A stretch of 64,000 nt of DNA from Mizuhopecten yessoensis (lineage: Eukaryota). Each line of letters opens with the position of its first letter. Position 1 is the first letter of the stretch. The position numbers were made by a program, and so were the translations under genes. The stretch spans positions 12,438-76,437 of the forward strand of contig NW_018403780.1 in assembly GCF_002113885.1 (NCBI RefSeq), given 5' to 3'. Below, piece by piece: positions 1 through 64,000 of this stretch. Below the pieces are notes generated by a model. It had not been told where the DNA came from. It did no database searches and worked only from the letters and a program-made list of their open reading frames with translations.

Positions 1-280
1 GCTACTTTGTAAGAAAGCTAACACGCTTTCCATGGCTCCTTTGTAAGAAAGCTAACACGCTGTCCATTGCTCCTTTGTAAGAAAGCTAACACGTTTTCCA
101 TGGCTCCTTTGTAAGAAAGCTAACACGTTTTCCATTGCTACTTTGTAAGAAAGCTAACACACTTTCCATGGCTCCTTTGTAAGAAAGCTAACACGCTGTC
201 CATTGCTCCTTTGTAAGAAAGCTAACACGCTTTCCATGGCTCCTTTGTAAGAAAGCTAACACGCTTTCCATTGTTACTTT
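1..280. repeat. 34-bp minisatellite (GCTMCTTTGTAAGAAAGCTAACACGCTTTCCATK), ~8 copies, cut by window start
   Basis: Unit restarts at 1, 35, 69 and so on; no unique spacers. Confidence 0.95.
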
Positions 281-770
281 TCAATACTCCTTTTGCCTTT
301 AGGAAAATTAACGGAGGTTCATACCATAGAATTGAAAGTTTACGGTCATTTGTCAGCCACAGGTCATTAAGGTACTTTAACATGAGACAGTATTACAAAC
401 ACCACTTTTACTTTTAGGACGTACTTATATAATTACTCTTTACACACATCATATCACTTACCGGACGTCGTGCTTCGGTGTCGTGATTTCCTTTATTAAT
501 CGTAACCATTACTTCGAATAAGAATTTTGCATTTACCAAGCTAATATTGTACGTATCATCACATTATAAAAACAAACCGAAAACTTAATATTGAGTGTTA
601 TATGCTACATGTAAATAGATTTATAGACAACTCGGACACATTTTGAATATCAAAATACTGTTTTCCAGCCTTCTAACATATTGCTGTATTGCTAACATCT
701 GAGCCAACAAGAGGGATGGATATACGTTGAAATCACCTGTTTCATAACTGTTGTAACATAAATGAATTTT

Positions 771-1200
771 ATATTATATTGATGTTATTATATTGATGTT
801 ATTATATTTTATTATATTGATGTTATTATATTGATGTTATGATATTGGTGTTATTATATTGATGTTATTATATTGATGTAATTATATTGATGTTAGTTAT
901 TATATTGATGTTATTATATTGATGTTAGTTATTATATTGATGCTATTATATTGATGTTATAATATTGATGTTATAATATTGATGTTATTATATTGATGTT
1001 ATAATATTGATGTTATTATATTGATTTTATCATATTGATGTTATTATATTTTATTATATTGATGTTATTATATTGATGTTATAATATTGATGTTATTATA
1101 TTGATGTTATAATATTGATGTTATAATATTGATGTTATGATATTGATGTTATTATATTGATGTTATGATAGTGATGTTATTATATTGATGTTATTATATT
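771..1200. repeat. 14-bp AT-rich minisatellite (GATGTTATTATATT)n
   Basis: About 30 tandem near-identical units. Confidence 0.95.
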
Positions 1201-4200
1201 TAACCATGTATAGTGTTTACTGTTCGTGTGTGATATCCTGTTACACACCTACAGGTGTATAAGCAAAATGAAAACTTCGAAACACATTTATTTTCTCTTC
1301 TAAAGTAAAACGTTAGTGTGTGCAAATAAACAAAAATAATATGCTGCTTACGCAATTTGATGATCATTAAAAGTAATAAATAAACATGAAATTTTCAAAC
1401 CTTTTAATATGCACGATGACAATCTAATAATCGATAAAACAGGTAGGTAATGAAAAGGTATGTACAACATAAAGAATATCAAATATAACCGTCATTTCCA
1501 AGGCTCTCCGGAACAAAGTATCTTCGATTTCAATTATCGTACGACGCGATGGCTACTTGGTGAAGAATACTCCTATGTTAGCTTATAGGGAAGCGGATAC
1601 ACGTGCGATTTAATAGTTATCTGTTATAGAGCGATTTGTGTATTAAATATAACATCACAAGTATACGTCTGACTGGACGTTTATAATCCCTGTCGCGCCC
1701 TCCTTATCAGCTGTAGCGTGAAGTTAGGTTTAGTTATCTTCTATATCCATACAGAAACCTAACCATGCTTGTTTTGCTGAGACCGGAGATATAAATATTT
1801 GGTTGTTGCTAGCATACCGTTTTCCCCGAGACCGAATAGAGCGTAAAATAGCAAAAGTGCATTGTGACTAGGAAGGGAGCTAACTCCTCGATATCAATAA
1901 TCAATTTGAACTTCCAGGTCAGCGCATATAGCTTTGGTAGGGCTAGTGGGCTGTTGGCAATTTAAAACCCGAGGATTAACCAGGGTGTTTATCCGGGATT
2001 AAGGATTAATATCCGGACTGCTTGTAGGTAAGTACAGTATGTATCTGTTTATAAAACTTTTTTTCTACATTTAATGTAGGGAACGAGCGACTCGCTAGTT
2101 TTATAATTATAAATAATCTGTGTTTGTAAGCATGTGTACCTGGGTAACTTACCTCTATATAACGAGAGGTAAGTTGTTCAATCCAGAATGAAAATGAACA
2201 TTTCTGCCATCAAGGTTACACTTTAATGTCTAAAGTCGTATCTGACCCGTATGACCATCTGAATATATCATGTCAGATGCGACCTTAAGATGTTTCTCCA
2301 ATTTTATTAACTTGTGTCAAAAATAAACATATGGCGCTATGGTAAGCGAAGTTATTTCTCTTGCAAAATCTCTTATGACTTTTGTAAAACATTTTTCCTG
2401 CGTATATGCTTGGCTAGGGCAGACTTAGAAGAAGTTATGCTATTTGAATAGCAAAGCTGATACAAAGCTCATGAAACGAAATGTCTTATAAACAACCTCG
2501 CGTTATTAAGTTATACACAAATTCAGTTCGGATCCTCAATCGTTACAATGCCTTAACGGCATCATACCAATAGAAACTTCATCATATGGAGTTATGTAAA
2601 TCTATTGAAAAAACAAAATCTGAAACAACAACATGTGTTATGAAGTAACGCATGACAAGAAAAGGTGAAACGCAATAAAAGAACACACAGTGTAACACAG
2701 TGTAACATCATTATGGAATATCAAGATTAAAAGGAAGTTTGAAAGAGAAGAGTTTTCAAAGACGTCCTTTAAAATGCTTAGTATCCCGAACACAATGCCG
2801 GAGGGGTTGTAGCTATTCCATCGGTTTACGTGAGTCAATGTGCGTGTCCAGAATATAAAAAAAGCCCATTGACAGTGATCCGAGAGGCCTTGTTGAAATG
2901 AAAGGGAGATCAAGTATCTTGGGGTACTCTGGACAATATCCATGTATAGCATTGACTAATCTGTTCTGGGGACGTAAGGAAAAGAACCTGTATTTTGCAC
3001 TCCCTTTTGCCGCATAAATAAGGTAATAGCAATTAAATACAGTTATGTATTTCCCTTGTGTAATTTATCCAAATGTCGCCAATACAGTGATCATTGTCTT
3101 GTCGGGTATGTTGGCGGAACCGAGCAATGCAACCAATATGTATTACCTGGAAGTGTAATGGTTTATTACCAGATGTCATTTGGCTCATTTTGGCAGACAG
3201 GAAACTGTATCAGAAGATTCCTATATTCCTCATAAATGGCACGGCCTTCACGCAACCGGTACTACTGTTCAGCTGATAGCAGCTTAAACGTTTATAATCT
3301 AAACATGGTCACTTCCTCACCTTCACTTCTCAGTAACCTTATATAAAGTATCCGTTTGTCATTCACATTCCATTCTGATACTATGGCGATAAATAATTTT
3401 AATCCTAAACCAAATAAGATATCGTTTTTAAAATATATAATGTTGAATATATTCATATGGCAACATTTCATTAACTTGTATTGATAGTTCATTTATAACA
3501 CAACATTAAATTGATAAAGATATCTGCTGTGTAATTATCTAATGCACACAACTTCATGCTTTATATTAAACAACAGAAATACAAAAACCCAGTAAATTTG
3601 AAAACAACATTAAAAAATGTATCAATGAACAATCGAATCGCTAAATTGCAATACAATTTTGTATATATATATTATCGTGATGCTACATTGACGATAGGAT
3701 AAACATTGTTTCCCAAGTAACGTTATATTCAGCAGCATGAGCCCATTAATATCTAAAACCTCATTAACTTGACATAATCTCGGGATCGGGTTGTTCAAAT
3801 TCTGATTAGCTTATGGTATCGTTAACGCAAACTTTCGAAATATGATTTAAGGGTGCAATCTAAAGCATTTCCAATATAGTTATTGTTTTCGCCATTAAAT
3901 GGCGATTTTGCGTCTTAACACATACAATTTTATTTTGAAATGTTTGTCTTATTCAAAATATGATGGTTTAAAAATTACGTGAAATTGTCGTTAAGCTTAA
4001 CAGACCTTTTGTTCAACAAACAATGATAAGGCCGCACTAAACCGGTCATCTTTTAAAGATCCAATGCTCAACCTGAAGTTTCCCATTAAAGGCATAGTAT
4101 CCATACATCGACAGACGCTAGAGGTTTACGGTGATTTAAACTACAGCGAAAGATACGGTCACTGAGACAGCGAAAGATTATTCATGTTCAATGTAATACA

Positions 4201-5583
4201 ACCTTCTATTTATTACCGTATAAGCACACTGCAAAATGGAGGGGTTTCGTGTGTGTCCCTCGCAGAGGACCATTTGGAAAGTTTTGAAATCATTACCGAG
4301 TTCTTTCGCGTTATTATGTTACAAAGGCTAGAAATCATAAACAATCATACCATGACAGGCCTGATCTATTGATAACGATATAAATTACTCTGCTGGACGG
4401 TCGATTAATTAAACATATACTTTGCCTGTTAGTTGTTATATCGATATTATCGTGCTATTTATTTTGCAAAGTAAAGAACGTGAAGCCGACTTGATAAATG
4501 GACTAATATAATACAATGTCTCTGTGTCCAAATTTCTGGTACAACACAGTTATTTTATGTCTTCAAGTGTTTAAGTATATATATAATCGATTGATTGCTG
4601 ATAAAGTTTGTTAACATTACGGACAAAGAGTTTGACAAACTTTAAAATTCCGCAAAGGTCTTGAAATGTTATGGGTCATTTTCAGCCTCATAAAATCTCA
4701 ACATGAATTTATTGACCATTTTCTTTGATAAACATCTTAAGCAACGTTTAAGCATGCCAAATACTGATGGGTGACGCACGCGGAAGCTTTAAAAAAAATA
4801 AGGTGTTTAGTTGATTTGCTTCAAAATGGCAAATTTCGTAAACAAGAGTATAATTCATACCACAGCCATGCGCGTGCCAATTAACGTCTCTAATGGGTTA
4901 TATATTCCATTAACGGTTGATCATGCACGTTGTACCTGGATCTGTTGATGTCAATTTACACTTATATCTTGTTTATCATCTATTCACACATGTATCATGG
5001 TAATCATTTATTATGTATATCAGTTAAGTCCCTGAAGAGATTCGTGACGTATATTGGATACTACGAACTATGGCTAAATTCAATCATGCATAGCGTGTAC
5101 CATAAATTCTAACCGATTGAATATAGGTATCTGTGAATAAGAACAAGTGTTGGTTTTGATTTTCACTTCAATAAGTAACAGTTTAATGGAATTGGTGGTG
5201 TGTATTGGTGACATGTCTATCTAAACGTCTAGATTGTTAGTACCGAGTTGTCTTCCTTCATTACACGTGTGTTAACATGTGAATCTGAGATCTGTTCCTA
5301 AACAGGAATTATTATGTGCCGGAGTGTGTAACCAGATTCTCTCTTCAAGGGTGAATATTGTTATCATTTGTTACCTGTTGTCGTAATATACAGTAATCGA
5401 TTTTGACCTCGCATTACAGTTTTGTTTACAACTCGGTTTTTTTGTTTCCTTTTCATTACAGCTTTAAGATTAAGGTAGAAGGCCCAAACACTTTTTACTG
5501 TATACCTTAGAAGGTTATTTAACTGCTAAATGTGTGATATTTCCTCTATATTAACATCATGGCATTGCATCAGTGTACAAATG

Positions 5584-6270
5584 TACAACTTTAACATATG
5601 CACATTATAGAGAGTAATGGGGAAATGTTATTACAGAACCCTATATAACGTTACAACCTTAACATATGTACGTTATAGAGAGTAAGGGGGAAATGTTATT
5701 ACAGAACCCTATATAACGTTACAACTTTAACATATGTACATTATCGAGAGTAAGGGGAAATGTTATTACAGAACCCTATATAACGTTACAACCTTAACTT
5801 ATGTACATTATAGAGAGTAACGGGAAATATTATTACAGAACCCTATATAACGTTACAACCTTAACATATGTACATTATAGAGAGTAAGGGGAAATGTTTT
5901 TTACAGAACCCTATATAACGTTACAACCTTAACATATGTACATTATAGAGAGTAAGGGGAAAATGTTATTACAGAACCCTGTATAACGTTACAACCTTAA
6001 CTTATGTACATTATAGAGAGTAAGGGGAAATGTTATTACAGAACCCTGTATAACGTTACAACCTTAACATATGTACATTATAGAGAGTAAGGGGAAATGT
6101 TATTACAGAACCCTATATAACGTTACAACTTTAACATATGTACATTATCGAGAGTAAGGGGAAATGTTATTACAGAACCCTATATAACGTTACAACCTTA
6201 ACATTTGTACATTATAGAGAGTAAGGGGAAATGTTATTTCAGAACCCTATATAACGTTACAACCTTAACA
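5584..6270. repeat. 67-bp minisatellite, ~10 copies
   Basis: Unit TACAACCTTAACATATGTACATTATAGAGAGTAAGGGGAAATGTTATTACAGAACCCTATATAACGT repeated head to tail. Confidence 0.95.
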
Positions 6271-7407
6271 TGTGATTAATGAACAATTCAAATTGTTGTC
6301 AGTAAAAACAAAGACTTCTAAAGCAAAACATGATAATCAAAACACATCAATGTTATCTATCGAAACCTATCTATAGTACTGAAATGATATCAGATGTTCG
6401 TGATTTTGTTGTATTCGTATTTTCAAATATCCCATATCCAACATTTGAGCGACCGGGGCCTGGATGATATAAGTAATATTAACGTATAGCGTGCCAGAAC
6501 AAATTCCAGATACAAGGCTACGGCCAACCTTGGTGACGGCTAGTCTACATGTAGACTCAAGTACTTTGTATGATGTAAAGTTTTGATGTTTTTGTTCTAA
6601 AATCGAATTTCAACGTTATAATCCAGAATGCATTATTCCCGAAGTAGGTAGATAAGTGCAATATACTGTTGGTCACCTTTGTGATGTCAAGATTACGAAT
6701 TTCATATTACGGCAAACATATGTAATCCTTTATCAGTGATTTACATGAATTTATTGATGTATGTTGATGTATGTTCAGCTTAATCGTAATCTAATATGAC
6801 ATTTGTCGACATTAAGAAGTGTGTTCCGACAACAATATGTTTAGTTAACTTGTCGTTTACAATACTTTATTATCTGCTAAACACCAAGTTATCACCAATA
6901 GTTGTTTTGCGCTCTGGTTAAGCATAGTGCATACTATTTTTTCAAACCTCTATCTACTTCCTAGGCTTTCACGTCAAAAACACTTTGTTCCGTAAGTATG
7001 TCTGAAAGTCGATACGAATGTTTGAAATAAGGGTGAATAAGTTACAGCAAAAACAATGTAATACCGAAGTATCAACAGGACTTTAATTCGAACTTAATGC
7101 CAGGTTGTCGAAGTGAGAACCGGTGTAATGCCAATGAAATAACAAGCCATTTTGTATTCATATCACGTAAGGAAGTGTTATTTTCCCCGATGATTATCAG
7201 TATGTCGATCATAAAGCTTTTAAAAAGTGTGTATAATGGCGAATAAATTAACATTGGCTGCTTCAGATATATTGCAAAGAACAAAAGCAATTATCAACAG
7301 CGCATAACATCAACATGTTTATTTCTTTGTGAAACTAAGGCACACTTTTCCCAATGAGAAACAGGGACTGCAGATTACTCATCCTTTGTTCTTCTGTCCA
7401 ACTGAGC

Positions 7408-9186
7408 TATAGACAAAATCCTTATAGCACGTACAGTAACAAGTGAGTATTCACCGCTGTGACCTACCCATTCTGTGAAAAGTATTCACCACTGTGACCT
7501 GCCCACTCTGTGGAAAGTATTCACCACTGTAACCTGCCCACTCTGTGGAAAGTATTCCCCACTGTGACCTGCCCACTCTGTGGAAAGTATTCCCCACTGT
7601 GACCTGCCCACTCTGTGGAAAGTATTCCCCACTGTGACCTGCCCACTCTGTGGAAAGTATACACCACTGTGACCTGCCCACTCTGTGGTAAGTATTCACC
7701 ACTGTGAATAGACAAAATCCTTATAGCACGTACAGTAACAAGTGAGTATTCACCGCTGTGACCTACCCATTCTGTGAAAAGTATTCACCACTGTGCCCTG
7801 CCCACTCTGTGGAAAGTATTCACCACTGTGACCTCCCCACTCTGTGGAAAGTATTCACCACTGTGAACTGCCCACTCTGTGGAAAGTATTCACCACTGTG
7901 AACTGCCCACTCTGTGGAAAGTATTCACCACTGTGACCTCCCCACTCTGTGGAAAGTATTCACCACTGTGACCTCCCCACTCTGTGGAAAGTATTCACCA
8001 CTGTGACCTCCCCACTCTGTGGAAAGTATTCACCACTGTGACCTCCCCACTCTGTGGAAAGTATTCACCACTGTGACCTCCCCACTCTGTGGAAAGTATT
8101 CACCACTGTGACATGCCCACTCTGTGGTAAGTATTCACCACTGTGGCCTGCCCACTCTGTGGTAAGTATTCACCACTGTGAATAGACAAAATCCTTATAG
8201 CACGTACAGTAACAAGTGAGTATTCACCGCTGTGACCTACCCATTCTGTGAAAAGTATTCACCACTGTGCCCTGCCCACTCTGTGGAAAGTATTCACCAC
8301 CGTGACCTGCCCCCTCTGTGGAAAGTATTCACCACCGTGACCTGCCCGCTCTGTTGAAAGTATTCACCACTGTAACCTGCCCACTCTGTGGAAAGTATTC
8401 ACCACCGTGACCTGCCCGCTCTGTTGAAAGTAGTCACCACTGTAACCTGCCCTCTCTGTGGAAAGTATTCACCACCGTGACCTGCCCATTCTGTGGAAAG
8501 TATTCACCACTGTAACCTGCCCACTCTGTGGAAAGTATTCACCACCGTGACCTGCCCGCTCTGTTGAAAGTAGTCACCACTGTAACCTGCCCTCTCTGTG
8601 GAAAGTATTCACCACCGTGACCTGCCCCCTCTGTGGAAAGTATTCACCACTGTGACCTGCTCATTCTGTGGAAAGTATTCACCACTGTGACCTGCCCCCT
8701 CTGTGGAAAGTATTCACCACTGTGACCTGCTCATTCTGTGGAAAGTATTCACCACTGTGACCTGCTCATTCTGTGGAAAGTATTCACCACTGTGACCTGC
8801 CCATTCTGTGGAAAGTATTCACCAGTGTGACCTGCCCACTCTGTGGAAAGTATTCACCCCTGTGACCTGCCCAGTTTGTGGAAAGTATTCACCACTGTGT
8901 CCTGCCCACTCTGTGGAAAGTATTCACCACTGAGACCTGCCCACTCTGTGGTAAGTATTCACCACTGTGGCCTGCCCACTCTGTGGTAAGTATTCACCAC
9001 TGTGGCCTGCCCACTCTGTGGTAAGTATTCACCACTTTGACCTGCCCACTCTGTGGAAAGTATTCACCCCTGTGACCTGCCCAGTTTGTGGAAAGTATTC
9101 ACCACTGTGTCCTGCCCACTCTGTGGAAAGTATTCACCACTTCTGTGAAAAGTATTCACCACTGTGACCTGCCCACTCTGTGGAAA
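7408..9186. repeat. 35-bp minisatellite (TTCACCACTGTGACCTGCCCACTCTGTGGAAAGTA)n with higher-order blocks
   Basis: 35-bp period (for example GCCCACTC at 7501 and 7536). A leader ATAGACAAAATCCTTATAGCACGTACAGTAACAAGTGAG recurs at ~7408, ~7708 and ~8182. Confidence 0.95.
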
Positions 9187-9924
9187 GGCCGCGTGTTCGT
9201 GTCCTCCGGATTACATTTATGTCTGTGAAAACATAGTAAAGGAGATTATTGTACAAACCGTCCTGCTCGTGCGTGTGCGTCATTTTAACCGAGGTCAATT
9301 GCAAACGACTACATGTACATTACTCCTCGCTGTGTCGTAACGAACGTTGAATAACGTGGGGTTTTATTGATGACACATACTACTGTTATTGAGATTCAAA
9401 TATTCAACAACTTGTTTGATCATTGATTTGTATTTCCAATGTTTGCTTTGATTCTGCTCATCAAAACATTCTGTTGAAAATAATAGATATTATATGCAAT
9501 ACTGTAGTGGTGTGTGCAATTGTCAGGCCAATGTAATAGTGAAAATTACATTCGAAAAAAACAATCAATTTTACAACGACCTCTGAACACTGGAAGATGG
9601 AATTTATTCTGGAATGATTTGCATGCAATACTAGTTAAATTTGTATTTCTGTTGAAGCCAAAACTTGTTAAGGATGGCCGTTAAGTGTTTTACTGATACC
9701 TTCCTAATTTTACTGTTTTTCTACCTGTTCGTTGACGTTTATTGCCACTAAGTAATCCTAAACGGACTAGATGGCAGTAATTTATTCTTTGGTTGGCTCT
9801 TTGTATTGCCTTAAGTATTTTTTTATATTTTTGCATCTCTACTTCGTATTGGTAGTGACAATTTCGTTATATCATTATTTCCTCTATCTGGCCAATCCGG
9901 TTTACTAAAAGTAATATGGCAAAG

Positions 9925-10050
9925 AGTGGTCTGGTGGTGAAGCACTCACCTTTCACCAAGCTGGCAGAGGCTCGATTCCTTGATTGGACGTGAATGGTAT
10001 GTGATCTCTTGCCCAATCACGTGGGATTGTTATCGGTGGTCCGCCGTCCG
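9925..10050 (+). mobile_element. Degenerate tRNA-derived SINE (same family as 33526-33690)
   Basis: A-box-like TGGTCTGGTGG, then TCACCAAG, B-box-like GGCTCGATTCC, and TTGCCCAATCACGTGGG matching TTGCCCGACCACGCGGG of the 33.5 kb copy. Confidence 0.6.
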
Positions 10051-12243
10051 CTCAAATAATAGACCTATATAAACGCTATTTTCCGGGTCAACAAGAATTA
10101 AAATATAAGTTAAACTTGAATTAACTATTTCAAATAGATAAATATCATCAACATTGTATACTTTGATGTTTATCTCTACAAGGGAGCAAGGAAACTTGAA
10201 AACTGAAAATGAAATGATGATGAGAGTGCTTTGTGGTATTGATGAGAACATGTGGATGATGGTTTAAAAGGTCTATCTATCGAACACGCCAAAATAGTCA
10301 TTTAACTAATTCTTATTTTGTCACATATGATATGAGCATATTTCATATATTCTCTAACTGATTTTATTAGTAATACTTCAATTTTACTGTCGATACATAA
10401 GAAAAAGCTACAATTTTCTAACTTAACATCCCTGCGGTTATAAAGAATAAAGGAGCTAGAGTCAGTGGGTCTGTAGAGTACACTACGTATACACAACGAT
10501 CCTATTGTAGGGTTTACATGGTGTTTAATCACCCACATTTATAATACAAAGGGAATAACACCACGCACTCGTGTAAATATATTTAGTGTTGAAGGTGACT
10601 TGGTTCTTTGGATCAATATTTACATACCTTGGATTAAAGACCTACTTGTGAAGTTAACAGTGGTATTTAGTGGATTTTCGACGTGCTTCAAAGATGTTAT
10701 TTTTATTTTATTTATACCAAACAAACTATGGACTTAGCAGGTTGTTGTGTGGTTGTATTTATCTAACTATTCAAGATGTAGTTTTCATTGTACTCGTTAT
10801 ATTCCTACTTACGTGTCTTCATGAGAAACAAAAAAGAATCATGATGTTTTTTCCTTTATGTAAATGTATTTAAATGTCAAAACTCTAGCCCATAAAGCGC
10901 AACAAAATGGTATTCTGCTTTTATCGACATCAACATAATTCCTTCATCTTTTGTAGTTTACATTACAAAGCCTCAAATACATAATAACTAGGTGTGATAT
11001 TTAGGGTATGTTATTAACAAATGGCTGTGAAAAGGACGTAAATCCTTCACCTTAAGACTCGCGGTTCATATCTGATGCAATGCCATGTTATATGGCGACG
11101 GTTTCCCCATCGAATTACTGTATAAAAGTTGCATAAACTATTTGAAGCATCTCCAGGTTTCTCCATAGAAACAATTTAGAGTAAAATGAAACCAATTACA
11201 CAACAGCATCGAAATAGGAATGCAACAAGTTAAACGAACATGTAAATTAAAGGAAATGCTTTATATTATTGAGAAATATGTCACCGCACATAACAAATAT
11301 AATGCTTAATTCATCACAACATGTTATAAGATATGTAATTTAAAATACTAGATACGTCATCAAAATATCAAATAAAAATATAAGCAATGAATTTTATTTC
11401 CAGTTTTCCGAAATCAATATCGATGTTTTACGATACAACGAGTTAGACTCTGCTTGTCGATTTCTAACTCCAAAATCTTTACCACCACCCTCATAGCCAC
11501 TGTGATCTCTTTTGAGGAGCGGCACGTTTCATAATATGTTCGCTTTACTCGTTAATAATTTTTAATAAACCAGTACCCCTTTGATTTTTAAAACTCATAA
11601 AATTAAATCCATCTCCCCTTTTGTTTTAAGAGTTGGTAAGACCAGTTCGGAATCCTATGTTGTTGGCCCCAAGTATCACCGCTGACTCATAGAAGGACGA
11701 AACAGCTGTATGATGCAGTGTTATTCCTTTTAGCATACTGTATCTAACAATCACTCGTGTGTGACCTACGCTCATTATCTATATTTCTCATCATATATGA
11801 TGGGAAATAATGTTATAAATACCTTAACTATCTTTATAGACAGAGGGTAAAATCAAGACTTTACGATACGAGAAAATAGGGAATCTAAATATTAGGTCTG
11901 CGGTATTTAGAAATATAAAAATAAAATAAAATTGACGATGGTACTTGATTACATGAACAGGGTTGTCACGACTATTAACCTGTGCTCTATAAACGGACGT
12001 TTAACAGTGACATAACGTCCTTTGTCCTGTTTATAATGCACTCAGCACGTGGGCGTTAAGAACGACTGTCCATTTCACTTTGTGTGTATTACACTCAGCA
12101 TTAGACGATGTTAAACAGGGACACTAACTGTCTTGCACTCTACATGTAATGAAATATTGATAGGACGTCAAATTGGAAATACTTAGGCACAATATATGTA
12201 AAGCATTTATTTTTGTAAGTAGTAGAGAAAGATAATTAATCGC

Positions 12244-12582
12244 TATAATTCGAGGTTCTTATATACCGCTTCATCACAACATAGTTCGTAGGTCGTCTCA
12301 AAACGGTTCACAAATTATTATCCGTGGCCTTTGCAACCAGCCAATATCTTTCTCAACTACCTGTGGAGCATAAACCCGGGGCGGCTGCTATTTCGGCGCA
12401 CACAGCTAGCATTCAACCATTCTAGCACTGCCCAACAAAGTACCTCATTTACAGCTGAGTAGACTGGAACAAGCTGAGTAAAGTATCTTGCTCAAAGATA
12501 TAACACAGTGCTGTGACGTGACTCGAACCCGCAACACTTCGGTGATGAGCCCTGCCTCTTACCACTAGACTACCGTTCCTCC
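12244..12582 (-). mobile_element. Near full-length tRNA-derived CORE-type SINE
   Basis: Minus strand: A box TAGTCTAGTGG, B box GGTTCGAGTC, CORE-like TCTTTGAGCAAGATACTTTACTC, and a LINE-like tail ending AAGCGGTATATAAGAACC. Confidence 0.8.
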
Positions 12583-14237
12583 TAATGCAGCCAGAGAAAC
12601 GTTAGTCGTTAAGCAACATTTCTAGCTGATCTGAATTTGTATTTTCTTAATGCTGTATTCATACATTGACTGTTAGAAAATGGGGAACAGACATTTTCTA
12701 ACGTGTGAATGACATAATATGCCTCAAAACGACACGTATGAAAATGGCGTCCTAATCAAAACATACGTTTTATTCATAGTACATTATATGACACACACAA
12801 AATAAAATGTGGTTGTAGATTCTGATGCGTATTACCTCTATTCAAATTCTCTGAGGAAATTATTCAAGAGGGTAACGTTTTATTTTTAAGAATTTAGCGT
12901 AAATGTATGCAAGCATAGATCTGGAATTCACGAAGCACGTGAATGATTATCTATATATAGCGTAATTAGAACCGTCTGAGTGCAACGCGAATCTAGTCCA
13001 CACGAACCAGGTCGGAATGCATGTTTCCTAAGTTATGGGTACTTGAAATATACATTATCTACGGGAGTGTCAAACATACGACAGTTCTGTGGCTGTACTA
13101 CTGGATGTAAACGCGTTATGAACTTCGATGTTTATTTATTTAGGAAACAAAACAATAAGAGGATACCGAGGTGTCAACAAATGTATACTTAGAAATCAAA
13201 ATCGGAAAAAGGGCAAAATTTTAAGAAAGGAACAATTTATATAGGGACCCTTGAAAATAAGAAATCAGACCATTCGTTCCGGAAAGAAAAACGTCTGCTG
13301 GTTCATAGACGAGACTCGCTATGTAAATCAAAGTTACATTTAAGTATCTCAAAGCGAGGACGATGATTGTGAAAACTAAACAACACGACACCATGATGAA
13401 AGTAACCACAAATATCGACCATCATATCACACAACGAAAGCACAATAATTCAATTCGAATGTATATGGTCTAATTCGACGGAATAAAAGTTGATTTTCTA
13501 AACACTAAACAAAAACATGAAAGCAATAATGGAGGTAATGTATTACAGCATTGATTTATTAATTACTTAATTACGTCATTTAAACCGTTCTTAAAAGCCT
13601 ACTTTGGAATATAATACTCCATATTGATCTATAAATTTTACCTGGACATTTAATATTTTGCATATAATAAACATAATAGACGTTTCTGTTCTATAATTGT
13701 ATTCCATCGACTGATATGAGCTATACTAATCTTGTACAACGTAGGTATTGAATACCTGTGTTTTGTCAACAGTAAATGTCGGCTACCCATCTATAGGGAA
13801 TGCTGCCAGCACACGAAGTGTTATTGTTGATGTGGTCGCCTTCGTGATAAATGGATTGTTTATGAAGGTGCTTATTTCAAATAGAATTTAGAAGATCTAC
13901 ATTGATTATAATGGTTGTGTTTACATCGTTTGAGTAGGGCATGTTCAAAAAGCATTTAAATTACTTGATCGTGTCGGCGGTCGTTTTATCGAACATGATT
14001 AGAAATAGGAGTGATTCTAGCATACGTCATCTACGGCAGAAAGTAGCCTCAGCTCCGTCTAGTTATGCAACTTTACCAATACCAATATATACTAACTTTA
14101 CTTACAGGGAGTCAGTTTGACCTTACGTCGCTCTCTTTGGCCCTGTAACAACCATACCACAACACTGAGTGTTCACATGTTAAGGATAGAACAACAATTA
14201 TGAGAGGTTCTTTTTACACAACCAATAAGCTTTTCTA

Positions 14238-14289
14238 TGTGACGTTTCGATGACTAGTACGATACGTACACTGTCACCTACATCAGACA
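14238..14289 (-). ncRNA. Minimal type I hammerhead ribozyme-like motif (Penelope pLTR type), core variant
   Basis: Minus strand: TGT-CTGATGTA-GGTGAC[agt GTACG tat CGTAC ta]GTCATC-GAAAC-GTC-ACA. Stem I, stem II and the GUC site all pair; A9 is replaced by T. Confidence 0.6.
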
Positions 14290-16849
14290 AAAAAATATCA
14301 GTTTTATTTAAAATCAGCTGTTGTATATAGTTAGACACAGTTAGACACAACTGTATACACAATTGTGTATATGTCTAACATTTCATAGTTGCAATTACTT
14401 TACAACAGTGTGGTTTGACTTATTATAGCATTTTTCTTACTTTAATAAAAACGAAAATTAAATATATAGAGACCGTTCATAGGATTTTCATACAAGAATC
14501 TCGAACGAATTCCATAAAAAGGGAGGAAATAGGAAAGGCTATGAAAATCCTTTTTTAATCTGTATAAGGACATTTATCTTGTGTTGCACATGTCATTTAA
14601 TAAGAACATTATTACTAAATTATTACACTCTTACAACATTTCACGATTAATACAAAATGTTACATAATGGCGTTACATAATTACATATGAAACTGCTTTT
14701 GTTAACATAAATTGTATTGTAATGTCACGTTATACTTCAGTAGGTGATAATTACCAACTCTGGTTATCGGTGATACTTAATGGAACACACACTCACGTGA
14801 GCGGTTCACCGACTTAAACTATTGTTCGATTCCTGTGACCTTCGTACAGAACCGTCTCGTGCTTTTTAAGCTATCTACTGCTACCAAGAATACAAATATT
14901 GAGATGTGCGTATTTATATACGATCAAAAGGCTTGGAACTATTCAGATGTGGACCCACACTAGAGTCCCATGTTTGACTATGATGATATCTTGTTCACAG
15001 AAAACGTTTACTCAAATGACACCCGACCTTCCTATAGCTTGTCTACAGAGCGAGGAAGGTTCACTCATACCATCTGAAAGGGAGAGAAATCTTTAACGTT
15101 ACGGATTTTAAAGATTCAATGGTATATGGGTTTTTATTAATAATAATTATAATCATGATACGGTTTGAACAAATAATTTCGAGATATCTTTGAGATATCT
15201 TCGAGATATGTTTCTCGTTTTTGTTTTGCAAAAATGTTGATTTTGGAAAATTTCGGCAAAAGAATGCCAAAAGGAAATGGGAAATCTTGTTTCCTCAAGA
15301 TCCCCAGGTCAAAGGCCAAGACCACAGTATCGATAAATAGGCAGTATTATAGGGAAATGATGGTTTTCATATGCAATCATTAGATCTAAACCAAAGTTTA
15401 TAAAAAATTGTATCCAATTTTTGGAAAATGAAAATAGTTATTGATATTGGGATTTCTATGTCACAGATTGTGCTCACGTCGGCTATAAAAGGCATTGTTG
15501 TTTTAAGAATATATTCGTTTGTGAAATCTAAGCAGGTGTTTCCAGCACTTTTATTAGTCGTATGCCCCCAAACGGGTAGTAAATGTCAGTTAGACATTAG
15601 TTCCCTTTTTTTGGTGTCAAAGAAGACTTTGTTATCACTTCCTGGTTGAATAAGCTACTTGAAGTAAAATGCCCTGTGGAGACATACAAAATAATCCACA
15701 GATAGTAGAGATAACCTTGCGGATTTGTCTAAGCAAGTTTTCTACAACTAGGTTAAGCTTATAACACCGACGCTATCTTTACTTTGATTTTTAAATTTTC
15801 AAAATTGATTCTTCTAAATAGTCAATAAGATTATACATAAAGATGATTGATTTATGTGTGACCATGTCTATAAGATTTTCCAAGGAATTTTACCACAGAG
15901 GTGTACCTCTACGCATGACGTATGTAACAGTCGTCAATGTTAACAAGAAATCATAGATTGGGACTTTATAACCTGTTTACCCAGGTTGTAAATCTGTTAT
16001 GTTACGAGGAATTTTCTAAACAACTTTCGCCTTTAACTGTATATCAACATATGTTTTGAAATACACTCGCAATTTCATCTTTTTGTTTTACCTTCAGTAC
16101 CTTACTTGGTACTTCTAGTATTTACTTTTGCCATGATTAAAGCCAAGTTTATACCAATGATGCCCGATACAGCTTGATAAACTTGACATTAATTACTGCA
16201 GTGGGTGCCACAAGCGGTATACAGGAAACGATTTAATCGCGGATGTCCGGAGTTAACTATTCAAATATCTATGTTTGTGTGTGGTTCGTGATTACGTTTC
16301 TGTCATCTTAGTTCCCTCTGTTGCGTTTCGTAAATATTTTGAATGCCAATTCTTATTGAAGTTGTGGTGCATTGCATATTTTTGTACTTTTTACTTTGTA
16401 TACTGCCTTAAATGCATAAATAACCCTTCAAATTTTGAAATATCTTTCATTAAATGACTGAATATTGTCCTCTGCGATGAAATTAGGCTTGCTATGTATA
16501 CCACTTGCACTTGGTGTGTTCTTTGAAGGAGTAACACAGTAAATACATTATAAATATTATGATTAGATATCATAACATAAATATCATAGGAATATCCAAT
16601 AAACTGTAAACAGAATAAACATTAAAATGCCGTAATAAACATATATTTTAGTACACACGATTACAGACAATACTGTAAAATTAATATCAGGTGTTTGTCA
16701 GTTGCATATACATTAAATAATACATCAATCAATACAATTTTGAGGAATTTGCAGGAGCTGCCTTATTAGGCGCTTACTACTAGTCCTATGCCACCTGGCT
16801 AAAATCTGCCTATGTGTGTATGCTTGCGAATGTGCTGGAGATGTATTTT

Positions 16850-16995
16850 GTTCTGTTTGTAGTGGGACAGTCATTCCAACGGCATCTTTTATAGTGTCAC
16901 CTCACTTAAATGCTACAGCACATATATCGCAATACTCACACCAAACCTTTCTATATTTCACCTGGGTTGTTGGAGAGTTTGAAACACGCAGTCAA
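16850..16995 (-). mobile_element. Degenerate SINE fragment
   Basis: TTTTATAGTGTCACCTCACTTAAATGCTAC resembles the reverse complement of a common bivalve SINE body; heavily diverged. Confidence 0.35.
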
Positions 16996-19900
16996 TAAGG
17001 TAAACCAATAAAATCTTTAAAATACACCTGATAATCAGATAAGCATTTAAAAGGTTAACAAACACGTTTTATTGGTGAGAATCTAGTTCCTTGAGGTCGA
17101 TGTTGGGCAGGATGTGTCTGTGTGGATATATGTTTGTGTTGGATACAGTATTGGCACGACTGTATACCGGGGATTACAGATCAATACCTGGCACCACTAA
17201 TGAGCTTTACAGTACCTGTAAACAGTGTATGAGAGGTATGTGACGTGTATGACGTACCCGTGTCCGTGATGTTTACCTGATAAGAAATCTTACGTGATGC
17301 GTGTCAGCAAATGATGGAAAGTTTTCTTTAGTACTCCTGTGTTTTTACTTAAATGTTATATTCTTCCTCAAATTTAATTTTACTTTTGATTCCAACATTG
17401 ATTTTATTAACTTTCAACGATCTCTGAATTCTCTCATGTCATGTGGCATACTGGGTGTTAAATATTATCCTGACCTATTTCAAAACGTTAACTGCAAAAT
17501 GTTTATTTCAATGCGGGCAAAAACTGAAGATTCCATTGCATATGGCATTAGACCATTGTTGAGTTTAATTAAAGTTTGAGCTGGAATGCGCCAGTTCGTG
17601 ACGGTTCGTGATGTTTTTACTCAGTGAAGGTTTATTGGCACCTACTTCCCATCACTGTGGTACACATTCAGCTAAATATGAATGTATTTCATGCAATAGT
17701 ATCAATTCCATAAATATTTTTCTTAAATAAGCATTATTCACTGTAATGTTCTATTACAAGTTGATATTTTTAACACGTGGTTCTATGAATAGATCGTAAA
17801 ATACTATAAGGATCACATATACATTTGAACAGATGAAGCTCAATCCTGAAAAGAATACTTTGGTATTTTGACTAATATTGTCGAATGCACGATCAATAGA
17901 AGTAGAGCAATATGATATTACCATCTGATGATCATATGCATATTGATATGTTATTCATTCCTGGTTTCCACTGCATACCAATCCATTACCCCCTCCCCTA
18001 TTGCCGTAATTGTTCTGTTGTACATATTACTTCATTCTTGTAGCTAGTGTTGAAAAGCTGATTACTAAGCAGGTAACAAATTTACATAAGTGTCACGACA
18101 CTTGTTTTTGTTTCCTTTTCTGTTTTATAAAACATGTATTTCGATGTATTGTCTAACACAAATTTGAATAAAACAATGTGTAAACCAATAGAAGTAGAAA
18201 AGTACACATAATTCAAATATTTTAGACTCAAAGGAGAAATTTCTTTTCCAAACTAACGTTACTTTTTTTTAAAAAGTTGCTGAATGCACGTAAATTAAGA
18301 AAGTTATTTCTAACTTTAAACTTTAAAAAGTTATTTCTAACTTTAAACTGTCTGTGTGACCGTAATCAACAGTCTATAAAGCTGATTTACAATTAAACTT
18401 ACATTAAAATATCATATAGTGAAAATTCAATGCATAAAACACTTCATTGATTTACATATTAGTTCCCTGGTCCGTCTTTCCGTGCAAATCCCGTTTTGGT
18501 TACAGTACCGATTCGAGTATACTGACGTTAAACACAGTATACAATTGAATACCGTACATCGTTGTATCACTCGCTATTTAACTTAATCCGTTGCTGTTGT
18601 TTAAGCCGATTCCGAGGTGACAAGCACGGTTCTTTATATAATTCATAAATGTGCTCATTCGTCCTGTTCCCTTTCTCTACGATTAAATGATTACAAGATT
18701 ACCGGATCGCGTGATTACATGGTGTGTTCACAATCACGTGAATTCCTGCCTTATTACATAGTTCTGATTAGGATTACACATGTACTTCAGATTTGAATGG
18801 TAGTTAAGGGGAAATCTTTACTTCAACAAAACTATATAATATTTACTTTGAAAATGTTTTCGGACTCCTACATTAATTGAGCCAAATCGGAAAAAAAATG
18901 TCTGGATTGTTAAATAATGTTCGTTGATAATGACTGCATTACACGTTCATTTTTATGCAGTTATTCAAAATGGACATTACATACAAGTATATACTCTATG
19001 GAATCTCTTTACTGTATGATTGTACACATATTTAAATCATTATTTACAACTGGCGGCCAGGAACCAGATGTATCGACACTTTTATTAATGTTACAAGCTT
19101 GTACACAGTGTAAGGGTTACCCCTGGGGGAAGTTAAAGCCAGCAACTGCTATTCATATCCTATTTACCATACCAACATGTTAAGTTTGAAATTATCGTCA
19201 GCTTCATAAAAATGTTTGTAATAATAGGGCCGACCAAGATTATAAATGACCCTGACTGATAGTCCTACTCCTGAGGCTGGTTATTTACATTCATGTCAAA
19301 CTCGTTCGGATTGTTCCATTTGTTTTCAGTTTAACGATAATTGACGGGTTTCACATGCAGTACATGAACCTCAACGTTTAGAGTTAGGGTATCGTGTCAC
19401 TCATACATTAATGTTGAATGTATTATTTATTTGATATCTAATCGGTTCCCGTTGCAGCCTTTAGTATTACTTAAAATATGTTCAAAATTATAAAAATGTA
19501 TATTTAACGCAGTGTGTAACGAGTCATAATGATTACAGTGTTAATGGAAACACAACGAGTTAGAGATTTGTTAAGTTGACAATACTTAAAGCAGTCTATG
19601 TGTGAACTATTAAATTAGTATGAATGAAAGTGTAGATGTATGTGTCAGTATACCTGTCTAATTCTACCTTGTTGTCAATACAGTAGACATGGCAAGATTT
19701 GTTAGCTTAAAACACATAATCGTATACTTTTGTGCAATTATAGGAACTTAAACTGATATAGACTACTTGGGTTAGAAATATATGATCAATTTTCGACCAA
19801 AAAAAGAAGAAAAAGTCGTGATATTTTTTGAAAGTTGGCCTTGATATGTTGAGAACCTATTGCCGCTTGATAAAGCTGCGATATTGTTCTTAGCCTGGTT

Positions 19901-20619
19901 AGCTTTACGAGTCAATAAACCCAAATTTTAAGATTTTTTCAATATATTCAATTTCAGAAATATTTTCCAAATTATAGTTAACAGTTGAAGATATATAATT
20001 GTATTGGTTATTGATCGTTAATGATGAATTTAATTATTTTTGAAAGAACATATCGTAGACATTTAAGCTAACTTGTTTTTAAGTGAAACACGCCCTTCAC
20101 AATCCTATACAAATTAATATGAATAAATGATAACACTGCACATGATAATACACCCAGTTCAAAACATATTGAAATATATTATGAAATAGTTCTACGAAAA
20201 CTTGGATTGCTTTCAAATATACAATGTGCATACAATTCATCTATAATAAGGTACCCTCTGAAATACGTCTATACTTACCAACAAAGATTAAACCACCTGT
20301 GGTCATAGCTATAATACTTCCATGCGCCTGTCGACAAGGACAGACCAAACCTACGGATTAGCCATGGAAGGGATCAACTTAATAATATGCCAGTTCAAAG
20401 GGATTAATCTCTAACTGTGTTTCCAATGCTTATATATAACGGCTGAAATTCAAAATGGTGGCAAAGTTTATATGACAATATTTGATCTCTATAACAATCG
20501 ATTTAAGTGATATGAAGATGTAATTTCTGAACTAAGATATATGATTGTCGTACTCTAAGGAAATATTTACCAAACTGAAATAACAAGTTGTTGTGTGGAG
20601 TCGACTCTAACGATCAGCC

Positions 20620-20637
20620 ATGGTTAAGATCAAGCAT
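20620..20637 (+). CDS. CAPN5: Putative upstream first coding exon of the calpain-5-like gene (MVKIKH)
   Basis: Strong start context CAGCCATGG and a perfect GTAAGT donor at 20638. A phase-0 join to the acceptor at 25324 adds FLSNI in frame before ATG 25340. Confidence 0.55.
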
Positions 20638-21228
20638 GTAAGTATTTATGTTGATTGTTACAATGTTTATAGAAACCATTACAAGTACAATGGAGACGTG
20701 CAATATAAATAGTTCGCTAAATCAAACAAGGACATTTTGACGGATTGTAATAATTTTACATTAAGCTACTTTGCTGTAAACTTGTTTCTCTTTATATTCC
20801 ACGACATTTAACGAGGAAATTGTCTTCATTTAAAGTATTGTATGACCTCCATATATAATAGGTTTGTGTGGAAACCTATGGTGATGCTCCTGTTGAAACC
20901 AATTAGTATTTATTTGATTAATTGTATGGATGTTATGCTGTAATATTTGCACCGAGATGGGGACTTACATTTAAGTCCAAACTCAACAATATAAATCAAG
21001 TAAATTGCCTTTATATGATGTTCATCTGTCTTTCTTACAATATATGATTTCATATATCACATATTGACAACGTGTAAAAATATTTAACGTTCATAAGCCA
21101 GTATAAATTAAACACTAAATTAGCAATTTACTGTGTTTTATTAAATACATGTGTACCTATTCAAAGTTTCGCAGCAGCATTCTTCGTTTAAGTATATTTA
21201 CTTACTTGATTCTGCATCCAAGCACATG

Positions 21229-21414
21229 TTCCGTCTTTGCGTATTGCAGAGTTATCTTCTCTTGGGAGCAGGTATTGATTGTTACGTCACTTGTTTGTGA
21301 GAGTAAAGTCATCAACTTTTGAGAAAACGACGTAATTTTCTCACCCAAACCAATGACGTAACAATCAATACCTGCTCCAAAGAGAAGATAACTCTGCAAT
21401 ACGCAAAGACGGAA
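21229..21414. mobile_element. Fold-back MITE with ~60-bp near-perfect inverted arms
   Basis: TTCCGTCTTTGCGTATTGCAGAGTTATCTTCTCTTGGGAGCAGGTATTGATTGTTACGTCA versus its reverse complement ending at 21414. A one-arm copy lies at ~38270-38349. Confidence 0.85.
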
Positions 21415-21619
21415 TTAGGCGACTATAGTGCAATACCTGTAGAACATTTTGGTACGTCATCTGTGTAATGGACACCTAGAAACTATAATTCCATTTGAAT
21501 AATTTCCATTTTCTTTCCTTTATCTCCCTTTTTCGACACCAACGCTTAATTAAAACGTGTTTTGTTAAACAAAAAATATAACATTTAAGATAAGACAAGA
21601 AGCTTGAGGTCTTTTTTTG

Positions 21620-22017
21620 AATAGATGATATAGCGACCAGTGGAACTCTTCAAATAGGAAGGGGTTAAACTGTACTCGCTGGGGCAACGGACAACATGGC
21701 AGCGCCAAAACATTCAGATACGAATTTCCACGAACTTCCATGTAATGAATTGGGTGATATTTTAAAGTCAAAAGGTATCACCTACTCCAAATAAGACAAT
21801 TGGGGAGCTAGTACACCTATGGTAGCAAGCAGACATGTTAAATTGGCCAGATATTGAAAAACGGGCCAAAGCTAAAGCGTCACAGCTGTGACGGACCGTC
21901 AGCGGCGTACAGAGTATCGTGTGTTACCTTTGAGTAAATGAAACGTCAGAAGGCTTGTTTTGGACAAACAATTTGATTGGAATGTCATCACTAAATGCAT
22001 TTGATATGACCTCTATT
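21620..22017 (+). mobile_element. Internally deleted DNA-transposon relic with SAP-like N-terminal coding remnant
   Basis: Short terminal inverted ends AATAGA...TCTATT. ATG 21696 gives MAAPKHSDTNFHELPCNELGDILKSKGITYS, then by frameshift NKTIGELVHLW*QADMLNWP, a SAP-like pattern. Confidence 0.4.
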
Positions 22018-22079
22018 CTTGTGAATTATTTTTATTGGTTCAATACAGTGAGGTGGGGCATATTGTTTACACATGGCAG

Positions 22080-23390
22080 GGGTCTCACTAATTTGCGCCA
22101 TAGGAGATTTAGCGCCATAGGTGCGCCATAGGAGTTTTTGCACGCCATAGCAAAATTTAAGTGTTTTATCCACGAAATATTTCGATTTTTCCATTGGTAT
22201 ACTCATTAAACATGTTTTGGTAAAGTATCATTTAACAAAAAATGTGTACTTTGTTAGAAAATCGATCTTGATTACGAAGCACTTTACACTAATTTGCGCC
22301 ATACGTGTTTTTTAACGCCATAGCTAAATATAAGAATTATTTTCAGCAAATAACTGTGTTTTTCCTTTGGTGTATGCAATGAACAGGTTGTGGTAAAGTT
22401 TCATTCTTAAAAAATGTTTATTTTGTTAGGAAATCGACAAAATATTTCATCGCGATTCAGAAGTCAATTTCAAGGGAAGTAACTCGTACATTTGCAAAAT
22501 ACGCCATATGTCTAGTGAATAAGACATGACTAGTACTTGAGAGGAAAAAAGAGAATTTATTTATGCATGTAAACATGGAATAAATTACAATTTAAAATAG
22601 TTAGACATGAACAAATTTTATATTAATTTTAGAATTTATTTAGAAAAGTTTATTTATTACATCTACTTAAATATCAATCACAGAAACATTAAAGAGAATA
22701 ACACATTTTTAAATATTATTAATATACATTAATGTTATTTAATGAACAGATTGATTAATAACATATGTACAACACAATTATAATCTTTATTGAATTCACC
22801 AATTATACATCTAAATCTACACAGAACATTGGAATACAGAACACATCCACAGTCTATCTAATAGTCACACACTTAAAGTACACAGGTTTGAAAACATTGT
22901 CTCTATTACCACTGGCTGCAATGTTCCCATCGTCAAGGCGGTACAGTTTCATCCCAGCTCGTAGGTACTTCGGTACATCTAGGGTAATGATGTCCTAGTA
23001 CTTGTCTCTAAATACTATTTGGGTTAGGCACTCTCTTCGTTTGTGGGTTTTTAACTCTACTGTATTTTTAAATCTTAAATCTATATCTCCATTTTCTTCA
23101 ATATAGAATCTCAAATAAAAAAAAACTCCAATTGATAGCTGCAATTCCTTCATTATAATCTTTTCATACATTTCATAACTTTCTTATTTATAATTGATTA
23201 ATGATGACCAACTGATGATGTTTTACCCCCGTATCCTCGCATTCTCTCGCGAGACTTGTGCATTTTCCAGCAAGAACTCTTCGAAGGGGAGTAACTCGTG
23301 GATGGTCGCGATAACACCTATTCTCTTCCATTATTGACACCAATCGCCAAAATTAGATTTTAGCGTGTTAAAACCCCGCCATACAGACCC
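22080..23390. mobile_element. Non-autonomous DNA-transposon-like element with repeated CGCCATA motifs
   Basis: GGGTCT (22080) and AGACCC (23385-23390) form short inverted ends. CGCCATA recurs at least 7 times, mostly in the left ~430 bp. AAGGG(A/G)AGTAACTCGT occurs at ~22472 and ~23285. Boundaries are uncertain. Confidence 0.5.
22854..23111 (-). pseudogene. Tpt1/KptA (RNA 2'-phosphotransferase, TRPT1-like) C-terminal relic
   Basis: Single frame RFYIEENGDIDLRFKNTVELKTHKRRECLTQIVFRDKY*DIITLDVPKYLRAGMKLYRLDDGNIAASGNRDNVFKPVYFKCVTIR*. The last 46 aa fit the eukaryotic Tpt1 C-terminal pattern (I.IDv.kal..Gi.Fy.s.NgViL..Gn..g.i.P.yF..v). AATAAA follows on the minus strand near 22790. Confidence 0.6.
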
Positions 23391-25339
23391 AAAAATTGTG
23401 TTTGTGGGGCTACCGTGTTTTGCTTATATACTACGATATTAAATAAACAAACAGCGCTTGTTGCCCTACTTCCTACCGAACAGTTGATGCTGTTAAACAT
23501 TTTGCTATGAGGAAGTGAAATCACTTTACTTTGACCTAGATTTAACAGACATGTGTCGTCGATGACGCCGAAGACGCTTAATCCATATTTTGCGTTAGTT
23601 GCTTGACGCTGATGTCGAATAGGGCTTTGCTAATACATCAGTATCCTTCGGGATACTTTCATGAATGCAGTACACTGTAACAGAAACAACCTCGTTATAT
23701 CGATATGATAAACACACCTCGTGTATACGACACCAGGTAAAGCCATCAGCACCTCACAATGGTAAGGATCGGTAAATATAGGTTTTAAGTGATTGAGTTT
23801 GTGTCGGACACGCAATGTATTAAATCATCATTGGGTCTCAAAGGTGATGCAGATGTCTAAATCAATGAATGACATCATTGCTAGCTTGATGAAATAATTG
23901 CATAGTTTCGTTATAAAATCCTACTTTGTATGGTGACTTGCTGTTAATATATTTCCTCCATGCTCAACGAAATCGAACAAGGAAATTGTCTTAATTTGAT
24001 ACATTGTATGGCCTCCGTATACTATTTTTTGTGTGAAATCGTGTTCTAAACATATTTAACTTCATTTTCAATGTAAATTGAGGAAAGTATCTTGCATACG
24101 ACACCAGGTAAATGCCATCCACCAACAGATCCCAGTGATTAGGAGCGTTACACGTATACGGTCCTTAATTGATTGCTTCTGTGTCGGGCATTCAGTGTAA
24201 TCAAACAGCATTGGGTGGAAACGGTGCTGCGTATGTATACAACCAACTACCTACATCATTGCTAGCTAGATCAAACAAAATAGAAAAAGTCCATTGCACA
24301 GTTTCGTAATAGAACAAATTGGTAACCTGTCATTACGCAATTTTCTATATTTTTATTTTAAATATCTCTGATGCTTTATCTTTGGTATATTGATAACGAT
24401 AGGTTAGAAATGATACTGGCTATTTATGTATTTAAATAAAGAGTTCATTATCGGTGAGCTTGATACGAGCCTTTTTTTTATATTTTTGTCAAAAACGACA
24501 AGTCATAAGAAATCTTTAAGCGATATTTTGAAACAACACAACTTAAAGTGTATTTTTTAATTGCCTGAATAGATATTCGGAAGAACCGAATATTAAAGTC
24601 TACATGCGATCATTATCATGGGGCCAGGTTCGCCCTGTGCTAACTCAGGAAGCCACGTCCTCTTGGCGAGACCTATATCTCCGCATGACTTCCAATACGC
24701 TATAAAACTAAAGCAGATACAGAAAAGAAAGGAAATGAAAAGAAACTAGAGGCGTGTCGAAGCTGTATGAAGGCAATGTAGTAAGTTGGTCGTAAACGAT
24801 ATAGCGCCCTTATACCTGTGGTTAAATGTTTTCTGACCAGCGATAACCACCAAACATTCTCGTTGAGGGTTGACTGTTAAACATTCTCGTACGGATTTCA
24901 TACCTTCTCTTTTATGGGGGCGATAATAAGTATCCGCATCGTATAAAGCTAGCGAATACACAATTGCTAAGTACGATCTAACCTGAATCCAATTTACATG
25001 CAAATGTTATAATCAATCTCCTTCGTATAGATTCTGTTTGTTACCTTACAGCCATATATCAGATTGTGTATACTAACTATACTATATTCATCATATGGGT
25101 GATATTCCCACACGCTGAGTATCATAAATATTTCTGAAATAAGCTACAAATGCCTACATCCTTAATCGACTCTAGTCTTTCCAAAGAAATAAGCAGTAAA
25201 ATACAAATTTTTTTCATAGAAAGAAAATATAATATGTCAATCAAACCGAATTTCAATACATGTTTTTTCTATCGTATTATTATTATAAACCATTACGAAA
25301 ACAAAATATTTTCATTTATTGTAGTTCCTAAGCAACATC

Positions 25340-25492
25340 ATGCCGACTAACTACAGAGGTCAAAAGTATTCGTCGATCCGGAGCGAGCACGTTAAAGCCG
25401 GAACGCTGTTTGAGGACCCGGAATTCAAAATCAACAACAAATCACTATTCTTTAGTAAGATTGATCAAGATATCGAGTGGAAAAGACCCAGG
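25340..25492 (+). CDS. CAPN5: Calpain-5-like coding exon 1 (MPTNY...WKRPR)
   Basis: Acceptor AG 25323-25324, ATG 25340, donor GTAAGT 25493, phase 0. Confidence 0.92.
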
Positions 25493-28400
25493 GTAAGTCA
25501 CGTGAAATTGTGTCATAAAAACAAGAGATAGCGTTCTAAAAACAACACGGATTATTGTGTGATATAACTAGAATAAAACCTCAAAAATGTCGAAGTTTTC
25601 GGGACAAATAAAACTATTCGACTTATCCGACGGTTCGACTCTACCGGGTTGTAAAGTGTAGCGCACTCGTAAGACCCGAGATGTATTCCGTTAACTGTTA
25701 TAGTACTGAATACTTTCAGTAAATAAACGTGTAATCGTCAGGTTTCCTGCAGTAAAATAAAACCAAAGATTTTATAGCAGTTTAATGAATTACAATATTC
25801 TCTACTTGCAAATACCGCACAAAATATAAATGCAAAGTTCATGTCTCAGTAGATAGATTGAATTATTTCAAATGCTACAAACTGACAACAGCTAATGGGA
25901 ATTGATCAAATACCAAATTATCAGGAGAGGGTAGAGAACAGACCTGCAGTATACAACTGCATAATCGTAAGAGCGACCTATAAGGGATCATCTTCTGTGT
26001 TGACTGAGTTAGGGTCATTGTACACCACATATTGTATCTGCTGCACTACTGCAACACTGTGTGTCTTTTTTCTATGTCGTCTCTACTCTTCATCCAAATG
26101 TGTCTCATTCGGCATCCGTCTTCATTTGACCCGGGTTGTTTGAGGGCGTTAGGTCCCTAAAACTATATACATGATAAGAAAACAATAATACATAATGACA
26201 CTCTCAGATTTATTTTTGCTGTTCCAGGAGCTGTGTAAGGTACCTAAGCTGGTGGTCGAGGGGGTCAGTTGTGATGACCTCAACCAAGGGGAGTTGGGGA
26301 ACTCCTGGTTTGTCACCGCATGCGCCAGCCTCACTCTGGAAAAGAAACTGTTTGAACGGGTAACTGCTTAATTCGTGTTCGTTTGCTTTGTGCAATAATG
26401 AATCTCTTCTATTTTCGTTATTGCTGTCATTATATTTTCAGATATAACTTTAATTTGATTACCATGTTTACAATTATATTATAATTACTTTTATATCTTA
26501 TGCACTTTCCTGATCATCAAAATAACCAGTAGCAATACTTATAAATTTTATGTAAGGGGAATATGTTAATTTCATTAGTATCGCAAAGTATTTTTGTACA
26601 TTATGTTACTTAGAAACTATTTGTTACGACTAGATCATAGACTATTATACTATATAGTATGAAATTAACTCATTTTAAGTAACATGTTGTCCATGAGCTA
26701 CTACTATTAAAACAAATGCTTTAAGCTTCCTATGCTTCCTCGAAAACAACGATTAAAATTATACTCTTTATATGTGAAAGGTATGTAATAGTCAAATAAC
26801 GTTATTACATAATACCATATCAGAAGGAAGGATAAACAATATCAGAGTTATCCTTAATGTACCTAAGTGTACACATTTCGCTGCTTAATTAGGAATTATT
26901 GATATTCCGAGTACAATGGTATGAATAATCAAAACCCTGACCTTACTTCTGTACATCTATCAAACAATACGTTTCTCCTTTATACAAAATAATGTATACG
27001 TAACACACACAGTCGTTATTTTGGATATCTAATATATATTTTTTCTCAAGACATCATGTCTAATATAAGAATTAAGGACTTTTGTAACGGTTAAAACGGT
27101 GTTATATGGACCTGATGGAGTAATATTGACCTCGCACTGCCTTCTCGGTCGATATCGCTCCATCAGGTCTATATAACAACGTATTGACCTCGACAAAAGT
27201 CCATAATTTAGAAGTATTATACAGCTTGTATACCGTCTATACCTCTATGAAATTGATTGCTCTAGTGACAAATAGATAGTCCCTATGGATTGAATGAGTC
27301 TGATTCAAAGTCATTAATCATAAATTAATTCACTGGATTTATATATTTGTATGGAAAATATATAGTTTAACTCATCAGCATTTCCATATCCAGTTCCTTA
27401 AATACTTTTTTCAAAGTGCTGGTTTAATAAAAATAAGCTTTCGTTGTATAGCTGCTTCTAAAGAACAATTACAAAACTGTCACTGTTGATCTGCAATTAC
27501 TATATTTTTGCAATGGGCCCTCATAAACATCAGCAAAGCACTTAAGTGTCATTACAGGGTGGTTTCTGTCATCTGTTAGGTTTATTCACCAGACTTCCTG
27601 TAGTCTAACTTGGTCAAAATTAATTGAGGCTGTTAATGTTCCTGATTACAGCAACAGAGACAAATTACACTCCATCTCTCCCTATAAACCTAGTAACAAA
27701 GCTAACATTAAGACTCTGGCTACACCATCTTTACCTAATATAAAAATTGTTTATAACACAAGCTATATAAAACTTTATACACTGGAACATGGCTTTACTC
27801 TCAAATTTGACATGTCCTCACAAATATTTTGTTAGAGAAAAATAATGATTTAGCATGGCATGGTTATTTGGCGAGTGGTGTATGTAGGTCACTTAATAAA
27901 CAGGCACACGAAGGTATGGGACATCAATGAGAGAGCTGCAGATCACGGGACATATTAAACAGCAGCTTATTCCCAGCACGTCTGCTATATCATATAATAT
28001 CATATAATATAAAACAAATCTTTTATTTATTATAGTATATAATATGAAGGCAGGGGCTGTCCCAAGCGCCTGCTCTCAGGATTGGAACCTGTGATAGTTT
28101 GTTTTAATTTATTGATATATTACGTATTATAACTGTCTTAACAAACTTATGATATAATGTCTGTATATTTTTACAGTTAGATGATCGATCCCTGCTTTTA
28201 ACTATATGTTTTATAGTGTGTAACTACATACGTGTACGATGTAATTGTGATATAATTATGACACTTTTATAAACAAAATTGACTTGACTTAACTATATAT
28301 CATCTTATATGCATTTAATCTTCATTATTTCTACATAATATTTAGATTTTTTTTTTTTTTTTTATTTCATTTTTTATTCGAAGTAAGAACGTTGACATTG

Positions 28401-31400
28401 TATCAAAGATTTATTAACATGATAGCGTGTTAATATTAAGTTAGATGAAGCGATTAGGTACGGGATATCATTATTCAGATATCGTAGAATGCGCAAAAAC
28501 GTACAGGCTACATTAATATATGCAATACTATTAAATACATCCCAGATGACCTGACATTATATGCTATGAGATGCCACACTGATACACTGACGTGTGGGCT
28601 CCCGTAGATATATCCTTCCTATCACACGTTTGTTATAAAGGTTCAAACCCTGAATGACTTTTATTTAAAGGTCTCCATGCCGGATTAGTCGGCCGTGTAT
28701 TGCTTACAATCGATAACAGTACCTGTGGTATGGACATTGTGTATTTGACAGGTTGTATATTGAACAGGTGAAAACTCATTAACGTGTCCGCGTTAACATT
28801 CCTGTATTGGACCTTTCCGTATGGTTTAAATGTTTACCGATTTACCTGTGTCATTGGTGAAGTATTGCTTACTATAATGTTAGTCCATTCTATATAGATT
28901 GTATACGATCAGATAACACCAACGATTTATTTACACGTCAATAAATCTTACATTTAAAAATATGTAAACATTTTGAGGAAAATAATGTTAAATGTTAATA
29001 CTGAAAAGGTCAGATATAAAGTGCCAGCTTTATAATATAGTAAGAGTTACATGTGTTGAATGGAATATCTTATTTTTATTAGCACTTACATCCAACCCTG
29101 TTATCTATTCAGATATGCGATATAGGCTGAGAACATACTGAGGTATTTATTTCAACGATTATATTATGAATAAACGTAAGACTAGAATAAAGGTAAATAT
29201 TCCTGTACCTGTGTGTAATTTAGTACAAAGAAAAAATAACTGCAAATGGATATAATATATACGATATGTACTTTAAAATGTCTCACTTGGGTTCTGGGGT
29301 TGGTTTTGCGGGCAGGTTTTCTTGTTTTTTATACATATCTAGCTGGATGACTAAGCCAAGCAGCTGATGCTACCGTGAATGGGGAAAAGGCTTGTGTACA
29401 AGATAACTGATAGAAAAGAGCTTGATCTGGATTTGTAAATCTTTTCACATGGGGTTCACGAATTTTGAGGGTTTAGACTGTTGATCTTCAATTAATACAT
29501 TTTTGCAATGAGCCCACATAAACATCAGCAAAGCACTTAAGTGTCATTACAAGGTGGTTTCTGTCATCTGTTAGGTATATTCACCAGACTTCCTGTAGCA
29601 TAACCTGGTCCTGTTAATGTTCCTGATTACACCAACAAATACAAATTCCACTCCATCTCTCCCTATAAACCTAGTGACAAAGTTAGCAGTGAGACTCTGG
29701 CTACACCTTCTGTTAGCCCACAGGTATGTGACCGTTGGCCTCTTGTTTATATTGTTTTAAAGTTACAAGAAGGAGAAATGATAAAGGAGAGCAAAATTTT
29801 ACATAATTGGTTTTTTCTGTTTAATCACGTGTTTTCGGTGTTCGCCGCCAGGTGGTGCCTAATACGAAGGAGCAGGACTGGAATGAGCGGGAGGAGAAGA
29901 ACACGTATGGTGGTGTGTTCCACTTCGTGTTATGGCGGTACGGGGAGTGGATTGACGTCGTAGTGGACGATAGGCTGCCAACCAAGAACGGCAAGCTGGT
30001 GTTCTGTCACTCCAAGTCCCGCAACGAGTTCTGGTCCGCTCTACTGGAAAAGGCGTACGCCAAGTGAGTAGCAAAAACTGTCAAAAGAAATACATCCGTT
30101 TTAATAATGACTTAGTGCTTCTTATATATACAATCATAAATTATGCACCAGTTTTTGATAGAATTTTTCTCACCAAATTTTTAGTGTATATTCTTTATCT
30201 GATAATCCAGCGTTACGTAAACGCTATCACTACAGTGACATTTCAAGTACATAGATACTTATTGACAAAATACAATATAGCTACTGTTAACACAAAATTG
30301 TGACATGTTGCTTTTTTGATGATGTAAAGAAAATACATTTTAATACCAAAAACAATATTTGAAGATGAAATATATACAAAAATCAACTCTCTGTATAAAT
30401 ATATCAGAACTCAGGTGACCGTGACTGTAATATCTGTTATTTTGCTTCACATAATGAGACAAATTTAATACACGTAACCTTTAATCTAGACGATGTGCAA
30501 TGTAAACAATCAGATGACATATTTTTAAAATCAAATAAATGCTGATCGTTTAGTCTGGTGCAACAGTATACAACAATGAAATGAAAAAATCCAAGAAAAC
30601 CCCAATTATATTTTTAAACAATAAAATTACAGAGAAAGATCAACCGGTGTTAGTTTAAAATTAACCCCTTGTATTTTATATGTATCTTCCATTACGATTC
30701 CAGGTTATATGGGGATTACGAGTCCCTCAACACCGGACGGACGGCTGACGCACTGGTAGACTTTACCGGTGGGGTGGCGGAGAAGCTTGCAATGGCGAGA
30801 ATTAACATTGACGACAAGAACATAAAAAAGCAGTTGTTTCTCAAGCTGAAGGACGCAAGCGACAACAGAGCACTCATGAACTGCAATATAGATGTAATTA
30901 TCTATCATGTTCGTTCATTGTGACCATTATAAAAGTTCGTTAGTGATTTCATTTTCATCTCTTTCAAAGTTTTACATTTCATATTGTACAACATAGCTTT
31001 ACACATTCATGAAAACATTGAAAAGACCAAACTTACACTCATTCATATCTACACGCATACACAGGTGCATACCTATAATACTAGTACAAGAACAGTTCCA
31101 CATTGACGTACATGAATAATAACCATACACATAACATTACAAATAAAAACTTAAAGCCAATGAGAAACACATAACTATAGACAGGAAGTGTATTGTCAGT
31201 GAGGGTTTTAGTGTATATATTATTAAAATATTTACATTAGTCAAAAACATGAAGTGATCAAAATCTATGGTATCCATGATTTATAAAGAGATGTAAGGTA
31301 GAGAGAACGTTTCATCATAATCTGCATTGTAATAGGTTTAATAAGCGTGACAGACAATCAGTATTTTCCATGATACAGGTAAAAATCAAGTATTATCAAT

Positions 31401-34400
31401 TTTGCACAATTGCACAATGTATGGCTTAGTATGTAACTAAACATGTTATTATCAGTGTTGGCAGTGATATATTGAAGGGGATATGTTTGGCTGAATTGCC
31501 AAGTATCATATATCGTGAGAGTTTTGCCGCGTAAGGATCTGTGTCGCAATAATATCTCGTGAGTTAATATTTGTGCGAAGCTAAAAAAACTTTCTTGTAG
31601 CATTATCACATTTTCATTCACGATAATTTAAGGGAATAGATAGAGATAAGGATCATGAGAGTTTATAAAAGGTTGTTTGGGTGCGTGCGGCACTCTATTG
31701 ACCTGTATGACCTACATTTCTTTCCTCAGTGTCAGAGGACGGAGGTTGGCAAGGAGACCCCCCAGGGTTTGGTTCTGGGTCACGGTTACAACATCACAAA
31801 GGTGGCTGAGATTGTTATAGATAAGAAACTGCAGGGCGCGGTGGGGAGTCCTGTTCTCAATATGGTCCGAATGGCCAACCCCTGGGGAACCATGGAGTGG
31901 ACAGGCGCCTGGTCTGACGAGTAAGTCACAATAGTGTCTTTGATTTGGTCAACAAATTAGAGAATACCAAAGCGTCAGCAAACTTGTAATTCGAACTGAA
32001 TATTAATAATAGTAGGACAAAAGTTAACAAAGGAAAGATTAATATGGAGAGTCATGACTTTTTTCGAAAAAGTACAAGAAATATAAGACCAGGTGTTTCG
32101 GAAGAGTAGGTGTTTCCATACATTCAAAATCACTTTTTTAAAGCTACCTCATGCATATATATCTACCATGTGTGTGTTTATATAGATGTTGACAACTCGA
32201 ATCACATTTCCAACACACATGCTTAACGTTTTATTGTATATACTTGTCTAGAATAAATATGGACATTCACTGTAGTTCCAGGCTTTCTATCATAACCCTT
32301 TACCAGAGAGATATCGGTTAACAGTTATCGCTCTTATGTCACGTCCATATTTATTGTAGGAACATAGCAGATAGACATTTTATAGGATATGTTCAACTAT
32401 AGCAATACAAGTCATTATGACAATTCCTATCTCATCCCTTAAGGGAGGTAATCTTTACATACATATTCTAACATATTGTCATGGTGTTATGAACATGTTA
32501 ATTATTTTTTGCAGCGCTCCAGAATGGAACAAAATCAACCGATCTGAATGGCACAAACTTGGTTTGAAGTTTGAACAGGAAGGCGAATTTTGGTAAGGAT
32601 TATGATTAATGTTATGATTATGATATATATTTTTTTTCAAAAAAATATGGAAAGGCAAAGTCTTAAAAGAGCGTAGCTTTTGTTGATCTCTGATATTTAC
32701 TGATTCAGAATACTGCTTTAAGAATGAGATAAGATAAACTTTATTTAAAGTCGGCTAGTCGAGGAAGAACAATAAAACACAAGCTCTAATGAGATTAAGA
32801 CCGACATAACAATAGAGGAGATAGGGGCAAGTCCGTTCTGGGAAGTATGGCAGCACGTCCGTTTTTTAACCGAACGAGCCCCGCCATGGGTAAGTTTAGA
32901 CAGGCATTCGGGTAAGTTCGACCCCCATTGGAATCATCTTAATTATGACGTCATAAAGCATGCAACGTCAGATTTAACCGCCAATTTTACGACTGTTTAT
33001 GTGTTGCATGGGCCGAACTTGCCACGGTATCATTGGCCAAACCTGTCCGGGCCCAAATTGATATTTCGATAAATTCTTATCGTACAGCAATATGGAAGTG
33101 AGTGCTTGGCTTGGCTTTCCTGTATAGCATTTGAAGCTGTCAGTGTGTTACACGTTTGACCGTAAAAAAAGTAGAAATTCCGAATATAGAAAGTTCGCAT
33201 AACTAGAAGCGAGATTATGATTTTCTTTTTAACCCCTCAAATGTAATTTTCTTATGTTTAGTAATTTTACATTAGAGTTTTTCTCGCCATTTTTTCGTGT
33301 AAATGTCCAGCCAACTAAGCTGCTAAGATCCTTAAAGTTAGAAATATAAGCTCATAAACAAAAATATCAGGGGTGGCCGAACTTGCCCGGTCTCTCGTAT
33401 GTAATTGTTTCGTATCATTGATGATTGGTAAAAATGTATTCACAATATAATTTTTGCATCAATGACGCCATTTTCTTCAAGTCAAAGCTAAAGTAGAATT
33501 TGTTCTTGTGCGTAGAGTATATGATGGGTCGGGTGGCGCAGTGGATAGCGCGCTCGTCATCACCAAGATAGCCGGATTCAATCCCGGTCACTTGCCCGAC
33601 CACGCGGGTTTTCTCCGGATACTCCAGCTTCCTCCCACATTAAGAACTGAATCCTCTGCGTGCTTCGGTCAGGGCAAAAAAAGAATTAATTAATATATTG
33701 TTAAAAAAACTGTTTGGTAATTGCTATAGAAAAAGTGCATATTTTATATTTGACGATAAGTCTAAGTAAATGTATAGAGATGTTAGTTAAAAAAGAAAAA
33801 AGAAAAAAAAGAAAACATTGTAATACTTTAATGTAACTGAGATTGTCTTTATAACGATATGTAGTCTCAATTCCTGTTCTATTCTGAAACACCGGATTGA
33901 ATTTCAAATTTTGTAACTGGTACTGAGGTGTGACAGGTAGTGATGCCAAATAAAATTAAACAGTTTCTGTCTGTAACTAGTTATAAATCGGCACGCGTTG
34001 TGTAATACGTTGCTGAAAAAAGGGCGATGAACTCGGGTTGGTTGTCTGGAAAATTATTGTTGATTGGGCATAAATGCATTATCAATTGTTTCTTTTATGA
34101 TGCATAAATAATCAAGCAATAAAACATGAGAATTGTTTTCACTATATGTAGATGTTCAGTGCATCTAGACACAATTGTCTTTGTTTCAAGGATACACTTC
34201 CAGTTTCCCCACTGGACGTCTACTTCTGGACGAAAAAAAATAAAAGCAATGTGTAGCAAGGGGAAGCAACTCTGTTTACGCACGCATATGTTACCATTGA
34301 AGAGCTTCGCTCTTATTAAAGACACCCGTTTCGTCTCGTAGAAGATCTATTATGATATAGCAAGTCAATTTAAAACACTATTTGCTTATCGATTAATGTT

Positions 34401-37400
34401 TTTCTATTGCAGGATGAACTTTGACGACTTTGTTGTAAATTTTACAAATGTTGACATATGTCACTTTGTAAACACTGCCATATTCAGCCTAAAGAAATCC
34501 TGGAATGAATGTGTGTTTCACAGCGAATGGACATATTCCGGTAGAAACGGTGGGAACGACTACAATAGCCCCACCTTCCTTAGTAACCCACAGGTATCGG
34601 CATAGTTACATACACGTCGTTCGACATTTATTGACACTTTTACCAATAGCAGGTGTACTTAACCGGTTAAAAAACAATACTGTTGGGTGGGTAGCAGATG
34701 TCACAAAAATGTTGCCGTATTAATTATTGTTTTTGACTGTTTACGTCATTATTATTTTATTTTACGAAACAATTAAAGTTGCTACAATCAGTACACAGTG
34801 TTATAAGATCAAAAAACGCCTGAACAGCCAGTTACAATTTTAAGTAAGTATTTTTTTAAATGTTTGATTCCTAAAGCAACATCTTTATTTTATCTGTCTA
34901 CAGTACGTATTTGATGTTGCCGGTATGAGTGACAACGTTATGTTCTCACTAGAACAACAGGACATCGTTCATGGTCAAGAATCCGGCCGCAAACTCAACC
35001 ACATCGGCTTCCAGGTGATGAAGGTAAGATTCTCTTGAATGGTATTGAAGTAAAGGGTCGTAAAATATCAGCAACAACGTCACAATATCTCACTTCCCGC
35101 GTTATACAATTATTAACATTTTCATAACCTCTTGTAAATACACGTGACAGCAATAGACAATGATATATCAAAGTGGACATTTTGAAGACAATTTCGATTG
35201 TTTTGTTTTCAGTTTTATCATGCTGCATGTCCACGCTAAATGTTTTTGAATACCAAATTTCCATTTTGACCTCCCCACCTTATGTGTTAAATACATGAGT
35301 TATCATGAAATGAAGCACCTATTTGAAAATGTTTTTTATATTTATAATTTTATATAATTTATAATGTAATGGTATATTTTTAATTTCATATAATTTATAA
35401 TGTAATGGTATATTTATAATTTTATATAACTTATAACGTGTATTTTTAATTTTATATAATTGATAATGTAATGGTATATTTTTAATTTTATATAATTTAT
35501 AATGTAATGGTATATTTTTAATTTTATATAATTTATAATGTAATGGCATATTTATAATTTTATATAATTTATAATGTAATGGTATATTTTTAATTTTATA
35601 TAATTTATAATGTAATGGTATATTTTTAATTTTATATAATTTATAATGTAATGGTATATTTTTTTATTTGTCTCAATTGAATGCTAAAACATTTATATCG
35701 GAATACACAAATATATCATAAATGACAGCTGAATGTCTGTGTTAGATATATCATAAATAATCGCTGCATGTCTGTGTTAGATATATCAGAAGAAATTTAT
35801 ATTTCTTTAAAAGTTCTATTCAGAAAACCGGTGTATTGACACGATATCTAGATTTCCTGCAAAAGAAAAGTGTGCAAACAAATTGAAATGTGTCTTTCTA
35901 ATATGAAACATAATGTGTTCTTTATTGTTGTTGATTTTGTTTTGATTTTATTATTACAGGTAGAAGAAAATCGAAAATTCAGAGTCCATATACCTGGAGA
36001 AAAAATGTACTGTTCGGAATACATCGCCGATCGTAGTATATATGGCATAATAAACTTAAAGAAAGGGCGATACGTTGTGTTACCCACGACCACAGACTCT
36101 AAAGAGTTAGGTCCATTTATGCTGCGGATGTACACTGGCAGCAAAGCCTCAGGAAGGTAGGTTATGTCCCTTTTCAAAATGTATCTTAATTTCTTAATAT
36201 TTAGGCTGTTTAACGACATATCAAATTAAGCAACTGGCTGAAACTGGCTAATACAAAACACCTCTGATATGAAAAGCACCAAAAAAATACTATGCAAGTT
36301 TACTTAGTTTACTAATATTAACTGTTTGGTAAAAATGCCTCGCTTTTATTGCGTATTTAGATTTTGATATATTGCTTCTTATAGAAAGCTTACCTTTCAT
36401 AATGCTTACAGCATCTCGTCAACATTTTGGTTGAAGTATATTGCGCATAATCACTACATTCAATTCTTCGTGGAGGAGTCCCATTATATGAAATAAAATG
36501 TAAATTATACCGTATATCAGAATTGTATTCGCAAGCACAAGTATTTTCGCTTTATTCAATAAATGATTAATTGGCACAATAATAGAACGCGAATGTTTGG
36601 CCACATTCGACAATCGACGCAAAAAAGTCCAAAGCTGAAAATTTAATCTTGAACAAGTTTGCGAATTTGGTGTCACACATAAAACCCCTGATATATGGTG
36701 TTCTATAAACGGTACCTACGCATTGATATGATACCCTCTGCCATTTTCTACTAACATCACATTTGATTAAATGCATTCGTGTAGTGGCAAGTTTGCATCA
36801 CCAAGGTATGTATACTAACATAACATCAGTATGATTCATTGTATTGCCATTGTATTGATATTGTATTGACATAGTATTGACATTGTATTGATATTGTATT
36901 GATATTGTATTGCATGTTAGCATCTCTCGTGCTGTTTAGTAAGAGTGGCTTGTTTATGTTGCTATATGTTGTGTTGTTTGAAGTAGTTTGAAGTGCCTAT
37001 TATCGTGATATTTTTTTTATATTTTGATAAATTTAGCCACAGGAAAACATACTGTATACCGGGATATTTTCGTTATAAAAGCGTCTTCTTCTTAAACAAC
37101 GTAAACCTAGATAAAATGTCACGTTCTCACATGGAAAATTTGGGAAGTGACAACAATACCATAAGGCGCTCTAATGAGCCTAATCAGAACATCGACTTTC
37201 ATCTCACATAAAGAAATAGCATATTTCCCTGCGAAATCCTGATGGGGACCATAAAACGTGTCCATAATCTTCATCAACTTTGTGTGTTTATCTTCGTCTG
37301 TTAGTGGTCGACATATATCACGGAAGTCAGACGATGATATTAATTGAATTGTTCAACATTTCAATTCTCCTTTAAATTCTATAATTTCCACCTTTAAATA

Positions 37401-47407: not shown

Positions 47408-50400
47408 CTGGGAATAGAACAAAGTACAAAATCATTTCTACATGATGTTAATTGCACATTTTCAATTACATTGACGTCACCAGTATGTTAAAATTACTGT
47501 TACTCGAACGGTTGTTCTCATTTTGTTTTCAATAAATAGGTTACAACACAAGGTTTCCAGACGTGCATGTTGGTAAAGACTATGGACAAGTCGCATTACG
47601 CGTCTGAGAGCGTAAGGATATGTCATATGTATATCGCACGCAGTTTGCCTCTGACTGCCAAATAGCAGCATTTTGTTTTTACTTTAAACATGAAACATAT
47701 ATTTCCTAAATAAAAAATTGTTAACCGGTGCTTCGACAAAAATTTAACTGAAACTAAACTCAATGAATATGATGCTTTTCACCGTGTTTGTCATTAAAAC
47801 ACGGTGAGGTCATATCTAAACCAGCATGCGCTGTGACCTACTTATATTTTAATGACCAATATCTTTAAATATCTTCTACTTATCCTACATAATTTAAATC
47901 TCCAATCCGAACAAATAACAGTTTTTACACAAACGGTTTTCTGAAAGAAGATGTCAAACAAAACATTACATCCTACCCTCTCTTACTTTAAATCCCGCCT
48001 CGGTATGACGGATTAGGATATGTTTTGATAGAATATGTTGTACTTGTAACTGTTATATTGTAGTTTGAACCTTGTTAGGCACGGTATTACTGAACAACTT
48101 GCTTAATGTATAATTAAATCCTTTTGTGGTTAAAACCTATACATTTACAACGTGATAAACGACATTATAGGGGTTCTCCCCATGCTGTATTTCTACATAT
48201 GGTGTGGAACATTTATCTGGTTACTCCGGGTTAAAACTTAATTGCAGAAATTATAACATCAAGTGCAATAATAGCTGTGTGAATTTGTGCTATTTGCTAC
48301 ATCATTAATACATAATTACTATTTGATACATGACGAGTTATCAAAATCATATTCTAAATGGGAGCATTCTTTTACAACGGGTAAAAGCAATATAAAACTG
48401 GTTTAATTGTTCACAAAGGTTCTTTAAGCCATATTTAAGTGATACATTTAAACTTATGATTAGATTTAAAAAAATAAAAAGATTTACAACATTTTTAAAT
48501 CTGTTGACAGAATTAATTCGACTATACTTATTAAGTAGTTCGATATCAAATATATAGGTAGTACATATTACAAAGTAGATTCATCTGCCACACTTATTAT
48601 TATATCCTGGGGTATAACACATTAAATTGTAAATTGGATTTTTATTCTTTGACCTAAGCTACCACTGCAGATTACCGATGAGATGGTCACGTGGTGCAGT
48701 GAATGTTTGGTTTAGTTCATGAAATTTCTCATTTATTAATGGAATCGTTTTTTGGAGCGTTTTTTTGTAGTGATCATTAATTTTCATTCTAGTGAGTTAA
48801 TATTTCTAACTCACTGTAATATATAATGTTAAAGGTACACAGCATAGCATTCTGTTGACAGATTTATGAGTCAAATTGATCAATTGTATTGATTAATGTA
48901 TTAGTTCATGTATGCGTTAATCATATTGATTGTATATCTATGTACTGTAAACACGCTTTAGAGTAGCTTATTCTAGCTAGATAGGGCGCAGTATCAAATG
49001 TTGTATATTTATTTATTTGTATTTATTCTTTATTATCTTCAGGTATATTCCTGAAAATGTTTTTAGGGGTTGTGGAACAGTCCAATTCAGCACAGCACCT
49101 TATATTTAGTTTTATTCAAATGGTTTTACATTTACTTTCGTAGTTCTTGACCTCTAATGAAATAAGTTTGCTAAGTCATAATCAAAACGCCTATGTTACT
49201 AAGTCAGCCGTGATGAAGTAATTGACACGTGATATCTGATGAAACAATTTCACATGAGTCGTAACTATCTATCACAAGTAATACATCGGTTAGTTACAAA
49301 TTATCATAAGTCCGTAGTAAGCATGGTACATGTATATTGCAAGCATATATTGCATTTACTTACATAGAGAATGAATATCTAATGAAACCATATTGATGAA
49401 ACATTTACCGTAACCATATATCATCAATTCTATATTGTTAGTTACACGTTATCATTAGTCCTTAATGAGCATTTAACATTCATATTACATGTTAAAGGAC
49501 ATTTATTTACATATGTAATGAACATCTTATGAAACAATTTTACACTAGCCCTTACTATATGTCGCAAGTAATATATTACTAATTTCATGTTGTCATTAGT
49601 CCTTAATGAGCTTTTTACATTCATATTACACGTATAATGCGATAACTAAAATAGCTAATAAATATGTAATGAAACCATGTAACTATAAGTAGAGTTCTCA
49701 CAATGGGGTCCCCTGACCACTGATTTAAGTCAATTTAAGGGTGCTGATTGAAATGAGCTGGGATGAACCTCGTGAAAATGTGGGCTAACTCGGCCAGACG
49801 CAAAAATTCAAAATGGCCGCCACCCGTCGTCTTGTATATAAAAAAATACACATCTTTGCTTCTAAAAAAATCTTTTTTAAATTTCAGTGCCTGACGTTGG
49901 CTCGGAGTATCTCATTGATGTGTCGTAATTCATAAAAAGACAAGGAAGATCAATATTCATGTCAATAACACTCGTAAAATTGAATGTTTAGCTAGAACAA
50001 ACACGGTACTGAGTGATCATAAAAAATTCTACCGAAAATCAATAATTCATCGACATTTTATAAGGAGCGATATATATCGTTCACGTTCCTTGGTTATGTG
50101 GGTCACCATTGCTTTGTATACGTGTCTAGTTCTGTTTATAATGTATAAAAACGAAACCTCAATTGGTTCAATCAGGATGTGTTTATAATGAGGAAAGGCG
50201 AGTTCTACAGCACTGTAACACCGAGTCAATCAGTTAATTGATTCGCATTCGCATTAAAGCTGCATTGCAACTACCTAAACCTACAAAAGTCAGGTGTTAG
50301 TAAGGAGACAAACATTATAGCATCTTTGATACTGTGACGTCATATCATGTCCAATGCCTAGTTTTTCATGCAAAGTCGAAGATAGTTTATCAGATTACGC

Positions 50401-50762
50401 TTTTACACATACACAAAAAGTGTTCCTTATATATAAATGAAATATAAATAAAAACATTAAAGGTCATTGTAGAATTGAAAACGTACATAGTTAAGCGGTA
50501 GTTTTATTTTAGTATCTTTAAATATTGCGCTACATAATGAATGTGCTAATTGAAATTCTTGTTCATTTTTCTTTATCGGATATTTCATGGATGCGCTAAT
50601 TCATCCATGCGCTAATTCATTAAAATTTGATAGAGCGCTATACTTTGCGTGCGCTAAAATGAGAACGTTTTAAGTATATAATCGTTATCAAATTCGAAAC
50701 AAAATTGTCTGTTTTTTTTACAAATAAAATAAAACAATATGGTGGATAATAATGAAACATAC

Positions 50763-50909
50763 CTGGGAGGAGAGTCCAGTTGACGATTTCCTGTTGAACT
50801 GTAAAATCTGCCAGTCTAGGAACTGTAATATCAGCATGACGGCTACAGCGCAGGCAGAACACTTGATCTTAATACCCCGTGTGCGTCTCATGGTTCCGAA
50901 AATTTGCAT
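50763..50909 (-). CDS. First coding exon of the glycosyltransferase-like gene: basic tail plus signal anchor
   Basis: MQIFGTMRRTRGIKIKCSACAVAVMLILQFLDWQILQFNRKSSTGLSSQ, with donor CAG|GTATGT in phase 0 joining PLQEV. Upstream acceptor TTTTCCAG at 50933. Start is ATG 50909 or 50891 (392 or 386 aa). Confidence 0.8.
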
Positions 50910-52334
50910 TTCAGTCAGTTTCAAAATATGGTCTGGAAAATCAAAATACATGAAATAATTGTCAAGTTTGGAAACAAATGCGTACAATAAAAAAAGGAAA
51001 ATGTATTCAATGTTGTCATGACACGACAACAACTTAAACTAAAAAGACACCAGAAAATAAATTAAAACCAAGTGAACCAGACTATCGACAATTAAAGTAT
51101 GGTATGGATATGTTCTATATTGAGAAATGGCGGGGTCCATAATATACACACTTATCTCATTATAAATTTGAATTTAACTAGTACTCCTCTGTTTTTTAAT
51201 TCATATAGCAAAGGGATTTTGTGCACCTCCCTTCCTGTTTCTACAAAACATTCGACCTTTTAAGATTTCACCTTTTCTGTCCCTAACATCACCGATGATT
51301 CCTAGAAGGACGAGAGAGCTGTATGGTACAGTGCCATTCGTTGTTTGCTTACTGTATCAATTACCCAATTATATAGGTGGAGTCCCATATGCGTGTGGTA
51401 CGTTCATCAATATAGACTATGTTGTAATCAATACATGATTAAACCCACCTTATAATTGTCAAAAACAATTTATCATTATTCCCAATGAACTGTATTCGTT
51501 TTTATATCAATGTATTATTACCGACCTCTCTACCATGACATGTATTATGCTAGTAACAAAACATCAAACTAGACCAATCAAATACAGTAAAAATCGATAT
51601 ATTAGGATAATTGGATATGTCAAACACTATTAACTTGATCACCGTTTCTAATTAGGGAAGGTCTCTACCCTATAAAATACTCATACTTCACCTTCCGACC
51701 GAACTCTAAAAGGCCTGTACCTGTTCAGTATGGCGTATGGATTGCGTCCGTGTTCTATACGCACTTTAGCAAGTACAATGCCACACACAAATACATCACT
51801 GGTTGTAAATTTAAAAATTAAAAGATACTTGATTTAACATCTTTCTGACCTAGTCTTGTCCTTTGTCTTTTGTGTGCATTTGATTTTTGTCTGTATACCT
51901 AATGTCACGAATACCATTTATTTATTAATCATTTATTTGTATATTAATTTGTGTGGGTGTGTAACTGTAAGTGTAAATGTGTCTGTGTATGTTTGTGTGT
52001 GTATTCTTTTTTGTCTCTGTATATAGGTACATGTTTGATAAGAATTTATCCATAGTGAATAAGAAAAACTATTAGCAACAACTCTTAAGCTTTAGGAGCT
52101 TTAACGACAATCATGTACCATATGTGTTGTATCATGTCATGTAAAAAAAATTGGAAATGAATAAAAAAAAAATATATAAAAAAACAATGCCACATTGTAA
52201 CAATCGTCTTCGCCTAAACCTTCCTGCCAATACCATGTGCCACATTGCCTGAATATCCACACATCTACACTACCATTTTCTGAAAAATTATTGATTTGCG
52301 TTTCTGACCCTTAGTGGATGTTTTCACAATTTGT

Positions 52335-52975
52335 TTCATTGGTTAACTCCCCATTTGCTCCAAACTCTAATTCATGTGTCTGTTTGGTGGACTCCTTTTT
52401 CAAAACATTTAATACGGTATGTCCCATGTGTTGACTTTTCTCCTAAACATTAAATACATTGTGTCTGACTGTTGACCGTACCTTCCAAACTCTGAAGTTT
52501 CAGTGGTTGCTCCGAACATTTAATTCAGTGTGTTTCACTTGGTTGACAACTCCTTCCACAAATCTGACACAAATACGTCAGTTTGGTTGAATCTTTTCCC
52601 CAAACTCTGATGACAGTGTGTCTTATGTGTTAACTCATCTTTCCAAACACTTGTTACCACTGATCTCATTGGATGATTCCTCTTTCCGAATATTTTTTTC
52701 AATTTGTGTCACTGGTGGACAATTTCTTCCAAAGCCTGACAGAAATGTGTCATATTGGTTGTTTCTCTTCCCCAACACTGAATACAATGTGTCAGTTTGG
52801 TTGAATAATGCTTCCAAACTCTGATAACAGTATGTCTTATGTGTTAGCTCATCTTTTATGTTTCACTGGTTGACTATTCCTTCCAAAGTCTCACTGGTTG
52901 AATCTTTTACCCAAACACCCAATAGAATGTGTCTCATTTGTTGACTTTTCTTCCAAACATTGAATACATTACGTC
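52335..52975. repeat. Highly degenerate ~40-45-bp tandem repeat
   Basis: Recurring TTGGTTGA.....TTCCAAAC...AATAC..TGTGTC units. Confidence 0.7.
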
Positions 52976-53100
52976 CCTTTAGTTGTCTCGGACTTCCAAC
53001 TTTTCGTTTACAGAACCGTTCTCCAGGACTTTACAAACCTTACTAGAGGTACAGTTTAATGGCGTACCTCGAGCAGACCGCACGTCAGTACCACACATAC

Positions 53101-53170
53101 CTGGCTGATCAGTCTCGATATCGACACTCCATATCCAGCGGTAACGCTCCACGCCAGAGGTAACATGTCG
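53101..53170 (-). other. Candidate non-coding 5' exon of the glycosyltransferase-like gene
   Basis: GC/CpG-richer island with the minus-strand donor CCAG|GTATGT at 53100. The coding exon has an upstream acceptor, so at least one 5' exon is required. Confidence 0.35.
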
Positions 53171-54196
53171 ATAAATTGTACATAGAATGTGTTTTATCAC
53201 ATAAACGGTTTGTGTGAAGCAGAAAACAAAATCCGTGCTTAAGTGACAATTGATTTTAAAGTAACTCAATAGCTATTTTAGATATAAAACTCCCGCTTAG
53301 ACAACGAAACAGTATAGCTACTTTTAGTGGTAAATTAAATATCATTAACAAATTACATTGCATATTACTTCATAAACTATTCCGATGATCTAAAGATTTG
53401 TTCTGATATTTTATTGCTGCTGAAGGTGACGTTATAAGTTAAAATTTGTCACGCCCTGAAGTTATCAAAATGAAATTGAAATGAAACTGTTAAGCTAACA
53501 ATGAATTTGATTATGCAGACCGTTACTAGTGATTGAATTATGACATACCAGCTTCAACATGACCCGCTGTGTGCTTCACAATGATTGATATAACCATCAT
53601 CGTGATCAATACCTTTCGTATTGGGAGATTGATTGAACTTAAAATCGTTATTATTTTCCCTTTAATTGATTTTACTCCAAAAATGCATTTATATATTCCT
53701 GGACACATATTGTACAGCATCATAATGTTATTAAGATCGTTTAAAAGGAAATAACATAAAATCAATAAGTAAAGTAAATGCTGTATACCGAGAATATTTC
53801 GCCCAGTCAAACTTTCGCCCTTTGTCAAAATAATCCATAGTCACCCAGTGTCAGTTTCGCGATTCATGGAATATGTCCAGAAAGCCAATGTTGTTTTGAC
53901 CTCATGAATGTTGAACAAATAAATTTCATTGGGAGTATTTATGTTAGTGTTATACAAATATATATTCACATTAACATACATGCACATGTATATTTTCATC
54001 AGCATCATACAGGAATTTTTACATTATCTTTTAACATGTAGCTTTACCTTTGATTGAAATTGCTGATGTAAAACTTAACCAACTAGCAATGTAAAATTTA
54101 ACTATTTACAATTTCATTGTTTTATTTTTTCTGTTACGCTTGTTGATTAGCACAGATCAGACCACGCGTAGTGTCATTAGTCTTATATTTTGGTAT

Positions 54197-54646
54197 TTAC
54201 ATGTATATCTAAATTAGCATTATACATATATATTAATAATAGCGTTACACATGTATATAATTACATTAGCGTTATGCTTATATGTTTACATTAGCGTAAT
54301 GCGTGTATATTTACATTAGCATTATGCGTGTATATCTACATTAGCGATATGCTTATATGTTTACATTAGCGTTATTCATGTATATTTACATTAGCGTTAT
54401 TCATGTATATTTACATAAGCGTTATTCATGTATATTTACATTAGCGTTATTCATGTTTATTCCATGAGCGTTATTCATGTTTATTACATTAGCGTTATTC
54501 ATTTATAGTTACATAAGCTTTATTCATGGATATTTACATTAGCGTTATTCATGTATATTTACATTAGCGTTATTCATGTTTATTTACATGAGCTTTATTC
54601 ATGGATACTTACATTAGCGTTATTCTTGTATATTTACATTAGCGTT
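54197..54646. repeat. 25-bp minisatellite (TTACATTAGCGTTATTCATGTATAT)n
   Basis: About 17 units, more degenerate at the left edge. Confidence 0.92.
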
Positions 54647-56877
54647 GATAACGCTTGGAAATGACACTTGAAAATATAACTACATGTATTTACAATATCA
54701 TTGTTTGATTTTTGACGTCAACCTTGTTATGGCATCACAATGGTGGCGTTGGGTTCAACTGAAACATGCTATTCCCTTTTCTTGAAAATCTAACACGATA
54801 TTGCTATTCGGGCGGAATTTCGAAGTTCATTTTCTATATGTCAATGAAGGTCAAATTATGATATTTGAGTCTTAAGCTACTTTAATATGGCTAATTATGC
54901 AATCCGTATTGCTTATAATTACCATCTGAAAGCAGTTTTACGTTTTAAAACATGTGACTAGTTTATATAGTAATCGACTCAATTCCACAACACTTACATT
55001 ATTCAGTGCATATTTTCTTATTTACAAACTACAAAAGCACTTATTTCTGTCATTGATTATGAGCTCACCAGAACCAAAGGTTGAAATAAGCTTATTCGTC
55101 TCAAAATCTCAATAATTGCCAGTTTCTGAACATGTTTGGCTTAGACTATAGCGCTTTTCATTTGGGGTACAAATGTATAGCATTGTCTGTATCCTTGTTA
55201 TAGCTTGCTTCTTTCACATATGGCCAACAGGGTTTTGTATATACCTGGTAATTCTTACCTAATAATAACCATGTTCTAACATTTATCTCTATTGAACGTC
55301 CAAAGCTACGTCATTCCTTCTACTTGTTAATTTGAATTATTACAAATTGTATTTCAACCTAAATGTGAGTCTCAAGACATGCAACCTAAGTTAAAAATTT
55401 GAATATTGAAATTTTTAAAACTTAGTGTGTGTAATCTGTTATTGGTAAAATAATGACGTTTTGTCATCTGGTTTGCATTGCTAAAACCTTAAACGATATT
55501 TTCTAAAACTTGTTTTCCGTATAACAACATTGCATTATTAAGATAGAAAATTCCTGTCAGAATCAGCTTAGACACATTTATGCACTGAGATCACCAACAT
55601 TCCATTTCTTGATTGTAACATCCAAATCTTTAATGCTGCAGTTAATTTGGTATTCGCCAGTGTCTTATTTATCCTACTGCAAGTTTTGGGAAATAGCAAA
55701 TCTGCTGGAAATCACTGTATAGACTAAGTTTATGTAATTTGCCCCCTGCAGATTCCGGGAGGAGGTTACTTATACATTGTTTGCCGTTGTTTCATTGAAG
55801 AAACCAAAATTTGCCACGAGTCCTTATTGCAACACTTACGACCTTTGTCTGTTCCTTTAATCCTTTTTCTACTTTCTGTGATGTCTCCCTCGGTCCGTTC
55901 TCCATACTTTGGTAGTGCGGGGACATGGGACCAGATACAATGATAAAAGACAATAAACATTAGTCACTGTGTGTTAGCAGAAAGCACCTTATTTTTCGCG
56001 TCCTTTGATAATGTATCTGATGCGACCCCTTGTAATGCTATCTTTTTATCACTTTTGTATAGTTGTGATAGCGCGGATCTGTTGCCGAATCTATAGTGTT
56101 ATCTCAACGAAATACCATGCCGAAATTAAAATATATAAAATGTACCACTGTGCAGTACTAACGCAGACTGACACCAAGTCAGCAAAATAATTAGAAATCA
56201 AAAACAAAAGACGTAACGGAAGGTTTGGTATTTCTTTGCCACCCGTTAAGGTAATTGAAGTTGTGCAGTAAATGTATAGACATTAACGAATGTGAGGATT
56301 TTACATATGTTTCTTCCAATCCAGATGTATGTGCTGTTACTGCAAGGAAATCTATGTAACACCATTCTAAAGTAAGAGATGAACTTAATCTCCTTTTTTA
56401 CAATAATCAATATACTTACATGTTCTGCCGGTTCAAATACACGAACAAGGCTTATATTCTGCAATCATCTTCGAGAGATGTTAGTTAGATAAATATACGT
56501 ATACAGACAAAGAAGATTCGTATCTGTGTTGTTGTAAGCATCGGTATATGCTATGTGTGCGCAACTGTCATATATGGTTCTTTTTATATAAAACATGCAT
56601 CAGTTAATGGTTCATGGATTCAAGTGGTTTCTGCCTCAGTACGTATTGAATTCCCAGCAGTGTCTGGTTGATCTTGGTGGTTTGCCCAAACATTAAATGC
56701 GACTCACACGTCGACTCAACCTGTATAAAAAAATAATTATAGATTGCGGTCTTTTTTAACTCCATCACGGAAGGGGTTTGTTTGATGTTTACATTTCCTG
56801 TTTTTTAACTGTTAGGTGGGGGGTTTTAAGACGTTGTTCACGGGTAATTAAACCACTTCAAAGGTTCATTATAGGGA

Positions 56878-57738
56878 AATGTCATTACCTGGATACTGTA
56901 GTAATGACACTCCAACAGGTCACTGTAATGTCATAACATGGACACTGTAGTATGACACTCCAACAGGTCACTGTAATGCCATAACATGGATACTGTAGTA
57001 TGACACTCCAGCAGGTCACTGTAATGTCATAACCTGGATAATGTAGTATGACACTCCAACATGTCACTGTAATGTCATAACCTGGATACTGTAGTATGAC
57101 ACTCCAACATGTCACTGTAATGTCATAACCTGGGCACTGTAGTATGACACTCCAACAGGTCACTGTAATGTCATAACAACCTGGATACTGTAGTAATGAC
57201 ACTCCAACAGATCACTGTAATGTCATAACCTGGACACTGTAGTATGACACTCCACTAGGTCACTGTAATGTCATAACCTGGATACTGTAGTATGACACTC
57301 CATCAGGTCACTGTAATGTCATAACCTGGGCACTGTAGTATGACACTCCAACGGGTCACTGTAATGTCATTACAACCTGGATACTGTAGTAATGACACTC
57401 CAACAGATCACTGTAATGTCATAACTTGGGCACTGTAGTAATGACACTCCAACAGGTCACTGTAATGTCATAACCTGGACACTGTAGTATGACACTCCAA
57501 CAGGTCACTGTAATGTCATAACCTGGATACTGTAGTATGACACTCCATCAGGTCACTGTAATGCCATAACATGTATACTGTAGTATGACACTCCAGCAGG
57601 TCACTGTAATGTCATAACATGTATACTGTAGTATGACACTCCAGCAGGTCACTGTAATGTCATAACATGGATACTGTAGTATGACACTCCAACAGGTCAC
57701 TGTAATGTCATAACCTGGATACTGTAGTATGACACTCA
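56878..57738. repeat. 48-bp minisatellite, ~18 copies
   Basis: (CCTGGATACTGTAGTATGACACTCCAACAGGTCACTGTAATGTCATAA)n. Confidence 0.95.
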
Positions 57739-59146
57739 AACCGTTCACATTAAACTGGCGCCGGCCTAACCAGGGTAGATCTCCACCATGTTAATAAGTT
57801 ACGTCAAGCAGGCAGTACTACGTTAATGATTCCAGTATCTATCCGCCAGTCACGGAACAGCTACAACAAACTACTGCCAGGAAAGTCGCTTGAAGATCCC
57901 AATTTATTCTAGTCGCTTTCGTGTCTTCATAAAAAAGGACGCAAAAAACCGATTCTTTATAACCGTGTAGTGAATAGATACGAAAAACAATCGCGAACAT
58001 CAATCTGCCGCCATCAATCTAACGGGTTTTTCATTCTTGACACTTTAGACTGTATTAAATAGTGATTCTTTAAATAGAAAAATCCGGGAATATAATCTTT
58101 AAGTTGCTTGGTACCGCTGCATCAGTTTTAATCACAAACAGTTTAGTAATACTACAGAGCTGTTATTTGCTCCAGTAAACATGTATTCATAGAGGATGAA
58201 GCAACAAAACCAGGAGATTTCTGGCTTAGAGTAAATAGTGATGGTGTCACGCAACAAGGACTCTGCTGATGCACTCTCAGTCTACGAGATTTGCCATCAC
58301 GATGTAGCATAATTGCATTTATTCTAGCAAGATTTACATGAAAAACTCTCTTCAGCATAAATTGTCCGTTGCGGCCAGACGTAACTTGTAACGTTATGAG
58401 CGGTTTTAAAGGCACCCTTCCCCGTAATGTACGTATGATATAGAACACCACAGACAGGGACTGTTTTCTGTTGACCTGCAGTACCACTGATGAGTTCTAA
58501 AAGATCGAAATGGCCATATGGTCAGTAAAGTGGTTACTTTGTTCGGCTGTCTGTATCTACAACACAAATCAAATAATCGTTTCCTTCCCTTGTCTTTGAG
58601 ATGATTATTTCCTCTGTCAGGGTATTCATCTATCATTATGATGCCGGGAATACTGCTTCCGAGTCTATATTTCATTTGCCAGTTTTTGATTAGGATGTGT
58701 GCCTGGTTGACGCTTTCGCGTGCAACACATAGCTCAAAGTTGTTTCCAATGTGTAGTTTCACGTACAGTTTTGGGGTAGTGGTTGTACGGGGATCCTTAA
58801 GTGCTAAAATTTCATACAACTATACTTCTGTAAAATTGCACTACGACATGTGACATATACTGAATTCTTCTGTAGAATAGGATTAAGCAACATACATATT
58901 TATAGAAAAATGATAGAGAAAATTTTATCTGGATGGAATTCTGATTTTTGTTTTAAGGATAAATAATTTCGCAAAACAACATGCTACTAAAGGATAAATA
59001 ATCGAGGTTTTACCTTGGACATGTTAAGGTGAAGAATCTGGACAGTACTGTATTCCCGGCCATTATCCCGCCTCTGACAAAAATGTAGCAATTTCATTGG
59101 CTGGCGCGAACCTCATACAAACCCGTATTATGCTTCCTGAAGGGGG

Positions 59147-59575
59147 TATATTTTCCGTATTACCCCTCTGTGGAGCCTCACAATCGTGACGTCATGACGC
59201 CAAGTTTTCGTGACGGCAGACGACGTAAACAAACATGGCGACGATGTTTGCTTCAAGAAACGATGATGAAATCAAGAGAATTAGGACGGATCTATCTTCC
59301 CGCAACACACAAAAAGCAACAAGAGATCGGCAACAACACTAAAAGATCCAATTTCGAAACGTTCGACAACGTCGCACTAAATGAGACGCTGTCCCACTTT
59401 TACATGGACTTGCAATCCCCACCATTCAACAGAAAGTTAGATATTATCAAAGATGATGAGTTTCGCGAGGCAAATTTCAACTTCTGATGAAATAAATAAA
59501 AAGTCGTCTGCGGAGCGAAGCGCCTCGCCCAATACAGGTTTTTTCATGGACCCCATATATTTCCGTATACCCCCT
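59147..59575 (+). mobile_element. Internally deleted Crypton-like (tyrosine recombinase, DUF3504/KCTD1-ZMYM-related) relic
   Basis: ATG 59235 gives MATMFASRNDDEIKRIRTDLSSRNTQKAT, then after a frameshift NFETFDNVALNETLSHFYMDL and QSPPFNRKLDIIKDDEFREAN. These match the NT.K.T, L...L..FY and I..D.EF..aN blocks. Confidence 0.7.
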
Positions 59576-60134
59576 GCAAGTGACTATGTCACTAATAATA
59601 TACTCATTGACATGAAAAATGTCCGTATCAATAAATATTTGTTGTTATCAGAGTGTTTTGGTATCGAACAACCATTAACTATAACTAGCAAGGATATATA
59701 TATAACACCATCCCGAAGCAAGAGTTTCACAATCATAAATATACTTACATGTGTTCAAAAGTGTTCAAATTCGTGTAAAGGCTATGATCAGCTTAATGTT
59801 GGAAAAATAGATTGATAAAGAATTGTGCATCGGTATATTATGTGTCTGAGGAAAGGTAAAAATAGTTCATCTTTTTAAATTATGCATAAGTAAACGAGTA
59901 TAAGCAGTTTCCACGTCAATGCGTACTGAATCAACAACCATGTCTGGTATATCCTGGTTGTTTTCCCAGCAATAAATGCGCTCCACATGGAGGTTTTGTT
60001 CAGTTCAAGCATGGAAGAGTGACAATTTCAGACTTGTGGTGTTGTGAATGTTAGTTAGATGTTTTAGTTTTGTTTTGTGTCATTTTTTCTTTGTTTGTTG
60101 TTGGGTGTTTTTTGGAGAGGGGGTTGTTTGTGAT

Positions 60135-60265
60135 TGACCGGATTGACGGGAGAAAAACTACCGACCTGCGGCCAATACCTGGCGACTGCCCCACGTAGAC
60201 CTAGAATAGGCGACCAAGCGGTGGGAGGCTAATGATCGTATACGGTCAGACGCCATATCGACTCA
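60135..60265 (-). mobile_element. Degenerate Meta-type SINE 5' part
   Basis: GGAGAAAAACTACCGACCTGCGGCCAATACCTGGCGACTGCCCCACGT resembles the reverse complement of a bivalve SINE head and body. Confidence 0.55.
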
Positions 60266-60766
60266 TGTGAAGATGGTTTCCACGTACAATGGAGGGTAGA
60301 GATAGTTAAGGCACACACCTCCTGGTAACATTATTCCGACAACAGGCTAATTAACCAGTCATCGCCAACACATTTAAAGTTTTTCGTCAAGGAAAGGGAA
60401 GAAAGTACGATATCGATCTCTATGGTTTGTTTTATCAGGAAACAAGCCATTCGGATTGATATGTCTCGCTGTGATCATCAATGTACATATCAGAGAAACT
60501 AACTTAAACGCAAAACCTTAATGTTGATGGAGATGCTGACAACCCCAATGGACAATGTCCTTTTCATTATTTATAGAGAGCTATCAGGGTGATTTGGTAT
60601 GGAACAACCATGAATTATGGATGTCAAAGAGAGAAGAAGTATGTACAAAATCGAAGTATAGTCTGTATTTAAATAAATAACAAGGTATGTGTGGGCATCA
60701 TTCAAGCGTTATATCGACTACTTTATTACTACATTATATTTCTATGTTGATTGAAAATCGTAGGAG

Positions 60767-61948
60767 ATGTTACTGGACAAATTTCATCACCCTAGGCCTC
60801 TCGATTATTCAGGAGAAGTTGTTTAAAGGTTTTTAACATATTTGACCCATGTGACCTTGAATATAAATCAAGGTCATTTATTTGAACAAACTTGGTCGCC
60901 ATTTATCCCAATATGTTACTGGACAAATTTATGCACCCAATGCCTATTGGTTATTCAGAAGAAGTTGTTTAAATGTTTTTAACATATTTGACCCATGTGA
61001 CCTTGAATATAAATCAAGGTCATTTATTTGAACAAACTTGGTAGCCATTTATCCCAATATGTTACTGGCCAAATTTATGCACCCAATGCCTATTGGTTAT
61101 TCAGAAGAAGTTGTTTAAATGTTTTTAACATATTTGACCCCTGTGACCTTGAATATAAACCAAGGTCATTTATTTGAACTTGGTAGCCCTTTATACCAGC
61201 ATGTTACTGGCAAAATTTAGGCACCCTAGGTCTCTTGGTTATTCAGAAGAAGTTGTTTAAAGGTTTTATACATATTTGACCCCTGTGACCTTGGATATAA
61301 ATCAAGGTCATTTATTTTAAACAAACTTTGTAGCCCATCATCTCAGCATGTTACTGGCCAAATTTAAGCACCCTAGGCCTATTGGTTATTCAGAGGAAAT
61401 TAATTAAATACTTTAAACATATTTGACCCCTGTGACCTAGAATATAAGTAAATGTCATTTATTTAAACAAACGTTGTAGCTCATCATCTCAGCATGTTAC
61501 TGGCCAAATATCATCACCCTATGCCTCTTGGTTATTCAGAAGAAGTTGTTTAAAGGTTTTATACATATTTGACCCCTGTGACCTTGGATATAAATCAAGG
61601 TCATTTATTTTAAACAAACTTTGTAGCCCATCATCTCAGCATGTTACTGGCCAAATATCATCACCCTATGCCTCTTGGTTATTCAGAAGAAGTTGTTTAA
61701 AGAATTTCACATATTTGACCCATGTGACCTTGAATATAAGTCAAGGTCATTTATTCGAACAAACTTGGTAGCCCTTCATCCCAGCATGCTTCTGACCAAA
61801 TATCATCACCCTAGGCCTTTTGGTAACTGAGAAGAAGTTGTTTAAAGTAAAATGTTGACGACGGACGGACGGACGACGGACGGACAGACGACGGACGCCG
61901 CACCATGCCATAAGCTCACTTAGCCCTTTGGGCCAGGTGAGCTAAAAA
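60767..61948 (-). mobile_element. HINE/Helentron-type element carrying a ~146-bp satellite array (~7.5 units)
   Basis: GAAGTTGTTTAA-type marker at 60815, 60961, 61107, 61249, 61396, 61542, 61689 and 61834. Followed by a GACG microsatellite, hairpin AGCTCACTTAGCCC-TTT-GGGCCAGGTGAGCT and an A5 tract. Confidence 0.88.
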
Positions 61949-63147
61949 CCTGTTAGTATCCAGTCCAGTTGAATGGTTTAATTAATGCTATTGCCGTTCA
62001 ATTGGTACCTTAAGTTATAAGCAAGGACAATTGTGGTAGAAACACAGACAGCTTCTGCAGTGTTTAGAAATGATCCATGAATGACATACTGTAAATAAAG
62101 ACATTATCTTTATATCTCAATGTCCTTGCGTAAACCAGGTATTCAATTTATCAAACACAATAATTTAAAATCTATTCCCAAATATATATAGCGTCCCATT
62201 CGAAGAAATATTTTTCCTCGTCGAAGTAAAATAAACGTAGAATGTTCATGACTGACGTGTATTGCATATCAACAATAATTAATTTATTAAACACCTGTCC
62301 ATTAGATTGATTCAACACACAGATAGAATGTCCCATTTACCAAGTCATTTTCCTTGAAGTGTAAAACATTAGACATGCATGAACGTAATGATAACGGTAC
62401 TGATAGGCTGAACTATCAACGAGTCAGAACAACTAAAATATTTATTTCTACACTAGTCATCCTATAGGGAATAAGTTGTCTGTATTCTGTCAAGCGTGTT
62501 AACGTTGTAGATGTATCGGTGGAATTATTGATTTAACTATCATATACTATTGAAAATGAAATAGGAAATAGGAAACGCCAATAGAATAAAAAATATTATA
62601 TGTTAATTATCTGTGTGACAATTTTGAAATCCAAGATAAAGTTATATTGATTTTTACTAGCAAATACAAATATAGTATTGAGTACCGCTGTGTTTTGTGA
62701 AGGAACGTGAAACAGCACTTGAAATGTTGATCAACGTACAAAATGAGCTGGTGCACCGGCCGACACAAACAAATATCGACATGCCAACACTTCATGTTTA
62801 CATAATGTAGAAATTATTTATACAAACACGACAACCCATACGTACACGAGATGAAACAAAATGCGCCGTTCTGATCGATTAGATTTTTTTTGTGCAATGA
62901 ATAACAAGCAGGATATTTAATTCATTCCATTTTTATGGCAAGAGAAGCAGGGAAACAAAATACTTTGAACCGTGGAACAGGATCACGTGAGTTCAGTAAA
63001 GTATTTATGTTGAGGAAATTTTCATCTATCTAAGTTATAGAAAATCAAAATAGTCTATAAGAAATGTTCTTCAATAAAGCAATATTTAACATAGTTCATC
63101 TACCTCAATTAATTCAATGACACGTTGAGTCCAATTTTCAAATTATT

Positions 63148-63223
63148 TATTCCAACAACGAACTCTAGCACCCCCCAGGTCAGGGACTTGGAAAAGAATA
63201 TACGACCCATTTCCTTTACTTCC
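63148..63223 (+). mobile_element. Tiny LINE reverse-transcriptase relic
   Basis: IPTTNSSTPQVRDLEKNIRPISFTS matches the RPISLT motif that precedes non-LTR RT domains. Confidence 0.5.
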
Positions 63224-63434
63224 CACCCCTGCAGGTGGGGATTGGGGAAAAGATACACCTGCTGTTACACACCGCATGTTGTAAGAGGCGACATATGTGA
63301 GAACCCCTGCAGAATCGGGGCTTTGCTTTTTTGCCCTCTATTTTGGAACAGAAAATCGACCAAAATCAATATGCTTTCTACCGATATCTTTGGTTTCCAA
63401 GCACCTTGCTTGGCAATACCTCTCACGTTTGGCC

Positions 63435-63570
63435 TTCATGTTGAGCGTTGACCCAGGTGAGGAAGGCAATGAGTTCTGTACCCAGGCCATACAAAACCGG
63501 GACATACAAAAGTATTTAAAATGGTGTTTGTTTTCCTTGCTTAACGTTCAGCATTTAGGGTAACCCAAAC
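63435..63570 (+). mobile_element. Degenerate SINE body
   Basis: CATACAAAAGTATTTAAAATGGTG...TTCCTTGCTTAACGTTCAGCATTTAGGG resembles a common mollusc SINE central domain. Confidence 0.45.
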
Positions 63571-64000
63571 AACAGGTTAATCCGTTGTCACAAATGTGAC
63601 AGGGAGGAATGTTATGCTGGATGTCTTCAGTGAGGTAGCAATTCAGATCCGCGATATCGCAAGGCAAATACACCAACATTCGGCCTGCACCACACATATG
63701 CTTATACATTATACACATGGACACATGTCCTGTTATGACCTTAGCTGTTCATGGGACGCTAACCTCTATCAAACCAAACCAACATAGCTTTAGTCCCCCA
63801 TCAAACAAACAGTGATATTTCTTATATAATAATGTACTTTATATATTCTGTCACGTCTGTTTACATATGAAATGTCCCAGTGATAAAGCGTACGCTTAAA
63901 GCTTATTAGGTGTGATACTGTGCGTGCTATTGAGTGGGTAAGACCATATCATTCAATACAAATCACAGGAGATCCAAGTTCTACAATCACAGGAGATCCA

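Follow-up and report, generated by a model that had tools for sequence, protein, structure and literature searches.

A Mutator-like element remnant in a scallop genome and its fuller relatives that carry a Tpt1/KptA gene beside the transposase

Enzymes of the Tpt1/TRPT1/KptA family (PF01885) share a two-lobe fold, a tetrad made up of Arg-His-Arg-Arg, and the HGT and GL-x-x-M-x-R motifs. According to PMC6182162, animals ligate tRNA without a 2'-phosphate and some Tpt1 enzymes cap the 5'-phosphates of RNA or DNA, capping being weak or absent in others, including human TRPT1 on DNA; what Tpt1 does in animals, where tRNA splicing does not need it, is an open question in that source. Human TRPT1 caps RNA, and the capped RNA resists XRN1 and is not translated (PMC9458441). 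Selfish elements are known to carry the gene as well: the viral KptA of sawfly nucleopolyhedroviruses, Bodo saltans virus, a Botrylloides nidovirus, and jumbo phages resembles the gene described here in being cargo of a compact 180-AA form, but here a cut-and-paste transposon is the carrier, neither a ligase nor a 2H partner is seen, and the two do not group in a tree.

The carrier belongs with the Mutator-like DNA transposons (MULEs), with which it shares long terminal inverted repeats (TIRs, >100 bp), 8-9-bp target-site duplications (TSDs; the MULE class is 8-10 bp), and a D-D-C(2)H-W-E transposase. PHD and OTU domains are listed for other MULE groups, and MULEs with extra ORFs are known (PMC6446971). 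The nearest described MULEs, judged by domains and termini only, are Rehavkus (PHD finger), the MuDR-6_HM group (OTU), and Aedes Muta1, whose motif GGGTCTACCC begins with GGGTCT as do the termini of our element. Unlike described MULEs, the scallop elements carry Tpt1 and SGNH genes. Whole accessory genes beside a transposase, apparently swapped between lineages, are also found in VANDAL MULEs (VANC) and in fungal DNA transposons (TET/JBP; PMC12730594), but those act on DNA methylation whereas the Tpt1 cargo is a predicted NAD+-dependent nucleic-acid phosphate transferase. In the Dupeyron 2019 survey, Tpt1 and SGNH terms are absent from the supplements examined and "phosphotransferase" from the main text, and the main text of a bivalve TE survey (PMC10294476) contains neither "phosphotransferase" nor "SGNH". 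Among the openly available papers listed for Tpt1 or SGNH together with transposons, none describes a eukaryotic transposon with such a cargo, and a database note, in Repbase or Dfam, may exist.

Within the window (the whole 64,000-nucleotide stretch analysed), positions 22080-23220 are a dead MULE remnant of 1141 bp, in which the left inverted repeat and the 3'-terminal 45 codons of a Tpt1/KptA gene survive (Table 1). The left TIR is 93% identical to the left repeats of three fuller copies (C5443, C4497, and C3910) and 89-95% identical to their right repeats, with inverted homology to the latter extending to 22590, and it contains a 120-bp unit duplicated at a spacing of 173 bp. This DNA is repeated in the genome, with 52 matches to 22700-23200 and at least 76 to the first 221 bases of the element (40 of 103 candidates scored). 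The putative left TSD copy was assigned from five of five intact copies of the interrupted host repeat, which continue across the site into the sequence that resumes on the right; the right-hand segment of that host repeat has matches at no fewer than 39 other places (40 scored of 70 candidates).

Table 1. Features of the remnant and its flanks, in window coordinates
Feature	Position	Strand	Remarks
Left TSD copy CATGGCAG, putative	22072..22079	+	right copy deleted
Left TIR, MULE family A, ~450 bp	22080..22536	+	CGCCATA subterminal motifs
Tpt1 3' UTR	22603..22853	-	AATAAA at 22791-22786; 92% to C5443 copy
Tpt1/KptA residues 133-177 and stop	22854..22992	-	all four catalytic residues gone with deletion
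Non-coding DNA from immediately 5' of transposase start codon	22993..23189	+	85% to L021, L025
Short piece from 3' of transposase	23190..23220	+	90% to C76676 copy L024:5872-5902
Host high-copy repeat, outside MULE	23219..23322	+	resumes after deletion of the element's right part
AGACCC hexamer	23385..23390	+	outside element; chance occurrence

Three deletions account for the window copy, two common to a non-autonomous subfamily and one private. The first took away the 5' three-quarters of Tpt1, so that codon 133 now abuts the DNA that precedes the transposase start; this junction, at 22992/22993, is present in all five sister derivatives checked. The second removed the transposase and is marked by the short piece that ends the element, as seen in seven sister copies, while the private deletion took the SGNH gene, the right repeat, and the right TSD. 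Since the first two junctions are common to sister copies, the derivative itself must have spread.

A sequence-only reading had proposed that the element arose by deletion from a member of a DNA transposon family, without naming a superfamily; this stands, the family is multi-copy, and the superfamily is MULE. The minus-strand Tpt1 peptide it described lies at 22994-22857 with its stop at 22856-22854, the upstream TAG (22997-22995) and the AATAAA are where it had placed them, and the repeated CGCCATA it pointed to amounts to eight motifs within 22080-23390. The catalytic Arg and His residues, described as not visible in this copy, are indeed absent, as only residues 133-177 are left. Of the GGGTCT/AGACCC ends it proposed, GGGTCT at 22080 is the true terminus, and begins 11 of 27 terminus matches (loci L001-L030), but AGACCC is not the right end: sister-copy homology stops at 23220 in each of the seven printed copies that reach that point, genuine right ends read CGGTCACACTAATTTGCGCCATAG, and the interrupted host repeat has already resumed at 23219. 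The upstream peptide beginning RFYIEENG, which had been read together with the Tpt1 piece, does not belong to Tpt1: it is an antisense reading of the non-coding stretch ahead of the transposase start, is frameshifted in a fuller copy, and was joined to Tpt1 by the deletion. Read-through of the TAG into Tpt1 was likewise rejected, the position being TGG in five of five sister derivatives checked.

Fuller copies define what we call family A. Two-ended copies are 1.1-5.7 kb long with inverted repeats of ~450 bp, the left terminus starting GGGTCTCACTAATTTGCGCCATAG. Assembled from several copies, the gene order is TIR, Tpt1 (minus), a PHD finger, OTU-like, and MULE transposase gene (plus), an SGNH/GDSL hydrolase (plus), and TIR, with Tpt1 and the transposase head-to-head. 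In C5443, a whole Tpt1 ORF and fragments of the MULE domain lie inside one TIR pair and TSD. Read from the flanks, six of the eight two-ended copies are bordered by a TSD, which measures 8 bp in five of them (one mismatch in two of these) and 9 bp in one, and no clear TSD was found in the other two. In all four runs, the empty site of the C4497 copy is represented by reads from which exactly 3696 bases are missing, 8 letters being shared; the flank of that copy is itself repeated, so these reads may stem from other copies of the flank. The transposases of families A and B show the motifs DRTF, TDEE, CTRH, and W-KNNNCES (a DDE pattern with C(2)H and a W before the E), and the MULE domain PF10551 scores 27.6 bits in family A, at the cut-off, and 23 bits in family B, below it; by profile the PHD finger was matched and the OTU domain weakly so. 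No intact transposase or autonomous element was present among the copies found, the transposases of which are all broken or cut by gaps, the search giving a lower bound. The earlier reading had advised looking for longer copies with an intact Tpt1 ORF plus a transposase; the intact Tpt1 ORF was found, with the accompanying transposase seen in broken form only.

The identity of the cargo rests on the full sister ORF, P0001, which is intronless and 177 AA long and to whose residues 132-177 the 46-AA window piece is 91% identical. It scores 81.6 bits (E 9e-23) against PF01885, far over the cut-off of 26, and matches 10 solved Tpt1 sequences, and its structural model (pLDDT 88.7) superimposes on mouse and human TRPT1 with TM scores of 0.84-0.85 (E 1e-12). 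The window peptides had no significant match of their own against Pfam and PDB, the 46-AA piece matching no Pfam family and reaching human TRPT1 at E 0.78 only. The Tpt1/KptA assignment made from that fragment, for which a profile match had been named in advance as the check, thus holds through the full ORF, which passes PF01885, and not through the fragment itself. The tetrad of P0001 is R13, H14, R54, and R114; R13, H14, K52, and R54 align with R17, H18, K63, and R65 of Thermococcus KptA, and H94, T96, R114, and H118 with its H98, T100, R118, and H122, the importance of the Lys and His residues being taken from PMC12678800. Of 29 genomic rows, 10 keep the whole tetrad, the majority of these being broken at other places, and only C5443 combines it with an unbroken ORF. 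Compared with other family members, the cargo is intronless, multi-copy, located in transposons, and a clade of its own, and the S-x-N-x-V stretch is altered, reading L-[DNPQ]-[DN]-G in the families of this genome. This late stretch of the NAD+ lobe and the eukaryotic loop that precedes it are both altered, the cargo lacking the GxPG...VISGMR loop of eukaryotic TRPT1 and having a short loop as in viral and prokaryotic forms. Longer or fused Tpt1 forms were not found among 7992 candidates, an absence that weighs little, and two matches (L148 and L149) were discarded as spurious. Two tandem Tpt1 domains occur in the protist and fungal proteins P0035, P0036, P0039, P0042, P0043, and P0047.

At least 55 Tpt1-like matches in the genome fall into several groups. 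The family B element C3762 is 13.6 kb long with a 564-bp TIR, CGGTCAC/GGGTCAC termini, and an exact 8-bp TSD, ATAAATGA (one of one B copy checked). Its layout corresponds to that of family A, one arm bearing SGNH and Tpt1 and the opposite arm the transposase, and C5461 matches it in TIRs and layout. The family B Tpt1 proteins score 76.8 and 74.2 bits against PF01885 (cut-off 26), the two full ORFs each lacking one tetrad residue. Family D (C1165) has a head-to-head Tpt1/transposase layout like that of family A, and a search for its TIR found none. Group C consists of SGNH and Tpt1 cassettes, many of them clustered on C76745, for which TIRs and ends were also sought and not found; a 247-bp inverted repeat around these copies proved to be an unrelated high-copy insertion. 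Transposase identity is 60% between A and B and 35-37% to D, and Tpt1 identity is ~40% for A-B and A-D and 59% for B-D. The Tpt1 and transposase trees disagree, reported as ((A,B),D) versus (A,(B,D)), which suggests that the cargo moved between lineages, provided that the genes assigned to D belong to one element.

No Tpt1 was present in the 20-30 kb covered at each of at least five related SGNH-bearing MULE loci, so Tpt1 is dispensable for transposition. These SGNH-but-no-Tpt1 MULEs are C2607, C4093, C5594, C76676:285000-304800, and C2179 (loci L115-L116, L120, L127, L159-L160, and L165-L168), four of them with PHD-OTU, and SGNH seems to be the older cargo. The SGNH/GDSL hydrolase has a weak match to the OSK domain of Oskar. 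The cluster at C76745:445100-561700 (L078-L082, L130-L134, and L147) holds at least seven Tpt1 and at least nine SGNH remnants in both orientations over ~110 kb, a transposon graveyard and possibly a piRNA cluster. At L090:277-2331 there is a 685-AA ORF for a DDE_Tnp_4 and SWIM transposase of another DNA transposon family, the start of which recurs in C4672 and C2442; the frame is open in more than one place.

In a tree of 175 sequences, from which near-identical cluster members were omitted and in which the cargo group had been chosen beforehand by search score, 32 cargo rows formed one clade (SH-aLRT 99). The host TRPT1, located at C5586, is interrupted by GT-AG introns and was placed with oyster TRPT1, and the cargo fell outside the host TRPT1 group in both trees; when bacterial, phage, and baculovirus rows were included, the cargo clade lay on the eukaryote-virus side, outside canonical TRPT1. 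A grouping with bivalve TRPT1 was not rejected by the AU test (p-AU 0.35). The sequence-only reading had foreseen a divergent, intron-poor Tpt1 gene distinct from host TRPT1 and tied to the flanking repeat, and what we found is an intronless, multi-copy, repeat-linked gene forming a separate clade, neither single-copy nor nested with the host gene. A processed pseudogene of host TRPT1 was rejected on the number of matches, the separate clade, and omega below 1, although an ancient host origin is not rejected, and a Pack-MULE with a recently captured host fragment was rejected because the gene is whole, the elements bear transposases, and the cargo is distant from host TRPT1. Further intron-bearing TRPT1 paralogues with altered motifs lie at L092 (C2225) and L093 (C5343). 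Named relatives occur in Pecten maximus (86% identical to A), Ylistrum balloti, and Pinctada imbricata; in ENA, relatives are clustered on several long contigs, with 7-8 members to a cluster, and the nearest Atlas cluster is mostly Mollusca. Pattern scans of metagenome and viral contigs for relatives confirmed 0 of 64 and 0 of 21 stretches. The P0048 cluster of P. maximus comprises eleven named Tpt1 proteins of 163-185 AA (~17 accessions), encoded on contigs that measure 12-30 kb. It has the look of a tandem array formed by one very divergent clade member, to which the M. yessoensis genome has no close copy.

The comparison of copies by dN/dS that had been proposed gave omega below 1 on shared changes. 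By simple counting with a kappa of 2.5 and no CpG term, and excluding codons that differ at more than one base, we scored 10 synonymous and 6 non-synonymous changes shared by at least two of the 13 family A copies (omega 0.23; p 0.004 for departure from neutrality), the private changes being 19 and 30 (omega 0.60, p 0.06); the contrast between the two classes had a Fisher p of 0.15, or 0.06 without chimeric copies. In the six copies of group C, shared changes were 29 and 5 (omega 0.07) with a private omega of 0.35, and private changes in family B had an omega of 0.26. Pairwise omega was below 1 in nearly all pairs with at least 60 codons and dS below 1.5; one pair reached 1.24 and one 0.91. 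Shared changes show purifying selection, with omega ~0.2, a pattern that fits selection while the element is mobile and decay after insertion.

The Tpt1 ORF and its 3' UTR were covered by raw RNA reads in four of four runs (14, 86, 34, and 15 reads per 1.7-1.9 Gb read), mainly in one orientation in three of them, with reads almost absent upstream of the ORF and the depth on the sister copy stopping ~75 nt beyond the stop codon. Expression was judged from these four runs, with X1, of presumed RNA origin, set aside. R54H was present in 24 of 29 reads at codon 54 and R65C in 32 of 34 at codon 65, which identifies a defective C4497-like copy with a broken active site; transcription is low-level and mostly of that copy. 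A GT-AG splice joint was found in the reads, and both joints seen enter 17 bases past the Tpt1 ATG, bypassing this first ATG and leaving Met8 in frame. The splice sites are L021:2744, L021:5204, and L025:5482, with one donor inside the right TIR and one inside an insert.

Based on these data, we read the window element as a MULE remnant whose fuller copies hold Tpt1 beside the transposase, and the encoded enzyme as one that likely ADP-ribosylates 5'-phosphate ends, most likely of cut RNA, with a probability of about 0.6 for this reading as a whole. In an active element, Tpt1 would transfer ADP-ribose from NAD+ onto such ends; because no 2'-phosphate junction arises when animals join tRNA, and because the scallop already possesses a TRPT1, 5'-phosphate capping is the reaction that would be left. 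Slicer products bear 5'-phosphates that are needed downstream in piRNA and RNAi silencing. Capped RNA resists XRN1, and the silencing steps that depend on a 5'-phosphate would make poor use of it, so Tpt1 is predicted to be an accessory gene directed against silencing, comparable to VANC or TET/JBP, one that would help the transposon past host defences; piRNAs are reportedly widespread in molluscs (PMC6128900). The broader proposal that bivalve Mutator transposons keep and swap Tpt1 as a counter-defence, capping sliced transposon RNA and piRNA precursors and so blocking decay and small-RNA amplification, is speculative and somewhat unlikely. Given a selected enzyme, we would place a little under half of the weight on RNA 5'-phosphates as substrate, somewhat under a third on transposon or donor DNA ends, about one part in seven on RNA 2'-phosphate repair, and a tenth on anything else. 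The same cargo could act on DNA, capping the 5'-phosphates of the excised element or the donor break and keeping exonucleases or end-joining at bay until the element integrates. Tpt1 enzymes from archaea, and some from bacteria and fungi, do cap 5'-phosphate DNA, for which end protection has been proposed (PMC6182162), and excision of MULEs proceeds through double-strand breaks, the flanks forming hairpins (PMC5499845), which would leave 5'-phosphates on the element; we nevertheless regard DNA-end protection as unlikely, as human TRPT1, among the two closest solved folds, is inactive on DNA (PMC6182162), sister MULEs lack Tpt1, and, for the little that this weighs, the 7992 candidates included no Tpt1-transposase fusion. 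Canonical 2'-phosphotransfer, serving to mend RNA that host nucleases have attacked, the role put forward for viral KptA, would agree with the retained tetrad, Lys, and HGT, with the short loop common to the cargo and viral or prokaryotic forms, and with the presence of KptA in sawfly baculoviruses and giant viruses as well as in some RNA viruses and jumbo phages (PMC9503650), but no RNA ligase or 2H gene was found among the ORFs scanned from these elements and the host already has intron-bearing TRPT1 genes, which makes such repair improbable. We would thus rank RNA end capping as counter-silencing ahead of DNA-end protection, and the latter ahead of virus-like RNA repair.

The remaining alternatives concern whether the element uses the gene at all. 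The selection signal might come from a domesticated host paralogue captured repeatedly by transposons, as the disagreement between the Tpt1 and transposase trees, the group C cassettes without clear ends, and the eleven near-identical named proteins of Pecten on their short contigs would allow; against this, the selected changes of family A separate subfamilies that all lie within TIRs, and none of the 55 or more matches is an intact clade member that occurs in single copy and lies outside an element, so that we consider this origin highly improbable. Almost no weight is left for a host TRPT1 retrocopy captured once and carried neutrally in the manner of a Pack-MULE. Host-gene capture is known for MULEs, the gene is intronless, most copies are broken, and the AU result allows a place with bivalve TRPT1, but families only 40% identical keep the full frame, the active-site columns, and the position of the gene, the cargo stays outside the host group, and the omega below 1 on shared changes largely refutes neutral carriage.

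With a Tpt1 clade that cut-and-paste transposons keep under selection, RNA and DNA end capping could be compared on a small enzyme (177 AA) in a defined context, and the few accessory genes known from transposons gain a further enzyme class. Several genes annotated as "probable RNA 2'-phosphotransferase" in a scallop genome are transposon cargo. If the counter-defence reading were true, this would be the first transposon-encoded anti-silencing factor with an ADP-ribosyltransferase fold and a natural pointer to the role of TRPT1 capping in animals.

Around the remnant, the window contains a high-copy repeat of 500-600 bp at ~21600-22079 and 23219-23322, copies of which are 92-96% alike with a sharp 3' end, and a MITE-like 79-bp inverted repeat at 21229-21414 (92% complementary, 28-bp loop). 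Farther along, an open frame of 351 codons on the minus strand at 46379-47431 resembles a host exon.

What the first reader, a model, noticed from the sequence alone, without database searches (positions are those of the whole stretch)
26285..26311. Intact calpain-5 gene with the catalytic Cys replaced by Ser: a natural pseudo-protease
Seen: the active-site exon reads QGELGNSWF (TCC at 26303-26305, Ser77) where calpains have QG.LG(N/D)CW. Gln71, His247, Asn279 and the NPWG Trp are intact, and all 12 exons are open with good splice sites. Known: Cys-to-Ser is the standard laboratory inactivating mutation for calpains, and eutherian CAPN6 is a non-proteolytic CAPN5 paralogue with Lys at this site. 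Inference: this is an independently evolved invertebrate calpain-6 analogue (scaffold, substrate trap or dominant-negative). Less likely, it is a Ser-His-Asn enzyme. TCC differs from TGC by one base, so error or polymorphism must be excluded.
Basis: partly seen in the sequence, partly recalled or inferred. Interest (0 to 1): 0.8.

Follow-up and report, generated by a model that had tools for sequence, protein, structure and literature searches.

The report
Scallop calpain-5 copy without catalytic cysteine
The Yesso scallop gene really does carry serine where calpain proteases need their catalytic cysteine, but it is one member of an ancient, widespread group of mollusc, worm and brachiopod calpain-5 copies that kept the protease fold and let the catalytic residues drift, so it is almost certainly a non-cutting "dead" calpain, a known kind of protein.

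Summary
Exon 2 (26228-26359, + strand) reads QGELGNSWF, and TCC at 26303-26305 aligns with the catalytic Cys of human calpain-5.

- **Not an error:** two independent DNA runs, each with its own intron SNPs, show no change at the codon. Raw RNA reads show the exon 2-3 and 3-4 splices.
- **Identity:** the 630-aa model is 630/630 identical to RefSeq "calpain-5-like" of Mizuhopecten yessoensis, so the gene is already annotated.
- **Relatives:** three other scallops have Ala (GCC) here. Oysters and mussels have Thr; other relatives have Ser, Pro, Gly, Val or Cys.
- **Phylogeny:** a 79-protein tree shows three lophotrochozoan CAPN5/TRA-3 clades. All changes at the nucleophile (at least 13, of which at least 7 are Cys/non-Cys) fall in the window's clade. 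None occurs in the 51 other proteins.
- **Other copies:** M. yessoensis also has two paralogues with an intact Cys-His-Asn triad.
- **Selection:** among scallops dN/dS is 0.03-0.05, lowest in the protease core. The relaxed positions include Gln71, residue 77, His247, Arg278 and Gly282, while the Ca2+-ligand positions are kept.

Verdict: a conserved non-proteolytic calpain, convergent with eutherian CAPN6, and not a Ser-His-Asn enzyme. I found no paper describing this clade.

The parts
20620..20637 (+). Alternative 5' coding exon (MVKIKH) used by RefSeq isoforms X1 and X2. It has a GT donor at 20638 and splices to an acceptor at 25325.
   Evidence: the peptide of P0282 located in the window; isoform alignment.
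25340..25492 (+). Coding exon 1, from ATG at 25340 (MPTNYRGQ...WKRPR). In the longer isoforms the exon starts at 25325 (FLSNI).
   Evidence: weak Pfam Peptidase_C2 start.
26228..26359 (+). Exon 2, the active-site exon. Gln71 is at 26285-26287. Ser77 (TCC) at 26303-26305 takes the place of the nucleophile Cys.
   Evidence: Reads confirm TCC and the exon 2-3 splice.
29852..30063 (+). Exon 3 (CysPc core, includes [14 protein letters not shown] with the Ca2+ site-1 Glu154).
   Evidence: RNA joints on both sides.
30704..30893 (+). Exon 4 (CysPc).
   Evidence: RNA joint 30063->30704.
31730..31920 (+). Exon 5. His247 is at 31781-31783 (GHGY). Asn279 is at 31877-31879 and Trp281 at 31883-31885 (ANPW).
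32515..32592 (+). Exon 6 (end of CysPc, EGEFW Ca2+ site-2 region).
34413..34593 (+). Exon 7 (end of the Peptidase_C2 match and start of the C2-like domain III).
34904..35023 (+). Exon 8 (Calpain_III).
35960..36156 (+). Exon 9 (Calpain_III).
36785..36805 (+). Alternative 21-nt micro-exon (SGKFASP) in the linker between domain III and the C2 domain, used by isoforms X1 and X3.
   Evidence: AG acceptor, GT donor, reading phase kept.
39071..39192 (+). Exon 10 (linker and start of the C2 domain).
39683..39819 (+). Exon 11 (C2 domain).
40830..41009 (+). Exon 12 (end of the C2 domain, with the stop codon at 41007-41009).

Best explanation
The locus is the Mizuhopecten yessoensis gene annotated 'calpain-5-like' (XP_021359144/155/164). 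It is a CAPN5/TRA-3-type calpain with the domain order CysPc, C2-like domain III, C2. It belongs to an old lophotrochozoan paralogue clade, called clade III here, whose function does not depend on the thiol nucleophile.

Shown: the gene is intact, spliced, expressed and under strong purifying selection. The protease-core domain is the most constrained part. Relaxation is concentrated on the catalytic machinery: oxyanion-hole Gln71, nucleophile 77, base His247, and Arg278 and Gly282 around the catalytic Asn. Sister scallops carry Ala at position 77.

Inferred: the protein still folds as a calpain core and still binds Ca2+, because the positions I map to the core's Ca2+ ligands (Asp68, Glu154, Glu285, Asp292) are kept. 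It probably still reaches membranes through its C2 domain. It would then act as a non-cutting binder or scaffold, either holding calpain-type partners or substrates without cleaving them or competing with the two catalytic CAPN5 paralogues of the same genome. This is how eutherian CAPN6 works, and how human CAPN5 works in its triad-independent scaffold role. Ser77 itself has no special role. It is one of several small residues tolerated at a site that is no longer catalytic.
For: - Identity: 630/630 to three M. yessoensis RefSeq isoforms.
- Architecture: Peptidase_C2 1.8e-106, Calpain_III 1.4e-22, C2 4.1e-09. The best solved relative is the human CAPN5 core, E 3e-99.
- The codon is real and the gene is expressed. 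The five expressed SNPs are all synonymous.
- Codons at the site: Pecten, Argopecten and Ylistrum GCC (Ala), window TCC; oyster ACG, two metagenome-derived relatives TCC and ACC, Mactra TGT.
- Selection: NG86 dN/dS among four scallops is 0.025-0.047 overall and 0.011-0.027 for CysPc.
- Phylogeny: clade III has SH-aLRT 100 in two trees and follows the species phylogeny. All of the at least 13 nucleophile changes (at least 7 of them Cys/non-Cys) lie inside it, and none lies in the 51 other CAPN5-type proteins.
- Site scan: only 11 of 630 positions are invariant in the 51 catalytic proteins but variable in clade III, and they include 71, 77, 247, 278 and 282. Mean column entropy of CysPc is no higher in clade III (1.1 bits) than in the catalytic proteins (1.2 bits). 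The Ca2+-ligand positions are kept in 25-28 of 28.
- Catalytic copies in the same genome: P0421 and P0423, both Cys-His-Asn.
- Precedents: Cys-to-Ser abolishes autolysis of an Aplysia calpain (PMC5650170). CAPN6 acts non-proteolytically through microtubule binding (PMC7521557). A CAPN5 C81A/H252A/N284A mutant still supports its scaffold role (PMC6053247).
Against: - No biochemical test exists for any clade III protein.
- In bivalves His247, Asn279 and Trp281 are retained, which could mean residual chemistry.
- Some clade III members (Owenia, Lineus, Liolophura, Sinanodonta, Mactra) keep a full Cys-His-Asn triad and may still cut, so the clade may not be uniformly inactive.
- dS among the scallops is saturated (1.0-2.3), so the dN/dS values are rough.
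- Partners, tissue and the scaffold or competitor role are inferred by analogy only.
- The mapping of Ca2+ ligands rests on residue offsets from rat calpain-2 numbering (PMC4631099) and on my own knowledge of the core structures, not on a structure of this protein.
Confidence: 0.85

Rival explanations
1. Ser77 is a working nucleophile: the protein is a Ser-His-Asn hydrolase that swapped thiol for hydroxyl chemistry.
For: Gln71, His247, Asn279 and Trp281 are all intact in the scallop protein. Ser and Thr, both hydroxyl residues, are the commonest replacements in the clade: 15 of 28 rows.
Against: The three closest orthologues have Ala at this codon and are under the same strong constraint. Gly, Val and Pro also occur at the site, and in gastropods the His is replaced as well by Gln, Lys, Leu or Phe. 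Cys-to-Ser calpain mutants are inactive (PMC5650170). C129S calpain-3 cores are used as inactive forms in solved structures (one search shows such entries; their use as inactive forms is my own knowledge).
Confidence: 0.04
2. Assembly or sequencing error, or a rare allele: the real codon is TGC.
For: TCC and TGC differ by one base. The window itself is a single assembly.
Against: Two independent DNA runs from other studies carry TCC on contigs that differ from the window at nearby intron SNPs, and RNA reads show no alternative letter. The RefSeq proteins have Ser. Related scallops have Ala, not Cys.
Confidence: 0.01
3. A decaying pseudogene: after duplication the copy lost its catalytic residue and is drifting.
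For: The nucleophile is lost, and two catalytic paralogues in the same genome could cover the function.
Against: The 630-codon reading frame is open and every splice site is canonical. Spliced transcripts exist. dN/dS is 0.03-0.05 across scallops with saturated dS. Orthologues are kept across at least four phyla, with a gene tree that follows the species tree.
Confidence: 0.02
4. It is still a cysteine protease that uses another cysteine. Clade III is enriched for Cys66 and Cys147, and Cys83 lies six residues after position 77.
For: Cys66 is present in 21 of 28 clade III proteins, against Ala or Ser in the catalytic CAPN5s. Cys147 is present in 24 of 28 and Cys83 in 27 of 28.
Against: None of these is invariant, and Cys83 is equally common in the catalytic calpains. 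The oxyanion-hole Gln and the His also drift in the clade, which would not be expected if catalysis were kept. By offset from the calpain-1 core, residue 66 lies in the Ca2+ site-1 loop and not in the cleft (my own knowledge, not tested here).
Confidence: 0.03

Closest known systems
Eutherian calpain-6 (CAPN6, 'calpamodulin')
   Same: A CAPN5-type paralogue with the architecture CysPc, domain III, C2. It lacks the nucleophile Cys and is retained as a functional non-proteolytic protein. As in clade III, non-eutherian CAPN6 (chicken, crocodile, gar) still has Cys-His-Asn, so catalytic residues were lost inside an already separate paralogue.
   Different: It comes from an independent duplication: vertebrate CAPN6 groups with vertebrate CAPN5, and clade III groups with a lophotrochozoan CAPN5 clade. 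Microtubule and GEF-H1 binding are untested for the scallop protein.
Human calpain-5 / C. elegans TRA-3 (catalytic CAPN5 subfamily)
   Same: Same domain order. It is the best solved-structure match (6p3q, E 3e-99), and the Ca2+-ligand positions are conserved. CAPN5 also has a documented scaffold role that does not need the triad (PMC6053247).
   Different: CAPN5 and TRA-3 keep Cys-His-Asn. The scallop protein has Ser77 and carries the clade-wide shifts GHAY to GHGY, RNPWG to ANPWG and Glu236 to Gly.
Other 'dead' calpains: Drosophila CalpC, Rhodnius CalpA/B2 and CalpA/B4, C. elegans clp-3, androglobin
   Same: Calpain homologues with substituted triad residues that are kept by selection and have shown or suspected non-proteolytic roles (PMC11387712; PMC4631099).
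   Different: These are classical (PEF-type) or otherwise unrelated calpain subfamilies, and usually more than one triad residue is lost. Clade III is of the TRA-3/CAPN5 type and, in bivalves, has lost only the nucleophile.
Aplysia AplTra1 and AplTra2 (Hastings et al. 2017, PMC5650170)
   Same: Two C2-domain 'Tra' calpains are reported in a gastropod. This fits the several lophotrochozoan CAPN5 paralogue clades seen here.
   Different: The passages I read say nothing about catalytic residues of the Tra members. I could not establish which clade each Aplysia gene belongs to.

Membership tests
Calpain family (MEROPS C2 / Pfam Peptidase_C2) | A CysPc protease-core domain recognisable by sequence | tested here: met
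   Peptidase_C2 1.8e-106 over residues 24-336 of P0280, which is identical to the model.
Calpain family (MEROPS C2 / Pfam Peptidase_C2) | Catalytic triad Cys-His-Asn with the oxyanion-hole Gln (needed to count as a peptidase and not as a non-peptidase homologue) | tested here: not met
   Ser77 stands in place of Cys. Gln71, His247 and Asn279 are present. By the criterion used in PMC4631099 it is therefore a non-peptidase homologue.
CAPN5 / TRA-3 subfamily | Domain order CysPc, C2-like domain III, C-terminal C2 domain, with no PEF domain | tested here: met
   Pfam Peptidase_C2, Calpain_III and C2, and nothing else.
CAPN5 / TRA-3 subfamily | Placement in the tree with CAPN5-type proteins of other phyla | tested here: met
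   The window protein lies inside a starred lophotrochozoan clade that is sister to a catalytic lophotrochozoan CAPN5 clade, with arthropod, ambulacrarian and vertebrate CAPN5/6 outside. No classical calpains were included as an outgroup, so the subfamily boundary itself was not tested.
Vertebrate CAPN6 (orthology) | Descent from the vertebrate CAPN5/CAPN6 duplication | tested here: not met
   Vertebrate CAPN6 sequences group with vertebrate CAPN5 (SH-aLRT 100), apart from all protostome sequences.
Pseudoenzyme (functional non-catalytic homologue) | A catalytic residue is lost but the gene is expressed and under purifying selection | tested here: met
   Spliced RNA reads; dN/dS 0.025-0.047; synonymous-only expressed SNPs; orthologues across phyla.
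Pseudoenzyme (functional non-catalytic homologue) | Measured absence of catalytic activity | not testable with these tools
   This needs recombinant protein and protease assays.

The most novel reading that the evidence does not exclude
Clade III is a lophotrochozoan-wide, probably pre-radiation, CAPN5-derived Ca2+-responsive adaptor whose essential job never needed proteolysis. The nucleophile has therefore toggled neutrally among Cys, Ser, Thr, Ala, Gly, Val and Pro at least 13 times. Some lineages, for example Mactra, which is nested among Ser/Thr/Ala/Pro heterodonts, may have regained a complete Cys-His-Asn triad. That would make the clade a natural series of on/off calpains for separating scaffold functions from protease functions of CAPN5-type proteins.
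Probability: 0.3. Interest if true: 0.6.

Novelty: new member of a known kind. Interest (0 to 1): 0.42.

Why it matters
Catalytically dead calpains are known (CAPN6, CalpC, insect and nematode examples). A single scallop gene with Ser for Cys is therefore not surprising, and the gene is already in RefSeq as "calpain-5-like".

The follow-up adds context. The gene represents a whole paralogue clade across molluscs, annelids, nemerteans and a brachiopod. In this clade the catalytic residues are relaxed almost selectively, while the protease core stays as conserved as in the active enzymes.

This matters in three ways:
- It is a convergent parallel to mammalian CAPN6.
- It warns against reading "calpain-5" annotations or expression changes in bivalves and gastropods as protease activity.
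- It offers natural variants (Cys, Ser, Thr, Ala) for asking what CAPN5-type proteins do apart from cutting, which is still poorly understood even for human CAPN5.

Tried and rejected
1. **Word search with exon 2 alone.** It can only return proteins of 24-77 aa. It still gave eight exon-sized fragments showing Thr, Ser, Pro or Cys at the site, which was the first sign of a variable clade. It could not name organisms.
2. **The one allowed all-library HMMER search, with the 44-aa exon.** It returned mostly fragments. It was useful mainly for supplying P0021 (Solemya, full length) as a legal full-length query.
3. **Metagenome-derived loci L001-L003.** These are informative (Ser with His; Thr with Gln in place of His; Cys with His), but the organisms are unknown. 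L002 holds duplicated exon copies, which I did not resolve.
4. **The look-up of encoding contigs for Dreissena P0159 and Haliotis P0170.** Neither is on record, so the Ser codons of those lineages (TCN or AGY) remain unknown.
5. **Whether Ser77 derives from Ala.** I rejected this as not decidable. If Mizuhopecten lies outside the other three scallops (my own knowledge of scallop phylogeny) and the outgroups have Thr, then Thr to Ser to Ala, Thr to Ala to Ser, and two independent changes all cost two steps.
6. **Literature searches.** They found no description of this clade. The library is limited to open-access papers, so absence is weak evidence.
7. **Not done.** No typed or joined spliced model was sent to any search tool. 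Exons were searched by reference, and full-length searches used database protein ids (P0021, P0200, P0280). The joined model was built only inside scripts, from /data/window.fa, for local alignment, trees and dN/dS. No structure prediction was run, because sequence identity to the solved CAPN5 core already fixes the fold.

Full report
**1. The observation**

Window 26228-26359 (+) is an exon bounded by AG and GT. It translates to [44 protein letters not shown], with TCC at 26303-26305.

- Against solved structures the best match is the human calpain-5 core (6p3q), and the Ser lies opposite the Cys of GNCWF.
- Pfam places exons 1-6 in Peptidase_C2 and exons 7-9 in Calpain_III.
- A 12-exon model with GT..AG ends on every intron gives 630 codons without an internal stop.

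**2. Is the codon real?**

One read-laying run was allowed.

- Two DNA runs from other studies (X14, X10) each have a 1513-bp contig over 25617-27129. Each differs from the window at its own intron SNPs, and neither differs at 26303-26305.
- Raw RNA reads (X23) give the spliced joints exon 2 to exon 3 (3 reads) and exon 3 to exon 4 (9 reads), with no other letter at the codon.
- The five variants seen in RNA within exons 3-4 are all synonymous.

Sequencing error is excluded and the gene is transcribed and spliced. RNA depth is low, and contigs cannot exclude a rare allele.

**3. Which gene and which organism**

Full-length searches used database ids returned by the tools. The joined model was built only inside scripts for local comparisons.

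- The model is 630/630 identical to three RefSeq isoforms of "calpain-5-like [Mizuhopecten yessoensis]": XP_021359144, XP_021359155 and XP_021359164. The window is therefore Yesso scallop DNA and the gene is already annotated.
- The isoforms add a 5' coding exon at 20620-20637 and a 21-nt micro-exon at 36785-36805.
- The full protein has Peptidase_C2, Calpain_III and C2 domains. Its core matches human CAPN5 at E 3e-99.

**4. Relatives**

- Exon-sized fragments from the word search already showed Thr, Ser, Pro or Cys at the site.
- The best 150 hits of the all-library search had Cys at the site 112 times, Thr 15 times, Ser 3 times, and Pro, Arg, Lys, Asn, Gln or Met in the rest.
- Full-length relatives show the following at position 77:

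| Group | Residue at position 77 | Other changes |
|---|---|---|
| Scallops Pecten, Argopecten, Ylistrum | Ala | |
| Oysters, pearl oyster, mussels | Thr | |
| Heterodont bivalves | Ser, Thr, Ala, Pro; Cys in Mactra | |
| Gastropods | Thr, Ser, Gly or Val | usually His replaced by Gln, Lys, Leu or Phe |
| Lingula | Val | His replaced by Tyr |
| Tubulanus | Gly | His replaced by Arg, Asn replaced by Tyr |
| Owenia, Lineus, Liolophura, Sinanodonta | Cys | full Cys-His-Asn triad kept |

- Genomic codons: GCC in the three other scallops against TCC here. Elsewhere I found ACG, ACC, TCC, TGC and TGT.
- M. yessoensis has two further CAPN5-type genes with intact Cys-His-Asn: XP_021355119 and XP_021349775.

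**5. Phylogeny**

- Two trees were built: 53 rows with a site-heterogeneous model and 79 rows with LG+G4.
- Both place the window protein in a clade with SH-aLRT 100. The clade contains brachiopod, annelid, nemertean, chiton, gastropod and bivalve sequences roughly in species order.
- In the 79-row tree it is sister (99) to an all-Cys lophotrochozoan clade that holds the two other scallop genes, and a third all-Cys lophotrochozoan clade lies outside.
- Vertebrate CAPN6 groups with vertebrate CAPN5.
- On the 79-row tree the nucleophile position needs at least 13 changes, at least 7 of them between Cys and non-Cys. All of them are inside this clade, and none is among the 51 other proteins.
- These are quick searches with SH-aLRT support only. 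The root is placed on the vertebrates by choice.

**6. Selection**

- Codon alignments of the four scallop genes were rebuilt exon by exon from the fetched loci, with all splice sites conserved and no indels.
- They give NG86 dN/dS of 0.025-0.047. The CysPc domain is lowest, at 0.011-0.027.
- dS is saturated (1.0-2.3). These figures are therefore rough, but they are far from neutrality.
- A column scan shows that only 11 of 630 positions are invariant in the 51 catalytic proteins yet variable in the clade. They include Gln71, residue 77, His247, Arg278 and Gly282.
- Neighbouring columns (GN_WFVTAC) are almost frozen.
- Mean entropy of the CysPc domain is no higher than in the catalytic proteins.
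- The positions that correspond to the core's Ca2+ ligands are kept in 25-28 of 28 sequences. The ligand list is rat calpain-2 Asp96, Glu175, Glu292 and Asp299, from PMC4631099. I mapped them by offset within conserved blocks.

**7. Interpretation**

Shown: this is a functional, expressed gene whose conserved role cannot depend on a nucleophile at position 77, because sister species carry Ala under the same constraint.

Inferred: it is a Ca2+-responsive, possibly membrane-targeted, non-cutting calpain. It would act by binding, as a scaffold, a substrate holder or a competitor of the catalytic paralogues. Precedents are:
- CAPN6 (PMC7521557);
- the triad-independent scaffold role of human CAPN5 (PMC6053247);
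- dead insect calpains with developmental roles (PMC11387712).

The Ser-His-Asn enzyme idea is very unlikely. Besides the Ala orthologues, Cys-to-Ser abolished autolysis in an Aplysia calpain (PMC5650170). Whether Ser77 arose from Ala or from Thr, or preceded Ala, cannot be decided from four scallops.

**8. Novelty**

- Dead calpains are an established kind of protein.
- The gene is annotated, but only as "calpain-5-like".
- Five literature searches found no description of this lophotrochozoan clade or of its selective loss of catalytic residues.
- The Aplysia calpain survey lists two Tra calpains without comment on their triads.
- MEROPS-style surveys count hundreds of non-peptidase calpain homologues in bulk.
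- I therefore rate this as a new member of a known kind, of moderate interest.

Noticed in passing
window 30376-30422 (intron 3), also 27974-28355 and 27019-27209: Very high-copy short repeats lie inside the introns. Summed contig depth reaches about 20,000-27,000 at 30266-30456, against about 11-13 for the flanking single-copy DNA. Many loose ends continue into a palindromic ...AAGGCCCATGGGCCTCTTGTT... sequence. The element is also present in RNA reads. It is probably a MITE- or SINE-like element and is not part of the gene's coding sequence.
   Followed up: partly
window 20620-20637 and 36785-36805: RefSeq isoforms use an upstream 18-nt coding exon (MVKIKH) and a 21-nt micro-exon (SGKFASP) in the linker between domain III and the C2 domain. 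The micro-exon is also present in the Pecten and Ylistrum proteins, which suggests conserved alternative splicing of the linker.
   Followed up: partly
L002 822-974 and 1402-1503; 5974-6111 and 6211-6297: In a metagenome-derived relative (Thr at the nucleophile, Gln in place of His), exon 1 and the active-site exon each occur twice within a few hundred bases. P0009 and P0011 from the library likewise show tandemly repeated copies of the active-site exon peptide. This could be exon duplication or an assembly artefact. It was not resolved.
   Followed up: no
window 26270-26272 (Cys66) and 30004-30006 (Cys147): Two cysteines are enriched in clade III relative to the catalytic CAPN5s. Cys66 is present in 21 of 28, against Ala or Ser in the catalytic proteins. 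Cys147 is present in 24 of 28, against a mix of Val, Ile, Cys and Thr. Their meaning is unknown.
   Followed up: no
By my gene model this lies inside the long intron between the alternative 5' coding exon (20620-20637) and exon 1 (25325/25340). I did not examine it.
   Followed up: no
window 8001-10000: G+C content is 0.45 here, against about 0.32-0.38 in the rest of the window. I did not examine it.
   Followed up: no
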